A stretch of DNA of 64,000 nucleotides from an uncultured delta proteobacterium (GCA_963697965.1 OY969108.1:1981326-2045325); one strand, 5' to 3'. Shown: positions 1 through 64,000, numbered from the stretch's first letter. The notes: a model not told the origin generated them from the sequence alone. Program-made: numbers and translations.

Positions 1-28
1 AAAATCTTTCTCCAAATGAGGATATGCC

Positions 29-616
29 GTGCCTGAGGTCGAACTCCCTAAACCGGAAGAGTTGGAAGAGATCAAGGCCAAGTCCTTTCCCCGCCGCGTC
101 GCCTTGATCACCGGCATTTTTGCGGTCATTCTGGCCATCAGCCACCTGGGGGGCGACATGGCTACCAAGGAGATGCTCATGGCCCAGCAGCAGGCTTCGG
201 ACCAATGGGCCTTCTTCCAGGCCAAGAACATCCGGGAGCATATCGATCGGAACCAAAAGACCATCCTGACCCTGAACCTGCTGGAAAAAGACGCCCTCAA
301 GCCCGAGGTCAGGCAACGCTACGAAGAGGAGTTGCGGCAGGTTACCGCAGCTGAGGGGCGCTACGCGGCTGAGAAGGATGAGATCGAGAAGGAGGCCAGA
401 CACTTGGAGCAGGAGCGCGACCTTTACCGCAGCAAGGACCCCTACTTCGAGTATGCCGAGGTGTTGCTGGCGATCGCCATTGTCATGTCCTCCATCGCCA
501 TTCTGGCCTACTCCCGGATGGCCCTGTCCATGGCCCTGGTCTCCGCCGGTCTGGGAACCCTGCTGGCCGCCAACGGGTTTCTACTGATAGTGCGCCTGCC
601 TTTCTTCACCCCCTAA
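29..616 (+). CDS. DUF4337-like membrane protein
   Basis: 195-aa ORF (GTG start). It has an N-terminal TM helix (VALITGIFAVILAI), an SDQWAFFQAKNIR motif that I associate with DUF4337, a long charged coiled-coil and C-terminal TM helices. Confidence 0.55.
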   Translation: MPEVELPKPEELEEIKAKSFPRRVALITGIFAVILAISHLGGDMATKEMLMAQQQASDQWAFFQAKNIREHIDRNQKTILTLNLLEKDALKPEVRQRYEEELRQVTAAEGRYAAEKDEIEKEARHLEQERDLYRSKDPYFEYAEVLLAIAIVMSSIAILAYSRMALSMALVSAGLGTLLAANGFLLIVRLPFFTP

Positions 617-678
617 AATCCTGAGAACACCCGAGGCCCCTAAGGTTGCCCCGGGCCTGATATTCCCGCCGGACTCCA

Positions 679-707
679 TTGACAGCGTACTTGATCAGGG
701 GTAAATT
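679..707 (+). promoter_or_regulatory. putative sigma70-type promoter (TTGACA-17 nt-TAAATT)
   Basis: TTGACA at 679-684, a 17-nt spacer, and TAAATT at 702-707. It lies about 35 nt upstream of the ORF starting at 742. Sequence pattern only. Confidence 0.3.
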
Positions 708-741
708 TAATTAATCACAAGGGAACAAAGGATGAGCCGAT

Positions 742-1047
742 ATGGAGATCAGAGATTACTGCGATTCCATGTATGCGGAGTTGACCAACCAGAAGGCGCG
801 GGTTTACGACATCCTCCGGGTGATAGACCAGATGCCGGTGGAGGCCAGGGCCAAGATCAGATCCCAGACCGATGAACTCCACATCCTGGTTGGAGATTTG
901 AGCCGGAGAATCGACCGGCTCATGAAGGAATGTCCTGCCGACTGGAGCAAGGCCAAGATGGAGATTGAGGGTCTGAAGGGGCAACTGCAGGAAAAGATCG
1001 ACTGGTGGGATGCCAACCATATAGCCGGGGGTTACGTCGGTGGGTAA
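742..1047 (+). CDS. hypothetical small coiled-coil protein
   Basis: 101-aa ORF with a GGA-rich RBS region upstream. I do not recognise a family. The antisense ORFs at this locus look like shadow ORFs. Confidence 0.4.
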   Translation: MEIRDYCDSMYAELTNQKARVYDILRVIDQMPVEARAKIRSQTDELHILVGDLSRRIDRLMKECPADWSKAKMEIEGLKGQLQEKIDWWDANHIAGGYVGG

Positions 1048-1069
1048 TCCCTGGGCAGTAATCGCGGCT

Positions 1070-1600
1070 CTACGGGCGCAGTAGATTTACTATTTCCGCG
1101 TCGAGGTGGCCCCCCTGCACCCGCAGCAGGGCCATGGTGACGGGTAAGGTGAATCTTCTGGGCCCGGCCGAGCCAGGGTTGAGGTAAAGGACTCCGTCTC
1201 GGCATTCCAACCGGGGTTGGTGCGAGTGTCCATAGATAACCGCCTGGAATTGAGGCCGCGAGGGTAAGCTCTGGTCAAGGGCCTGAAGATCGTGCAGAAC
1301 AGAGAGACGGGCGCCGCCCACCTCCAGCAACAGGCTCAGGGGCAGCCTCCGGGCCCATTCGCCTCGGTCGGTATTGCCCCTCACCGCCTTAACCGGGGCG
1401 ATTTCCTCCAGGGCCTCTAATACCCTGGGATGGCCGATATCCCCGGCGTGGATGATGAGCTCCACCCCCCGCAGGGCCTGGGCCGCCTGCGGCCTTAGTA
1501 GCCCGTGGGTGTCGGAGATGACGCCGATGAGATGTTGGCTCAAGGGCACAGGTAAGCAACCCCATTCACAATCCCCGGCTGGGCGGCGCCAATCCGCCAA
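1070..1600 (-). CDS. metallophosphoesterase, YfcE/MJ0936 family
   Basis: Motifs GVISDTHG, HAGD, GNTD and YGHSH...NPGS are typical of the small calcineurin-like phosphodiesterases. The start codon is uncertain. Confidence 0.8.
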   Translation of the reverse strand: MADWRRPAGDCEWGCLPVPLSQHLIGVISDTHGLLRPQAAQALRGVELIIHAGDIGHPRVLEALEEIAPVKAVRGNTDRGEWARRLPLSLLLEVGGARLSVLHDLQALDQSLPSRPQFQAVIYGHSHQPRLECRDGVLYLNPGSAGPRRFTLPVTMALLRVQGGHLDAEIVNLLRP

Positions 1601-1640
1601 AGAGCGGGAATAACCTCAACCCCAAACTTACGACTCTGGG

Positions 1641-3134
<1,494 letters not shown>

Positions 3135-3166
3135 ATTAAAACCTTGCCGGAGCGGCTAAAAGGTTT

Positions 3167-3191
3167 GGTAGCCGCAGGCTTTAGCCTGCGC
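3167..3191. repeat. REP hairpin, family D (GTAGCCGCAGGCTTTAGCCTGCG)
   Basis: Palindrome with a 5' GTAG. The same unit recurs at 16253, 16380 (inverted) and 53706. A second hairpin, gacacaggcatccggcctgtgggc, follows at 3210-3233. Confidence 0.7.
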
Positions 3192-3242
3192 TTTTTATTG
3201 ACGACTATGGACACAGGCATCCGGCCTGTGGGCTTTTCATTC

Positions 3243-3626
3243 TTAAGACTCGTTTAATAATGATAACAGTTTTCCGCGTAAACGGCTGGCAATATCAAGG
3301 GCGTGTGCGGCTTCCTCGCGATCGGCCGATTCGCCCGGATAACGGAAGACCACTGCGGCCCGAGTCAAAAAACGCAGATCATCCGAAAGCCAGGACCATT
3401 TCGGACATACTGGAGTCAATAACTGATCGAGAAAGGAGAGATCATGAGTTTTAGTGGGGATAGCTCCCAGGTGGATCAATAAAGCCTTCATCAATTTTTC
3501 GATACATTGCTGGGCATGGAAACAGACGGCATCGTAATTCGGCTGTTCCTTCGCGGCCAGTTCCCTTTTGGCGGTGGCCAAGTCCCTTTCCGCCTTTTCG
3601 ATCCATTCTTTAACGGTGTCGTTCAT
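3243..3626 (-). CDS. HEPN domain protein (toxin-like partner of MNT)
   Basis: 127 aa with an all-helical HEPN-like sequence (CFHAQQCIEKLMKALL...). It overlaps the upstream nucleotidyltransferase gene by 17 nt. Confidence 0.75.
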   Translation of the reverse strand: MNDTVKEWIEKAERDLATAKRELAAKEQPNYDAVCFHAQQCIEKLMKALLIHLGAIPTKTHDLSFLDQLLTPVCPKWSWLSDDLRFLTRAAVVFRYPGESADREEAAHALDIASRLRGKLLSLLNES

Positions 3627-3954
3627 ATAACACTTGGCCGTGGTCTAGAGCTTCCCTAATCAAGGGGTCGCCTTCCCGATAGCGGCGTTGGGTGTCATCG
3701 GGGCGCCGGGCCAGTAGATCAATGGGAAACCGGGGGTTGGTCCGGTTCAAAATTTCCAGGGATTTGCGCAAATTTTTCCCTTCAAAAGGCAGGACCACCA
3801 ATAGGTCGACGTCGGAATCCGGGGTCGGGTTGCCATAGGCATAGGAACCGAAGAGAATGATGCGTTCAGGTTGGAACTCCTGGACGATGAGGTTGCATAA
3901 TTCTTGGATGGTTTGGTTGTCTACCATGGCAGTCTCAACTAGTTGGAGGGACAC
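3610..3954 (-). CDS. minimal nucleotidyltransferase (MNT) domain protein
   Basis: The LFGSYAYGNPTPDSDVDLLVV motif matches the GS-x9-12-D-x-D pol-beta-fold nucleotidyltransferase signature. It is paired with the HEPN gene. Confidence 0.8.
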   Translation of the reverse strand: MSLQLVETAMVDNQTIQELCNLIVQEFQPERIILFGSYAYGNPTPDSDVDLLVVLPFEGKNLRKSLEILNRTNPRFPIDLLARRPDDTQRRYREGDPLIREALDHGQVLYERHR

Positions 3955-4528
3955 TATCTGCTTGCTCTATAGAACGTTCCTTTTCAATGCGTTCTAAAAT
4001 TATTTTCTGGAGCCCCTTCTCAATTGTTGATTCAAATGTCTTGCCTACCGATGTAGATACCTGAATTTTAGTATATTTCACCCTAGATTTAGTGTGATGC
4101 TTATAAAAGTCTTTTATAAAACCTTCAAGCCATTTTCTTTCCCCACCCAAAGGAATGTAATAGTTGGCTTGTTCCCCGTCCCTAAGGCACACCGGCAAAG
4201 GACTTGACAATCCATTTGGTTCTGTTACTTGAATAGCATATTGCCTTTGATTTTTAAAAAAACCAACCTTCCATCCAATATTTGTGATTTGTGCTTCCCT
4301 ATGACCAATGTTAACAATATGTATCACAAGATATTCTGGATGAGGCCCTTTTTGTCCTGGAGTAACGATTAGCCGATGTCCAGCACTGACATCTATCCTT
4401 AACCGCTTATCTTGACGAGCAAAATATATGGCTACCCAAACCGCCGCAATAGTACCAATAGCCGAGAGCCACGGCGCAAAGGTGTTTATGAATTTAAATG
4501 TTTCTTTGTCGGAAATGGCATTCTCCAT
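3935..4528 (-). CDS. hypothetical membrane-anchored protein (low-GC orphan)
   Basis: 197-aa ORF with one N-terminal TM helix (WLSAIGTIAAVWVAIYF). The region is visibly AT-richer than its flanks. No recognisable family. Confidence 0.4.
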   Translation of the reverse strand: MENAISDKETFKFINTFAPWLSAIGTIAAVWVAIYFARQDKRLRIDVSAGHRLIVTPGQKGPHPEYLVIHIVNIGHREAQITNIGWKVGFFKNQRQYAIQVTEPNGLSSPLPVCLRDGEQANYYIPLGGERKWLEGFIKDFYKHHTKSRVKYTKIQVSTSVGKTFESTIEKGLQKIILERIEKERSIEQADSVPPTS

Positions 4529-4561
4529 AGTAGCAAGACGCCTTCGCCACCCAAAATGAAA

Positions 4562-7840
<3,279 letters not shown>

Positions 7841-8246
7841 AATTTGTCGCTGGCTATTGTGATGCTTCGCAAATACGGTGGTATTGAAACGACTGAGAAC
7901 CTAAGTCCCGGTGGTGTCTCAGTCCCAATGGTATCAAAGTCACCCTTTGGAAAAGGGGGATGTAAGGAGGTTAATTTAAATCCCCCCTGCCCCCTATCGT
8001 GTCCGGCAAGATTTTTGCTTATCGCCCCTTAATCTAAGCCAGCAAATCTCCATCTCTTTGATTAACTAATGGAGTTATCATGGTTTTTCCCCTCTCTCTC
8101 ACTGGGGGAGAGGGCAGGGTAAGGGGGAAGTATTCAGTCCTCGAAACCACCTATGCCATCGCCCCGGCAATGTAGGAGATGGCTTAATCTCAGGTGAATA
8201 GGCGGTCCCAAGGCCGCCGCGGCGATGCGCTTCCCCGCCAGGCCTT

Positions 8247-9371
8247 TCAAACCTGGCCCACCATCTTGAGAAATTCCTCGAAAAGATAATGGGCGTCATG
8301 AGGCCCCGGGGAGGCCTCCGGGTGGTACTGCACCGAAAAGGCCTTGAGCCCCTTATGGCGCAGCCCCTCCAGGGTGCCGTCATTCAGGTTGACGTGGGTC
8401 GACTCCACCCCGGGGTCGCGAATGGACTCCAGGTCCACCGCAAAGCCGTGATTCTGGGAGGTGATTTCCACCCGGCCGGAGAGAGCGCTCTTTACCGGTT
8501 GGTTGGCGCCCCGGTGGCCGAACTTGAGCTTGAAGGTGCGGCCGCCCAGGGCCAGGCCCATTAGCTGGTGCCCCAGGCAGATGCCGAACATGGGGACGGC
8601 GCCCAGACACTGGCGCACATTGTCGATGGCGTAAGTGACCGCGGCGGGATCCCCAGGGCCGTTGCTGAGGATGAGGCCCGCGGGTTTGAGAGCCAGCACC
8701 TGCTCAGCCGGGGTGGTGGCCGGCACCACCAGCACCTGGAGGCCTTTTTCGAGTAAGTTACTGATTATATTGAACTTAACTCCATAATCATAGAGCACCA
8801 CCTTCCTGCCGGTACGCTGGGACCACAAGGTCTTTAGATCGGTGTCGTCGGTGTCCGCGGCAAACTGCGGCCACCAGTAGGGCCGCCGGCAGGTAACCAG
8901 GGGCACCAGGTCCAGGCCATCCATGCTAGGCAGCTCCCGGGCCCGGCGCACCAGAGACTCGGGGTCCAGGTCCCGGGTGGAGATGAGCCCCCGCATAGCC
9001 CCCACTTCCCGGAGGCGCTTGGTGATGGCCCGGGTGTCGAAGCCCTCCACCCCCAGCTTGCCCGCAGCCCGGAGGTAATCGGCCAGGTTCCCCTGGGACC
9101 GCCAGTTGGAAGGGTAGGGGTGGTACTCTTTGACAATGAAGCCCTCCACCGCTACCCCCCGGGATTCCACATCTTCGGGGTTGACCCCGTAATTTCCTAT
9201 CAAGGGATAAGTCATGGTGACGATCTGGCCCTTGTAGGAGGGGTCGGTGAGCATCTCCTGGTATCCGGTCATGGCGGTGTTGAACACCACCTCGCCGCCG
9301 GATTCCCCCTCGCCGGTAAAGGATCGCCCCCGCAAGACCAAACCGTCTTCCAAAGCCAATAACGCCTGCAA
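8247..9371 (-). CDS. carA: carbamoyl-phosphate synthase small (glutaminase) subunit
   Basis: 374 aa with [10 protein letters not shown] and GICLGHQL (the catalytic Cys of a class-I amidotransferase). It is separated from carB by about 400 bp of repeat-rich spacer. Confidence 0.95.
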
Positions 9372-9642
9372 AGTGATGACCTCGTAGCCGGGGTAATTTT
9401 CTAGAAAATTATAACATAATCCATGGCTGGGCGTCGGCTAAATTTTCCAGGTACAAACCCTAATTTGAGGGGCCAGAGGCCGTGCCCTAAGGAGTGAAGG
9501 TCCAGGAAATCCAGGCGGGACGCTGGCCCCGTAGACCGGCTGCATATAAAGCCCCTGGCGAGGCGATTGGCAGCCAGGCAAGGCTAAACCCTTGCCTGAC
9601 TCCAAGGAACGTCCGCTGAGTCCGGTAAAGTTTTTGCTTGGA

Positions 9643-9672
9643 GGTAGGTGGTACGGGCACTGCCCACCAAAC
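9643..9672. repeat. REP hairpin, family B variant (GGCACTGCCCACC core)
   Basis: ggtaggtggtacgggcactgcccaccaaacc. This is related to the GTAGGGTGGGCACTGCCCACC units found elsewhere in the window. Confidence 0.6.
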
Positions 9673-9720
9673 CCCGGGGGCTGTCGTCACCCAGGCACGT
9701 CCAACCTGGGAGTTTGACCG

Positions 9721-11079
9721 CTAAGTGCGGCGCTGCCCCAACCTGGCGGCCTGCTTTCGCCAAAGCCCGGCGATCAGCTCCGCCTGGCGTCGGGCCGCGC
9801 CTTGATGGGGGACCAAGGTCGCCTGGGCTCTGGCCCCCAAATCCCGGCGGAGTTCCGGGTTTTTCAAAAGCCGGTCCACCGCGGCGGCGAGCGACGCGGC
9901 GTCCGCCACCCTGATCCCGGCACCGGAGTCATCAGCTTCCAGGATGTCTTGGGCCCAACGGAAGTTGGAGAGGTTGGGGCCATAAAGAGGTGCCCGGCCC
10001 CAGGCCGCAGCCTCCAGGATATTTTGGCCCCCATGGGGGACCAGGCTGCCTCCCACAAAAGCGACGTCCGTGGCCCCGTAGAGGCTGAAGAGGTCGCCGA
10101 TGGTGTCGATGAGCACCACCGGCTGGGTCCGCACTTCTAATCCCGCCTTCAGCCGGCTCCAGAGATGGGCAGGCAAACGGTACTTCGCTCCCACCAAATT
10201 ATCCCGCAAGCCCGGGGCGCGCTCGGGATGCCTGGGCGCCAGCACCAGGAGCAAGGAAGGGTAGGGACCCAGGAGCTCCTTGTAGGCGGCCAGCACTATT
10301 TCCTCTTCGCCGGCATGGGTGGAGGCGGCCAGCCAGACCGGCTCGCCCCCGGAAACTTCCTGGCCGCCGTGCAGCAGCCGCTGAAATTGGGCGGACTCTG
10401 CCTCATTCCGGTCCTGGAACAGGCGGTCGCACTTCAGGTTGCCGCTGAGCCGTATTTTGGCCGGGTCCAGGCCCACGGCCAACAGGCGTTGATAATCGAG
10501 GGGTGTTCCAGGAATAATAAGGTCGTAATGATTAATTAATTCATTGGTGTACCGACGATATCTAAGGTATCTTCTGAAGCTTTGCCCGGAAACTCGGGCG
10601 TTGGCTAGGGCCAGGAGAACGCCGCGCTGCCTGGCCAGGTTAAGAAAATTAGGCCAGATCTCCGATTCCAGGGTAATGACCAGATGAGGCTCCAGTCTTT
10701 CCAGGTAGCGCTGCACCGTCCAGGGAATATCCAGGGGAAAGTAGCAGACCCTGGCCCCCAAAGGCGAAAAATATTTGCGAGCCAGGGCCTGGCCGGTTTC
10801 AGTACCGGTGCTGACGATGAAGGCGGCCCCGGGGAGCAAACCTTGCAGTTCCCGGACCAGGGGCAGGGCCGCCAGGATTTCTCCCACGGAAATCCCGTGC
10901 AGCCAGAGACGCGGCTGCCCCGGAGGAGGGCCGCCGGGGAGGTCCAGACCCAGGCGGGGGCGAAAGCTCTCGCCCCGGCCCCTCGATTTCAGGTGCCAAT
11001 AAAAAAAAGGCCAGCCAAATAAGCCGACCAGGGTGCTCAAGCCCTCATATGCGAGGTTAATCAAGGTATTATCAGACAT
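9721..11079 (-). CDS. waaA: 3-deoxy-D-manno-octulosonic acid (Kdo) transferase
   Basis: 452 aa. The WLHGISVGEILAALPLVREL motif and overall layout resemble WaaA/KdtA (GT30 family). Confidence 0.85.
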   Translation of the reverse strand: MSDNTLINLAYEGLSTLVGLFGWPFFYWHLKSRGRGESFRPRLGLDLPGGPPPGQPRLWLHGISVGEILAALPLVRELQGLLPGAAFIVSTGTETGQALARKYFSPLGARVCYFPLDIPWTVQRYLERLEPHLVITLESEIWPNFLNLARQRGVLLALANARVSGQSFRRYLRYRRYTNELINHYDLIIPGTPLDYQRLLAVGLDPAKIRLSGNLKCDRLFQDRNEAESAQFQRLLHGGQEVSGGEPVWLAASTHAGEEEIVLAAYKELLGPYPSLLLVLAPRHPERAPGLRDNLVGAKYRLPAHLWSRLKAGLEVRTQPVVLIDTIGDLFSLYGATDVAFVGGSLVPHGGQNILEAAAWGRAPLYGPNLSNFRWAQDILEADDSGAGIRVADAASLAAAVDRLLKNPELRRDLGARAQATLVPHQGAARRQAELIAGLWRKQAARLGQRRT

Positions 11080-11081
11080 TT

Positions 11082-11546
11082 CTAATGTATGTTCTTAAGT
11101 TTAGCCAACCAGTGGCGGCGTATCTGAAGGTAGTCGGCCAGAATGGCGGCGTGATCGAAGGCCATCTCCTGGGGTAAGTCTTTCAGGCCAAAGATCTCCA
11201 GGCTCCGGGCATCGTCCGCGGCCTGGGGTGTCCCCAGTGCCCGGGCCACGAATACGGTGGTGATGTTATGCCGTCTCGGGTCTCGCCGGGGATCGGAATA
11301 GGTGTGCAACTGGCCGAGGAGTTCCACCTTAAGACTGGTTTCCTCCACGGCCTCGCGGCAGGCGGCGGCCTCCAGTGATTCGCCGTAGTCCACGTAGCCG
11401 CCGGGCAAGGCCCATCCCAGAGGCGGATTGGCTCTCTGGATCAGAACGATCCCCTTGAGGGGAATCTCGATAATGATGTCGACCGTAGGGGCCGGTGATC
11501 GCCGGGCCGGGAGGGTCTGGCCGCATTTAGGACATTTTTCTGACAT
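11082..11546 (-). CDS. NUDIX hydrolase with N-terminal zinc ribbon
   Basis: CPKCGQ at the N-terminus, and a Nudix box [24 protein letters not shown]. Confidence 0.85.
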
Positions 11547-11600
11547 CTTCTTGTGGTAGTTTACATAATATATATTATCAGACGTATCTTATTAGGTCCC

Positions 11601-12167
11601 CTAAAACTCCCGCTTAGCAAATTTCTTTAAATCTTGATAATTAACCGCGACAATTTGCCAGGTGCCCCTCTTAGGTTGCCGCTGCATCTGGAAATGAAAC
11701 GGCTCTTTGGTCTTGGGGTCCACCAGGGTCACTCGGGCATCATCCCCCTGGACTTCGATCTGCGCCGTGGTAGCCGCGGTGGCAATCGCCAGTATTTGCC
11801 TATTATCCAGATTTAGCAGATATTTCTCCATCATCTGGCGGATCTGCTTTTCCAGGGCGCCGGACAGGTTGGACAACACTAATCGGGCCAAATGCCGCCC
11901 CATTTCCTGCGTTTTCCGGTCCCAGGGGGCTTCTGAGCCCCCTTTGTCGTCGTCGGAATTGGGGAGAGCTGATTCCGCCATATTATTGGCAATTGCCTTT
12001 ATATTCACATACTTAAATAACTGGTCCATATTCCTGGTCTTAAGATCCAGGGCCATACGCTGCAAGGCGTAACGGGGCGAGGCGATCCAGCTCCGGTAAA
12101 GGCCGGCGCCCAGGACCACAACCAAAATCCCCGCGATCAGGCAGACCAACAAGGTCCGACGCCGCAT
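11601..12167 (-). CDS. membrane-anchored hypothetical protein (DUF2939-like)
   Basis: The start is taken at ATG 12167 (MRRRTLLVCLIAGILVVVLGAG = TM helix). SPRYALQRMALDLKTRNMDQLFKYVN resembles the DUF2939 N-terminus. The longer 232-aa version reads into the intergenic region. Confidence 0.45.
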   Translation of the reverse strand: MRRRTLLVCLIAGILVVVLGAGLYRSWIASPRYALQRMALDLKTRNMDQLFKYVNIKAIANNMAESALPNSDDDKGGSEAPWDRKTQEMGRHLARLVLSNLSGALEKQIRQMMEKYLLNLDNRQILAIATAATTAQIEVQGDDARVTLVDPKTKEPFHFQMQRQPKRGTWQIVAVNYQDLKKFAKREF

Positions 12168-12423
12168 GAGACCAGACCTCCCTATAGTGAGCTTGGCTTC
12201 GCCATGCTTTTCAGATAGATATACTATAACCTGAAGGGGGAATCGAGGCCACATTGCAGGACGCAAGCCGCGGCGCCATTGAGCAAAGCCGCTTACCACG
12301 GGACTTTACGAGGACGAATGCATATAAAGCCCCTGGAGGGGCGATTTTTCATCAGGCAAGGGTTTTGGTTAGGGGCTGTTTTCCATTTTCCATTTTCAGC
12401 TCATCCAGATTTGTTTTGTATAA

Positions 12424-12565
12424 AACCGAAGACTGAAAAGCAAACTGAAACCTGAAACTAGAAACCAAAAGGCAGAAACCAGAAATAGAACAAAAAATAG
12501 AAAATGAAAATTCGAAACTGTAAACTGAAAACGGAAAAGGGAAAACGGAAAACACCAAAAAACGG
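12424..12565 (+). repeat. degenerate GAAAC/GAAAAC-type tandem array (largest copy)
   Basis: About 140 nt of ctgaaaagcaaactgaaacctgaaactagaaaccaaaaggcagaaacc...aaaacggaaaagggaaaacggaaaac. It is purine-rich on the + strand and lies 30 nt upstream of the ORF at 12595. Confidence 0.8.
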
Positions 12566-12594
12566 GCATTGACCCAACACGAGAAAGAGACTGA

Positions 12595-13794
12595 TTGATC
12601 ATGGAATACTGGGACTCAGGCGGGACAAGATTGCCGGTAGTGCGGATCAACGCCAAGGGCCTGCGCTGGCAGCGCCGCGGCCACCCCTGGCTGTACCGGG
12701 ACGACCTGGACGGCGAGGTCGCGCTTCCCTCCGGGGAGTTGGCCGCGGTAGTGGCGCCCGGGGACCGTTTCCTGGGGCAGGCCTTTTATAGCGCCAAGTC
12801 CCGCATCGCCCTGCGTTTGGTCAGTTCTGGCCCGGAGCCGGTGACTGCAGCTTTTTGGGAGGAACGCCTTCTCAGCGCCCTGGCGTACCGGCAGCGCCTG
12901 GTCCGGGACAGCGACGCCCGCCGCCTCATCTACGCCGAAGCCGACGGCTTCCCAGGCCTGGTGGTAGACTCCTACGCCGGCCACCTGGTGCTGCAGGCCA
13001 ACCACCCGGGTCCGGCCAGGCTCCTGCCGGAGACCTTCTTGCCGCTGCTTACCCGGCACCTGGCCCCCAAATCCATCACCCTGCGCCATGACGGCGAGGC
13101 GCGCTTGCTGGAGGGGTTACCCCAGGAAGTCCAAACGGTGTCAGGAGAATTGCCTGACCGGGTGGAGGTGCGGGAAGGTGAGGCGCGTCTCTGGGTGGAT
13201 ATCCGGGGCGGCCAGAAGACGGGCCTTTTCCTCGATCAGCGGGAAAACCGCAGCCTCGCGGCAACGCTGTCCAGGGGCCGGGTTCTGGATGCCTTCGCCT
13301 ACCAGGGGGCCTTTGCTATGCACCTGGCTCCCTTAGCCGACGAGGTCATCCTGGTGGAAAGCTCCGCCGCGGCCCTGGCAATGGCCAAGCAAAATGCGCT
13401 TCTCAATAACCTGAATAATATCGAATTGGTGCGGGAAAACGTCTTTGCCTACCTGAAGGCCGCGGTGGCCGCGGGCAAACGCTTCGACTGCATTGTCTTG
13501 GACCCGCCTGCCTTTGCCAGGAGCCGGGGGGAGCGCGCCGCGGCCCTCAAAGGCTACCGCGAAATCAACCGCCGGGCCTTTCAGCTACTCTCCCCAGGCG
13601 GGACGCTGATCACCTGCTCTTGCTCCTATAACCTCAGCGAGCCGGATTTTCTCGGGATAGTCCGGGAGGCTGCCGCTGAGGCCCACCGCCAGGCCCGTAT
13701 GGTGGAGCGCCGGGGCGCCGCCAGGGACCACCCTGCCCTCCTCTCGCTGCCGGAAAGCCTCTACTTAAAGTGCCTGATCCTGGAAGTGCTTTAG
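12595..13794 (+). CDS. class I SAM-dependent rRNA methyltransferase, RlmI-like (PUA + MTase)
   Basis: 399 aa with an N-terminal PUA-like region, VLDAFAYQGAFA (SAM motif I) and VLDPPAF (motif IV), as in RlmI/YccW-type m5C methyltransferases. Confidence 0.8.
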   Translation: MIMEYWDSGGTRLPVVRINAKGLRWQRRGHPWLYRDDLDGEVALPSGELAAVVAPGDRFLGQAFYSAKSRIALRLVSSGPEPVTAAFWEERLLSALAYRQRLVRDSDARRLIYAEADGFPGLVVDSYAGHLVLQANHPGPARLLPETFLPLLTRHLAPKSITLRHDGEARLLEGLPQEVQTVSGELPDRVEVREGEARLWVDIRGGQKTGLFLDQRENRSLAATLSRGRVLDAFAYQGAFAMHLAPLADEVILVESSAAALAMAKQNALLNNLNNIELVRENVFAYLKAAVAAGKRFDCIVLDPPAFARSRGERAAALKGYREINRRAFQLLSPGGTLITCSCSYNLSEPDFLGIVREAAAEAHRQARMVERRGAARDHPALLSLPESLYLKCLILEVL

Positions 13795-13928
13795 GCTGGG
13801 CCTGTTTCCATCAACGTGTATTAAAGTCGTGGGTTTTATACCGAATTAGCTGTTAGAATCTTTGTGGATATTTGTGTTATCATTTCTTTTTTTGACGGTA
13901 AAAGCACTGAAGGGGCAAGGTAGCTTCT

Positions 13929-15059
13929 ATGGATGACACTGAAATATTTGATAGATTCTTGAAATCTCGTGGTCTTGGAGAGCGCTTTCCTCGAAGTGCC
14001 ATGCCCGAAGAACTTTGGAAGAAATCCTACGGATTTATCACCTATTGGGCGGAAAGCCTGATTGCCAGTGCGAGAGAACTCGTCCCAGGCCTACCGCCTA
14101 TCCATTTTGATTTTGTTCATAATCAAAACATTAATGCAGCCGCATTCAAAGCGGAAGGAAGATATTTCATCGCTTTTAATACTGGCACCCGGTATATGCT
14201 TGAATTAATTTTATTTCGAATGCTCTCGGACTCTGGACTATTCGATTTTGTTCCAAGCCCTGCTGGCGAAGATAGCACCTTGCCTCCACTGAAATACACT
14301 ATACGGGCCGAGGATATGTATCAAGCGGGTATTTTGCCTGTTCCTCCCAAAACAAAAGAACGGAGGTCCTACGCCACTATGTTGCTACACCGCGCGTTTA
14401 TGTTCCTCATAGGTCATGAACTTGCGCATATTACTTTTGGACACGTCGATTATGTGCTTTCAAAAAATGGTAGCGCATTTATACCTGAACTTGGGTGGAA
14501 TCTTTCAACCCAGGAAGCTATACTTGAAAGACAGGCTATCGAGGCTGCCGCTGATATGCGATCCGTTTATAGCGCTATCGGCTCCGCCCAGCTCCTTCAC
14601 GAAGCACCAATGCCTGACGAACCGACCTGGATTGACACTCGCCGATCTGTAAAGGACTTGCTTTTTGATTGGTCTTTTGCGATTAACGCTACCTGTCGAA
14701 TCTTCGGTGACGTAGAAGTTGAAGAATCAGACCTCTTGGAATTAAGCTACCCACCTTGGATTCTTCGCCGGTTTATGGCGGAATTGTATGCAGGTGTCGC
14801 TGCATCAGGTGTATGGAAACCGCCTGAAACAGCAGTTGAAATCGCCAAAATGCTTAGGGCCGGCTCAATTTATGCTGAAAAAGCGTTTTTGAGGGTTATG
14901 AATCAAGAGTATGGAGCAAAGGGGTTGTACCAAATAACAAAAACCCCCGTTGGCTTAGAATACTTCAAAAAGATACACGAATACTTAACTACTACGCTAT
15001 CTGCCAAACTTGAGCCGTTCGCGTACGAAAAACCTTTTTTCTTCGAAGAAGGGCTGTAG
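13929..15059 (+). CDS. hypothetical HExxH protein (putative zinc metallopeptidase), low-GC orphan
   Basis: 376 aa with a FLIGHELAHITFGH motif (HExxH plus a downstream H). It is visibly AT-richer than its neighbours. The family is unrecognised. Confidence 0.4.
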   Translation: MDDTEIFDRFLKSRGLGERFPRSAMPEELWKKSYGFITYWAESLIASARELVPGLPPIHFDFVHNQNINAAAFKAEGRYFIAFNTGTRYMLELILFRMLSDSGLFDFVPSPAGEDSTLPPLKYTIRAEDMYQAGILPVPPKTKERRSYATMLLHRAFMFLIGHELAHITFGHVDYVLSKNGSAFIPELGWNLSTQEAILERQAIEAAADMRSVYSAIGSAQLLHEAPMPDEPTWIDTRRSVKDLLFDWSFAINATCRIFGDVEVEESDLLELSYPPWILRRFMAELYAGVAASGVWKPPETAVEIAKMLRAGSIYAEKAFLRVMNQEYGAKGLYQITKTPVGLEYFKKIHEYLTTTLSAKLEPFAYEKPFFFEEGL

Positions 15060-15167
15060 ACCGGAAAAAGCACAGGTGGTGGTGCCGGAGATCACCTCCC
15101 CCCTGCCCCATCTCATCGCCTTTCCCGGTCATTGACTCTACTCTCCTCTTCCCATAAAATCATAGTA

Positions 15168-16217
15168 ATGCGCATTTATGTTTTGGGATTCATGGCCCTC
15201 GTTCTCCTGGCAGGAGCCCGGCCCGCGTTAGCCGAACCTGCCCCGCCCCCGCCGCATCCCCGCATCCTGGAAGCGACCCAGGCCCCCCGGGCCGCCCGGA
15301 TCATAAGCCGGGTACCCCTGGCCTACGCTCCGCTCATGTCTGAGCCGCAGCGGCGCCGCGACTTTCTCGAAGAGATCGAGCTGGCCAAACGCCTGCTGGG
15401 GGTCCGGCGCCTGGTGGAGATCCGCAAGGAGACCCTGGCCATGGTCCCGCCGGGCATGGAAGTCTCCTGGGAATACTTGAGATGGCGCCACTGGCCGGAC
15501 GGCGACCGGGTGGGAGTCACCCTGAGCGCGCCGGTTTGGGTCCCAGCCGGAGCCCGGAAGGTTCAAAGCTTCTGCGCCTTTGAGAAAAAATGGCAGACCG
15601 TGGCCCAGACCCCCAGCCGGCCGTCAGGCTACGTCTGGTTCTCCCCCAATCTGGCCGATATCAACGATAAGGCGCACTACCGCGCCGAAACCATCCAGTT
15701 CGAAGTGAACAGCAAGTTCGCCCCCATGCTGGGCCTGCTGCTGGAGTACATCTTCCGGGAGGGCTACTATGACCCGTCCAAACGTCTGCCCCTGATGGAC
15801 GTGAGGGGCGCCGAGGACACCTACGCGGTCAGCGCCCGGAGTGCGCCCCTAGTAGCGGAATGCCTCAGTTTCCCGGACAAGGAGAGCGGCAGCCTGGAGG
15901 CCAGCGTGGTCCGGCGCCGTTATGACAATCTGGCCGAGATCTACCACGGCCACCACGCTCCGGTATCCAACCATCGCCTCGGTCTGGCCTTCGACCTCAA
16001 TGACTTCAATTACCCCGGGGCGGTGGACGGCGCCCCCAATCCCGTGAGCCGTTCTTTGCGCCAGTTCAACCGGGATGCCATGCACAAACTCGACGCCCGC
16101 CAGATTCCGGAATGGGTCTATCAGGCCGCCCAGTCTTTAGGGTTGCGCATTCCCCAGGAATGGACCTACGAGGGCGGGGATACCGACTGGGAACATATGG
16201 ACGTGGGGACCAGGTGA
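15168..16217 (+). CDS. secreted LAS/M15-family metallopeptidase (VanY-like)
   Basis: The start is taken at ATG 15168 (MRIYVLGFMALVLLAGARPALA signal peptide). SNHRLGLAFDL and DWEHMD match the H-x6-D...H zinc site of peptidase M15. Confidence 0.6.
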   Translation: MRIYVLGFMALVLLAGARPALAEPAPPPPHPRILEATQAPRAARIISRVPLAYAPLMSEPQRRRDFLEEIELAKRLLGVRRLVEIRKETLAMVPPGMEVSWEYLRWRHWPDGDRVGVTLSAPVWVPAGARKVQSFCAFEKKWQTVAQTPSRPSGYVWFSPNLADINDKAHYRAETIQFEVNSKFAPMLGLLLEYIFREGYYDPSKRLPLMDVRGAEDTYAVSARSAPLVAECLSFPDKESGSLEASVVRRRYDNLAEIYHGHHAPVSNHRLGLAFDLNDFNYPGAVDGAPNPVSRSLRQFNRDAMHKLDARQIPEWVYQAAQSLGLRIPQEWTYEGGDTDWEHMDVGTR

Positions 16218-16219
16218 GA

Positions 16220-16248
16220 GTGGCCAGTGGCCAGTGATCAGTGGTCAG
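16220..16248 (+). repeat. CAGTGRYC-type short tandem array at a gene 3' end
   Basis: gtggccagtggccagtgatcagtggtcag begins 3 nt after the stop codon. Related arrays occur at 46879-46903 and 53559-53615. Confidence 0.7.
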
Positions 16249-16252
16249 TTTT

Positions 16253-16404
16253 GGTAGCCGCAGGCTTTAGCCTGCGTGAGCATATTTCATCTCGTTCCCA
16301 AGCTGAGTAAAAGACAGTCACCTAGGCCGGCCCGTAGTCGTCATTGGGGTGCAATGCACGCCCTATAATAGCATTTACGGCGCAGGCTAAAGCCTGCGGC
16401 TACA
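16253..16404. repeat. REP doublet (REPIN-like): two family-D hairpins in inverted orientation
   Basis: ggtagccgcaggctttagcctgcg at 16253-16277 and gcgcaggctaaagcctgcggctac at 16380-16404 are reverse complements about 100 bp apart. Confidence 0.7.
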
Positions 16405-16470
16405 TAAAATTGCCATGATTTTCCCAGCATTTGGTTTTCACCGAAAACCGAAAACTGAAAACCGGAAACT

Positions 16471-19386
16471 GTGTTAAAAGATTTCATCCAACAATTGCAA
16501 GAATCCGCGGAATACCGCGATATCATAAGTCATTACCGCTACTTGCCGGAAGTGGCGGCGGACTATGCTCCTAAAGACGCAGGTCTGCCGCCAGAGCTGA
16601 CCGCGGCCCTGCAACGCCAGGGGATCTCCCGGCTCTATCGCCACCAGGCCGAGGCCCTGGCGGCCATCCGGGCAGGCCGGAACGTGCTGGTTGCCACCCC
16701 CACCGCCAGCGGCAAGACCCTTATTTATAATTTGCCGGTGCTGGAATCGCTCTTGCAAGACGGGTCCGGTCATGCCCTCTACCTTTTTCCCCTGAAGGCC
16801 CTGGAACAGGATCAATTAAAGGCCCTCAAGGAACTGGACGCCGCCCTGCCCTCCCCTTTCCTGCGGGCGGCCATTTATGACGGCGACACCCCGCCGTCCC
16901 AGCGCCAGGCCATCAAGGCCAATCCTCCTCAGGTGCTCATCAGCAACCCGGACATGCTGCATATGGGATTGCTCCCCTACCACGCTTCCTGGTCCGGGTT
17001 TTTCTCCCGGCTCCGATTCGTGGTCATTGACGAAGTGCACACCTACCGGGGCATCATGGGCAGCCACATGGCCCAGGTGCTGCGGCGCCTGCGGCGCCTG
17101 TGCGCTCACTACGGCTCCAGTCCCCGCTTTATCCTGTCTTCCGCTACCATTGCCCGCCCGGAAGCCTTTGTCGCTCAGTTAACCGGGCTTGAGGTGGAAA
17201 CCATTGCCGCAAGCGGCGCTCCCCAGCCCGGCCGGCACTATCTCTTTCTCAATCCCCCGGGCGGGGCGCCCTCCGTCGCGGCCCAGATCTTTGCCCGGGC
17301 CATCCGCCAGGGCCTCAATACCATTTGCTTCACCCAGGCCCGCAAGCTCACAGAGCTCATCCATGTCTGGTCGCTGCGGCTGGCGCCGGAACTCAAGCGC
17401 CACATCAGTTCCTATCGCGCCGGGTATCTGCCGGAGGAGCGCCGCGAGATCGAGCGGGCCCTGGCCACCGGCAAGATGCGCGGAGTGATCTCCACCAGCG
17501 CCCTGGAGATGGGCATCGACATCGGCGGCCTGGACGTCTGCATCCTGGTTGGCTATCCCGGCACCATGGTCACCACCCGGCAACGCGCCGGCCGGGTGGG
17601 GCGGGCCGGCCGCGACTCCCTCATCGTCCTCTTGGCCCAGGCCGATGCTCTGGACCAGTATTTCCTGAAAAACCCGGACGAATTCTTTGGCCGCCCCCTG
17701 GAGACCGCGGTGGTGGACCCGGACAACCCCTACGTAGTCAAGGCCCACCTCCCCTGCGCCGCCCAGGAGCTACCTTTGAGGCTCCAAGGGGAGGTCTATT
17801 TCGACCTGGCGGTCCACGAGGCGGTAATTGCTGACCTGGTCCGGGAACGCCGCCTGCTCCTTGCCGCCGATGGCAATGCCTGGTTGGCCCGGGACCGCTT
17901 CCCCCAAAAGGAGGTGAATATCCGGGGCATAGGGGCAAGCTTCGCCATCTTCCAGACCGGCCATAAACGTCCCCTGGGCTCCATTGACGGCCACCGGGCC
18001 CTGCGGGAGTGCCATCCCGGAGCGGTCTATCTCCACAAGGCCCAGACCTGGGGGGTGGAACGCCTCGATTTAGAGCGGCGCAACGTTTGGGTCAATTCCG
18101 TTGAGCCCAACTACTTTACCCGTATCCAGACGGACAAGGAGACGGAAATCCTGGAGATCCTGGAGACCCGCCAGGCGGCTGTCTTCACCGCGCACATTGG
18201 CCGCCTCAAAGTAACCGAGCATATTTTGTCCTACGAGAAACGGCGTCTGCCCGGACAAGAGCTTATGGGAACGGTAACGCTCGAGCTGCCGCCCCAGATA
18301 TTTGAAACCGTGGGTATGTGGCTGGAAATCCCCGATGCCGTCAAAGACGCCATATATGCCGGCGGGGGGCACTTTATGGGCGGCATCCACGCCCTGGAGC
18401 ACGTCCTCATCAGCATGTTTCCCCTCTTTGCCCTGGCGGACCGCTATGACATCGGGGGCATTTCCCATCCGGCCCACCCCCAGGTGGGCCGGGCCGCCAT
18501 CTTCATCTACGACGGCTACCCCGGAGGGGTGGGGCTGTCGGTGCGGGCCTTCGAGATTCTGGAAGAACTGCTGCGCCGCGCCCGGGAAGTCACCGCCGCC
18601 TGTCCCTGCGAGGACGGCTGCCCCTCCTGCATCCATTCCCCCAAATGCGGCTCGGGCAACAAGCCCCTGGACAAGGAGGCAGCCGTGAGCATCGCCGCCA
18701 TGCTCCTCGGGTTGGAAGAGCCAGGGCGGGAAGACGATATTCCCTATCAGGAAACCGCCGCCGTCCCCATCACGGCCGCCGAGCCGCCCGCCGGCGACAC
18801 CTGGCTGGCCCGGCGAAAACTGGGATTTCTGGACCTGGAGACCCGCTGTTCCGCGGCCGACGTGGGCGGCTGGGGGCAATGCCACCGCATGGGCGTTTCC
18901 CTGGCGGTGCTGCACGAGACCAGCAGCGGCGAGGCCAGCGTTTACCGGGAGGCCGACCTGGACCGTCTTTGCCAGCGGCTGCAAGGGTTGGAGCTGGTGG
19001 TGGGCTTCAATATCAAGCGCTTCGACTACCAGGTGCTGCAGCCTTACACCCAGCTAAGGCTTAAGGATTTACCCACCCTGGACATCCTGGAAGAGGTTCA
19101 GGCCGTCCTGGGCCACCGGCTCTCCCTTAACCACCTGGCGGAGAAGACCCTTAACGAGTGCAAATCCGGGGACGGACTTCTGGCCCTGGAACTGTACGCT
19201 GCCGGCCGCTGGGAAGAACTCGAATCCTACTGCCGCCAGGACGTGGCCCTCACCCGCCGCATCTTCGAATTCGGGGTAGAGCACGGCTTCCTCATCTACC
19301 AGCACCGCCAGGGCGCCCTGGTGCGGTTGCCTCTGGACTGGCGGGAGGAACGCTTTTTTGGTAGCATGGGCCTCCCGCAGGTGTAA
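16471..19386 (+). CDS. MrfA/YprA-like DEXH helicase with DUF1998 zinc module, fused to a C-terminal DEDD (MrfB/YprB-like) exonuclease domain
   Basis: 971 aa (GTG start). Helicase motifs are ATPTASGKT, VIDEVH, SSAT and RAGRVGRAG. The DUF1998 Cys cluster is CPCEDGCPSCIHSPKCGSGN. The C-terminal ~200 aa carry FLDLET, GFNIKRFDYQVL and YCRQDVALT, which correspond to Exo I/II/III. Confidence 0.85.
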   Translation: MLKDFIQQLQESAEYRDIISHYRYLPEVAADYAPKDAGLPPELTAALQRQGISRLYRHQAEALAAIRAGRNVLVATPTASGKTLIYNLPVLESLLQDGSGHALYLFPLKALEQDQLKALKELDAALPSPFLRAAIYDGDTPPSQRQAIKANPPQVLISNPDMLHMGLLPYHASWSGFFSRLRFVVIDEVHTYRGIMGSHMAQVLRRLRRLCAHYGSSPRFILSSATIARPEAFVAQLTGLEVETIAASGAPQPGRHYLFLNPPGGAPSVAAQIFARAIRQGLNTICFTQARKLTELIHVWSLRLAPELKRHISSYRAGYLPEERREIERALATGKMRGVISTSALEMGIDIGGLDVCILVGYPGTMVTTRQRAGRVGRAGRDSLIVLLAQADALDQYFLKNPDEFFGRPLETAVVDPDNPYVVKAHLPCAAQELPLRLQGEVYFDLAVHEAVIADLVRERRLLLAADGNAWLARDRFPQKEVNIRGIGASFAIFQTGHKRPLGSIDGHRALRECHPGAVYLHKAQTWGVERLDLERRNVWVNSVEPNYFTRIQTDKETEILEILETRQAAVFTAHIGRLKVTEHILSYEKRRLPGQELMGTVTLELPPQIFETVGMWLEIPDAVKDAIYAGGGHFMGGIHALEHVLISMFPLFALADRYDIGGISHPAHPQVGRAAIFIYDGYPGGVGLSVRAFEILEELLRRAREVTAACPCEDGCPSCIHSPKCGSGNKPLDKEAAVSIAAMLLGLEEPGREDDIPYQETAAVPITAAEPPAGDTWLARRKLGFLDLETRCSAADVGGWGQCHRMGVSLAVLHETSSGEASVYREADLDRLCQRLQGLELVVGFNIKRFDYQVLQPYTQLRLKDLPTLDILEEVQAVLGHRLSLNHLAEKTLNECKSGDGLLALELYAAGRWEELESYCRQDVALTRRIFEFGVEHGFLIYQHRQGALVRLPLDWREERFFGSMGLPQV

Positions 19387-19574
19387 GAAATAGGTTTTCT
19401 TTGACTCGCCGCGGCCACCTCGCCTTCCACAACACTTGTCCCGAAACTCAAAACTAAAAAGTCAAGACCCAAAAGTTAAGATTGCCCTTTGGCCGCAATT
19501 GCCTTATAATTCTAAAAAATCAACCCGTTGTTCCCCGCTTAAGGCTTGGGAACGAGGAGACCGAAAAGGAGGTT

Positions 19575-20147
19575 ATGATGAATTCGACCAAAAAGGGCCT
19601 GGCCCTCGGTTGTTGTCTGGCACTGTTGCTCTGCTTTTGGGCCTCGCCGCTGTTGGCGGAAGAGGCGGAACCCGCGGTGGGCCAGGTGGTGGGCACGGTA
19701 ACCTTTGCCGCGCCCATGTCCGACGCGGACGCCAAATATCTGGGCCTGGCAAAGGCTGGCCCATTCACCCTCAAGGACGTCAAATCGCCGTATGTTCTGG
19801 TGGAGCAGTTCAATGTCTCCTGTCCCCATTGCATGCATGAGGCTCCGTTCCTGAACCAGGTTTTCGAACAGGTGCAGCAGGATCCCAATCTGAAGGGCAA
19901 GCTGAAATTTCTGGCCGCGGCCCAGGGCAGTGATTCGGGCCCCGTAATGGCGTGGAAGGTCATGCAAAAAGTTCAGTTCCCGTTAGTACCGGATCCCAAC
20001 AGCACCTTGGGCAAGGGCCTGAATTTCACCCCCTACCCGGTCACCATGCTCGTGGACAACCAAACCGGCAAGATCGTTTGGGTGCAAATCGGCGCCTTCG
20101 ATGACGTAGCAGAGGTCATGCAGGGAATTAAAGCGGCAGTAAAATAG
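19575..20147 (+). CDS. periplasmic thioredoxin-fold protein, TlpA/redoxin-like (paralog 1)
   Basis: ATG 19575 is preceded by AGGAGG. It has a signal peptide (MMNSTKKGLALGCCLALLLCFWASPLLA) and a CPHC active site. Confidence 0.75.
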   Translation: MMNSTKKGLALGCCLALLLCFWASPLLAEEAEPAVGQVVGTVTFAAPMSDADAKYLGLAKAGPFTLKDVKSPYVLVEQFNVSCPHCMHEAPFLNQVFEQVQQDPNLKGKLKFLAAAQGSDSGPVMAWKVMQKVQFPLVPDPNSTLGKGLNFTPYPVTMLVDNQTGKIVWVQIGAFDDVAEVMQGIKAAVK

Positions 20148-20205
20148 AAGTTATCATGGTGTATGGCGTCGCGGCCTAGCCCCTGAGGGCAGGCCCAAGC
20201 GCCTT

Positions 20206-20235
20206 GTAGGGGCGGGTTTAAAACCCGCCCCTACG
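20206..20235. repeat. REP hairpin, family C (GTAGGGGCGGGTTTAAAACCCGCCCCTAC)
   Basis: Perfect palindrome. Further copies lie at 25227-25255, 45382-45412 (variant) and 61543-61572. Confidence 0.75.
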
Positions 20236-20307
20236 CGCCTACGAGAAGCCAATCTCTTGGCAAGAGCGAAACCAAGATTTCCGATCAAAATGGGTTCAAG
20301 AAAATCG

Positions 20308-20862
20308 ATGAATCGAAAAGTTACTAGATTAGCTTTGTTAATCTGTGCGGCGCTGAGCCTGGCCCTATGCTCCGCCCTGATGGCGGCGCCGCTTGGGGTC
20401 GGCTTTCAGGCTGGAAATCTAAAGTTCGGCGAAACCATGACACCGGCGGATCAGGCCTATCTCGGGCTAAAGAATCCCGGGAAATTCGCCCTCAGGGATA
20501 TCCAGGCGGATTATGTGCTGGTCGAAGTCCTCAATGCCAACTGCCCGTTCTGCATGAGCCAGGCCGCCACCCTGAACCGGCTTTACCGTTTGGTGGAGGC
20601 CTCTGAGTTCAAGGACCGGATTAAGTTTATAGGGGTGGTGAGCAATTCCGCACCCGAGGCTGCCAATTGGAAAAGGGCTTATAAGGTGCCCTTTCCTATA
20701 ATTGCCGATCCCGAATGGGTGATCGGCAACGATATTCTCAAGATCACCGGGACCCCCACCACGGTGGTGCTGGATAAAGAGGGCAAGGTCATTATTTTCC
20801 ATGACGGCCTCTTTGCCGACGCCGATAAGGCCTTCCAGGGGCTGCGCGCCAGGATAAAATGA
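20308..20862 (+). CDS. periplasmic thioredoxin-fold protein, TlpA/redoxin-like (paralog 2)
   Basis: Signal peptide MNRKVTRLALLICAALSLALCSALMA and a CPFC active site. The start is uncertain (20257, 20290 or 20308). Confidence 0.7.
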   Translation: MNRKVTRLALLICAALSLALCSALMAAPLGVGFQAGNLKFGETMTPADQAYLGLKNPGKFALRDIQADYVLVEVLNANCPFCMSQAATLNRLYRLVEASEFKDRIKFIGVVSNSAPEAANWKRAYKVPFPIIADPEWVIGNDILKITGTPTTVVLDKEGKVIIFHDGLFADADKAFQGLRARIK

Positions 20863-21380
20863 CGGAAAAAGGGCCTTCAGCAAAGACGTCAGCCACGGGT
20901 CTGCAGGCTGTGCTGGTGGCCACGGACTTTTCCCAGCGCGCCGCGGCAGCCTTGCAAATGGCCCAAATCCTGGCCCGGCCTTTCAGCTCCAGGCTGATTC
21001 TGCTGCACGTCATCGATCAGCGGATGTTGGAGCAAATTTCCGGCTACCTGGGGGAGCCTGCGGATGCCTTGCTGCCCGGCTTCCGGAGGCGGGCCCAGCA
21101 GCAAATGGACGAATTCCTCCGGGGGGTCAAGCCCGGACCCCTGGAGGTGGAAACCCTGGTGGCCGTTGGGCTGCCCTTCCAGGAGATCGCGGTGGTGGCC
21201 AGGGATCTGGCGGTGGATCTGGTGGTCATGGGCGGCTACGGCCGGGGCGGGCGCGGACCCCTGGAAGAGGTCTTTTTCGGGTCCACCGCGGAAAAGGTGG
21301 TGCGCCTCCTTCCCTGTCCGGTCCTATGCGTGCCAACGGCTGCCGCCGGTTCAGAGCCCCCGGATCGCTCTCACACTTAG
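20859..21380 (+). CDS. universal stress protein (UspA family)
   Basis: 173 aa with VLVATDFS...LLHV...DLVVMGGYGRGG...GSTAEKVVR, the USP ATP-binding pattern. Confidence 0.8.
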   Translation: MTEKGPSAKTSATGLQAVLVATDFSQRAAAALQMAQILARPFSSRLILLHVIDQRMLEQISGYLGEPADALLPGFRRRAQQQMDEFLRGVKPGPLEVETLVAVGLPFQEIAVVARDLAVDLVVMGGYGRGGRGPLEEVFFGSTAEKVVRLLPCPVLCVPTAAAGSEPPDRSHT

Positions 21381-21381
21381 C

Positions 21382-21451
21382 CGTAGGGTGGGCACTGCCC
21401 ACCAAATCCTTGTGGTTTTAATTTTTCGTTGCCAAGCTCCTGCTTGGGGAC
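21382..21451. repeat. REP family B hairpin plus CCAAGC...GCTTGG hairpin
   Basis: cgtagggtgggcactgcccacc at 21382-21403, followed by cgttgccaagctcctgcttggggac at 21427-21451. Confidence 0.7.
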
Positions 21452-21630
21452 CAGGGTTCATGGTTAATGTGGGGCGGGCGCCAACCCAAAGGGGGACTTT
21501 TGTAGTATTGGTGCTTAGATTTTCTTGATTTAATGCCATACTATTCGTAAAGACTTGTCATAGATCTATTGGGCGGCCTGGGACCGCCGGTTATCCGGCG
21601 CCATCAGTGGCCCCAAGAGGAAAAAGAACC

Positions 21631-22188
21631 ATGCGACGTCTCCTGCTTGTTATCTCGATTTGCCTGAGCTTGTGGATACCCTCCCAGGCGAGGGTAGCCT
21701 GGGCGGAGCCCCAGGTGGGTCAGCGCTTCGGGGGCCTCACCTTCAGCGGCACCATTTCCGAAGCCGACCGGCGCTATCTGGGTCTGACCCGGCCCGGTGC
21801 ATTCACCTTGGATAATATCCACGCCCGCTACCTGCTGATCCAGATTTTCTCCGACGCCTGCCCCCATTGCACTGCCCAGGCCCCGGTAGTTAAACGGCTG
21901 TTCCAGGAGATTTCCGCCAACCCGTCATTAAACGACGGCACCCTGAAGATGGTGGGGCTCGGTTATTACGGCACCCCGGCGCTGATGGAGAGATGGCGGG
22001 AAAAGTATGGGGCGCCCTTCCCTCTCATCCCGGACACCGGGGGCCAGATCTTCAGGACCATGGGTATTCCCGGCACCCCCACTTACGTGGTTCTGGATAG
22101 CCAAGGCACGGTGGTCTTTGTATCGGTTGGGGAGATCGCCGATACCCGGAGTTTTATCCGGGAGTTGCTGGCCCATCTGGCGCATTAA
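21631..22188 (+). CDS. periplasmic thioredoxin-fold protein, TlpA/redoxin-like (paralog 3)
   Basis: ATG 21631, signal peptide MRRLLLVISICLSLWIPSQA, and a CPHC active site. It shares an ADxxYLGL...F.L motif with paralogs 1 and 2. Confidence 0.75.
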   Translation: MRRLLLVISICLSLWIPSQARVAWAEPQVGQRFGGLTFSGTISEADRRYLGLTRPGAFTLDNIHARYLLIQIFSDACPHCTAQAPVVKRLFQEISANPSLNDGTLKMVGLGYYGTPALMERWREKYGAPFPLIPDTGGQIFRTMGIPGTPTYVVLDSQGTVVFVSVGEIADTRSFIRELLAHLAH

Positions 22189-22192
22189 AGGC

Positions 22193-22510
22193 GGTTTTCG
22201 GTTTTCGGTTTTCGGTGAAAGGCAAAATCCAAATCAAAGGCCCTTGGCAAAAACAGAAAACAGTAAAATCACAGGCTGTAGGGTGGGCATGAGTCCACCA
22301 ATTCCTTAGAAAAGAACCGCTTAAGCGAACCGCAGACTGTTTTCACTTCTCGTTCCCAAGCTCCCGCCCCATTCCTCGTTCCCGAGCTCCTGCTTGGGAA
22401 CGTCAATTTTAACCCAAGCTCTGCTTGGGGACATCTTGATATCACCCCCAACCTACTGATACTTCGTGATATTTTTTGCCAAGCAAACTGTAGGGTGGGC
22501 ACTGCCCACC
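22193..22510. repeat. repeat cluster (GAAAAC array, two family-B REPs, CCCAAGC/GCTTGGG hairpins)
   Basis: ggttttcggttttcggttttcgg at 22193-22215. GTAGGGTGGGCA... at 22277-22299 and 22489-22510. cgttcccaagc...gcttgggaacg units at 22349-22430. Confidence 0.75.
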
Positions 22511-22525
22511 AATTCCTTATAGTAT

Positions 22526-23015
22526 TTAAAGGGGAAAATCTACTTTGATCTTGTAGATTTCCTGGGCCGGCAGGCTCAGGACTTCCACCCCGGAGGACCC
22601 GGAGATCTCGGCAAGGATCTGCTCGAGACGCGCCGGGGATTCGGCGATGAGGGTGAACCAGACGTTGAAGTGGTGTTGCCGCAGGTAGTTGTGGGTCACC
22701 CCGGGGTAGCGGTTCACCACCTCTACGAAGCGCTCCAGCCGCTCCGGCGGCACCCGGGCGGCGCACAGGGTGCTCGGTATATCCGAGCTTGCGGGAGGTG
22801 AAATTGGCCCCCAGGCGGCGGATGACGCCGCTCTCCATCAGGTTCCGTACCCGGCCCAGGACCTGCTCCTCGTCAGCCCCCACCCTGACGCCCACCTCGG
22901 CATACGGCCTGGAAACGATGGGAAAACTCGACTGGATCTCGTTTAAGATGGCCCGGTCCAGGTCGTCCAGGGATTCAGGAACCGCTTGCGGTTTTGGGGT
23001 TTTCGGAGAGTCCAT
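22526..23015 (-). pseudogene. siroheme decarboxylase subunit (AhbA/AhbB, NirD/L-type AsnC-like), interrupted by a 1-nt frameshift
   Basis: The N-terminal frame reads LDDLDRAILNEIQSSFPIVSRPYAEV...GVIRRLGANFTSRKLGY. The C-terminal frame reads STLCAARVPPERLERFVEVVNRYPGVTHNYLRQHHFNVWFTL...KVDFPL. The two frames meet at ACCG (22775-22778). Total length is 490 nt, i.e. 3n+1. Confidence 0.7.
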
Positions 23016-23018
23016 TAT

Positions 23019-23219
23019 TTATTGCTTGGCTTGTGGCAAAACCAGTTTTGCCCGGGTCCAGTCGCTACTAATGCCGCGCTCGTCCTCATCTTCGGCCACG
23101 AGCCGTTCCAGTTCAGCATCCCTTGGCGCGTCAACCCGGTCCAAATCGGTGCGGCTGTGCGCCCTCCTGGCCTTAAGCTCTGCCGCTGTATAGCTCTTGA
23201 TATTTTTTTCTCTCTTCAT
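23019..23219 (-). CDS. BrnA/COG3514-like small protein (putative antitoxin-type)
   Basis: The start is taken at ATG 23219 (MKREKNIKSYTAAELKARRAHSRTDLDRVDA...DEDERGISSDWTRAKLVLPQAK). The pattern YT..EL...R.....TD..RVDA.......DW..A matches my memory of the BrnA family. No BrnT partner is seen. Confidence 0.5.
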   Translation of the reverse strand: MKREKNIKSYTAAELKARRAHSRTDLDRVDAPRDAELERLVAEDEDERGISSDWTRAKLVLPQAKQ

Positions 23220-23363
23220 GGCGCGCCCTCCGGGTGCGGCGAGCTTTTGTGAATATGGACAGAATGCGTGATTTTGTCCAGTTTTTTCAACCCCATCCAA
23301 AGTTGGCCATCGCCGTTTTAATGCTCCGTTTTCATTTGTCTTCATTGGATTTTTCTTCCGGTA

Positions 23364-23996
23364 TTATCCCTCATTGTCTTTGGCAAAAAGACAAATTGCT
23401 GCGGTATGTTTTAATTGTTTTAATTGCTTTTCATCATCAGGAATATCTTTTACTTTATTATAATAATACCATTGCTTCTCCGGTGATAGAATCTTAAATT
23501 GATTCGTTAATTGCCGGGGGCACTTTGGCTTGAATTTATCAGGTAAGTTATCAAATAGGTCGCGAAAGCCAGAAAAGGGTATCATATATTCATCAAACCC
23601 TATGTCCTTATACCGCTTCTTGGTCATTTCTATATATTTCCATACAATATTGTTGAGTGAATAATTCATGATCTCACTAGCAAAATATTCCCATGCCTTT
23701 TCATCTAATAACCCTTGTGTCTGGAAATAACTAAGTGCATCGAACAGAGTTAAACTCTTGTTCATTAAATTTTCGTCGTCTTTGCTTTCCAAATCAATTT
23801 TCTCTCCGTTTTTAATTCTTTCGTAAAACCCGTACAAATCGTCTTTCATGAAATTATCAAATATCCCTTTTATTAATTCCCATTTTCTAATTGAATTATT
23901 GCTTCTATAAGTCTTTAGGGCAATAAATGCCGCAATAATCCCGATAACTGTAGCGCAATTAGCCAAGAAAGCGAAAAAAGGATAAAGGTCGTTCAT
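23364..23996 (-). CDS. hypothetical membrane-anchored protein (low-GC orphan)
   Basis: 210 aa with an N-terminal TM helix (FFAFLANCATVIGIIAAFIAL). It is strongly AT-rich compared with its neighbours. No recognisable domain. Confidence 0.4.
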   Translation of the reverse strand: MNDLYPFFAFLANCATVIGIIAAFIALKTYRSNNSIRKWELIKGIFDNFMKDDLYGFYERIKNGEKIDLESKDDENLMNKSLTLFDALSYFQTQGLLDEKAWEYFASEIMNYSLNNIVWKYIEMTKKRYKDIGFDEYMIPFSGFRDLFDNLPDKFKPKCPRQLTNQFKILSPEKQWYYYNKVKDIPDDEKQLKQLKHTAAICLFAKDNEG

Positions 23997-24104
23997 TTCG
24001 CCATCCGACGTTACTATGCTTTATCAAATTTTCCTAACTGGACAAAATATCATGAATTGTCTAGCTAATAGGGCGGGCTATGCCCGCCGCCCTAAGAATC
24101 CATC

Positions 24105-25175
24105 CTAACCCATGGGTTCGTAGGGGCAGATGGGGTCTGGCCCCAGGACGTCGCCGCTCTCGGCATAGGCCCGGGCCCGGCAGCCGCCGCAGACCTTGCG
24201 GTATTGGCAGTTGTGGCACTTGCCCCGGTAGTCGTCCACCCGCCGCAGTTTTCGGAACAGCTCGGAGGTAGCCCAGATCTCCGGAAAGGGCGTCTCCCGG
24301 ATATTGCCGGCGGGCAGCTCCAGATAGCCGCAGGGCTGCACTTCCCCGCGATAGGAGACAAAGGCGAACCCCTGCCCTCCCAGGCAGCCCTTGGTCATGG
24401 CCTCCATGCCGTGGCTCGCCGCGGTGATCGCCTCTCCGCGGGCGGCGGCGTCCTGGCGCCAGAGGCGGTAGTACTGGGGAGCGCAGGTGGGCTTGATGAA
24501 CAGCCGCCCTTCTTTCTGCCAGGCCAGCAGCCGCTCGAGGGTCTCCTGGTATTCCTCGGGCTGCAGCAATTGCTCCCGCAGCTGCTCGCCCCGGCCAGTG
24601 GGCACCAGAATGAAGATGTGATGAGCCGCGGCCTCAAGTGCGATGGCCAAATCGTGAATGGCGGCCAACTCCCCCATATTGGCCCGGGTGACGGTGGTAT
24701 TGATCTGAAAAGGCAGGCCCGCCTCCCGGCAGGCGGCGATGCCCGCCAGGGCTCCCTCATAGGCCCCGGGCACGGCCCGGAGGCGGTCGTGGGATGCGGC
24801 TGCGGCCCCATCCAGAGAGATGCTCAGCCTCTGTATTCCCACCTCTTTGAGGTGGCCGGCGATGGGCGGAGTCAGCAGGGTGCCGTTCACCGCCATCACC
24901 ATGCGGTGTCCCCGGGCGGCGCCGTAGGCCGCCAGCTCAAAGATGTCCTCCCGCAACAGGGGTTCGCCGCCGGTCAAGATCACCACCACCTGGCCCAAGG
25001 TGGCGAGGCTGTCCAGCAGGGCCATGCCTTCCTCAGTGCTCAGCTCTCCTGGATAAGGCCCGGAACCCGCCGCGGCCCGGCAGTGGAGACAGGCCAGGTT
25101 GCAGCGGCGGGTAGTCTCCCAGGCCAGCAGCCGCAAAGGCGGGACGGAATTAGGGCTGGATTGCATATTTTTCAT
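24105..25175 (-). CDS. NirJ-family radical SAM/SPASM haem-biosynthesis enzyme (AhbD- or AhbC-like)
   Basis: 356 aa with WETTRRCNLACLHCRA (CxxxCxxC) and a C-terminal Cys cluster CHNCQYRKVCGGCRARA. It neighbours hemB and the ahbA/B-like gene. Confidence 0.8.
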   Translation of the reverse strand: MKNMQSSPNSVPPLRLLAWETTRRCNLACLHCRAAAGSGPYPGELSTEEGMALLDSLATLGQVVVILTGGEPLLREDIFELAAYGAARGHRMVMAVNGTLLTPPIAGHLKEVGIQRLSISLDGAAAASHDRLRAVPGAYEGALAGIAACREAGLPFQINTTVTRANMGELAAIHDLAIALEAAAHHIFILVPTGRGEQLREQLLQPEEYQETLERLLAWQKEGRLFIKPTCAPQYYRLWRQDAAARGEAITAASHGMEAMTKGCLGGQGFAFVSYRGEVQPCGYLELPAGNIRETPFPEIWATSELFRKLRRVDDYRGKCHNCQYRKVCGGCRARAYAESGDVLGPDPICPYEPMG

Positions 25176-25197
25176 AGGCGGTGCCGGATTGGTTTTT

Positions 25198-25295
25198 CGT
25201 AGGGGCGGACCCAGGTGCCCGCCCTCTAGGGGCGGGTTTTAAACCCGCCCCTACATTTGAGCTTTGCTCTGGTGGCACAGGCTTCCAGCCTGTGC
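25198..25295. repeat. three adjacent REP hairpins at the 3' flank of the RAYT gene
   Basis: cgtaggggcggacccaggtgcccgccctc at 25198-25226. taggggcgggttttaaacccgcccctaca at 25227-25255. ggtggcacaggcttccagcctgtgc at 25271-25295 (family A). Confidence 0.8.
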
Positions 25296-25296
25296 A

Positions 25297-25794
25297 TCAT
25301 TCACCCCTTTCATAAAGCCAGGGACATGCTGCCGCGGTCTCGCTCAAGCCGACTTTAACTGGATTATTCCGGATATATTGCCACTTTTCCAGTAATTCTG
25401 CTTCATCCCTCACAATGCGGTCATATCTTTCATCCTGCCAGATAGTTCCCTTGATTCCTCTGAGTTGGCTAATTTTCAGAGCGCTGAAGCTTTTTACGCT
25501 GTGAATTATTTCTGATAGATCAAAAAACCCTTCTCCTTCCCGGGAAAGTGGTTTAGCAAGGATATGTGCATGATCCGCCAAAATGACCGCGGCATAAACT
25601 AGCCATTTTTTTTCGTCCCAAAATCTTACAGCTTCCAGGGCAATGCTGCGCTCTTCTACATTTAGAACCACACCATCTTTGCTTCTCCAAGTGATGAAGT
25701 AGACACTGCCAGGTTCTTGCCAGTGGGGCAGGTTTTTTTTGGTAATCTTAAAGCCTGGCACAGGCTGGAAGCCTGTGCCACCAGGTTTTGGCAT
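25297..25794 (-). CDS. REP-associated tyrosine transposase (RAYT, IS200/IS605 TnpA-like HUH enzyme)
   Basis: 165 aa with LPHW...YFITWR, an HUH motif DHAHIL, and the catalytic-Tyr region WQYIRNNPVK. The first ~17 codons (GTGFQPVP) are encoded by a family-A REP hairpin at 25756-25781, so the true start is uncertain. Confidence 0.8.
   Translation of the reverse strand: MPKPGGTGFQPVPGFKITKKNLPHWQEPGSVYFITWRSKDGVVLNVEERSIALEAVRFWDEKKWLVYAAVILADHAHILAKPLSREGEGFFDLSEIIHSVKSFSALKISQLRGIKGTIWQDERYDRIVRDEAELLEKWQYIRNNPVKVGLSETAAACPWLYERGE
25756..25781. repeat. REP hairpin family A at the 5' flank of the RAYT, inverted relative to 25271-25295
   Basis: ggcacaggctggaagcctgtgccacc is the reverse complement of ggtggcacaggcttccagcctgtgcc. 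Confidence 0.8.
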
Positions 25795-25884
25795 TTTAGT
25801 TTGCCCCTTCCATGCTTAAGAGCACATAAATTTACGAAGGGGAAATGGGCAATAGGCCTCGAGCTGTCTTCTTCGGCTTTTACC

Positions 25885-26862
25885 CTATTTCAGCAACTTG
25901 GCCGCCTCTTTGGCGAAGTAGGTCATAATCAGATCAGCGCCGGCCCGCTTGATGGCGGTGAGGGATTCGAGCATCACCGCCTCCTCGTTGAGCCAGCCTT
26001 TCTGGGCGGCGGCCTTGATCATGGCATATTCCCCGCTCACCTGGTAGGCGGCAATGGGCAGATCGAACTCCCCGGCCAGTTGGGCCACAATGTCGAGATA
26101 GGGCAGAGCCGGCTTCACCATCAGGATGTCGGCCCCCTCCTCCACGTCCAGGGCCGCTTCCCTGAGGGCCTCCCGGGCGTTGGCCGGGTCCATCTGATAG
26201 GAACGGCGGTCGCCGAAGGCCGGGGCGCAGTCCGCGGCCTCCCGAAAGGGCCCGTAGAAACTGGAGGCGTATTTCACCGCATAGCTCATGATGGGCAGCA
26301 TTTCGAAACCGCGCTCGTCCAGGGCCTCCCGGATGGCGCCCACGCGGCCGTCCATCATGTCGGACGGAGCCACCATGTCGGCCCCGGCCTCGGCGTGGGA
26401 CAAGGCCACCTCGGCCAACGCCTCCAGGCTGGCGTCGTTGTCCACCTCACCTTGATGGATGAGGCCGCAGTGGCCGTGGGAGGTGTAGCCGCACAGACAG
26501 ACGTCGGTAATCACCAGCAGGCCCGGCGTCTCTTTCTTCAAGCGGCGCACCGCCTGCTGCACCGCTCCCTTGGGAGAGGCGGCCTCGGAGCCGGTCTCGT
26601 CCTTCTTTTGGGGCACCCCGAAGAGCAACACCGCGGGCAGGCCCAGATCAGCCACCTCCCGGGCCTCTTTCACGAGCTGGTCCACCGACAGCCGAAAGAC
26701 CCCCGGCATAGCGTCCACCGCCTGGCGGACCCCCTGGCCCGGGGCCGCGAACATGGGATAAATGAAGTCCTCCCGGCGCAAATGGGTCTCCTGCACCATC
26801 TTCCGCAGGGTCTCCTGGCGCCGCAGCCTCCGGGGACGAAATATCAGTTCCATAATGAGCAC
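25885..26862 (-). CDS. hemB: porphobilinogen synthase (delta-aminolevulinate dehydratase)
   Basis: 325 aa starting RPRRLR. It has a Cys-rich zinc site [14 protein letters not shown] and the active-site region [10 protein letters not shown]. Confidence 0.95.
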
Positions 26863-27085
26863 CCGCGCTTAAAATTCATTTTTTACAACCGTATCATAAT
26901 ATTAACATATGAAGCCGGGCTGCCTTTACAAAAAAACCGAACCCTGCGATAGTGGCCGCACCCCTGAATAATATGCCAGGCCGCGGCTCCCCGAGAACCC
27001 GCGAAAATCGCAGTTGGCCCCCCCGCCTTAAAAAGGGTTGACGCTGCTTCCGGGTATGGGATACTAAATTTTTGGAAATCTGGGG

Positions 27086-27694
27086 ATGGGAGGCGGAATG
27101 CGGAGCAGCGCTTTAATGGGCCTCTGTCTGGCGGCGATGCAGTTGGTGGTCGCGGCGGGTTGCGGGTCGGGGTCGGCTTACCATGCGGCGCCGGGGGCCG
27201 GCTACCAGGGACCGCAGCCCTCGGGAGGTGAGCAGGCCAGGCTCAAAGACGCCCTGACGGGAGGACAGATGACCCCGTCGGAGGTGGCGGACATGACTTC
27301 CCGTCTCCTGGCCGACAGCACGACGTTCAACGACCAGAAGACCATGGCCCGGCTGGAACTGCTCCTTCTGATGGCCATTAAGTCCCCGGACAAGTCGGCT
27401 CAAGCCGCGCTCTGGCGGAATCTGGGCATCCTCCACTACCACCAGCAAAAGTACAGGGAGGCGCGCCAGGAGCTTCAGACCTCCAACGAAATTAACCCCA
27501 AAAGTGCCCAGACCCATTTTTACCTGGCCCGCCTCTTCACCCACGAGGGCGAGATCTACGAGCGCCAGGGGCAGCAAGGCAAATCCCGGCAACAATTCAA
27601 GCGGGCCGTCATCGAAATGGAGCAGGCCCGGAAGATTGAACCCGGCAATCCGTTATTTCGCCAGGACCTCAAGCAAATGATCGGCACTGAATAG
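27086..27694 (+). CDS. TPR-repeat lipoprotein
   Basis: Lipobox VVAAGC, and TPR-like repeats (ALWRNLGILHYHQQKYREARQELQTSNEINPKSAQTHFYLARLF). Confidence 0.6.
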   Translation: MGGGMRSSALMGLCLAAMQLVVAAGCGSGSAYHAAPGAGYQGPQPSGGEQARLKDALTGGQMTPSEVADMTSRLLADSTTFNDQKTMARLELLLLMAIKSPDKSAQAALWRNLGILHYHQQKYREARQELQTSNEINPKSAQTHFYLARLFTHEGEIYERQGQQGKSRQQFKRAVIEMEQARKIEPGNPLFRQDLKQMIGTE

Positions 27695-27705
27695 GTGGTG
27701 GCGTC

Positions 27706-27921
27706 ATGAAAATCTCCTGCCCCTACTGCGGCAACGATGCGGATTTTTTTGAAGTGGCGGAAGGCGTCACCATCACCACCTTTTACGAGCAAAACGAAGA
27801 CGGCAGCTTTTCCACGGTGAGCGACGACTCCAAGATCCAGGGAGAGGTGCGGTTTTTTTGCGGCGAATGCCACAAGGAGCTCAAGGAGTACCACGACCAC
27901 TTCCTGGACATGCTTTTTTAG
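27706..27921 (+). CDS. small zinc-ribbon protein
   Basis: 71 aa with CPYCG...CGEC, two CxxC pairs. Confidence 0.45.
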   Translation: MKISCPYCGNDADFFEVAEGVTITTFYEQNEDGSFSTVSDDSKIQGEVRFFCGECHKELKEYHDHFLDMLF

Positions 27922-27978
27922 TTTCGATTGTCGAGTTTTGAGTTTCGGGTTTGAGTTTTTAGGTTTTGGATTTTAGTT
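27919..27978 (-). repeat. GAAAC-type degenerate array (antisense orientation)
   Basis: tagtttcgattgtcgagttttgagtttcgggtttgagtttttaggttttggattttag is the complement of an aaactc/gaaact series. Confidence 0.7.
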
Positions 27979-27995
27979 AAATTTGGAGGTGAGTT

Positions 27996-28439
27996 ATGAA
28001 GGCTCGTTTAGAAATTAAAGCTGATATACTAACAGCATTCATTAAAGAGGACAGAACCGAAATCCGGATAATTCGAGATAGAATTATGAATACTACTTCA
28101 TCGATAGTAGTAGCCTCGTTTGCTATAACCGCCTTCTTCTATAGCAGACAAGACAATACGTTATTAAATAACCTACGTAATTACGCATCAGTGATTGATG
28201 TTGGTCTTATAGGCTTAATCTTTGCACTTTTTATAGTTATGAAGCGCAGTTTGTATTACGGCAGGAAAGCATTGATGGCAAGACAGAAGTTATTAAATGA
28301 TCTTAATTGTGTTGATGATATTGACTTAGACCCTTTTTTGGTCCCAGAAGATACTGAAGTTAATATCACTGATAATGATTTATCAGTGTTAGTGGGATTT
28401 GCTTTATTAATTTTAGTCGCAAAAGTAATCTTTGTGTAA
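27996..28439 (+). CDS. hypothetical membrane protein (low-GC orphan)
   Basis: 147 aa in a very AT-rich region, with 2-3 predicted TM helices and an RBS GGAGGTGAG upstream. No family recognised. Confidence 0.35.
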   Translation: MKARLEIKADILTAFIKEDRTEIRIIRDRIMNTTSSIVVASFAITAFFYSRQDNTLLNNLRNYASVIDVGLIGLIFALFIVMKRSLYYGRKALMARQKLLNDLNCVDDIDLDPFLVPEDTEVNITDNDLSVLVGFALLILVAKVIFV

Positions 28440-28469
28440 CCAAAAATAGTGCCATAAACCCAAAACCCT

Positions 28470-28496
28470 GGGCGGACACATGGGTCCGCCCCTACA
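28470..28496. repeat. REP hairpin (GGGCGGAC-loop-GTCCGCCCCTAC variant)
   Basis: gggcggacacatgggtccgcccctaca, immediately followed by actcgaaactcaa and the mutM start codon. Confidence 0.65.
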
Positions 28497-28509
28497 ACTC
28501 GAAACTCAA

Positions 28510-29343
28510 ATGCCCGAACTTCCCGAAGTAGAGGTAATCCGGCGGGGACTGGCCCCCCATCTGGTGGGCCGCCGCTTCCTCCGGGTCTCAGTAGGGGAAA
28601 AGTCCCTGCGGCGCCAATCCCCGGCCCTGGAACTGGAAGGCCTGCTGGTGGGCCGCAGACTGGCGGCCCTCCGCCGCCGGGGCAAATACCTGGTCTTTGC
28701 CCTGGAGGACGGCGGCACCCTGCTGGTGCACCTGGGCATGACCGGCCACCTGCTCCTCGGTTCTAACAAAAAGGCGACGCAGAGCCTGACCCACGTCCAT
28801 CTCACCTTCCAACTGGAAGGGGGGCTTAATCTCATCTACCAGGACATCCGGCGCTTCGGCCAGGTGCTGGTCTTTCCGCCGGGCGCGGCGCCCCCGCCCC
28901 TGAAGGAGGTGGGGCGGGAACCTTTCTCCCGGGGAGTGACCCCCCAGTGGCTGCGGGCCCAGGCCAGGGATCGCTCCCGGCCCATCAAGACCTTTCTCCT
29001 CGACTCCCGGATAATGGCCGGGGTCGGGAACATTTACGCCTGCGAAATCCTGTTCGCCGCCGGGATCCATCCGGCCACCCCGGCAGGCGCCCTCACCACC
29101 GACGACTGGGGCCGCATCCTCAGGGAAACCCGGCGCATCCTCAGGGCGGCCATCCGCCAGGGCGGCACCACGGTGTCCAATTTCCTCAACAGCCAGGGAG
29201 AAGCCGGGCTCTTCCAGGTTCGGCTGCTGGTCTATGGGAAGAAGGGAGAGCCCTGCCCAGGCTGCGGCGCCCCCATCGTTCGCCTCAAACAGGCGGGGCG
29301 CAGCAGCTTCTGCTGCCCGGCGTGCCAAAAACTTTTGGCATAA
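28510..29343 (+). CDS. mutM: formamidopyrimidine-DNA glycosylase
   Basis: MPELPEVE N-terminus (catalytic Pro2), H2TH region, and a C-terminal zinc finger CPGCGAPI...CCPACQ. The start is taken at ATG 28510. Confidence 0.92.
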   Translation: MPELPEVEVIRRGLAPHLVGRRFLRVSVGEKSLRRQSPALELEGLLVGRRLAALRRRGKYLVFALEDGGTLLVHLGMTGHLLLGSNKKATQSLTHVHLTFQLEGGLNLIYQDIRRFGQVLVFPPGAAPPPLKEVGREPFSRGVTPQWLRAQARDRSRPIKTFLLDSRIMAGVGNIYACEILFAAGIHPATPAGALTTDDWGRILRETRRILRAAIRQGGTTVSNFLNSQGEAGLFQVRLLVYGKKGEPCPGCGAPIVRLKQAGRSSFCCPACQKLLA

Positions 29344-29457
29344 AGACCAGAGCCCCGCATATTCGCCAATCCAATTCTTTCTAGAAAAAAGGGGGGTTCT
29401 CCGCCGCCTCTTCCCAGCCGCGGCCCTGTCCTGTTTGAGCCCATAGGGCGGGAATCA

Positions 29458-29485
29458 GTAGCACAGGTTTCAAACCTGTGCCACC
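29458..29485. repeat. REP hairpin family A variant
   Basis: gtagcacaggtttcaaacctgtgccacc. Confidence 0.7.
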
Positions 29486-29577
29486 AGGCTCATCCCGCCA
29501 TTAGCTTCAAAAAAGTTGTTGAAACCCATAAACCCATCAAATATAATTAGATAATATAACTATTAGTAAGGCTAATT

Positions 29578-30042
29578 ATGTTAGCTTCACCAAACGAGTG
29601 CGCCCGGCAATTATTGGAAGCCATTCCCATGGTTATGCGCGCCATCCGCAAAGAAATGAGGAATTACCGGGGATTCGACCTTTCGGTGCCCAAGTTTCGG
29701 GTCCTGATTTTCTTGAATCGCCATGAAGGCGCATCGCTCTCGGAAATTGCGGAGCATATGGGGCTCGCCCTGCCCTCGATGTCCAAATTGATAGATGGCC
29801 TGGTAGCCCGAAATATGGTCCTACGCCAAATGGACCCCGGAGACCGCCGCCGGGTGACCCTGGCCCCCACTGCTCTTGGCCGCACCGCCATGCAATCGGC
29901 CCTGGAGGCCACTGCGGCCCGGCTGGCCGAGCGCCTGGCGTCGCTACCGTCATCCGGGCGCCGCACCATCCTGGAGGCAATGCAGATTTTGGAATCGGCC
30001 TTTGGGTGCGGCCGGACGGCAAAGACTGCTTTGGAGAAGTAA
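29578..30042 (+). CDS. MarR family transcriptional regulator
   Basis: 154 aa with a winged-HTH pattern (LSVPKFRVLIFLNRHEGASLSEIAEHMGLALPSMSKLIDGLVARNMVLR...DRRRV). Confidence 0.85.
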   Translation: MLASPNECARQLLEAIPMVMRAIRKEMRNYRGFDLSVPKFRVLIFLNRHEGASLSEIAEHMGLALPSMSKLIDGLVARNMVLRQMDPGDRRRVTLAPTALGRTAMQSALEATAARLAERLASLPSSGRRTILEAMQILESAFGCGRTAKTALEK

Positions 30043-30046
30043 TTAT

Positions 30047-30844
30047 ATGGCTATTTTGGAGACGAAGGCCCTCACCCGCTGCTTCAACGGTCACCCTGCT
30101 GTTTCGGAGCTGACGATTGCGGTGGAGGCCGGGGAGATTTTCGGTTTGCTGGGTCCCAACGGCGCGGGTAAGACCACTACCCTCAAGATGCTCACCACCC
30201 TCTTGCCGCCGACCTCGGGGACCGCGTCCGTCGCCGGCTTCGACATCATTCGGCAAGCCCGGGACGTGCGCCGGGTCATCGGCTACGTGCCGCAGTTGGT
30301 TTCCGCCGATGGCAACCTGACTGGTTATGAGAACCTGTTGATCTTTGCCAAACTTTACGATATCCCCCGCGCCGAGCGCCAGGAGCGAATACGCGCCGCA
30401 CTGGCCTTAATCGATTTAACCGAGGCGGGGGACCGCATGGTGCGGGAATATTCCGGTGGCATGATCCGGCGGCTGGAAATCGCCCAGTCCATGTTGCACC
30501 GGCCCCCGGTGCTTTTCCTGGATGAACCGTCAGTTGGCCTCGATCCGGTGGCTCGCCGGGCCGTCTGGGACCATATCGAGGAATTACGCCGCAAGTTTGG
30601 CACTACCATTATGATGACCACCCACCTCATGGAGGAAGCAGACCACCTGTGCCAGCGGGTGGCGATCATGCATCTGGGCCGGGTGGCCGCCATCGGCACG
30701 CCCGCGGACCTCAAGGCGTCGCTGGGCGGCAAAAAAACGACCTTGGATGACGTCTTCGTTCATTATGCCGGTGGCATAGTCGAATCCGGGGGAGGCTACC
30801 GTGAAATCTCGAGAACCAGACGCACGGCCCAACGGCTGGGCTAG
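30047..30844 (+). CDS. ABC transporter ATP-binding protein (DrrA/ABC-2 type)
   Basis: Walker A GPNGAGKTT, signature YSGGMIRRL, and Walker B LFLDEP. The start is taken at ATG 30047. Confidence 0.9.
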   Translation: MAILETKALTRCFNGHPAVSELTIAVEAGEIFGLLGPNGAGKTTTLKMLTTLLPPTSGTASVAGFDIIRQARDVRRVIGYVPQLVSADGNLTGYENLLIFAKLYDIPRAERQERIRAALALIDLTEAGDRMVREYSGGMIRRLEIAQSMLHRPPVLFLDEPSVGLDPVARRAVWDHIEELRRKFGTTIMMTTHLMEEADHLCQRVAIMHLGRVAAIGTPADLKASLGGKKTTLDDVFVHYAGGIVESGGGYREISRTRRTAQRLG

Positions 30845-31652
30845 AGAGTTTCTGCGGCAGGTGCCCTCTCCAGTGAAACGGGTCGCCGCCTTCGTAAGCA
30901 AGACGCTGGTCATTGCCGAATTGGAATTGCGCAAAATTCGCCACGACCCCACCGAACTGCTTACCCGCGCCATCCAGCCGGCACTGTGGTTGTTGGTCTT
31001 CGGGCAAGTATTTGGCAGGGCGCGGGCCATCCCCACCGGCGGCCTGCCTTATCTCGACTTTATGGCCCCGGGCATCCTGGCCCAGAGTGTCCTTTTCATC
31101 GCCATCTTCCACGGCATCGCCATCATCTGGGAGCGGGACCTGGGGCTGGTCCACAAACTCCTGGCCACCCCGACCCCGCGCACCGCGCTGGTGCTGGGCA
31201 AAGGTATTTCGGCAGGCGCCCGCGCCTTATCGCAGGTGGCCATTGTTTATGTATTGGCGCTGTTGCTCGGCGTCAGGATAAACTGGCATCCCTTGGCGCT
31301 GGCAGGCGTGCTGAGTATCGCCATCCTGGGCGCGGCCTGTTTTTCCATCCTTTCCCTGATCATCGCCTGTTGGGTCAAGACCCGGGAACGCTTCATGGGC
31401 ATCGGCCAGGTCCTGACGATGCCCTTATTCTTCGCCAGCAACGCCATCTACCCGATCTCCATGATGCCGGAGTGGTTAAAGGTGGTATCCCACCTCAATC
31501 CGCTGACTTACGAAGTGGACGCCCTGCGGGCTTTGATGCTGGCCGGGGGAACGAGCGTTATCGGCCTGGTACCGGATTTGGGGGTGCTGCTGATGGCAAC
31601 ATTGGTCCTGGTCATTATCGGCGGCTGGATGTATCCGCGGATCGCCGTTTGA
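30801..31652 (+). CDS. ABC-2 type transporter permease
   Basis: 283 aa with 6 predicted TM helices. It overlaps the end of the ATPase gene. The start codon is uncertain. Confidence 0.8.
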   Translation: MKSREPDARPNGWAREFLRQVPSPVKRVAAFVSKTLVIAELELRKIRHDPTELLTRAIQPALWLLVFGQVFGRARAIPTGGLPYLDFMAPGILAQSVLFIAIFHGIAIIWERDLGLVHKLLATPTPRTALVLGKGISAGARALSQVAIVYVLALLLGVRINWHPLALAGVLSIAILGAACFSILSLIIACWVKTRERFMGIGQVLTMPLFFASNAIYPISMMPEWLKVVSHLNPLTYEVDALRALMLAGGTSVIGLVPDLGVLLMATLVLVIIGGWMYPRIAV

Positions 31653-31720
31653 GCCATTAAATGGATAATCAATTGCGGAGAAACCGCTATCATTAGCTCA
31701 TCAATGAGCGGGAAGGCAGC

Positions 31721-33190
31721 GTGAGCAGCATCGAGCCAGAGGCCATTGCGGGTACGGCCGGCGCGGAGACCGCGGGCAAGTGGACCGTCATGGGGATCAT
31801 GGCCATCGGCCTCTTTATGGTGTGCCTGGACTCCAGCATTGTCAATATCTCGCTTCCCAAGATCAGCCTCTCTTTTCAGGTCCCTCTCAGTGGTCTGGTG
31901 GAATGGGTCATCATTGCCTATCTCATCGTTATAGCGAGCCTCCTGCTGACCTTTGGCCGGCTGTTGGACATGGTGGGGCAGAAACTCCTGTGGCTGCTGG
32001 GACTCTTCATTTTTACCATAAGCTCCGCCATTTGCGGGGCGGCTCCGTCGCTGCTGCTCCTGGTCATTTCCCGGGCATTTCAGGCAGTGGGGGGCGCGTT
32101 GATCATGGCCATCAGTCCGGCCATGATAGCCCGCGCCTTTCCGGCCACCGAGTGGGGGCGGGCCTTGGGTATTCTGGCCCTGGTGGTGGCCGCCGGCACC
32201 AGTGCCGGCCCCGCGGTGGGCGGTCTCATAACGGAAGCCTTCACCTGGCGCTGGATCTTTTACGTCAATGTCCCCATAGGGATAATCGGCATGGCCGCGG
32301 CCCTGCGCCTGCTGAGGGAGCCCATGCGCCTGAGCCGGGGGCAACAGCGATTCGACCCTATCGGCGCCTTTCTGCTTTCGTTCAGCCTCGGCTGCCTGAT
32401 GCTGGGTTTGAGCTTCGGCCAGGAAGCAGGCTGGCGTTCATTCACCATTGTGGGGCTCTTCGTGTCAGCTTTGCTGCTGTTGGCGGCCTTCATTATCCAC
32501 GAAAAGCACCATTCCCAGCCCATTGTCGATTTTTCCCTCTTTCGCAACCGCCTGTTCTCCGCGGCGATTGTCAGCAGCTTTCTCGCCTTCTTGTCGCTGT
32601 TTGCCGTGATGTTCCTGATGCCCTTTTACCTGGAGGAACTGCGGGCGCTGCCGATCCATGTGGCAGGGCTGCTGTTGACCGCGGTGCCGCTCACCATCGG
32701 GGTGGTGGCCCCGTTAAGCGGCAGGCTTTCTGACCGGTTCGGATCGCGGCTTCTCAGTTCCTCGGGCCTGGCCATCGTCTGTCTGGGGCTTTGGTTTCTC
32801 AGCCGCCTGCAGCCAGGGAGTTCTCTTTTTGGCATTGTCTGGCCGCTGGTGGTTACCGGCTTAGGGCAAGCGCTTTTCCAACCGCCCAACAATAACGCCA
32901 TTTTAAGTTCAGTGCCGCCAGAGCGCCTGGGAATTGCCTCCGGGTTTTTAAATACGGTGCGGGTGCTGGGCCAATCCTCCAGTGTTGCTGTCTCTGGGGC
33001 AATTTTCGCATCCCTGGGCGGCGCCCAGGCCGGTGCGGCGCTAAGCCAGAAATTGGTCCTTCCATCCGCTCAATTGCAAGCGGTTTTTACCCACGCCTTT
33101 CAGGCAGCTATGCTCACCTGCATGATCATTGCCAGTATCGGGGTGTTCACTTCACTGATGCGCGGCCCCAAGGGCAGCAGCTACCGCTGA
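31721..33190 (+). CDS. MFS transporter, DHA2/EmrB-like (14-TM drug:H+ antiporter type)
   Basis: 489 aa with the motifs LDSSIVNISLP and GRLLDMVGQK (motif A-like), and many TM helices. Confidence 0.85.
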   Translation: MSSIEPEAIAGTAGAETAGKWTVMGIMAIGLFMVCLDSSIVNISLPKISLSFQVPLSGLVEWVIIAYLIVIASLLLTFGRLLDMVGQKLLWLLGLFIFTISSAICGAAPSLLLLVISRAFQAVGGALIMAISPAMIARAFPATEWGRALGILALVVAAGTSAGPAVGGLITEAFTWRWIFYVNVPIGIIGMAAALRLLREPMRLSRGQQRFDPIGAFLLSFSLGCLMLGLSFGQEAGWRSFTIVGLFVSALLLLAAFIIHEKHHSQPIVDFSLFRNRLFSAAIVSSFLAFLSLFAVMFLMPFYLEELRALPIHVAGLLLTAVPLTIGVVAPLSGRLSDRFGSRLLSSSGLAIVCLGLWFLSRLQPGSSLFGIVWPLVVTGLGQALFQPPNNNAILSSVPPERLGIASGFLNTVRVLGQSSSVAVSGAIFASLGGAQAGAALSQKLVLPSAQLQAVFTHAFQAAMLTCMIIASIGVFTSLMRGPKGSSYR

Positions 33191-33217
33191 CCGCGGCCAG
33201 GAAGAGGGAGACTTTTT

Positions 33218-34174
33218 ATGGGAACCGGCAAGAAGATTTTGATGGCGGTGGACGGATCTTCCTACTCACTGGCGGCCATCAATTATGTGGCCGCCATGTG
33301 CTCGGGATCGAAGGTGGAGGTGGGTCTTCTCCATGTTCTGCCCATGGCGTCCGAAGAACTGCTCTGGCAGATCAACGTGGATGAAGACTTCAAGTCGAAG
33401 ATCAAAGAGCGATACGAACGCTTCAACGCCGAATGCCAGCGAGCGGCTGAGAAATTCCTGGACCGGGCCAAAGAGATCCTGGTGGGCTCCGGCTGCTATG
33501 TTCCGGACCTCATCATAACCATGCTGCGGCAATGGCAATCGGGGATTGCCAGAGATATCCTGGCCGAAGCGAAGAAAGGTTATGACGCCGTGGTCATTGG
33601 CAGAAGAGGGATCGGCATGATCGAAGGCCTGATGCTGGGAAGCGTCTCCGCCCAAATCGTGCAGGCAGTCGATTGGCTCCCGGTTTGGGTCATCGGCGGG
33701 GAAACCGTTTCCGGTAAAATGTTGCTGGCCGTGGATGCTTCGCTGAATTCCCGCCGGGCGGTGATCTACGCCGCCCCCTATGCGGCGCAATCCGGGGCTG
33801 AGATTACCCTCTTGCACGTGCTGCGCAAATTCTTCCCTGGAGGAACCCCGTATTTGACCACGGCTGGGGCGGACGGAGCGGAAATCGAGACGGCGCTCAA
33901 TGAGAACCTGAAACCGAAGGTTCAGGAAATGTTTGCTGATTACCGGGGCTGCCTGGAAAAGGCGGGCGTGGCGCCTGAGCGGATTAGCAGCAAATGCGCT
34001 CTCGGCAGTTTTAGCCGGGCGGCCAGTATCCTGACTGCCGCCAGAGAGGGGAACTACGGCACCGTTATCTTAGGCAGGAGGGGAATATCAGCGGTACGCG
34101 AATTCATTATGGGCCGGGTAACCACCAAGGTGTTGAACGGGGCCGAAGGCCTAAACGTCTGGATTGTCCCTTGA
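33218..34174 (+). CDS. tandem universal stress protein (two USP domains)
   Basis: 318 aa with two repeats of the ILMAVDGS...VVIGRRG / MLLAVDAS...VILGRRG...G-x9-GRV pattern. Confidence 0.8.
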   Translation: MGTGKKILMAVDGSSYSLAAINYVAAMCSGSKVEVGLLHVLPMASEELLWQINVDEDFKSKIKERYERFNAECQRAAEKFLDRAKEILVGSGCYVPDLIITMLRQWQSGIARDILAEAKKGYDAVVIGRRGIGMIEGLMLGSVSAQIVQAVDWLPVWVIGGETVSGKMLLAVDASLNSRRAVIYAAPYAAQSGAEITLLHVLRKFFPGGTPYLTTAGADGAEIETALNENLKPKVQEMFADYRGCLEKAGVAPERISSKCALGSFSRAASILTAAREGNYGTVILGRRGISAVREFIMGRVTTKVLNGAEGLNVWIVP

Positions 34175-34199
34175 AGGATGTGGATGCGGCTTGCCCCCA

Positions 34200-34387
34200 G
34201 TATTGTGCCCCACGGAAAGATTGCCTGGATGCTTTGCCTTTTTCCCTGGTCCTTGAGATGGCGACAGGTGGAGGTGGTAATTTATGGTTTATTTCCCATA
34301 TGTTGCCACCATCCCCCCAATCCCCTCCCCTCTCAGGGAGGGGCTTATCTCAAATTTGTTAGTTAAGATAATTGTGGGATACAACAC
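34200..34387. repeat. MITE-like ~190-bp structured element, copy A
   Basis: It aligns along its length with 48422-48616. Shared blocks are gtattgtgYcccacggaaa, ggcgacaSSgg...ggtggtaattta, gttgccaccMtccccccaa, cccctcccctctcagggagggg and taagataattgtggga. The ends form imperfect inverted repeats (GTATTGTGCCCCAC / GTGGGATACAACAC). Confidence 0.65.
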
Positions 34388-34408
34388 TAGCCATCCGGGA
34401 GCTGAGCA

Positions 34409-35674
34409 ATGACTTTTGAGCAGAGGTTCGAGAAGGTGCGGGAATTGACCAAGGCGCTGGGCCAGCGGCGGGAGCAGATGATCGCCCAGGCTGCCCTTGA
34501 TCTCCAGTTTGCCGCTAAAGACACCGACCATGAGGTGGATCTGGCCATGGACCGGTTGGGGAACTTTCTTGAGGTCCGGGAGGCATTAGATTCCAGGAGA
34601 CCTTTGGGGGGGCCGGACTCCTGGGTGGCCGTGGCGCTCTCTTATAACGGCAGCGCCTGGCTGAACCTGGTGATCACCGCAGCCTATATGGCTGGAAACC
34701 AGGTCCTGGTGAAACTTTCCTCCAAGGGGTCCGGGCTCTCGAGCCTGATGGAGGAAATTTATCAGCCTATCTTTGGAGACGCCATCACGTTTTACCGGGA
34801 CCGGGGCCGCAGCTTCATGGAGGAAGCGCTAAAGAACCCCAAGATCTCCGGGGTGGTCTTTTTCGGGTTTGACCAGCACGTGCTCCCCTACCAGGAAGCC
34901 TTCCGCCAGAGCGGCAAGAAGTTCATTTTTGAAGGACCGGGATCAGACCCGTTCATCGTTTTTCCCGACGCCGACCTCTCGCAAGCCCTGGCCGATCTGA
35001 TGGCCGCCAAGTTTGCCTATTCCGGGCAGACCTGCACAGCGCCCAAGAGGATCTTTATCCATGAGGCCGTCTACGAGCAATTCCTAAAAATGATAGCGCC
35101 TGAAGTTGAGGGCCTGCGGGTGGGCGATCCGACAGATCGAAGCGTGCAGGTGACCCCGCTGGGGAGCGGCCTGGCCGTGGCCGGCATCAAGGCGGCCTTG
35201 TCCGAGGCGGAGGCCAGGGGCGCCCAAATCCTGGTGGGAGGTAAAATCGCGGGGAACCTGGTCTATCCCACGCTCATCCGGGATGCCACCGATGACCTGC
35301 TGGGCATGAAAAATGAGATCTTCGGCCCGGTCTTATTCACCAGCAGTTTCTCCGAGCGGGAGGTGGTGGTGGCGCGGGCCCAGAATCACCAATATGGTCT
35401 CCGGGCCGCGGTATATGGCGGAGAAGAGGCCGCCCTCACCGCCGCGGCTTTGAGGGGTGAGAAATACTGCCACCCGGTGCCTGATTATACCTTCGGCAAA
35501 TTCGGCACGGTTTCCTTAAACGAACCCCGGGCAGAGTCCTGGCGGGGGGCCCTGGTGACCAAGGCGGTGGGTGGCTACGGCTACTCCGGCTGGATCTGGG
35601 AGACCGTGGAGGGGCGCTTCCAGATCAAGCAAGGCCCCAAACTGATCCACCTGGAGACGTCCCTTCCGGCTTAG
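34409..35674 (+). CDS. aldehyde dehydrogenase family protein
   Basis: 421 aa with the catalytic region FAYSGQTCTAPKRIF and a conserved EIFGPV. Confidence 0.8.
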   Translation: MTFEQRFEKVRELTKALGQRREQMIAQAALDLQFAAKDTDHEVDLAMDRLGNFLEVREALDSRRPLGGPDSWVAVALSYNGSAWLNLVITAAYMAGNQVLVKLSSKGSGLSSLMEEIYQPIFGDAITFYRDRGRSFMEEALKNPKISGVVFFGFDQHVLPYQEAFRQSGKKFIFEGPGSDPFIVFPDADLSQALADLMAAKFAYSGQTCTAPKRIFIHEAVYEQFLKMIAPEVEGLRVGDPTDRSVQVTPLGSGLAVAGIKAALSEAEARGAQILVGGKIAGNLVYPTLIRDATDDLLGMKNEIFGPVLFTSSFSEREVVVARAQNHQYGLRAAVYGGEEAALTAAALRGEKYCHPVPDYTFGKFGTVSLNEPRAESWRGALVTKAVGGYGYSGWIWETVEGRFQIKQGPKLIHLETSLPA

Positions 35675-35839
35675 GCGGATCCCCCTAAACTCCTGGGCTG
35701 CTCCCCAACGGGGAAGTATTTGGATTCTGAGGGGTAGATCATGGCTCCATCCATTTTCTATGTGCTATTTGTTAATTAATGTTTGCTAATGGGGGCAAAG
35801 TATGCTAAAGGGATTCTAATAGACTGTAAGGTGGAAATC

Positions 35840-36091
35840 ATGATTAAGCTCGAAGTTAAAGAAGGATTCCTCACGACCCGTGAGCTCGCAGACCTACTGA
35901 GAGTGTCGGAAATGACCGTTCATCGCATGGTCGATCGTGGCGCTCTCCCCTGCTACCAAATTGGCCGGGGTAAGCGCTTTAGGTGGGAAGATGTGGAGAA
36001 CTTCCTGGAACGGTCTAAATTCGTGGGAAGGGAAAAAAAGACTCCTATGGAGCGTGGGCTTTTTAACGGTTATGAAGAAGAAAACCGATAG
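35840..36091 (+). CDS. excisionase/MerR-superfamily HTH DNA-binding protein
   Basis: LTTRELADLLRVSEMTVHRMVDRGALPCYQIGRGKRFRWEDVENFL is the classic helix-turn-helix_17 (Xis/AlpA-like) pattern. The start is taken at ATG 35840. Confidence 0.7.
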   Translation: MIKLEVKEGFLTTRELADLLRVSEMTVHRMVDRGALPCYQIGRGKRFRWEDVENFLERSKFVGREKKTPMERGLFNGYEEENR

Positions 36092-36109
36092 ATGAAATAG
36101 GGGCCAGTA

Positions 36110-37208
36110 ATGCAACTATATATTCAGGACCCGACAGACCCGCAAGCGCCTTTTCTTCATGAGCAGATACTGGAAAAATGCGAGGGAGCGACACACGGGG
36201 CCGGAGCATTTGCCTTTGTGACTTTCGAGGGTGTAAACCTTTTACTTAACGATGAAATATTTAGGAGATTTGCCACTGGAGGTACTTTTTATCTAATTGT
36301 CGGTGTTGACGGAGTGACAAATGTTCGGGCGCTGATTGCACTTCAAAATGCGAGTCGTGAGCTACCCGGCTTGACGGTAAGGGTCTTTTATCATGATCTA
36401 TTCCCACAGTCGGTGTTTCACCCTAAATTTTGTTGGTTCAGGCACAGCACAAGGGGGTTTCTTATCACTGGTTCCGGCAACCTCACTGCAAAGGGACTGC
36501 GAGGGAACTGGGAAGCATTTGCCATCGGTGAGCTTGGAGTCGATGCCGCTGATGCTTTGGAAGCTCAATGGAAACAATGGGTTGAAGTGCATACTACGCA
36601 CTTGAGACTTTTAGATGATGAGAATGTGCTCGCTCGAGCCGCGCTAAATATACAGCAGCGAAGGCCGCTCGCTCCAGTTTCCCCACCTGAGGAAGCGGGG
36701 CTTGAAGCTGTGAAAGAGCCCCCGGCTTTACCGCCTCAATTTCTTCGGGTGTTGGTTGCAGAGATACCACGTGGGTCATACCGATGGAACCAGGCGAATT
36801 TTGATCTAAACAGCTTCCGTAACTTTTTCGGTGCCGAACCCGGCAGGGTACAGAGAATAGTATTGCAGCAAGTTGACGAGAACGGAGTGCCTAGGAAAAC
36901 TAGAAAGTCGCCCAAGTGTAGCGGTAAAGAGCCAGAATTATCGGTTCGAATTAGAGGCTGCGGCTGGATTATCGTATCCAGACGCAGGTCGCCCAATTGC
37001 GGTTTTCATTGAAATTGCGCCACGCACTTTTAGATATCGGCTCTTGATGCCCGATGATCCCCAACATGGGATTATGAATGCCTTCTTGGATAGCACGTGG
37101 AGGGGGCGGGACGACCGGCTGCGCCGCGTGATCAGAGATACGGATGTGCTCCGGCAGGCATGGCCAAATTCACCGCTCTGGCAAATGCCTTTAGAGGTCG
37201 AGGATTAG
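36110..37208 (+). pseudogene. PLD-family (single HKD motif) nuclease, BfiI/Nuc-like putative restriction endonuclease, with a +1 frameshift
   Basis: HKD motif HPKFCWFRHSTRGFLITGSGNLT (His codon at 36419). The reading frame switches between 36861 and 36900: frame 2 ends at 37012 in low-quality sequence, while frame 3 continues as ...LGKLESRPSVAVKSQNYRFELEAAAGL... to 37208. Total length is 1099 nt, i.e. 3n+1. Confidence 0.7.
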
Positions 37209-37209
37209 A

Positions 37210-38631
37210 ATGCAGCGTATCATGAAGAATAGACAGATTACCTTCACCTTTGATGATGTGGCCGAGACCTCCTTACCACAAACCTGTCATGGGCCGAGAG
37301 TAAGCGTGCCCTTGCGCCCTATCCATTATTTGGGAAGCAAGCTTCGCATTGTGGACTTGGTTCGAGAAGTCGTTGACAGGGTTGATGCCTCGGGCGGCCC
37401 GGTATGCGATCTATTCGCTGGCTCAGGTACTGTTTCGCGGGAACTTTCCACTTTTCGCTCAGTCGTAGCGGTGGACATTCAGGAGTATTCAAGGGTACTC
37501 TGCTCTGCCCTGCTGAAACCTCCTTGCGTCAAGAAGGATGATGTGACGCAGTTCTTGAATAAAGCACTTTCATCAGAGCACGCTCGTCGCTTGTCTTGGG
37601 CAATCGAACCGATGGTAAGCTATGAGGCGAGTTGTCGGCATCAAGCCGAGATCGGGAATGTTGAGCCACTCTGCCAGTTGTTCGAATATGCCTCGATCAT
37701 TTCATTCGAGCATGGTGCCGGACATTTTAAAGACGCGGTGCTGAGTTCGGCCTTGAACGAGACCGTTAGTCGATTGCGGAAAGCCAGCTTGGTGGACACA
37801 CCAAGCGCTATGACAACGCGCTATTTCGGCGGGATTTATTTCTCATACCTTCAGGCGTCGCAAATAGACATGCTACTTGAAGCGGTGTCATCACTCTCTC
37901 TTTCGGAGAGAGATATATTCTTGGCGGCAGTTTTGAGCACGGCAAGTGAGGTGGTGAATACCGTGGGCAAACAATTCGCGCAGCCAATTCGTCCACGATT
38001 TGCAGATGGTAGGCCCAAACCGAACTTATACAAACGCTTTACTCGCGACCGAACGATAGATGCTACTGACGCATTCACAACGTGGATAGCCCGATATCTG
38101 GCAGTACAGCCCTCAGTTCGAGAACATCGCGTGATCAGGAGCGATTACGCAGACGCTTTGGATAATATGGAAGGTCAAGTGAGCGTCGTATATGCAGACC
38201 CGCCATATACTCGTGACCACTATAGCCGGTATTACCATGTGCTAGAAACTCTTTGCCTCCGCGACTGTCCATCTGTGTCAACGGTTCGCATCGATGGCGA
38301 TGATCGGATGAGCAGAGGTATCTATCGAACCGGACGCTATCAGTCTCCATTCTGTATTAAGTCCAAAGCTCCATATGCCTTCTCCACGCTCTTTGCAAAA
38401 GTGCGATGCTTAAAAGTGCCACTCGTATTGTCCTACTCCCCGTTTGAAAAAAAGACGGGTGCGAGACCGCGATTGATGGCTATTAAGGATATTGTGGAGC
38501 TATCCCGCAAATCATTCAGTTCCGTCGAGGTCATACCTGCCGGACGGATATCTCACAGCAAATTGAACCGGTCGGATATGAATAAGGCTGTCTCTCTCGG
38601 TGCAGAGACTTTTATAATCTGCAAACCATAA
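37210..38631 (+). CDS. DNA N6-adenine methyltransferase, D12/Dam-like (alpha-class motif order)
   Basis: 473 aa. IHYLGSKLRI (the Y/F-x-G-x-K motif of the D12 class), DLFAGSGTVS (motif I), a long variable region, then VVYADPPY (motif IV). Confidence 0.75.
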   Translation: MQRIMKNRQITFTFDDVAETSLPQTCHGPRVSVPLRPIHYLGSKLRIVDLVREVVDRVDASGGPVCDLFAGSGTVSRELSTFRSVVAVDIQEYSRVLCSALLKPPCVKKDDVTQFLNKALSSEHARRLSWAIEPMVSYEASCRHQAEIGNVEPLCQLFEYASIISFEHGAGHFKDAVLSSALNETVSRLRKASLVDTPSAMTTRYFGGIYFSYLQASQIDMLLEAVSSLSLSERDIFLAAVLSTASEVVNTVGKQFAQPIRPRFADGRPKPNLYKRFTRDRTIDATDAFTTWIARYLAVQPSVREHRVIRSDYADALDNMEGQVSVVYADPPYTRDHYSRYYHVLETLCLRDCPSVSTVRIDGDDRMSRGIYRTGRYQSPFCIKSKAPYAFSTLFAKVRCLKVPLVLSYSPFEKKTGARPRLMAIKDIVELSRKSFSSVEVIPAGRISHSKLNRSDMNKAVSLGAETFIICKP

Positions 38632-38640
38632 TCTACGTAT

Positions 38641-39810
38641 ATGAAAAAAGAAATCGTCAAATGGTTTTCATCCAAACAGGCTCGCAATGTTGCGCGGTTC
38701 GTACATATGCCTGACCTGTCATACGGAAGGCGGGGCACCGGTAATGTGATTGCGCAGGGTGATAATATCGACGCACTAAAGGCGCTCTCGGCAGTCGCTT
38801 CTGGGCAAATTCGCTGTATTTACATAGATCCTCCTTACAATAATCGAGAGCGCTACAACCATTATAGCGATGACCTCAGTCATGAGGCATGGCTTGAGAG
38901 CATTACTTTGCGTTTGAAGTACTTCGCAGAATTGCTGAGTGAGGACGGTAGTCTATGGATTTCGATCGATGACAGAGAGGTGCATTATCTAAAAGTCGCC
39001 GCCGACAAGATTTTGAATCGACAGAAGTTTATGTCCACAATTATCTGGGAGCAACGGACGACTCGTGAAAATCGCAGAGCATTCTCAAACAACCATGAGT
39101 ACCTGCTTGTTTACGCGCAGAATCCAGTCGTGTTTCGGGAAACCCGCCATCGGCTGGACTTCACAGCCGAGGCGATAAGTCGCTATAAAAATCCCGATAA
39201 TGACCAACGAGGACCTTGGCAGTCAGTCTCAGCAAACGTGCAAGCTGGTCATGCCACACCTAGCCAGTTCTATGAGGTCATTTCCCCGAACGGCCGGCGT
39301 TACACCCCCCCGAATGGAAGATGTTGGGTCTACGACCGCGAAAGAATGCAAGAAGAGATTCTCAAAAATAATGTTTGGTTCGGCAAAGATGGGAATGGTG
39401 TACCACGATTAAAGGTGTTTCTCCATAATGGTGGAACTGGCCTAACCCCGCATACCCTCTGGCTGGCTTCCGAAGTTGGAACAAGCAAGTCTGCGAAGAA
39501 GCATTCACTACAGATGTTTCCACGTGACCCGGTGTTCGATACCCCTAAACCGGAACACCTAATCCATAGAATCCTCAATATCGCCACCGATCCGGGAGAT
39601 TTGGTTCTCGATGCATATTTGGGTTCCGGAACAACAGCGGCAGTCGCTCATAAGATGGGAAGGCAATACGTTGGGATTGAACAGGGCGACCATGCGATTA
39701 CACACTGCGCCCATCGACTCCGTCTGGTCGTTGACGGCGAGGAAGGGGGCGTATCAAAGCTAGTCGGGTGGAATGGGGGTGGTGGATTCGACTTTTTCAG
39801 ATTAGGTTAG
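38641..39810 (+). CDS. DNA methyltransferase, N6_N4_Mtase family (beta-class motif order)
   Basis: 389 aa. IYIDPPYN (motif IV) comes first, followed by a central variable region and then VLDAYLGSGTTAAVAHKMGRQYVGIE (motif I) near the C-terminus. Confidence 0.85.
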   Translation: MKKEIVKWFSSKQARNVARFVHMPDLSYGRRGTGNVIAQGDNIDALKALSAVASGQIRCIYIDPPYNNRERYNHYSDDLSHEAWLESITLRLKYFAELLSEDGSLWISIDDREVHYLKVAADKILNRQKFMSTIIWEQRTTRENRRAFSNNHEYLLVYAQNPVVFRETRHRLDFTAEAISRYKNPDNDQRGPWQSVSANVQAGHATPSQFYEVISPNGRRYTPPNGRCWVYDRERMQEEILKNNVWFGKDGNGVPRLKVFLHNGGTGLTPHTLWLASEVGTSKSAKKHSLQMFPRDPVFDTPKPEHLIHRILNIATDPGDLVLDAYLGSGTTAAVAHKMGRQYVGIEQGDHAITHCAHRLRLVVDGEEGGVSKLVGWNGGGGFDFFRLG

Positions 39811-39946
39811 AGAAAAGGCCTTTTGGCCACAAGAAAATCTCATCTACTGACACAACCTTAAGCCCGCAGTGCCAAAAACCTGCCGAACACTGCTGAGGCT
39901 CAAGTAATCGCCAGGGCCGCCTCCTCGCTCCCCTCTGGACTCAGGT

Positions 39947-41467
39947 CTAAGGTTTCTTCTCCGCCACCGCTTCTTTTAGCGCTGCCACTGGCGACGCCTG
40001 TTCCCAGCCCCCGCCCAGGGCCTTGTAGAGGGCGATGAGGTCGGTGGAGATGTTAGCGTTGCTCTGCACCAGGGCGTTTTCGGCGGCGTAGAGCGAGTTC
40101 TGAGCGACCAGTACGTTGAGGAATTCGAGCATCCCTTCTGTGTAGAGCTGCAACGACAGGTCAAAGGCTTTACTGTTGGCGGCGACGGAGTCTTTGAGCG
40201 ACTTGTAGTGTTCCTGTTCCTTGGCAAAGGCAATCAGGGCATTTTCCACGTCCTGAAAGGCGCCTAACACTGTCTGGCGATAGTTGATGAAGGCCTGGTC
40301 GCGCAGCGCTTCCTGCACCCGTATATTCGAGACGACGGCGCCTCCCTGGAGAATCGGCCAGGTCACCGAGGGGCCGAAGGAACCGGTGCGGCTGGCAACC
40401 GTCCACCAGCTATTCAGCAGGTTGCTCTGCCAGCTCACGGCGCCGGTCAGGGAAAACTGGGGGAAAAGATCGGCGGTGGCGACCCCGATCTGGGCGGTGG
40501 CCGCGTGCAATTGCGCCTCGGCCTGGCGGATGTCGGGACGGCGGCGCAGCAGGTCGGACGGCAGACCAGCCGGAACCTGCGCCGGCACGCCGGGGATGTT
40601 GCCCGTCGGCGTCAACTGCTGCAGCAGGTCCGCCGGAGGCCGGGCCAGCAGTATGCTCAAGGCGTAGATCGACTGCCTGGCGGAGGTTTCAAACACCGGG
40701 ATTTGCGCTTCGGTGGTGGCGACACTGGCCTCGGCGTTGGCGACGTCCAGGGCGCTGGCAAACCCGGCCCCCATTTTCTGGCGGGTGATCAGCGCCGTGT
40801 TTTGCATGGCCTTCAGATTTTTGCGGGCGATGGCTATTTGCTGTTGATAACCCCGTAGTTGCACATAGTCGAGCGCCACCTCGGCGGCGATGGTGACCTG
40901 GACGTTGCTGATGCCTTCGATGGCGGCCTGGACATTGGCGCTGGCTGATTCCACGTTGCGCCGCACCCCCCCGAAAAGGTCGAGCTCCCACAACGCATCG
41001 AAGCCCGCCTGATAGAGATTTTGGGACTGGCCCGCGGGAGCCGCCGCACCTTTCGAAGGAGAGGTGACGCCGGAGGTGGTTTCCCGCAGATATTCGCCGG
41101 AGCCGGTGATCACCGGCCATAAACCTGCAATGGCGATGCCGCGGGCGGCGCGAGCCTGCCGCAGATTAGCCACGGCCAGTTCCAGGTTGAGGTTCGTTTT
41201 CAGGGCATCTTCCACCAGTTGAGTCAACGTAGGATCATGAAAGCGTTTCCACCACTGCGCCAGTTCGGCCGGTTGCCCGGAGGCCACGGAAGTTGGCCGC
41301 GGCGCCGGCGCCTCCGTCACGCCGGCCCAGACGGCGGGCGCCTCCGGATGCGGCGCCTGGTAATCGGGCCCGACCATGCAGCCGCTTAGCGGCAAGAACA
41401 GGAAACCGCAGGCTGCCAGCAGGGCCGGTATGCAAAACAGAGGCCGGTTCGTTTTCATGATCCCCAT
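39947..41467 (-). CDS. efflux transporter outer membrane factor lipoprotein, NodT family
   Basis: 506 aa with lipobox LPLSGC followed by MVGPDYQAP, and two OEP repeats. Confidence 0.9.
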   Translation of the reverse strand: MGIMKTNRPLFCIPALLAACGFLFLPLSGCMVGPDYQAPHPEAPAVWAGVTEAPAPRPTSVASGQPAELAQWWKRFHDPTLTQLVEDALKTNLNLELAVANLRQARAARGIAIAGLWPVITGSGEYLRETTSGVTSPSKGAAAPAGQSQNLYQAGFDALWELDLFGGVRRNVESASANVQAAIEGISNVQVTIAAEVALDYVQLRGYQQQIAIARKNLKAMQNTALITRQKMGAGFASALDVANAEASVATTEAQIPVFETSARQSIYALSILLARPPADLLQQLTPTGNIPGVPAQVPAGLPSDLLRRRPDIRQAEAQLHAATAQIGVATADLFPQFSLTGAVSWQSNLLNSWWTVASRTGSFGPSVTWPILQGGAVVSNIRVQEALRDQAFINYRQTVLGAFQDVENALIAFAKEQEHYKSLKDSVAANSKAFDLSLQLYTEGMLEFLNVLVAQNSLYAAENALVQSNANISTDLIALYKALGGGWEQASPVAALKEAVAEKKP

Positions 41468-42841
41468 TTATTCATAGCGCAGCGCCTCGATGGGATCGAG
41501 CCGGGAGGCCTTATAGGCGGGGTAAAAGCCAAAGGCGATGCCGACGCTGGCCGAAACGAGCACGGCGGCGACGATCGCTCCCACCGAAACCGCCGTCGGC
41601 CAGCCCAACACCAGAGATACGACATAGGAACTGCCGCGTCCCAAGAGGATGCCCATGGTCCCGCCCAGCAGGCACAGCAGCACGGCCTCGGTCAAAAACT
41701 GGCGCAAAATGTCACCCGGCTCCGCACCCACCGCCATCCGCAACCCGATCTCCCGGGTCCGTTCGGTTACCGAGACGAGCATAATGTTCATGATGCCGAT
41801 GCCGCCCACCAACAGAGAGATCATGGCCACGCACAGCAGCAGTTTGGTCATCATCTCCGCGGTCGCACTCATCGTCTTGGTAATCTCGGTCATGTCCCGA
41901 ATGATGAAATCATCCGGATCGGTATCGCGCAGGCGGTGCCGCTGCCGAAGCAAGTCGCTGATCTGTGTGATTGCCGGGGAAACCTGATTGGCGGCAGGCG
42001 CGGCAGTCAGGATTTGGTCGACGTTGGCGAATCGAATCGGCTGGGCGGTGTCGGTCTGTTCCGTGGTCGATGGCACCGGATAAAGATTTTGCGCCGTCTC
42101 CGGGTAAATCGTGTTGAGCGTATTGACTTCTGCTGTGTTGGCGGCGTTTATGGAGCTCTGGTTGCCGGCGGCCAGCGTGGCGGCGACCACGCGATATTTG
42201 ATCGTCGTCCAGGGGGCCAAAAGGATATCGTCCTGGTCCAGACCCATCAGGTTGGCGCCTTTCTTGTGCAAGACGCCGATGACCTTAAAATCGACGTTCT
42301 TGATGCGCACGTGCTTGCCGATGGGCGACTGGCCGCCAAAAAGCTCTCTGACCACGGTCTCGCCCACCAGGCAGACTTTGCTCGAGTTCAGGACTTCATG
42401 GTCGCTAAAGGCTTCCCCTTCAGCCATATCGGTCCAATCGCGTATATCGAGAAATGCAGGCGCGGTGCCATAGACGTAAGTCGGCACCCAGTTTTGATTG
42501 CCGTACACCACCTGGGCGCGGGCGCGCACGATGGGCGCCGCGTAGGCCACGGCGGGGCATTCTTTCAGGATCGCCTCCACATCCTCCGGGGTCAACGTCA
42601 TCATGGCGCCGGAGCCGGTATTGACGCCTGCTATGTTCATGGCCCCCGGCAGGATCACCACCGTGTTGGCGCCCATGCTGGCCATGGTGCGCTGGATGGC
42701 CGCCTTGGCTCCATTGCCGATCTCCATCATGGTGATCACCGCGGCCACGCCAATGACAATGCCCAGGGTCGTCAGCGCCGCCCGCATGATGTTGTGGCGC
42801 AGCGCCAGAGAGGCCATCTTCAAGGTGCGGACAAACTTCAA
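41468..42841 (-). CDS. macB: MacB-type ABC transporter permease (MacB_PCD + FtsX domains)
   Basis: 457 aa. N-terminal TM helix, a large periplasmic domain, and a C-terminal FtsX-like 3-TM region ending RLDPIEALRYE. Confidence 0.9.
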   Translation of the reverse strand: MKFVRTLKMASLALRHNIMRAALTTLGIVIGVAAVITMMEIGNGAKAAIQRTMASMGANTVVILPGAMNIAGVNTGSGAMMTLTPEDVEAILKECPAVAYAAPIVRARAQVVYGNQNWVPTYVYGTAPAFLDIRDWTDMAEGEAFSDHEVLNSSKVCLVGETVVRELFGGQSPIGKHVRIKNVDFKVIGVLHKKGANLMGLDQDDILLAPWTTIKYRVVAATLAAGNQSSINAANTAEVNTLNTIYPETAQNLYPVPSTTEQTDTAQPIRFANVDQILTAAPAANQVSPAITQISDLLRQRHRLRDTDPDDFIIRDMTEITKTMSATAEMMTKLLLCVAMISLLVGGIGIMNIMLVSVTERTREIGLRMAVGAEPGDILRQFLTEAVLLCLLGGTMGILLGRGSSYVVSLVLGWPTAVSVGAIVAAVLVSASVGIAFGFYPAYKASRLDPIEALRYE

Positions 42842-43557
42842 GAGGCGCCTCCCGCACTCTGAGGTGCGCCCCCGCCATCGATGACGCCGTCCTTGATGAG
42901 GATGATCCGCTGCGCATGTTGAGCGACGCCAGGATCATGGGTCACCATGACCAGTGTGATGCGGTCCATTTGGTTAAGCTGCTGAAAGGTGTGAAGGATT
43001 TCCTCGCTAGTGCGGGAGTCGAGATTGCCGGTGGGCTCGTCGGCGAAAAGCACTTGCGGATGGTTGATCAGAGAACGGGCGATGGCCACCCGCTGCTGTT
43101 CACCTCCCGAGAGTTGCGACGGCCGGTGATGCATACGGCCCGCTAAGCCGACTTTTTCGAGCAAGGCGGCGGCGCGCCGTTCCATCTCGGAGTCACTGAG
43201 ATTATCCCGGCAATACATGAGGGGCATCAAAACGTTTTCAAAGGCTGTCATCCGCGGCAGCAGGTTAAAACTCTGAAACACAAAACCGATCATGCGGTTA
43301 CGTAAACGGGCCCGTTCTTTGGGGGTGAGCCCCGAGATTTCACGGCCGTCGAGCCAGTATGCACCCGAAGTGGGGTGATCGAGGCAACCCATAATGTTCA
43401 TCAGGGTGCTCTTGCCGGAACCGCTGACCCCCATCAGCGCCACGAACTCGGACCGGGCGACCCGCTGGGAAATCCCTCTGAGCACCGGCAGATCAAGTTC
43501 TCCCAGGTGGTAAGTCTTGCAGATGTCGTGGAGTTCGATGAATTCCATATCCGGCAT
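42838..43557 (-). CDS. MacB/LolD-type ABC transporter ATP-binding protein
   Basis: Walker [10 protein letters not shown], signature [13 protein letters not shown], and Walker [12 protein letters not shown]. The start is taken at Met 43557 or 43548; the longer N-terminus is unlikely. Confidence 0.9.
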
Positions 43558-43570
43558 ACCGTGGCCGAGT

Positions 43571-44965
43571 TTAGTGGGGGCCGCCGGGAGGTGGTTGATG
43601 CTGCCCGCCGCGAAAGTGCCCAAATTGGGGTATGAATGGACTGGCCCCGGCACTTTGACTGCCCTCCGGTTCCCGCTTGCCTTCGGCGCTGACCACCGGC
43701 AGACCCTCGGTCAGCCCCTTGCCGCTCACTTCGGTCCAGACGCCGTCCGTCAAGCCAAGGTGGACATGGATGGGCCGAACGCTATCGCCCCGAGGGACCC
43801 AGACAGTTCCGCGGGATTGAGACGCGCCGCTCCCTCTGGCGCGCCCCTCCTCCTTCCCGGAGCCAGCGGCCCCAGCTTCGGGCACCTCCGCTGATGCATA
43901 GGCCCTGCGGCTGCCCCGGGGAGCCCAGCGCAACGCCGCGTTCGGCACCAGCAGCACGTTCAGGCGGCGGCCAACTTCGAATTGCAGGTTAGTGGTCAGA
44001 TAGGGCAGCAGTTTGCCATCGGAGTTGTCGCAGTTGACCTCCACCGTGTAGGTGACCACGTTCTGGGACATGGTGGCATTCAGGCGAATCTTGCCGACAA
44101 CGCCATGAAAAACCTGATCGCCAAAGGCGTCCACCGTAAAAGTCACCTGCTGGTCAGGGTGAATATTGCCGATGTCGGCTTCGTTAACCGAGGCCCATAC
44201 CTGGATGCGCTTGAGGTTCACGGCGATCAGGAACAGGCTGGGGGTGGTCGTGCTGGAGACGATGGTCTGGCCAATATTGACGCGGCGGTCAACGATGACG
44301 CCATCGACCGGCGAAGTGATGGTGCAGTAGGCGAGGGTTTCCTGATCCTTTTTCAGGGTGGCTGCCGCCTGCGTCACAGCCGCGGCCGCCTGCTCCACGC
44401 TGGCCTGGGCCAGCGCCACGTTCGCCTTGGCAACCAGGTAATTGGCCTTGTATTGATCATACACGGTCGCCGCCAATGCCTGGGATGGTCCGAGCTTTTG
44501 GGCGCGATTCCAGTCCACCTCAGCCTCCCACAGCTTGGCCTGCATCTGCAGAACGTTGGCTTTGGCGTTAACCAGGTTGGCCCGGGCCTGTTGCAAGGCG
44601 GCCTTATCGATGGCCACCGCGGCCACATAGAGCGTGTCGTCTATGTGCGCCAGCACACTCCCCCGCTTCACGACCGACCCATAGTCGACGAGTTTACCGT
44701 TGGCGTCCCGGCCGAAGGAAAGAATCATACCGGCAACCTGGGCGCCGATGTCGATGACCTGCTCCGGTTCCACCGTGCCGGTGGCGCTGATCGTCGCCAG
44801 CAGGTCGCCCCGCTTCACCGGTACCGTGCTAAACCCGTTGGACCTGCCGCCGCCCTCGAGCAAACGTCCCAGCAACAAGAGGGCGGCAACCAGTCCCACC
44901 AGGAATAGCAGCTGGAGGCGCTTGTCGAGCCGCTTCAATTTTTCAATCCAATTCGTTATGGCCAC
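43571..44965 (-). CDS. macA: efflux periplasmic adaptor (MacA/HlyD family)
   Basis: The start is taken at GTG 44965 (VAITNWIEKLKR... TM helix). It has a coiled-coil hairpin and a beta-barrel region. A low-complexity insert lies near the C-terminus. Confidence 0.85.
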   Translation of the reverse strand: MAITNWIEKLKRLDKRLQLLFLVGLVAALLLLGRLLEGGGRSNGFSTVPVKRGDLLATISATGTVEPEQVIDIGAQVAGMILSFGRDANGKLVDYGSVVKRGSVLAHIDDTLYVAAVAIDKAALQQARANLVNAKANVLQMQAKLWEAEVDWNRAQKLGPSQALAATVYDQYKANYLVAKANVALAQASVEQAAAAVTQAAATLKKDQETLAYCTITSPVDGVIVDRRVNIGQTIVSSTTTPSLFLIAVNLKRIQVWASVNEADIGNIHPDQQVTFTVDAFGDQVFHGVVGKIRLNATMSQNVVTYTVEVNCDNSDGKLLPYLTTNLQFEVGRRLNVLLVPNAALRWAPRGSRRAYASAEVPEAGAAGSGKEEGRARGSGASQSRGTVWVPRGDSVRPIHVHLGLTDGVWTEVSGKGLTEGLPVVSAEGKREPEGSQSAGASPFIPQFGHFRGGQHQPPPGGPH

Positions 44966-45097
44966 GTTGGCGCAACCTCTGGATGGCCTTTCCCGACCCT
45001 CATGAAACCTGCCCAGGGAAAAGGGGCGGAACAGAGACGAGCAAGGTAGTTTAGGCCCGTAATGTCCGGCAACAAAATTGCAGGGAGCATGGTTTTT

Positions 45098-45130
45098 CGT
45101 AGGGGGCGCCCACCTGGGTGCGCCCCTGCA
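45098..45130. repeat. REP hairpin variant (GTAGGGGGCGCCCACCTGGGTGCGCCCCTGCA)
   Basis: Palindromic, with a 5' GTAG. Confidence 0.65.
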
Positions 45131-45381
45131 AGACCATTCATACCCCCATTCACCCTGCCCTTTCCCCCTGTTTGGACCGGGGAGATGGGTAACAAGCAAA
45201 ACCCTGTCAGTCTGACCAACAATGTTACTATTAGTATATTAACCGATTTACGAGCCGATCTCGGCGTTCCTGGAGCGGTCTCCCGATAATTGCTGGAAGC
45301 CCTGAAAGAAATAATAGGTGATCAAGGGATGGGATCGGGGAAGGCAGAGGCAATAAAACATTCTTTCAAGCAAATAAACCA

Positions 45382-45412
45382 CGTAGCGGCGGGTTTTAAA
45401 CCCGCCGCTACG
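45382..45412. repeat. REP hairpin family C variant
   Basis: cgtagcggcgggttttaaacccgccgctacg. Confidence 0.7.
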
Positions 45413-45629
45413 GAGCGGACACCTGGCTCCGCCCCTACGCAAAACCATGCTCGGATATTCCACAGGAAGCGAAAAAAACTTAGATGCAACCCTCAGATTC
45501 CCGGCGGAGAGAAAGCAACGGCAACGGTTCCGGCGGCGATAACGGCAGGAGGATTTTTTTTCCGTGGCTTTTGGCAAATATTGGGTTAACATTTATAATT
45601 GATTTGGAAAAATGAGGTGGAACGGAGTT

Positions 45630-45857
45630 ATGAAAACAGCCATTCATCCCAAACTTTTGAAAACCACGGTGGGCTGCGCCTGTGGCAATGAATTCGTCAC
45701 CGGTTCCACCAGGGACAAGATCCGGGTGGAGATCTGCTCCAAGTGCCATCCCTTCTTCACCGGCAAACAGAAACTGGTGGACACCGCCGGCCGGGTGGAA
45801 CGCTTCCGGCGAAAATACGCTCACCTGGAAAAGCCCGCTGCCGAAAAGGCCGAATGA
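45630..45857 (+). CDS. rpmE: 50S ribosomal protein L31
   Basis: MKTAIHPKL...CACGNEF...[13 protein letters not shown]...[13 protein letters not shown] 45630 follows GGAG. Confidence 0.95.
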
Positions 45858-46846
45858 AGCCTGCGGAAACCCAACTGGCGGTGGGCGGCCAGGCGGTGCT
45901 GGAGGGCGTGATGATGCGCTCCCCGCATGCCCTGGCCATCGCCGTGCGGCGTCCCGACGGCTCCATTTGCCTGAAGGATGAGCCTTACCAGTCTCTGGCC
46001 GACCGCTTCCCGGTCATGAAGCGCCCCGGGCTGCGGGGCCCCTTGATCCTTCTGGAGGCCATGGTGACCGGCGTCCGGGCCCTCAGCTTTTCAGCCCAGG
46101 CGGCTCTCCAGGAGGAGGAAGACGACGAGCCGCCCCTGGGCTGGGTCAGTATCTCCCTTACCCTGGGGGCCGCTTTCCTCCTGGCCTTCCTCCTCTTCGG
46201 CTTTCTGCCCCACTGGCTCAGCGGCATGAGCGGCCGTCTGCTGGGACGTCCCCTCACCCCGGCGGACCTCTCCTTTCACTTGATCGACGGCCTCATCAAA
46301 GCGGTCTTTATCCTCTTATATATCTGGGGCATCTCTTTTTTCCCCGATATCCGCCGGGTCTTCGAATATCACGGCGCCGAACACAAGTCCATCTGCACCT
46401 TTGAGTCGGGCCAGCCCCTGGAAGTGGAGTACGCCAGGCGCCACCCCACCGCCCATGCCCGCTGTGGCACCTCCTTCATCCTGGTGGTGCTGCTGGTGAG
46501 CATCTTCATCTTCGCGGTCTTCTTCCCGCTGTTTCCGGCTTTGACCCACAAGGGCCTGGCCAACAATCTGCTCCAGGTGCTCGTCAAGGTGGTCCTGATG
46601 CTCCCTATTGCCGCCCTGTCCTATGAAATCATCCGCTGGGGAGGGGAACACCGGGACCATTTCCTGGCCCGCTTCCTGCTCTGGCCGGGGCTGGCCACCC
46701 AGCGCCTCACCGCCCTGGAACCCGACGATTCCCAATTGGAAGTGGCCCTGGAAGCCTTGAAGGCTGTGGTCGTCCGGGAACAGTTGCCCCAAACCGTCGG
46801 GACCCCGGAGTTGGCTTCTGATACCTGCGCCCAATGTCAACACTGA
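45854..46846 (+). CDS. DUF1385 domain membrane protein
   Basis: [16 protein letters not shown] and YHGAEHK motifs. Its ATG overlaps the rpmE stop codon (ATGA). The rpmE-DUF1385 linkage is common. Confidence 0.8.
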
Positions 46847-46878
46847 TTCCTGACCAGGAGCAGATACGGAATGGTGAA

Positions 46879-46903
46879 CAGTAAGCAGTAAGCAGTAAGC
46901 AGT
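46879..46903 (+). repeat. CAGTAAGC x3 tandem array at a gene 3' end
   Basis: cagtaagcagtaagcagtaagcagt, about 30 nt after the stop codon of the DUF1385 gene. Confidence 0.75.
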
Positions 46904-47042
46904 CTCCCCCTACCCTGCCGCGGCCTTACGGCCGCCCGCCGGCGCTAATCTTAAAGACATTTTTTAGCGGACGAAAACCAGAGGCAACACGCCGGCAAAA
47001 CCCCTTGACAGCAGCCTGGGGCCAAGATAACAATTAACCGAT

Positions 47043-48422
47043 ATGTCCAGGAAAATTTTGGCCCTTTCCCTGCTACCTGCCTTCTCGCAGGTTTCGGCGC
47101 CCACCGTTGCCGGCGCTAACCGGGGTCTGAAGGCGGACCCCTTCATCAAGCTGCTGGTGCCCCTGCTGCTGGTGGTGACTTTCTGGATGGCCTACGAATG
47201 GGGCTCCCTGGGCGCCTATTGGCAAAGGCTCAGCAGCCACCCCTCCGGCTCCTTGTTGCTGGGCCTGGGCAGCGTTTATTCCTTGATGCTGCTGACCTTG
47301 CAAATATTGCGCACCATTTTTTGGGCCAGCTATCGCCCCTACCCGCTGGCAGAGGGCCCCTGGCCCACCCTGAGCGTCATCATCCCGGCCTATAACGAAG
47401 GCGCCATGGTAGAGCAGGCCGTGTCCCGCGTGGCGGCCTCCGACTATCCCGCTGACCGCCTGGAAATCATTTGTATCGACGACGGCTCCACGGATGATAC
47501 CTGGGAATTTATCCAGCGGGCCTGCCGCCGCTATCCTCTCCTGGTCAAGGCCATCCGCTTCCCGGCCAACCGCGGCAAGAAAGAGGCGTTAGGCGCCGGC
47601 TTCAACCAGGGCCGCGGGGAGGTTTTCATTACCGTGGACTCCGACAGCCTCATCGAGCCCGAGGCCCTGCGCCACCTGGTTTCACCCCTGATGGTGGATG
47701 AGAAGATGGGCGCGGTGGCCGGCAACGTCAAGGTCTTCAACCGCCACCAGAGCCTGATGGGCAAGATGCAGGGAGTGCGCTTTATCAACCTCGACTACCT
47801 GCGGGCCGCCCAATCCTGGTATCGCACCGTGATCTGCACCCCGGGGTCCCTCTCGGCCTACAGGCGCGGCGCCCTCATGCCCATCCTGTCCGCCTGGCAG
47901 CGGCAGACCTTTCTGGGAGCCCCCTGCCGCCACAGCGAGGACCGGGCCCTGACTAATTTTATCCTGCGGGCCGGCTACTATACCTGCTACCAGCGGACCG
48001 CGGTGGTCCACACCCTGGTGCCCGAAACCTACCGCGGGGTCTGCAATATGTACCTGCGCTGGGAGCGGGGCAACGTGCGGGAATCCTTCGTCCAACTGAG
48101 CTATCTCTTTACCCGCTATCGCACCGAACATCGCCTCCTGCCAGTGGTTGAATTTTTTCTGAGCCAGTTGGAATATCCTCTGGCCTTGCTCTTCTTCGGC
48201 CTGCTGCTGGCCGCCATCGCGGCTCATCCCGGGCTGATCCTCAATCTGCTGTGGCTGCTGGCGCTCGGTTCTCTCCTGAATTTGATCTATTATCTCTGGC
48301 TGGAGCGGGACCTCGATTTCGTCTATGGCGTCATCTACAGTTTCTATGCCTTTTTCCTGCTGCAATGGATCTATCCCTACGCCTTCGCCACCGTCCGTGA
48401 CTGCCATTGGCTGACGCGCTAG
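47043..48422 (+). CDS. membrane-embedded family-2 glycosyltransferase (processive NodC/PgaC/HAS-like)
   Basis: 459 aa. N-terminal TM helices, SVIIPAYNEG, CIDDGSTD, VDSDS, an RWERG (QxxRW-like) motif, and C-terminal TM helices. Confidence 0.85.
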   Translation: MSRKILALSLLPAFSQVSAPTVAGANRGLKADPFIKLLVPLLLVVTFWMAYEWGSLGAYWQRLSSHPSGSLLLGLGSVYSLMLLTLQILRTIFWASYRPYPLAEGPWPTLSVIIPAYNEGAMVEQAVSRVAASDYPADRLEIICIDDGSTDDTWEFIQRACRRYPLLVKAIRFPANRGKKEALGAGFNQGRGEVFITVDSDSLIEPEALRHLVSPLMVDEKMGAVAGNVKVFNRHQSLMGKMQGVRFINLDYLRAAQSWYRTVICTPGSLSAYRRGALMPILSAWQRQTFLGAPCRHSEDRALTNFILRAGYYTCYQRTAVVHTLVPETYRGVCNMYLRWERGNVRESFVQLSYLFTRYRTEHRLLPVVEFFLSQLEYPLALLFFGLLLAAIAAHPGLILNLLWLLALGSLLNLIYYLWLERDLDFVYGVIYSFYAFFLLQWIYPYAFATVRDCHWLTR

Positions 48423-48616
48423 TATTGTGTCCCACGGAAACGTTGCCTAATTTTTGCCTTTTTTTCTCCCCCTTGAGGGGGCGACACCGGGTGGGGGTGG
48501 TAATTTATTGTTCATTTACCAGATGTTGCCACCCTCCCCCCAAGCCCCTCCCCTCTCAGGGAGGGGGGTAGGTCAAATTTTTTGTAAGATAATTGCGATA
48601 ATTGTGGGAAATAGCG
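48422..48616. repeat. MITE-like ~190-bp structured element, copy B
   Basis: It aligns with 34200-34387 and begins at the stop codon of the GT2 gene. Confidence 0.65.
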
Positions 48617-49094
48617 ATAGCAGCAATGGCAAAACTGAGATTTTTGGGCGGAACCATCCACGAAGGAGCCCTGCCACCGTTTGCCTGGCGCCGGTCTTGC
48701 TAAAAGATGCTAAAAGATTCTCCGCATTCATGAAAATTTAATAACCATAATTAAACTCACAATATCAGCGTCCGCTTGTCTAATCTAGTGAAACGAAATT
48801 ATCCCGTAATTCATTGATAGGCAGGTGATGAACGTGGAATTCCCCTTGTTTGCCATGATATCTTTTTCCGGCATCTATGCCCTGGGCTGTTGCGTTTTCT
48901 GCCTTTTAGACAAATCGCACCGGGGCCAGGTGCTCTACCGGCTCCATAAGTGATCGCTGCTTAGGTTATTCCTGGAATGATAGGGGTTTGCCCAGGCGGC
49001 GCCTGACAAAATCGGGCCGCAGCGGTGCGGCCCGGTCTGGTAAAAATCCGCAACCAAGGCCGGGCCGGAAAACCCCTTCACCCCGCCGGCCCCC

Positions 49095-49198
49095 GGGGTA
49101 GCCTGCGCCCGCTGTCTCCAGGGCTAGACTGCGCCCGCTGTCTCCAGGGCTAGACTGCGACCGCTGCCTCCCGGGCTAGACTGCGACCGCTGCCTTAA
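49095..49198. repeat. 4 x 26-nt direct tandem repeat
   Basis: Units are ggggtagcctgcgcccgctgtctcca, gggctagactgcgcccgctgtctcca, gggctagactgcgaccgctgcctccc and gggctagactgcgaccgctgccttaa. There are no spacers between units. Confidence 0.85.
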
Positions 49199-49207
49199 GG
49201 AGAAATT

Positions 49208-49229
49208 GGTGGGCAGTGCCCACCCTACA
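49208..49229. repeat. REP hairpin family B (inverted orientation)
   Basis: ggtgggcagtgcccaccctaca. Confidence 0.75.
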
Positions 49230-49280
49230 TGGGCAGCCAGCCGCTGGCGGCGGTCTGCCGCCCTCAGTGAGATTTCCCTT

Positions 49281-51203
49281 CTAAAATACCAGCAGCGCGA
49301 AGGCCCGGGTCAGGAGGGCCAGGCCGGTGGCCAGGACCAGGGTGCTTCCCACCGCTACAGCCGCGCCCTTCCAGCCGATCTCCCGGCCAAGCGCGGCGAT
49401 GGTGGCGGCGCAAGGGATGTAGAAGAGCACGAAGATGGTGAAGGTGAGAAGCTGCGCCAGGCTTAGGGCCTGGGTAATGTGGGTGGTGCCCAGGGCCTCG
49501 GTGAGCATGATGAGCGATAGTTCCTTGCGCATGATGCCGAAGAGCAGGGTGACTCCCACCGCCGCCGGCAGCCCCAGCAGGGCGGTGAAGGGGAGGCAGG
49601 CTTCATTCACGTAAGGCTCGAGGCCGAAATATTTCAGCAGGCTCAGGGCCAGGCTGCCCAGGATGAGGATGGGCCAGGCCACCACGATAAATTCCTTCAA
49701 CCTGTGCCAGCACTTGTGGCCCACGTTAACCCAGGTCGGCATCCGGTATTCGGGGATCTCCATGAGCAGCCCCGGAGAGACCTCCGGCAGGATGAAGGTG
49801 GATAGCCGTCCTAATATGGCGATGACCACCAGGTTGAAGAGATAGACCCCCAGTGCCCAATACGGCCCCAGGGCGTAGGCCACCAGGGCGAAGATAATCA
49901 CCGAGCGGGCCGAACACGGGATGAGGATGGCCAGCATGGCCACCACCAACCGGTCCCGGGGGCTCTCCAGGATGCGGGTGGACATCACCGAGGGCACACT
50001 GCAGCCATAGCCCAGGATGAAAGGGATGATGGACTTGCCATGGAGGCCCATGTGGTGCATGAGGTTATCCATCAGGAAGGCCACCCGGGGTAGATAGCCG
50101 CTGTCTTCCATGACCGCCAGGCCTATGAGGAAGGGAACCAGGTAGGGCAGGACAATAGCCACCCCCCCGAAAATACCCATGAGCAGTCCATCGGCGACGG
50201 TGTAGGCCAGGGTCTGGCTCCCCAGCCAGGCATGCCCCAAAGCCTCCGCCACATCCAGATAAGAGGTGAGATAGTCTTCTAAGTACTGGCCCACCTTGAA
50301 GACTCCCTGGAAAAAAAGGCCCAGAATCAAAACCAGCAACACGTAGCCCCAGACGCGGTGGGTGGCGACCCGGTCCAGACGCTGGCGCCAATCCGGCTTT
50401 GTCGCGGGCTTGACCACCGCCACCTGTTCGAAGACATTAGTGCTCAAGGCGTGGCGTTCCGAGGCGATGACCGTTTCCGGGGGGCGGCCGTGGCTGTCAG
50501 CCAGGACCTGCTGGTGCTCCCGGACCGCCTCCAGGCATTGGGGGTCACGCCGGCCCGCCTCCTCCATCAGATAAGGGTCGTCCTCCAGGAGTTTGACCAA
50601 GAGAAAGCGGCGAGGCAGGTCGAGTACACACGTGCGCTCGCGGTCCAGGCGGTCGCTGAGCGTGGCGATCTCCTGCTCTATGTCGCTGCTGAAAAGAATC
50701 TGGGCCGGACGCACCCCGGTATGCCCGGCCTGCACTGCCCCCTCCAAGAGCTCGGTAAGGCCCCGGCCGGCTGCGGCCACGGTGGGGGCCACCGGCACCC
50801 CCAGGAGTTCCGAGAGCTTCCCGGCGTCGATGGTGATGCCCTTGCGGTCGGCTTCGTCCATCATGTTCAAGGCCACCACCAGGGGTCGTTCCAGACTCAT
50901 CAGCTCCAGGGTGAGCTCCAGGCTGCGGTTTAAAAGAGAGGCGTCGATGACGTTGATAATGACATCGGCCTCGCCGGATAGCAGGTAATTCCTCGATTCC
51001 AGCTCGGCCTGGTCGGTGGAGGTGAGGGAATAGACCCCGGGCAGGTCCACGCAGGTGATGGCCTCACCCTGGAACACCACCTGGCTGACGGTATATTTCA
51101 CCGTGGTGCCGGGAAAGTTGGAGACCGCAGCCTTGTAACCGCTGAAGTAATTGAAAATGGTGCTTTTACCGCAGTTGGGCTGTCCTATGAAGGCAATTTT
51201 CAT
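49281..51203 (-). CDS. feoB: ferrous iron transporter FeoB
   Basis: 640 aa. N-terminal G-domain MKIAFIGQPNCGKSTIFN, DLPG and NMMD motifs, and a polytopic C-terminal membrane domain. No feoA is seen upstream. Confidence 0.95.
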   Translation of the reverse strand: MKIAFIGQPNCGKSTIFNYFSGYKAAVSNFPGTTVKYTVSQVVFQGEAITCVDLPGVYSLTSTDQAELESRNYLLSGEADVIINVIDASLLNRSLELTLELMSLERPLVVALNMMDEADRKGITIDAGKLSELLGVPVAPTVAAAGRGLTELLEGAVQAGHTGVRPAQILFSSDIEQEIATLSDRLDRERTCVLDLPRRFLLVKLLEDDPYLMEEAGRRDPQCLEAVREHQQVLADSHGRPPETVIASERHALSTNVFEQVAVVKPATKPDWRQRLDRVATHRVWGYVLLVLILGLFFQGVFKVGQYLEDYLTSYLDVAEALGHAWLGSQTLAYTVADGLLMGIFGGVAIVLPYLVPFLIGLAVMEDSGYLPRVAFLMDNLMHHMGLHGKSIIPFILGYGCSVPSVMSTRILESPRDRLVVAMLAILIPCSARSVIIFALVAYALGPYWALGVYLFNLVVIAILGRLSTFILPEVSPGLLMEIPEYRMPTWVNVGHKCWHRLKEFIVVAWPILILGSLALSLLKYFGLEPYVNEACLPFTALLGLPAAVGVTLLFGIMRKELSLIMLTEALGTTHITQALSLAQLLTFTIFVLFYIPCAATIAALGREIGWKGAAVAVGSTLVLATGLALLTRAFALLVF

Positions 51204-51217
51204 TTTTTTCCCATAAA

Positions 51218-51239
51218 TGTGGGGTGGGCACTGCCCACC
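51218..51239. repeat. REP hairpin family B
   Basis: tgtggggtgggcactgcccacc. Confidence 0.75.
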
Positions 51240-51551
51240 ATTTCCATTATGAAGCTGGTTAAAAAGGGTGTTGCGAAGGCTCGGGAGAGGGCGCCAGGGG
51301 CAAAGGCCCCCTGCCCTCCCCTCAAAAACAATCTCACCAGAAAGCCTGGGGGCCAGCGTTTCGAGGTACGGGTATGCGACCCCCTGCCTTCAGGAAAATG
51401 GTCTATCACAACTGCGACTCAATTGCAAAGTAATTTTCTAATCGGCTCATTGCCATTTCCCCGAAAATCTTGACACTATGATATATTTCTTTATATTTAA
51501 TAGTTTAATAATCGTGGCCAAACCTTGTTTGTCCTTGTTGGCCGAACTCTC

Positions 51552-52094
51552 ATGAAGACCCACAAGACCCTGCAAATATCCGTCAAATCCATTCCCGAAA
51601 CCGGCAAGGAAGTGGGCTTGCAGCTGGGAAAGGAGTGGTTTGACCGATGGCGGGAGGAAGATCCCGGATTGGAGTTCGCCCAGGGGAACATCCGCGGCGC
51701 GGTGACCCTGTCCAAACACGGCCAGGACATCCTCATCCGGGGGCTTCTTACAGGGAGCCTGGGGCTCTCTTGCGGCCGCTGTCTGGAGCCTTTCGCCGCC
51801 CCGGTGGCCACGGAGTTCGAGGTCCTGCTGGTGCCCGCCCCCGCCAGCCAGGCTCCGGATGAGCAAGAACTGTCCGCCCGGGAATTGGACCTGGATGTTT
51901 ACGCCGGAGAGACGGTGGACCTGGAGGCCCTGGTGCGGGAACAGATCATCCTGCTGGTGCCCTTGAAACCGCTGTGCCAGGAGGATTGCCGGGGCTTATG
52001 CCCCGCCTGCGGGGCCAATCGCAACCGGGAAACCTGCTCCTGCAAGCTGGAAAGCGCTCCTGCCCCGGCCCGGCTGGCGAAGCTCAATGAATAA
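51552..52094 (+). CDS. yceD: YceD/DUF177 family protein
   Basis: C-terminal CxxxCxGLCxxCGxNxNxxxCxC pattern (CQEDCRGLCPACGANRNRETCSC). It sits in the classic position upstream of rpmF. The start is taken at ATG 51552. Confidence 0.8.
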   Translation: MKTHKTLQISVKSIPETGKEVGLQLGKEWFDRWREEDPGLEFAQGNIRGAVTLSKHGQDILIRGLLTGSLGLSCGRCLEPFAAPVATEFEVLLVPAPASQAPDEQELSARELDLDVYAGETVDLEALVREQIILLVPLKPLCQEDCRGLCPACGANRNRETCSCKLESAPAPARLAKLNE

Positions 52095-52099
52095 GTTCT

Positions 52100-52171
52100 T
52101 GTAGGGTGCGCACTGCGCCCCATTAGATTGTTAGAAGCAGCAAAAATTCGGTGCGCAGTATGCACCCTAGA
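52100..52171. repeat. REP doublet (GTAGGGTGCGCACTGCGCCCC and inverted GGTGCGCAGTATGCACCCTAGA)
   Basis: Two related hairpins in inverted orientation, about 30 nt apart, between yceD and rpmF. Confidence 0.65.
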
Positions 52172-52209
52172 GAACGCTGACAACTATCATAGGAATAGGG
52201 AGAATCACC

Positions 52210-52392
52210 GTGCCTTTACCCAAACGCAGGAAATCCATCGCCAAAAAGAACACGCGCCGGTCCCACGACCATCTGGCGCCGCCGCAGCCATCCAACTGCC
52301 CCAAATGCGGCGAGGCCCGTCTACCCCATCACGTCTGTCCCTCCTGCGGTTTTTATAAGGGCCGCCTGGTGGTGCCCAAGGAAGCGGAGTAA
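52210..52392 (+). CDS. rpmF: 50S ribosomal protein L32
   Basis: PLPKRRKSIAKKNTRRSHDHL...CPKCGEARLPHHVCPSCGFYKG. GTG start. Confidence 0.95.
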   Translation: MPLPKRRKSIAKKNTRRSHDHLAPPQPSNCPKCGEARLPHHVCPSCGFYKGRLVVPKEAE

Positions 52393-52400
52393 GGAGCGCC

Positions 52401-53558
52401 ATGGACTACCTGCTCACCGAGGAGCAACGGATGCTCCAGGATCTGGCTCGCCAGATCGCCAGAGAGCGCATCAAGCCCATCCGGGCTCAACTGGACGAAG
52501 AAGAGAGCTTTCCCTGGGACATCCTGGCGGACCTGGCCCGGGCCGACCTCTGCGGCACCGTCATCCCCGAGGCCTACGGCGGCCTGGGGATGGGTTGTCT
52601 GGAGAACTGCCTGGTCCTGGAGGCCCTGGCCGAGGCCTGCGTGGGGGTGGCCACCACCTATGCCGCCAGCTTCCTGGGGGCCTATCCGTTGCTGCTTTTC
52701 GGCTCCGAGGCGCAGAAAGCCCGCTATCTGCCGCCCATGGCCCGGGGTGAAGCCCTGGGCGCCTTCTGCCTAACTGAATCCCAGGCCGGATCCGACGCCG
52801 GGGCCATTGCCGCCACCGCGGTGAAGGACGGCGGCCATTACGTCCTCAATGGCACCAAGCAATGGATCACCAACGCCGGGGAGGCCGAGTTTTACACGGT
52901 CATCGCCCTCAGCGACCGCTCCAAAGGGGTCCGGGGCGCCAGCGCCTTTGTGGTGGAAAAGAACGATCCCGGCATCTCCTTCGGAAAAAAAGAGAAAAAG
53001 ATGGGCATCCGGGCCTCGGTCACCCGGGAGGTGGTCCTGGAGGACTGCCGCATCCCCGCAGACCGTCTTATCGGCAAAGAGGGCCTGGGCTTCATTGTCA
53101 CCATGAAGACCCTGGACAACGCCCGCCCCGGCGCCGGGGCCCTGGCGGTGGGGCTGGCCCAGGGCGCCCTGGACGAAGCCGCCTCCTTCGCCAAGGAACG
53201 CCACCAATTCGGGGCCCCCATCTTCTCCTTCCAGGCGGTGCAGCACCTGCTGGCCGACATGGCTACCAGGATCGAGGCGGCCCGGGCCCTGGTCTACACG
53301 GTGGCGCGCTATCTCGGCAGCAACCCCAAGGATTATTCCAAGGAAGGGGCCATGGCCAAACTCTTCCCCACCGACATGGCCATGCAGGTGACCGTGGACG
53401 CGGTGCAGGTCATGGGCGGCCACGGCTACATGCGGGAATACCCGGTGGAAAAGATGATGCGGGACGCCAAGGTCCTCCAGATCTACGAAGGCACCAACCA
53501 GATCATGCGCAACATCATCGGCTTGGCCTTGAATAAAGAATACTCGCGGAAGAAATAA
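52401..53558 (+). CDS. acyl-CoA dehydrogenase (butyryl-CoA dehydrogenase-like)
   Basis: 385 aa with FCLTESQAGSDAG, GTKQWITN and a C-terminal QIYEGTNQI. The architecture is typical of short-chain ACADs. Confidence 0.92.
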   Translation: MDYLLTEEQRMLQDLARQIARERIKPIRAQLDEEESFPWDILADLARADLCGTVIPEAYGGLGMGCLENCLVLEALAEACVGVATTYAASFLGAYPLLLFGSEAQKARYLPPMARGEALGAFCLTESQAGSDAGAIAATAVKDGGHYVLNGTKQWITNAGEAEFYTVIALSDRSKGVRGASAFVVEKNDPGISFGKKEKKMGIRASVTREVVLEDCRIPADRLIGKEGLGFIVTMKTLDNARPGAGALAVGLAQGALDEAASFAKERHQFGAPIFSFQAVQHLLADMATRIEAARALVYTVARYLGSNPKDYSKEGAMAKLFPTDMAMQVTVDAVQVMGGHGYMREYPVEKMMRDAKVLQIYEGTNQIMRNIIGLALNKEYSRKK

Positions 53559-53615
53559 GTGGTCAGTAGCCAGTAGTCAGAAGCCAGTAGCCAGTGGTTA
53601 GGGATTAGGGATTAG
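53559..53615 (+). repeat. CAGTRGYC-type tandem array plus TTAGGGA x2 at a gene 3' end
   Basis: gtggtcagtagccagtagtcagaagccagtagccagtggttagggattagggattag starts directly after the acyl-CoA dehydrogenase stop codon. Confidence 0.75.
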
Positions 53616-53669
53616 AAAGGCAAAAGGAAGAAGTAAACTCTAAGGCAGATAATTTTCGCCTTTCCTAAA

Positions 53670-53730
53670 ATGTAGGGTGGGCACTGCCCGCCATTTCCAC
53701 TTTCCTGTAGCCGCAGGCTTTAGCCTGCGC
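53670..53730. repeat. adjacent REP hairpins, family B then family D
   Basis: tgtagggtgggcactgcccgcc at 53670-53691 and tgtagccgcaggctttagcctgcgc at 53706-53730. Confidence 0.75.
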
Positions 53731-53734
53731 CTTA

Positions 53735-54541
53735 ATGACATCAATGATGCTCAAGATACTCGTCTGTATCAAGCAAGTCCCCGACACCCAGGAAGTGCGC
53801 CTGGACCCGGTGACCCATACCCTGAAGCGCGAAGGCGTCAAGGCCATCATCAATCCCTTCGACCTCTACGCCCTGGAGGAGGGGCTGCGGGTCAAAGACT
53901 CCCGGGGCGGCCGGGTCACGCTGCTCACCATGGGTCCGCCCCAGGCCGAAGAGGCCCTGCGGCAGGCCTTGGGTTATGGCGCCGACGCCGCGGTGCTCGT
54001 CTCCGATCGCGCCTTTGCCGGCGCCGACACCTGGGCCACCGCCTTGACCCTCGCCCGGGCCATCGACAAGATGGGCGGAGCCGACCTGATATTTACCGGC
54101 AAGCAGGCCATCGACGGCGACACCGCCCAGGTGGGGCCCATGCTGGCCGCCATCCTGGATATCCCTTACGCCTCCTGGGCCCGCAAGCTCAGCTTCCTGG
54201 ACGACGGGACCTTGAAGGTGGAGCGCCTCCTGGATCACGGCTACGATGCCGTGGAGGTCAAACTTCCGGCCCTGATCACCGTCGTCAAGGAGATCAATGA
54301 GCCCCGGCTGCCCTCCTTCAAGGCCAAATTGAAGGCGAAGAATGAGGCCATTCCGACCTGGGGCCTGGCGGACCTGAATCTGAGCCCGGAGGCCGCGGGT
54401 CTGGCCGGTTCCTTCACCCAGGTGGTGAAGGTCTTCCCGCCGCCGGCCCGGGGCCAATCCGAGGTCTGGACCGGGGAGCCTGAGGAGTTGGCCGGCCGTC
54501 TCTGGCCGCGGCTCAAAGAAATCTCCAAAGCCGCGGTCTAG
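53735..54541 (+). CDS. etfB: electron transfer flavoprotein beta subunit
   Basis: MLKILVCIKQVPD..., DRAFAGADTWAT, GKQAIDGDTAQVG. The start could be 53735-53747. Confidence 0.92.
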   Translation: MTSMMLKILVCIKQVPDTQEVRLDPVTHTLKREGVKAIINPFDLYALEEGLRVKDSRGGRVTLLTMGPPQAEEALRQALGYGADAAVLVSDRAFAGADTWATALTLARAIDKMGGADLIFTGKQAIDGDTAQVGPMLAAILDIPYASWARKLSFLDDGTLKVERLLDHGYDAVEVKLPALITVVKEINEPRLPSFKAKLKAKNEAIPTWGLADLNLSPEAAGLAGSFTQVVKVFPPPARGQSEVWTGEPEELAGRLWPRLKEISKAAV

Positions 54542-54708
54542 GAAAACGCGGCTCTAAGCCAGTCCGAATTGGGAGTCATACCCGTCCCTACCTTGAAACC
54601 GACTGCTGCTGGTCATCTCAGAATTCGAGATGCTCTCTCGGTAAGAATGAAATTCTGGGCAGGCCTCGGTTTTGCGATGGATCTTAATATTTAAGAAATA
54701 GGAATGGG

Positions 54709-54966
54709 ATGACGGATATGGAAAAATGCAATATCAAGGCCTTGGCGGTGGCGATTGGGGCGCTTTGGTCCTTTTCGGTCCTGCTTCTGGCCTGGATGGC
54801 CGCATTCGGCTGGGGCAGGGAAATGGTCACTCTCCTTGCTTCGCTTTACCTGGGCTATGCCCCCACTTTTCTGGGCGGAATCATTGGCGCGATCTGGGCT
54901 TTCATCGACGGCGCCATTGCCGGGGCGATCATCGCCTGGGTCTATAATAAGGTCGCGCCGAAATAA
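54709..54966 (+). CDS. small Gly/Ala-rich integral membrane protein
   Basis: 85 aa with 2-3 TM helices (ALAVAIGALWSFSVLLLAWMAAF; FLGGIIGAIWAFIDGAIAGAIIAWVY). Family uncertain. Confidence 0.45.
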   Translation: MTDMEKCNIKALAVAIGALWSFSVLLLAWMAAFGWGREMVTLLASLYLGYAPTFLGGIIGAIWAFIDGAIAGAIIAWVYNKVAPK

Positions 54967-55003
54967 AATCTGTGAAAATTATTATGATTACTAGCTTCCC
55001 CTA

Positions 55004-55744
55004 ATGGCGCTGCAAGAAGAGTTCGAAAGCCTCGGCAACCGGTTTTTCCGCTGGCGGAGTTACCTGCCGCTCTGCATGGCCCTGGTATTTCTGGCGGCGT
55101 TGTGGAGCCAGCCCCATGCCGCCTCGCCGGGACACCCCGGCCGAGCCTGGCAAACGGGTTGCCTGCTGGTCTCGCTGGCCGGCCTGGGGCTCCGTTTCTT
55201 TACCGTGGGGTTTGCCCCCCGGGGCACCTCGGGCCGCAACACCCAGGGCCAGGTGGCCGAAACCCTGAACACCACCGGGATCTATTCGCTGGTGCGGAAC
55301 CCCCTTTACCTGGGCAATTTCTTGATCTGGCTGGGTTTGTCGCTACTTATCAAGGTCTGGTGGTGCACCGTAATCGTCATTCTCTGCTTCATTTTATTCT
55401 ATGAAAGGATCATCTTCGCCGAGGAAGCTTTTTTGCGGGAAAGGTTCGCAGGGGCATTCATGGACTGGGCGGCGGGCACCCCCGCCATCATTCCCTGTTT
55501 CCGGAACTGGAGGCCCCCATCGCTGCCCTTTTCCTGGAAATCGGCATTGAGGCGGGAATATTCGTCCTGGTTCGCCACCATCACCTCTTTTACGGTTTTG
55601 GCGATCCTCAGGGACAGCCTGCAAAACGGGCGGCTCATGTTAGACAAGAACTGGCTGGTTATTTTCGGCTGCACCCTGGCAATTTATCTGGGCCTCAGGA
55701 CGCTCAAAAAAAAGACCCAAATCCTAAGTACGGTTGATAGATAG
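55004..55744 (+). CDS. ICMT/PEMT-like membrane methyltransferase family protein
   Basis: 246 aa, polytopic. GIYSLVRNPLYLGNFLIWLG and ERIIFAEEAFL match the isoprenylcysteine carboxyl / phospholipid methyltransferase fold signature. Confidence 0.7.
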   Translation: MALQEEFESLGNRFFRWRSYLPLCMALVFLAALWSQPHAASPGHPGRAWQTGCLLVSLAGLGLRFFTVGFAPRGTSGRNTQGQVAETLNTTGIYSLVRNPLYLGNFLIWLGLSLLIKVWWCTVIVILCFILFYERIIFAEEAFLRERFAGAFMDWAAGTPAIIPCFRNWRPPSLPFSWKSALRREYSSWFATITSFTVLAILRDSLQNGRLMLDKNWLVIFGCTLAIYLGLRTLKKKTQILSTVDR

Positions 55745-55777
55745 AAGACATTTGAGGGTGGGGCGGCCGTCCCTGGC

Positions 55778-55966
55778 GGTGGCACAGGTTTTAAACCAGT
55801 GCTGCTAATGGCAGGCACCGAGCCCCACCCCACCACTGAAAACTAAAAACTCGAAACTCGAAACCAGAAACCGGGCGACCCAGCGGGTCGCCCCTACTCG
55901 AAACTGGGCGACCCATTCACAGGCTGGAAGCCTGTGCCACCGTCGCCCCTACAACTCGAAACTTGA
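55778..55966. repeat. dense repeat cluster (family A REPs, family E REPs GGGCGACCCAGCGGGTCGCCCCTAC, GAAAC arrays)
   Basis: Family A variant at 55778-55805. GAAAC array at 55835-55872. Family E at 55873-55897. Composite unit at 55906-55953. actcgaaact at 55953-55966, abutting the etfA start codon. Confidence 0.75.
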
Positions 55967-55967
55967 T

Positions 55968-57161
55968 ATGAGCCTCATCTTTAACTCTGAGAAATGTATC
56001 GCCTGCGGCCAGTGCGTCGAGGTCTGCCCCTTCGGGGTCCTGAACCTTACGGCCGAGACCCTGGTCATTGGTGAAGGCTGCAATCTCTGCGGCGCTTGCG
56101 TGGAGATATGCCCGGTTGAGGCCCTGTCTCTGCCTCTCGCGCCCGGCCCCGCTCCCCGGCCCGAGACGCCGCCGGATGGGGTCTGGATCTTCGCCGAGCA
56201 GCGGGGCGGGGTCCTGGCAGCCGTGACTGCGGAACTGCTGGGAGAAGGACAGCGTCTGGCGGAAGAGCTTGAGACCCCTCTGGCTGCGGTCCTCCTGGGA
56301 AATCGGGTGGCCTCCCTGGCCCCCGAGCTGCTGGCCGCCGGGGCTCACAAGGTCTACCTGCTGGAACATCCGATCCTTGAGAATTTTCTGGAAGAACCCT
56401 ACGCCACCGCCTTGTTCGAGCTGGCCCGCCAGTTCCGGCCGGAAATCATCCTGGCCGGGGCCACCTACGCCGGCCGGGCCTTTATCCCCCGGGTGGCCGC
56501 GGCCCTGCGTACCGGCCTCACCGCCGACTGCACCGCCTTCGCCATCGACCTGGAAAAACGCCTGCTGCTGCAGACCCGCCCCGCCTTTGGCGGCAACATC
56601 ATGGCCACCATCATCACTCCCCGCACCTTTCCCCAGATGGCCACCGCCCGCCCCGGGGTCTTCAAAGCCCGGCCCCGAGCGGCAAAGCCTGGGGCCGCGG
56701 TGATCCCCGTGGACGCCTCCTTTTTGGACGGCGACCGCCGCAGCCGCTTTTTGGCCACGGTGTCCGAATTCAAAGAAAGGGTGCATTTGGCCGCGGCGGA
56801 GGTGATTGTCGCCGGCGGCCGGGGCCTGAAGGAGGCCGGGAATTTTGGGCTGCTGGAAGAACTGGCGGACCTGTTGGGCGGCGCGGTGGGCGCCAGCCGG
56901 GCCGCGGTGGACGCGGGCTGGATCGACTACGCCCATCAGATCGGCCAGACGGGCAAGACCGTGGGCCCCAAGATTTACATCGCCTGCGGTATTTCCGGCG
57001 CCACCCAGCACCTGGTGGGCATGCAGTCCTCAGATTTCATCGTGGCTATCAACAAGGACCCCCACGCCCCCATCTTCCAGGTGGCGGATGTGGGCCTGGT
57101 GGGCGATCTTTTTCAGATCATCCCGGCTTTGATCCAGGAAATCAAGCGGGACCGGGGATGA
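55968..57161 (+). CDS. etfA: electron transfer flavoprotein alpha subunit with N-terminal 2x[4Fe-4S] ferredoxin domain
   Basis: N-terminus [12 protein letters not shown]...[12 protein letters not shown], followed by an ETF-alpha domain ([42 protein letters not shown]). Confidence 0.9.
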
Positions 57162-57366
57162 GCGCCGCGGGCAGCCGCCCGCCCACGGCTGGCCATTACC
57201 ACATTGCCCAATTTTAATCGCCCCCATGTGAAAAAAAGTATGATAAATATCTTTCATTTTGGTGATTTTCTGTTTATTTAATTAACCCAGCGCCGTTTGG
57301 CACCCTATCCCCAGCCGCGATGGGTGCAGTGCGGCTTAACTATTTGATTTTAAACGGTAACCGATT

Positions 57367-58113
57367 ATGGAGCAGATGGTATCAGTAGCCCTGGTAACCG
57401 GCGCCGCCCGCGGAATTGGCCGGGCCATCGCCCTGGTCCTGGCACGCCCCCGATTGACCCTCTATCTCAACGATATCGCCTTGGGAGAAGAGGCTGTAAG
57501 GACTCAACAGGAGGTTAACGGCAAGGGGGCCCAGGCAAAATTGATCGAATTCAACGTGGCCGATGCCGGGCAGGTGCAGCAGGGTGTGGATGAGATCCTC
57601 AAAGAGAGCGGCCGTCTGGATCTTCTGGTGAACAACGCCGGCATCACCAGGGACAACCTCATCCTGCGGATGAAGGAGGCGGAATGGGACGCGGTGCTGG
57701 CGGTGAACCTCAAAGGGGCTTATAATTGCATGCGGGCGGTGAGCAAGGCTATGGTTAAGCAGCGCTTCGGACGCATCATCAACATCAGTTCGGTGGTGGG
57801 GGTGATGGGCAACGCGGGCCAGGCCAACTATGTGGCCTCCAAAGCCGGGTTGATCGGCCTGACCAAGGCGGTGGCCCGGGAGCTGGCCTCCCGCAATATT
57901 ACTGTGAACGCCGTGGCCCCCGGCTTTATTCAGACGGAAATGACCGAATCCTTACCGGCCAAAGTTAAGGAAGAGATGCTGGCCCAGATTCCCCTGGGCC
58001 GGTTCGGCACTCCTGAGGAGGTGGCTCAAGCGGTGGCCTTTCTGGCCTCCGACGCCGCGGCTTACCTCACTGGCCAGGTGATTCACGTTAATGGCGGCAT
58101 GTTGATGATTTAA
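57367..58113 (+). CDS. fabG: 3-oxoacyl-[ACP] reductase
   Basis: ALVTGAARGIGRAIA, NNAGI and S...YVASKAG (catalytic triad), ending VIHVNGGM. Confidence 0.92.
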   Translation: MEQMVSVALVTGAARGIGRAIALVLARPRLTLYLNDIALGEEAVRTQQEVNGKGAQAKLIEFNVADAGQVQQGVDEILKESGRLDLLVNNAGITRDNLILRMKEAEWDAVLAVNLKGAYNCMRAVSKAMVKQRFGRIINISSVVGVMGNAGQANYVASKAGLIGLTKAVARELASRNITVNAVAPGFIQTEMTESLPAKVKEEMLAQIPLGRFGTPEEVAQAVAFLASDAAAYLTGQVIHVNGGMLMI

Positions 58114-58135
58114 CAGAAAATAGGAGGTTTTGTCG

Positions 58136-58375
58136 ATGGGTGCAACTGAAGATAAGGTGATTGACATAATCGTGGACAAATTGGGGGTGGAACGCTCAGA
58201 GGTCACCCCGGAGGCGGTCTTTGTGGATGACCTGGGGGCCGACTCGCTGGATCTGGTGGAGTTGATCATGGCCATGGAGGAAGAATTCGGCATGGAAATC
58301 GCCGATGAGCAAGCGGAAAAGTTGAGGACCGTCCAGGATGTCATCACCTTCGTCAAAGCCCATGCCGCCGCCTGA
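58136..58375 (+). CDS. acpP: acyl carrier protein
   Basis: [21 protein letters not shown] (phosphopantetheine Ser motif). ATG 58136 lies 7 nt after AGGAGG. Confidence 0.95.
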
Positions 58376-58850
58376 GCGCGGAGGCGTCATCGCCGTTGCC
58401 TGCGACCACGCCGGCTTTGGCCTGAAAAAAGAGATCGTCGAACTGTTGTGCGAACTGAAGGTGGAGGTCTTGGACCTCGGCTGCGCCAATGCCCAGCAAT
58501 CGGTGCATTACCCGCTGTTCGGAAAAATGGTGGTGGACGCCATGTTAGCACGGCCCGGAAGCCGGGGCATCCTGATCTGCGGCACCGGCCTGGGGATGAG
58601 CATCATGGCCAACCGCTTTCCGGGCATCCGGGCGGCCCTGTGCCACGACCTTTATGCCGCGCTGATGTGCAGACGGCACAACGACGCCAATCTCCTGGTA
58701 ATGGGCGGCCGGGTTATCGGTCCCGATCTCGGCAAAGAAATCGTGCGCACCTGGCTGGGCACCCCCTTTGAAGGCGGCCGCCACCAAGAGCGCCTCGATC
58801 TGTTGGAGCAGTTGGCCCAGGAGAAACCCCGGGCCGGAGCAACCCCGTAA
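58362..58850 (+). CDS. rpiB: ribose-5-phosphate isomerase B
   Basis: [14 protein letters not shown] and [24 protein letters not shown]. The start taken at ATG 58362 overlaps the acpP end by 14 nt. Confidence 0.9.
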
Positions 58851-60112
58851 TGGATCAGATGGATGACTTGGCCCGCATCGATCCTGCCATCTACTCGGTC
58901 ATCGAGCGGGAGCGGCAGCGGCAGCTCCAGAAGCTGGAGTTGATCGCCTCGGAAAATTTCGTAAGCAAGGCGGTGCTCCAGGCCCAGGGCTCCATCCTGA
59001 CCCACAAGTATGCCGAAGGTTATCCGGGGCGGCGCTTCTACGGCGGTTGCGAATTTGTGGACACCGCCGAAAACCTGGCTTTAAGCCGCGTGAAGGAGAT
59101 CTTCGGCGCGGCCTACGCCAACGTCCAGCCCCATTCCGGCACCCAGGCCAACATGGCCGTCTATTTCTCCTTCCTCAAGCCCGGGGACACCATCCTGGGC
59201 ATGGACCTGTCCCACGGCGGTCACCTGAGCCACGGAGCCCCGGTCAACTTTTCCGGCCGCCTCTATAAGGCAGTAACTTACGGAGTGGATCGCCAGAGCG
59301 AAGAAGTGGACTTCGCCGTGGTCCGGGAACTGGCCCTGAAACACCGCCCCAAGATGATCATCGCCGGCGCCAGCGCCTACCCCCGCATACTCGATTTTTC
59401 CAAGTTTGCCGAGATCGCCGGGGAGGTGGGGGCCTATCTCATGGTGGACATGGCCCATATCGCCGGTCTGATTGCCGGAGGGCTGCATCCCAACCCCCTG
59501 CCGGCCGCGGACTTCGTCACCTCCACCACTCACAAGACCCTGCGCGGCCCCCGGGGCGGCCTCATCCTGGCCCAGGCCAAATACGGCAAGGCCCTGGACA
59601 GCCAGATCTTCCCGGGGATTCAAGGCGGCCCCTTGATGCATATCATTGCCGCCAAGGCCGTGTCTTTCAAGGAAGCCCTGGCGCCCTCCTTCAATCGCTA
59701 CCAGGCGCAGATAGTGGCCAACGCCCGCACCTTGGGGGAAGCCTTTACCCACCGGGGTTACCGCCTGGTGGCCGGCGGCACCGACACCCACCTGCTGCTG
59801 GTGGACCTGAACGCCACCGGCCTCACCGGGCGCGAGGCGGAAGAGGCCCTGGACCGGGCCGGCATCACGGTCAACAAAAACGCCATCCCCTTCGATCAGC
59901 GCCCCCCCACCATCACCAGCGGCATCCGGGTGGGCACCCCGGCCCTCACGACCCGGGGCATGAAAGAGAAGGAGATGGAGGTGGTGGCCGACTTCATGGA
60001 CCAGGCCCTTAGCTCCCCCATGGATACCCATCTCCTGGCCAGGCTGGCGGACCAGGTGCAGGACTTCTGCGCCCAGTTTCCCCTGTTTGCCGAGGAATGG
60101 ATCGGGGTCTGA
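58850..60112 (+). CDS. glyA: serine hydroxymethyltransferase
   Basis: [23 protein letters not shown]-like, and [12 protein letters not shown] (PLP Lys). Its ATG overlaps the rpiB TAA stop codon. Confidence 0.97.
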
Positions 60113-60298
60113 TAACCCCGTGCGTGGGGTGGGCGTCCCTGCCCGCCGGCGGCAAGGCCCCAGAAAAGATGACGGGCGAGACCTGCGCCTTTCGCCGTTG
60201 AGGCGCTTCGGTATCAGATAATAACTTAATTTGCCTGTATTCTCTAAGCGAATAACATATAAGGCTCCTGGAGAAGTCATATCAATGGCGAAATCAAG

Positions 60299-60455
60299 GT
60301 TATTGACTTGTTCCCTCCCCCTCGAGGGGGCGACACCGGGTGGGGGTGTTGTAATTAGTTGCGTTTTATAAAATAGTTAACAACAACTGACGCCCCCCTC
60401 CCCCTAACCCCCTCCCACCGTGGGGAGGGGGAAAAGACGCATCAATTTGTCGCCC
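60299..60455. repeat. divergent/truncated copy C of the MITE-like element
   Basis: It shares cccctcgagggggcgacaccgggtgggggtg, an AT-rich centre, cgcccccctcccc, and a ccctcccaccgtggggaggg hairpin with copies A and B. Confidence 0.5.
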
Positions 60456-60471
60456 CTAATTGTATTTCACC

Positions 60472-60945
60472 ATGCGCTGCCCTTACTGCCACAGCACCAA
60501 CATTAAAGTGATCGATTCCCGCCCCAGCCGGGAGGCCAATGCCATCCGGCGCCGCCGGGAGTGCCTCCACTGTGAGCGGCGCTTCACCACCTACGAACAG
60601 GTGGAGGAGAGCATGCCGCTGGTGGTGAAGAAGGACGGCCGCCGGGAACCGTTTCAGCGGTCCAAGTTATACGAAGGCATCATTAAGGCCTGCGAGAAGC
60701 GGCCGGTCTCGATCGACGCCATCGAGAATTTTCTGGACGGCCTGGAACGGGAGATGCTGGAGGGCGGCCAGCGGGAGATCGCCTCTGGTTGGATCGGCGA
60801 ACGGGTGATGGCCCAGATGCGCCAATGGGATGAAGTGGCCTACGTGCGCTTCGCCTCGGTTTACCGGCACTTCACCGACGCCACCGACTTCATGGAGGAG
60901 ATTCGCCGCCTCCTGGCCTCCCGCAAGGAAGAAAAAAAGGCGTAA
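60472..60945 (+). CDS. nrdR: transcriptional repressor NrdR
   Basis: MRCPYCHSTNIKVIDSRPS...RRRRECLHCERRFTTYE zinc ribbon plus an ATP-cone domain. Confidence 0.95.
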   Translation: MRCPYCHSTNIKVIDSRPSREANAIRRRRECLHCERRFTTYEQVEESMPLVVKKDGRREPFQRSKLYEGIIKACEKRPVSIDAIENFLDGLEREMLEGGQREIASGWIGERVMAQMRQWDEVAYVRFASVYRHFTDATDFMEEIRRLLASRKEEKKA

Positions 60946-60968
60946 TTTGGAGTGAATGCCAAGGAGAT

Positions 60969-60992
60969 CACAGGCTGGAAGCCTGTGCCACC
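60969..60992. repeat. REP hairpin family A
   Basis: cacaggctggaagcctgtgccacc. Confidence 0.75.
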
Positions 60993-61036
60993 GGCCCCTG
61001 CCCTACCCCCGCCCCCTCCCGATCCCATGAGAAAAG

Positions 61037-61321
61037 GTGAAGATAATTATGAGTTGGAAGATTTTTTGGGTAACTTTCGGAACCATTTTCCTGGCGGAAA
61101 TGGGTGATAAGACTCAGCTTGCAGCTCTGACCTTGGCTGCCGACACCAGGATGCCCCTGTCGGTGCTGGTGGGAGCGTGCGCCGCTTTCTGCCTGGCCAT
61201 TCTCCTGACGATAGTTATCGGGAGCACCGTGAATCATCTGCTCCCCGAGGGGATTCTGAAGAAGCTTGCCGGTACAATATTCATCGTTAGCGGGGGGCTG
61301 ATCCTCTGGGGTAAATTGTGA
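61037..61321 (+). CDS. UPF0016 (GDT1/TMEM165) family single-domain membrane protein
   Basis: E-x-G-D-K-T motif (LAEMGDKTQL) and 3 TM helices. The start is either GTG 61037 or ATG 61049. Confidence 0.8.
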   Translation: MKIIMSWKIFWVTFGTIFLAEMGDKTQLAALTLAADTRMPLSVLVGACAAFCLAILLTIVIGSTVNHLLPEGILKKLAGTIFIVSGGLILWGKL

Positions 61322-61542
61322 TCTTGCCGCGGGTTGATACAGGATTGGTTAAGTATGCAATCGCCAAAGAAAAAGGATTTGTGCCAATTCCCAAGGCGCG
61401 CTTGGAAACGCCAATTATCCTTTTTAACCCCCCCGTTGCCAAAGGGGGGCAGGAGGGGTTTAAAGTAAGTTCCTGAAATTACCCTAAATCCCCCTTTTCC
61501 AAAGGGGGACTTTAACAGCCTTGGAACCTACCGCGGCCCAAA

Positions 61543-61572
61543 AGTAGGGGCGGGTTAAAACCCGCCCCTGCG
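61543..61572. repeat. REP hairpin family C
   Basis: agtaggggcgggttaaaacccgcccctgcg. CCCCCTTT..AAAGGGGG-type hairpins lie just upstream at 61430-61510. Confidence 0.7.
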
Positions 61573-61599
61573 CCAAATCCGATAGCAATTCCCGCCGCC

Positions 61600-62997
61600 C
61601 TACATCACCAGGATCTCTTCCAGGCCATCCTTCCAGCCATCCCAGAGAAAGGCGTCCAGCCGCCCCTGGGCGATGACCCGGAAGGCATAGCGAGCCTGGG
61701 ACGCATAAAAGTCGCAATTGGGCGCCGGGGCCTCGAGCCGTCCGTTGATGGCATAGACCTCCGCAGGACAGGGGGCCCCGCAGAAGTGGCGCACCGCGCA
61801 TTGTTTGCAGGGGTCCAACTGCTCCACTACCCGGGTGGTCACCCGTTTGAAGGCCGGGGTGGCCAGCAGCTCGGCGACCGGGGTCTCAAAGAGGTTGCCG
61901 CCGTGGAACTCCGGCAGCCCCAGGAACTCGCTGCACGGGGCCACTTCGCCCGCGGCCCCAACTGCGAAGAAGCAGCGGCCGCCGCCGCAGGGGGAGATGT
62001 CGCACATGAGCCGCCGGGCCCCCGGCGCCACCAGCCCCAGGAGCAGGTTGGCGAAGTTGCCCACCACCAATTTCCGGCCCGTCTGTTCATAGAGCTCGTA
62101 GCTCCGGTCCAGGGCCCGGAAAAAGAAATGGGCCAGTTCCTCCTGGTCCGGCATCAGCGAGCGCCCGCCGCTCTGGGTGCCCCGCACCGGGTTGAGCAGG
62201 ACGTTGGCCGTCCCCCGCTCATGGAAAAACTCTACCAACTCCGGCAGGTGCCGGACATTTTCCTTGGTTACCGTGGTGATCACGTTGAGCCCGGGGTAGT
62301 CGTGCAATTCCTCCAGCACCTTGACGGTGCCGGCGAAGACGCCGCGGCCGCCCCAGGTGTGGCGGCTGCGATCCGCGATCTCGGCGGTAGGCCCGTCCAG
62401 GGAGATGCCGATGCCGGCCCCGTGAGCCACCAGGAAATCCCGGGCGTTTTTGTCCAGCAACACCGCGTTGGTCTGTACGCCGAAGCGAAAATAATCGCCG
62501 TATTGGGCAATGCCCTGAAAGACCGCATCTTTCGCCAGCAGCGGCTCGCTGCCATGAAAAACGAGTTGCGGTCTGGCGCCCTCCGGCAGTTTTTTCTTAA
62601 AGAATTCTGAGAGCACGGAGAGGCCCTCCAGCACTTTGGCCGGCTCCATGTCGCGGCCGGTCCGCCGAGCCTCCCGGGGCAGGTAACAGTAGCCGCAATC
62701 GAGGTTGCAGCGCTCCGTGGGGTTGAAATAGACTGCGGAGGGCAGCAACCCGAAGCGGACATTGTGCAGGTCGGATGCCAACCTGGCCTCTTTTTCCCGG
62801 AATACCTTGGGCAGCTCGCCCCCCAGCAGGTAATCCAGGGCCTCCTCGCGAGGCGAGAGCACCCAAAAGGCGGTGTCCGCGTTAATCAGGGCCACGTAGT
62901 CCGGGTGGCCCACCTCCAGGACGTCGAAATGGGGCCCGGCCCCGGCGTTGACCGTTGCCAGGGACGGGCCCTCGAGGTTTGGGGTTTTGGTCGCCAT
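61600..62997 (-). CDS. radical SAM/SPASM-domain enzyme, putative peptide-modifying maturase
   Basis: 465 aa. A ~90-aa N-terminal extension precedes ERCNLDCGYCY (CxxxCxxC). A GSEPLL-type SAM motif is present. The C-terminal auxiliary-cluster Cys pattern is CDISPCGGG...CSEF...CKQCAVRHFCGAPCPAE...NCDF. Confidence 0.85.
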   Translation of the reverse strand: MATKTPNLEGPSLATVNAGAGPHFDVLEVGHPDYVALINADTAFWVLSPREEALDYLLGGELPKVFREKEARLASDLHNVRFGLLPSAVYFNPTERCNLDCGYCYLPREARRTGRDMEPAKVLEGLSVLSEFFKKKLPEGARPQLVFHGSEPLLAKDAVFQGIAQYGDYFRFGVQTNAVLLDKNARDFLVAHGAGIGISLDGPTAEIADRSRHTWGGRGVFAGTVKVLEELHDYPGLNVITTVTKENVRHLPELVEFFHERGTANVLLNPVRGTQSGGRSLMPDQEELAHFFFRALDRSYELYEQTGRKLVVGNFANLLLGLVAPGARRLMCDISPCGGGRCFFAVGAAGEVAPCSEFLGLPEFHGGNLFETPVAELLATPAFKRVTTRVVEQLDPCKQCAVRHFCGAPCPAEVYAINGRLEAPAPNCDFYASQARYAFRVIAQGRLDAFLWDGWKDGLEEILVM

Positions 62998-63001
62998 AGC
63001 C

Positions 63002-63118
63002 CTACTTGGCCTTTTTGGCGTCCGCCATCAGGTAGTGGGACAGGCCCACCTGATCGCCGTTGGGGGCGCAGGTGTAGCGGATACTGATGGCTTTCTTACA
63101 ACTCGGTTCTTTCTGCAT
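63002..63118 (-). CDS. 38-aa candidate precursor peptide (MQKEPSCKKAISIRYTCAPNGDQVGLSHYLMADAKKAK)
   Basis: The ATG is preceded by GGAAGGAGGA with 9-nt spacing. Its TAG stop lies 4 nt before the radical SAM ATG. The peptide has two Cys residues and Lys-rich termini. It is too short for the 60-aa ORF track except as part of the spurious 112-aa ORF. Confidence 0.5.
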   Translation of the reverse strand: MQKEPSCKKAISIRYTCAPNGDQVGLSHYLMADAKKAK

Positions 63119-63254
63119 ATAGGGGTCCTCCTTCCTCGGTGGTTTACCGGCCAGGCCAGCGCATAAGCGGCCGCCGGGGTGACATCCGTGTAGAACCGCC
63201 GCCCTCGGCGGTTCTGGCGCCGTCGCAGCGCCGGTGCTACATAAAAAAAGAAGT

Positions 63255-63368
63255 GGTGGCACAGGCGCTGCGCCTGTGCTTACGTAGGGTGGGCACCGCC
63301 CACCCATTCCTCTTGAAACAAAAACTGTCCCGCTCTTCATCTTGGGCGACCCAGCGGGTCGCCCCTAC
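63255..63368. repeat. three REP hairpins (families A, B, E) inside the riboswitch-to-ORF leader
   Basis: ggtggcacaggcgctgcgcctgtgc at 63255-63279. cgtagggtgggcaccgcccaccc at 63283-63304. gggcgacccagcgggtcgcccctac at 63344-63368. Confidence 0.75.
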
Positions 63369-63372
63369 CAAA

Positions 63373-63410
63373 ACAAAAAAGGGCGTCCCATCAAGATTGA
63401 TGGAACTCCC
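63373..63410 (-). terminator. intrinsic terminator (riboswitch expression platform)
   Basis: The minus strand reads GGGAGTTCCATCAATCTTGATGGGACGCCC followed by TTTTTTGTTTT. This gives a ~13-bp imperfect stem, a 4-nt loop and a U-tract. Confidence 0.6.
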
Positions 63411-63429
63411 TTTACCATCAGGAGCAATC

Positions 63430-63627
63430 GCTAATCACCACCAGGCAGGTCTTCTGGCTCTGGGATCACCCGAAGAAAGCAGCCTTCCCGCCGGGGTTAG
63501 TGTTGCCTCCCCGTCAGTGGCCGGCGTTAGCCTTGCTTCCTCCGTCCCCCATCACAGCGGCGGGACCGCCCCGGATTCGCACCGGGTTCCGGATTGCCTG
63601 GAAGTTCTTATTGAATGTATGATTAGC
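63430..63627 (-). promoter_or_regulatory. cobalamin (B12) riboswitch aptamer
   Basis: The minus strand carries GGTGCGAATCCGGGGCGGTCCCGCCGCTGTGA, GCCACTG, GGGAAGGC and the B12 box GAGCCAGAAGACCTGCC. It is closed by GCTAATCA/TGATTAGC pairing. The aptamer is about 198 nt long. Confidence 0.85.
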
Positions 63628-63707
63628 ACGCCATTGGGCCTTTGTCAAGACCTGAAGCCGGGAATTGTCAATAAGGACCAGGCCAAACCCAGCGCCTCGG
63701 TAGTGAC

Positions 63708-64000
63708 TCATTTTGAATCCAGGAGAGCCACAATATCCTCAATCTCCCAAAGGCGATCTGTAACCCCTGCTTCCATCGCCGGGGTCACTCTCAGGCTCTT
63801 ATGAATCCGGCAAAAATTTTAATGCATATAGTGAAGGGCTACATGGTGAGCGTGGTTTTCAACCTTCTTTGAAAAACCATTGGTGAGGCGGGTAAACCGG
63901 CGCATGGACATTCTCATGGTGAGGTTCTGCCTCTCCGCATAGCTGGTGGAAATATTCTTGGGGTCGGGGTTGCCGGTCATAGCCTCTTTTCTACTGGCGA
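63708..64000 (-). pseudogene. IS1-family-like transposase C-terminal fragment (runs off the window) with an in-frame TAA
   Basis: The minus-strand frame reads ...YAERQNLTMRMSMRRFTRLTNGFSKKVENHAHHVALHYMH*NFCRIHKSLRVTPAMEAGVTDRLWEIEDIVALLDSK. A TAA at 63821-63819 sits where homologs, as I recall them, have Tyr. The ER.N...R....R.TR....FSK pattern resembles the IS1 InsB C-terminus. Confidence 0.55.

Follow-up and report, generated by a model that had tools for sequence, protein, structure and literature searches.

What a corrinoid-sensing leader is doing in front of a tiny peptide gene and a radical SAM enzyme, and in which direction it regulates them, is the question raised by a locus on the minus strand of the 64-kb stretch of DNA analysed here (the window; features in Table 1). 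The original prediction described the locus as a RiPP-like peptide/enzyme pair that it could not assign to a pathway, and reasoned that the genes would be OFF when corrinoid is plentiful, speculating that the product serves as a factor for times of scarcity.

Table 1. Features of the cbpAB locus in the window, in the direction of transcription.
Feature	Position	Strand	Description
Probable sigma-70-type promoter	63619..63648	-	-35 TTGACA 63648-63643, 18-nt spacer, -10 AATCAT 63624-63619
Cobalamin (corrinoid) riboswitch aptamer	63427..63670	-	RF00174; core P1 to P1, L5, B12 box
P13 hairpin	63405..63425	-	GCTCCT 63425-63420 / GGGAGT 63410-63405, 9-nt loop L13 GATGGTAAA 63419-63411
Intrinsic terminator	63370..63413	-	AAAGGGAGTTCCATCA 63413-63398, loop ATCT, TGATGGGACGCCCTTT 63393-63378, U-tract to 63370
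Hypervariable spacer	63181..63369	-	G+C-rich REP-like palindromes, hairpin adjoining GTAG/CTAC
Clade-conserved pre-RBS element	63126..63179	-	CCCC 63179-63176, hairpin CGGCGGCCG...GGCCTGGCCGG, GTAAACCAC, Shine-Dalgarno AAGGAGGA 63133-63126
cbpA	63002..63118	-	38-aa precursor-type peptide MQKEPSCKKAISIRYTCAPNGDQVGLSHYLMADAKKAK; conserved Cys17, G25-L-S-H-Y29
cbpB	61600..62997	-	465-aa radical SAM/SPASM enzyme, CNLDCGYC (C97/C101/C104)
REP-like palindrome	61543..61567	-	GGGGCGGGTTTTAACCCGCCCC + TAC, 33 nt past cbpB stop, then TTTT

CbpA and CbpB are members of a catalogued family

The Pfam families Radical_SAM (PF04055) and SPASM (PF13186) both match the enzyme above threshold, congruent with its earlier reading as a radical SAM/SPASM protein with a CNLDCGYC motif and a recognition-type N-terminal extension. 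The three cysteines of that motif, C97/C101/C104, and C397-x2-C400-x5-C406-x3-C410 (CX2CX5CX3C) are invariant in 29 homologues. The latter four are among nine conserved C-terminal cysteines, and the SPASM cysteine set is complete. In an AF2 model (pLDDT 79, pTM 0.84), the N-terminal domain of about 85 residues consists of strands (24-28, 34-39 and 45-49) and then helices (50-82), at a pLDDT of 65-86, and is predicted to fold like a peptide-recognition element.

The pair, previously left unplaced, is in fact already catalogued. CbpB scores 617.7 bits (cutoff 375) against the NCBIfam model TIGR04163, "peptide-modifying radical SAM enzyme CbpB", over residues 25-451 of 465, the peptide matches TIGR04164, and the name CbpB is already in use in GenBank (NCBI) for a protein that clusters with the window enzyme at 90% identity; the representative of that cluster differs at two residues. 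The gene order of the window pair is that of TIGR04163 (rSAM_cobopep) and TIGR04164 (cobo_pep, 'modified peptide precursor CbpA'). The family is so far a database definition only; a full-text literature search found no paper on the product or role of CbpA/CbpB.

Among solved structures, CbpB is best matched by CteB, the sactipeptide maturase of the CteB/CteA (thermocellin) system (5WGG, E 1.1e-29 by profile; 5WHY, E 5e-16 by Foldseek), and anSME is also among the best matches. The alignment with CteB runs over ~460 columns, near full length, at 18-20% identity, with the N-terminal ~95 residues of CteB itself outside the sequence match. Both proteins combine an N-terminal domain with rSAM and SPASM domains, and the substrate of CteB is likewise a short Cys peptide encoded just upstream. 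In NCBIfam, CbpB nevertheless falls far below the cutoff of every characterised maturase family (PapB, ScfB, StsB, DynA, AmcB, QhpD and anSME), the best scores being 112 for PapB (cutoff 340), 106.7 for DynA (450), 106.3 for anSME (349) and 85.6 for ScfB (425); for the thioether maturases, such as PapB (ranthipeptides), ScfB (SCIFF) and StsB, the scores are 3- to 10-fold under the cutoffs. By these scores, CbpB is a member of the superfamily of the characterised thioether/cyclophane maturases, but belongs to a different family. Three further traits set the system apart from them: a single conserved Cys in CbpA, versus several in thioether-peptide precursors, the lack of a linked leader peptidase or ABC exporter, and the link to cobalamin genes, which is unique to the CbpB family.

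Conservation upholds the short open reading frame as a real gene. Our comparative set comprises 81 cbpB loci from more than ten phyla, of which 77 have a cbpA homologue immediately preceding cbpB; codon differences within the clade of the window (259 synonymous versus 128 non-synonymous) point to purifying selection. Iterative searching with the window peptide as the starting query recovered all 77 upstream peptides, at E 1e-13 to 1e-21 within this small set. They share a core, R-x-x-C ... G-x-G-L-S-H-Y, with the Cys conserved, the G, L and H invariant, and S and Y retained in 74 and 75 of the 77, respectively. TIGR04164 was the only model to match the window peptide (positions 2-25 of 25, residues 11-36), at 32.1 bits (E 5.6e-8) and hence 3 bits under its cutoff of 35. 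We infer that the shortfall stems from the longer Cys-to-Gly spacer of this clade, CAPNGDQVG vs CKAKGTG. Judged by its conserved core and its position rather than by the HMM score, the peptide appears to be a divergent CbpA.

The operon associates with cobalamin metabolism

Relatives of CbpB are encoded in at least 518 species genomes. The original prediction had suggested checking whether orthologous enzyme genes carry a B12 riboswitch as well as the short open reading frame; a riboswitch is indeed found upstream on the same strand in 64 of the 81 loci by nhmmer. Direct Rfam runs on 11 diverse loci confirmed it in 7, and for the 17 nhmmer-negative loci Rfam likewise found no riboswitch in any (17/17). 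Most riboswitch-less cbpAB loci lie inside cobalamin synthesis or transport operons. Three (L033, L047 and L052) hold cbpAB between CbiC and CbiM in an operon of the order cobD/cobQ-cbiB-cobA-cbiA-cbiC-[cbpAB]-cbiMQO-cbiD, in two others (L040 and L069) the same cob/cbi genes precede cbpAB, and others adjoin BtuF/BtuC/ATPase, CobT, CobU, CobS or CobD. In several loci cobT follows cbpB. All of the annotated neighbour families that recur in the 81 loci serve the synthesis or transport of cobalamin, strongly confirming the suspected link to cobalamin metabolism.

No conserved leader peptidase, protease or exporter occurs among the neighbours of the 81 loci in any lineage. The layout is RiPP-like in that the precursor lies beside a maturase with a predicted recognition element, but the cluster has no leader peptidase or exporter. 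Since neither is ever linked, a secreted natural product is unlikely and the CbpA product probably stays intracellular; an antibiotic is not a likely product.

Promoter, aptamer and spacer of the cbpAB leader

The sole Rfam match in the window is the cobalamin riboswitch RF00174, whose covariance model aligns in full (1-189) at 82.9 bits, above the gathering score of 31.5 (E 6.5e-19), corroborating the riboswitch proposed upstream of the short open reading frame. The aptamer contains the core elements GCCACTG (GCCACUG) and GGGAAGGC, the B12 box AGCCAGAAGACCTGCC (63459-63444), and an L5 of UCCCG (63565-63561) that agrees with the UCCCG consensus (PMC10327014). The core is nearly invariant across nine related leaders (alignment A2), and the 5' portion of the Rfam alignment (63670-63600) includes many non-canonical pairs. 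The conserved P1 is formed by CCAGGCA (63599-63593) and TGCCTGG (63447-63441), so the aptamer core measures ~160 nt, with a probable transcription start near 63612. An 8-bp closing helix, GCTAATCA (63627-63620) with TGATTAGC, had instead been thought to bracket an aptamer of ~198 nt. The leaders do not support this helix, which overlaps the -10 hexamer and is not conserved: by inspection of A2, the complementarity is complete in the window only, ~6/8 in its 93%-identical relative L001, and absent from the other seven leaders.

The promoter in Table 1 is the only promoter-like site on the minus strand upstream of cbpA, in a scan that returned 3 sites in the region versus 0.6 expected. Its -35 hexamer is invariant in the nine related leaders, with a TAnnnT-like box at equal distance downstream in A2.

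From the riboswitch match to the cbpA start codon, the window leader extends over 316 nt, versus ~82-125 nt in most other loci. The spacer is unalignable among the nine relatives and its palindromes recur elsewhere in the window; it is a clade-specific insertion and probably plays no part in sensing. The pre-RBS element that follows is a conserved block in A2, where RNAalifold pairs the CCCC with GGAGG of the Shine-Dalgarno, a structure that is predicted only and contains no covarying pair. The strong RBS AAGGAGGA ends 7 nt before the cbpA ATG at 63118, and the TAG stop of cbpA lies 4 nt before the cbpB ATG at 62997. Past cbpB, the operon probably ends at the REP-like palindrome, and the next open reading frame, of the GDT1 family (61037-61321), is on the opposite strand.

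Mutually exclusive P13 and terminator hairpins

The expression platform was earlier described as a hairpin plus U-tract of the terminator type, and our terminator scan recovers precisely such an element (63413-63378, -21.5 kcal/mol), the hairpin being followed by TTTTTTGTTTT. It is conserved in the nine relatives, with a variable loop and a compensatory change in L004 (G-C to A-U). Another hairpin, P13 (loop GAUGGNAAA), is present in 52 cbpAB leaders, and its loop L13 is conserved family-wide. P13 covaries: in 45 distinct sequences, 81.9% of the cells are paired, versus 66.3% in shuffles, and 66 double-change cells were observed versus 24.4 after shuffling (0 of 500 shuffles reach the observed value), with slid controls at 22-62%.

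In the window, GGGAGT (63410-63405) is common to the 3' strand of P13 and the 5' strand of the terminator, hence the two hairpins exclude one another. This overlap recurs in 44 of 45 terminator-type leaders. P13 is ~3.5 times the weaker hairpin, with median energies across leaders of -7.7 versus -27.5 kcal/mol for the terminator (in the window, about -7 and -21 kcal/mol). No fourth segment able to form an antiterminator separate from P13 was found in the cbpAB leaders, and the sequence linking P1 to P13 varies.

A comparable design is found in the riboswitch of Alkalihalobacillus halodurans cobT (Procknow et al. 2023, PMC10327014 / PMC10653944), whose preferred ligand is cobinamide (PMC10327014). 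The two share an aptamer of the cobalamin family, an L5 of the form NCCCG and a short P13 whose loop of 9-10 nt contains AUGG(C)A; in both, the P13 3' strand doubles as the 5' strand of a terminator that is the stronger hairpin (in A. halodurans, -4.4 for P13 versus -13.6). The A. halodurans platform, UGAGG-CAUGGCAUAC-CCUCAGCUU...AAGCUGGGG-U6 with an L13 of AUGGCA, follows the same three-segment plan, and it too sits with a late cobamide-assembly gene, as cbpAB does in several loci. The two differ in the sequence of the L4 region, and the window leader has in addition the REP-filled spacer of ~190 nt and the clade-specific pre-SD element. The Priestia megaterium metE riboswitch, a repressing type, shares the aptamer class, the UCCCG L5 and the intrinsic-terminator read-out with cbpAB; there, however, L13 is CGGGAUA with five contiguous kissing pairs, and P13 and terminator are separate with an antiterminator between them (PMC10327014), whereas in cbpAB they overlap and no separate antiterminator was found.

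A kissing-loop contact between L5 and L13 is a candidate interaction. In A. halodurans, UGGC of L13 pairs with L5 (PMC10327014). The cbpAB L13, GAUGGUAAA, contains UGG; pairing with CCG of L5 would yield three pairs, one of them a wobble. An alternative register places the L5 partner at GGG(A/U), inside the P13 3' strand, with ~27 compatible versus ~12 incompatible pairs with the first L5 base and partial covariation only. The register cannot be fixed from sequence. Alphaproteobacterial leaders that lack a U-tract have an SD flank, CAUCGGAG, with complementarity to UCCGAUG, i.e. the P13 5' strand plus L13.

Sign of regulation and alternative explanations

The new point that emerges is the sign of regulation. 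On balance, we lean towards cbpAB being ON with corrinoid rather than OFF. Since P13 and terminator overlap as in A. halodurans cobT and not as in the repressing types, the logic of genes switched off when B12 is plentiful, with a scarcity factor as product, is probably inverted; the architecture matches the validated corrinoid-activated type, for which the published rule is that P13 and terminator are mutually exclusive with no separate antiterminator (PMC10327014). In the 38 riboswitches surveyed, P13 and terminator are annotated 0-82 nt apart, which we read as non-overlapping. The same authors report that mutants of one riboswitch, S. ovata nikA, deviated from the model (PMC10327014).

Conventional repression, with corrinoid favouring the terminator, cbpAB expressed solely under B12 scarcity and the peptide product aiding the making or acquisition of B12 or cobalt, is a possibility that we take seriously, although it convinces us less. 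Where the riboswitch is missing, cbpAB sits in operons for cobalamin biosynthesis and for the uptake of cobalt or B12 (immediately ahead of cbiM in L033, L047 and L052), which are classically B12-repressed; genes embedded there are normally expected to be co-repressed, and this counts against activation. The prior also favours repression, since nearly all tested cobalamin riboswitches repress and A. halodurans cobT is the single activating case among corrinoid riboswitches tested so far (PMC10327014). Moreover, by inspection of the alphaproteobacterial leaders, the second hairpin could compete by pairing its 3' strand with the SD flank, which could lead to repression. What argues against repression is the leader itself. 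There is no antiterminator segment distinct from P13 and the P1-P13 linker is not conserved, P13 both covaries and overlaps the terminator, and given its relative weakness termination would be the default without a stabilising ligand. The conserved L13 is furthermore hard to explain unless P13 is stabilised through a tertiary contact that depends on the ligand.

Two other readings concern the peptide rather than the switch. PqqA is the precursor of PQQ and MftA that of mycofactocin, and CbpA might similarly be sacrificed for a small-molecule cofactor, with CbpB modifying the His-Tyr region and unlinked housekeeping peptidases releasing a redox or ligand molecule for cobamide metabolism. The layout is shared with PqqA/PqqD/PqqE and MftA/MftB/MftC: a very small precursor that retains a Tyr (in CbpA next to the invariant His), an rSAM/SPASM enzyme with a recognition domain (fused in CbpB), an apparently intracellular product, and genes beside the metabolism they serve. 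PqqE and MftC are among the weaker matches of CbpB (MftC at 61 bits, cutoff 265), and in three candidate-phyla loci cbpAB is flanked by a small rSAM protein together with additional amidating enzymes of the AsnB-like and Dph6-like kinds. We still judge this improbable. No peptidase or other tailoring or processing enzyme is conserved downstream or nearby (the commonest neighbour family, an ABC ATPase, reaches 16 of 81 loci), the best matches are the thioether-forming or protein-modifying CteB, anSME and PapB-type enzymes rather than PqqE, and the conserved Cys would be left unexplained. Finally, the short frame could be a mere regulatory leader, an upstream or chance ORF, with the CbpB substrate encoded elsewhere, as its score under the NCBIfam cutoff and a CbpB homologue with no cbpA within 6 kb (L049) would allow. 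This is very improbable: amino acids are kept across more than ten phyla (invariant G-L-x-H, conserved Cys) while codons drift, the strong SD is conserved at the right distance, and cbpA always immediately precedes cbpB in the same orientation, even inside cob operons.

Proposed mechanism and role

Returning to activation by corrinoid, the arrangement that we favour, if by no wide measure, is a self-contained two-gene operon transcribed from the promoter at ~63648-63619, with a corrinoid riboswitch that gates transcription termination, is ON with corrinoid and yields an intracellular modified peptide. Without ligand, the weak P13 would be displaced by the stronger terminator and transcription would stop at 63378-63370. 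In the corrinoid-bound aptamer, L5 (UCCCG) would kiss L13 and lock P13, which would then act as the antiterminator and turn cbpAB ON, as in A. halodurans cobT.

CbpB would dock CbpA on its N-terminal recognition domain and, by means of the SAM cluster and two auxiliary clusters, abstract hydrogen to create one intramolecular cross-link in the peptide. No chemistry can be read from the CbpA and CbpB sequences themselves; the most likely product would be a thioether that joins the one conserved Cys with a residue in the invariant GLSHY stretch. This small modified peptide would stay in the cell for corrinoid handling, where it may bind, chaperone, load or complete cobamides.

The CbpA/CbpB family and its conservation

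The strong ribosome-binding site, the short ORF and the closely coupled radical SAM gene described in the original prediction were all recovered on the minus strand of the window, with the 465-aa ORF beginning 4 bases after the stop of the 38-aa ORF. The reading as a peptide/maturase pair was borne out and its novelty was not, as the pair is already catalogued. The enzyme scores 617.7 bits against a cutoff of 375 for NCBIfam TIGR04163 ('peptide-modifying radical SAM enzyme CbpB', model name rSAM_cobopep), and the sole match of the peptide is TIGR04164 ('modified peptide precursor CbpA'; E 5.6e-8, 32.1 bits, just below the cutoff of 35), giving the pair the place in curated HMM libraries that had earlier been left undecided. 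CbpB scores 3- to 10-fold under the cutoff of each characterised maturase family (PapB, DynA, AmcB, anSME, QhpD, ScfB and others). It belongs to a 90%-identity cluster with a representative that differs by two residues and is named by NCBI 'MAG: peptide-modifying radical SAM enzyme CbpB [Desulfobaccales bacterium]'. The gene thus has an existing annotation, and the locus combines a catalogued CbpA/CbpB pair with a cobalamin aptamer of standard type. No characterisation paper on the family was found in open-access full text, where absence proves little, and CbpA/CbpB appears to be a database-defined family without assigned function.

Scanning one genome per species, CbpB relatives were detected in at least 518 species, mostly anaerobic bacteria. 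Of these, 80 loci were kept (locus counts are given over 81), covering Desulfobacterota, Planctomycetota, Verrucomicrobiota, Acidobacteriota, Omnitrophota, Nitrospirae, Chloroflexi, Actinomycetes, Firmicutes, Bacteroidota, Endomicrobiales and Alphaproteobacteria. The window peptide served as query for an iterated search of every stop-to-stop peptide within 600 nt upstream of cbpB, which recovered a same-strand cbpA homologue in 77/81 loci; in three of the remaining four, the sequence upstream of cbpB is shorter than 250 nt. The fourth, L049, is a Thermodesulfobacteriaceae locus with a CbpB homologue of 50% identity and no riboswitch, and lacks a cbpA-like ORF within 6 kb on either side, the enzyme being either an orphan maturase or the user of a different substrate.

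The CbpA peptides span 26-53 aa, are Lys-rich at each end and share the core [VI]-I-[AS]-x-R-[KR]-x-C-x(3-6)-G-[TV]-G-L-S-H-Y-[ILV]-[LM], where G, L and H are invariant in the 77 sequences, S is found in 74 and Y in 75. A single Cys is conserved, and Cys7 of the window peptide is not. In the clade of the window the core protein is nearly identical and third codon positions drift, with 259 synonymous vs 128 non-synonymous codon differences. The short ORF, which the original prediction proposed to check for conservation next to orthologs, is thus kept beside cbpB with synonymous changes dominating, i.e. under purifying selection, so the cbpA peptide gene is real.

Enzyme architecture and predicted chemistry

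CbpB carries Radical_SAM and SPASM domains (Pfam), a CxxxCxxC motif at C97/C101/C104 and nine conserved C-terminal Cys including CX2CX5CX3C; judging from these residues, the SPASM domain is complete, with predicted room for two auxiliary clusters. No B12-binding domain was detected with Pfam, and a Flavokinase match (E 0.005, below threshold) was taken as noise. In an AlphaFold model (pLDDT 79, pTM 0.84), residues 24-82 form three strands and two helices ahead of the barrel. The best solved relative by both sequence profile and fold is the sactipeptide thioether synthase CteB (5WGG/5WHY; ~460 aligned columns), the first ~95 residues of which fall outside the sequence match, followed by anSME, TigE, ChlB, SuiB, SkfB and PqqE. 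The predicted fold and the likeness to CteB support the earlier proposal that the N-terminal extension may serve as a peptide-recognition element.

Considering that the single conserved Cys lies 6-9 residues before the invariant GLSHY, a single cross-link within the peptide is the simplest expectation, and a thioether its most likely form. Alternatives are C-C or C-N bonding through His or Tyr, or conversion of CbpA into a small cofactor in the manner of PQQ or mycofactocin. The neighbour survey of 81 loci revealed no recurrent peptidase or exporter family, and the lack of such linked genes argues for an intracellular product.

Association with cobalamin genes

Among 11 loci spanning the phylogeny, 7 carry RF00174 directly upstream of cbpAB and in the same orientation (Rfam, gathering threshold), and a nucleotide profile built from the Rfam matches extended the association to 64/81 loci. 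The 17 riboswitch-negative loci all stayed negative on Rfam re-test, three of them simply being without upstream sequence, and no other RNA family was detected upstream of riboswitch-less cbpAB (Rfam, 24 loci, gathering threshold). Where upstream sequence is at hand, the pair in these negative loci is not orphaned, being embedded in long same-strand operons. Thus, in L033, L047 and L052 it is preceded by CobD/CobQ, CbiB, the corrinoid adenosyltransferase CobA, CbiA/CobB and CbiC and followed by CbiM, CbiQ, an ECF ATPase and CbiD (NCBIfam), and the same cobalamin genes stand before cbpAB in L040 and L069. Other riboswitch-less loci have BtuF-like, BtuC and ATPase genes as neighbours (NCBIfam), and CobT, CobU, CobS and CobD also adjoin the pair. 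The gene downstream of cbpAB in riboswitch-bearing loci varies and frequently lies on the opposite strand, and the unit is riboswitch-cbpA-cbpB alone. The same holds in the window, whose neighbouring genes include nrdR, glyA and a convergent member of the GDT1 family. Riboswitch and placement in cob/cbi/btu operons represent two independent kinds of evidence that tie cbpAB to corrinoid metabolism, which by our reading also accounts for the model name 'cobopep'.

In Omnitrophota, Nitrospirae and unclassified candidate-phylum loci, extra genes flank cbpAB within a cobS/cobD/btuFCD operon, encoding an asparagine-synthase-C-terminal-domain protein (lasso-cyclase-like), a Dph6-like ATP pyrophosphatase and small MoaA-like radical SAM proteins. 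These may be additional tailoring enzymes for the peptide.

The leader in the window

The cobalamin riboswitch scores 82.9 bits (gathering score 31.5; E 6.5e-19) and is the sole Rfam match in the whole window. All aptamer elements quoted in the original prediction are present, and the terminator-type hairpin with U-tract 3' of the aptamer was confirmed. The proposed 8-bp closing helix GCTAATCA/TGATTAGC did not hold: it overlaps the -10 hexamer, shows no covariation and, in an alignment of nine leaders inspected by eye, is complete only in the window, ~6/8 in the closest relative and absent elsewhere. The conserved closing helix, P1, is instead CCAGGCA (63599-63593)/TGCCTGG (63447-63441). A promoter scan returned a single promoter-like site upstream of cbpA on the minus strand, with a -35 box that is invariant among nine aligned related leaders. 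Immediately upstream of this promoter lies a transposase gene remnant that runs off the window end, with a weak IS1-type DDE match (22.9 bits, just under the Pfam threshold) and an in-frame TAA stop (63821-63819) after which the frame continues to ~63709; it is probably a pseudogene.

Features of the window and of related loci (positions without a locus label refer to the window)
Feature	Position	Strand	Remark
cbpA, 38-aa ORF	63118-63002	-	
cbpB, 465-aa ORF	62997-61600	-	
Cobalamin riboswitch, RF00174	63670-63427	-	Rfam
Promoter-like site	-35 TTGACA 63648-63643; -10 AATCAT 63624-63619	-	18-nt spacer; scan
GGTGCGAATCCGG loop		-	aptamer; quoted in original prediction
GCCACTG and GGGAAGGC		-	aptamer; quoted in original prediction
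L5 UCCCG	63565-63561	-	aptamer loop
B12 box	63459-63444	-	
Hairpin + U-tract	63413-63370	-	terminator
Pre-RBS block	63126-63179	-	CCCC, GGCC-rich hairpin, GTAAACCAC; conserved in clade
Shine-Dalgarno AAGGAGGA	7 nt 5' of ATG at 63118	-	
Transposase remnant	63709-63998	-	runs off window end
REP-like palindromes	~20205-20240, 25202-25251, 28492, 45102, 45386-45408, 55894, 61543-61567, 63193, 63365		intergenic
TTTTCGG x4 + complement CCGAAAA	L003 ~5590-5620 and ~5800-5830		post-terminator spacer
GCCAGTT x3	L007 ~2895-2925		post-terminator spacer
GAAAACA repeats	L002 ~960-990		post-terminator spacer
Extra flanking genes	L035:3977-4927; L056:2277-3272, 4950-6372; L068:324-1274, 2876-5859		
CbpB homologue without cbpA	L049:6001-7359		
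Opposite-strand riboswitch pair	L065:3278-3426 and 3532-3698	- and +	back to back
Opposite-strand riboswitch pair	L076:4420-4575 and 5562-5713	- and +	within ~1 kb

The distance from the end of the riboswitch match to the cbpA start codon is ~82-125 nt in most loci and 213-316 nt in the window and its Desulfobaccales relatives. The extra DNA sits 3' of the terminator, is not alignable among relatives and in the window consists of G+C-rich palindromes beside GTAG/CTAC, copies of which occur in other intergenic regions and directly 3' of the cbpB stop. These are REP-like elements, for example GTAGGGGCGGGTTTAAAACCCGCCCCTAC and GGGCGACCCAGCGGGTCGCCCCTAC, in which GTAG/CTAC flanks a hairpin; the cbpA leader is filled with several of them, and another lies past the cbpB stop. 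The scan of the window leader found no promoter-like site in the post-terminator spacer, and as the read-out is termination, insertion at this position does not uncouple the genes from the switch. Related leaders have short tandem repeats here in place of REP hairpins, and repeats appear to insert preferentially at this site. In the pre-RBS block, RNAalifold pairs the CCCC with the Shine-Dalgarno, with no covariation in the clade alignment; such pairing could provide a second, translational control layer.

A conserved expression platform with overlapping hairpins

Common to the leaders of all phyla is GAUGG(U/C/A)AAA followed by GGG, located between aptamer and terminator. Folding presents it as the 9-nt loop (L13) of a 6-8-bp hairpin, P13, the stem of which differs by lineage (GCUCCU/GGGAGU in the window; GGAAUCC/GGGUUCC, GAAAUCU/GGGUUUC, GGAAUCC/GGAUUCC and GGGUCC/GGGCCC elsewhere). 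Across 45 distinct sequences, 81.9% of the P13 cells hold a standard pair vs 66.3% in shuffles, and 66 cells are changed on both sides vs 24.4 in shuffles, a value reached by 0/500 shuffles; sliding the 3' partners by 1-3 columns leaves 22-62% paired. The 3' strand of P13 is also the 5' strand of the terminator, with at least four of its first six bases pairing in the terminator in 44/45 terminator-type leaders. Median energies are -7.7 kcal/mol for P13 vs -27.5 kcal/mol for the terminator (about -7 and -21.5 kcal/mol in the window), and the linker from P1 to P13 is variable.

The leader alignments revealed no further conserved segment able to form a different antiterminator. One candidate, pairing UGAUGGGG of the aptamer with the terminator strand UUCCAUCA, was discarded since relatives carry UAAUCGGG in the aptamer and an unchanged terminator. 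Also considered was a kissing interaction between UCCC of L5 and GGGA at the terminator base, in a hairpin UGATGG/CCATCA; this hairpin is window-specific and unconserved outside the clade, and the register covaries only in part. The family-wide P13 was taken in its place. Two registers for the kissing pairs are compatible with the sequences, with only partial covariation, and either makes the bound state incompatible with the terminator.

Five alphaproteobacterial leaders (L057, L060, L062, L064 and L073; ~100 nt before the cbpA start) keep P13 and the second hairpin and have lost the U-tract. The region UCCGAUG, i.e. the 3' end of the P13 5' strand and the start of L13, is complementary to the Shine-Dalgarno flank CAUCGGAG, and the minimum-energy fold pairs the two around the second hairpin in 2/5 of these leaders. 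This predicted pairing would be a translational version of the same logic, and control by the switch appears to have shifted from transcription to translation.

Sign of the regulation

Procknow et al. dissected two transcriptional corrinoid riboswitches (PMC10327014, published as PMC10653944). In each, a bound corrinoid favours kissing of L5 (consensus UCCCG) with L13, and this contact makes P13 more stable. The repressing P. megaterium metE switch keeps P13 apart from its terminator, and only when P13 is absent does an antiterminator arise between the two; the distance from P13 to terminator is annotated as 0-82 nt in 38 surveyed riboswitches (PMC10327014), which we read as non-overlapping. 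The activating sequence, the only one of its kind reported so far, reads ...UGAGG-CAUGGCAUAC-CCUCAGCUU-AUUU-AAGCUGGGG-UUUUUU in their Table S1 (PMC10327014). Its three segments are arranged as in the cbpAB leaders, with AUGGCA vs AUGG(U/C/A)A in L13 and energies of -4.4 (P13) vs -13.6 kcal/mol (terminator). By the published overlap rule the window's riboswitch would be of the activating type, and the conserved L13, the UCCCG of L5 and the weak P13 fit a ligand-dependent kissing loop. A corrinoid-dependent L5-L13 contact would then protect P13 from displacement by the terminator, and we lean, by a little, towards cbpAB being switched ON with corrinoid. The earlier logic of a system off when B12 is plentiful would then be reversed, on structural inference from the activating switch.

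Conventional repression by corrinoid is the less probable reading, though it keeps a substantial share. The prior for it is strong, the alternative pairing in the alphaproteobacterial leaders could also give repression, and one riboswitch of Procknow et al. did not follow their model (PMC10327014); against it stands the architecture that the cbpAB leaders have in common with the one activating corrinoid riboswitch validated so far. The GAUGGNAAA loop, which marks the cbpAB-type platform, occurs in none of the 48 sequences in Table S1 of Kennedy et al. 2022, which thus hold neither a tested repressing riboswitch with this platform nor any tested example of it. Three further cobalamin riboswitches in the sampled loci (L062, L065 and L076) precede other genes and lack the loop. 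L065 and L076 each have two riboswitches on opposite strands, one before cbpAB with the GAUGGNAAA/terminator platform and another with a different platform, which in L076 looks translational and precedes a CbiM-like ORF (read by eye); hence two platform types coexist in one genome. Either sign is compatible with the presence of cbpAB inside cob operons elsewhere, and under either the peptide is made when corrinoids are made or handled.

Implications for cobamide metabolism

Absent from the searchable literature are the breadth of the riboswitch association (64/81 loci sampled), the cob/cbi/btu operon placement where the riboswitch is missing, and the match between the cbpAB leader architecture and that of the single validated activating corrinoid riboswitch. 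Tentatively, and with somewhat less than even confidence, we propose that the cbpAB leaders form a large natural corrinoid-activated class, comprising at least 52 of the 64 riboswitch-bearing loci sampled and spread over Desulfobacterota, Planctomycetota, Verrucomicrobiota, Omnitrophota, Firmicutes, Alphaproteobacteria and others, which would make the CbpA peptide a corrinoid-induced participant in cobamide handling. If so, the single known activating corrinoid riboswitch would become a widespread natural class and supply a ready set of 'B12-on' switches for biosensors, and the peptide should be sought in corrinoid-replete rather than corrinoid-starved cells.

The pair is catalogued and functionally blank, and is wired to B12 in two independent ways, by riboswitch or by position in a cob/cbi/btu operon. 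It is therefore a candidate for a missing component of cobamide metabolism, most of which is regarded as already mapped. If the leaders are indeed corrinoid-activated, modified CbpA would be an intracellular, previously unrecognised participant in cobamide handling, for example a His/Cys-bearing corrinoid-binding or loading peptide, or alternatively a peptide-derived cofactor for late cobamide assembly.
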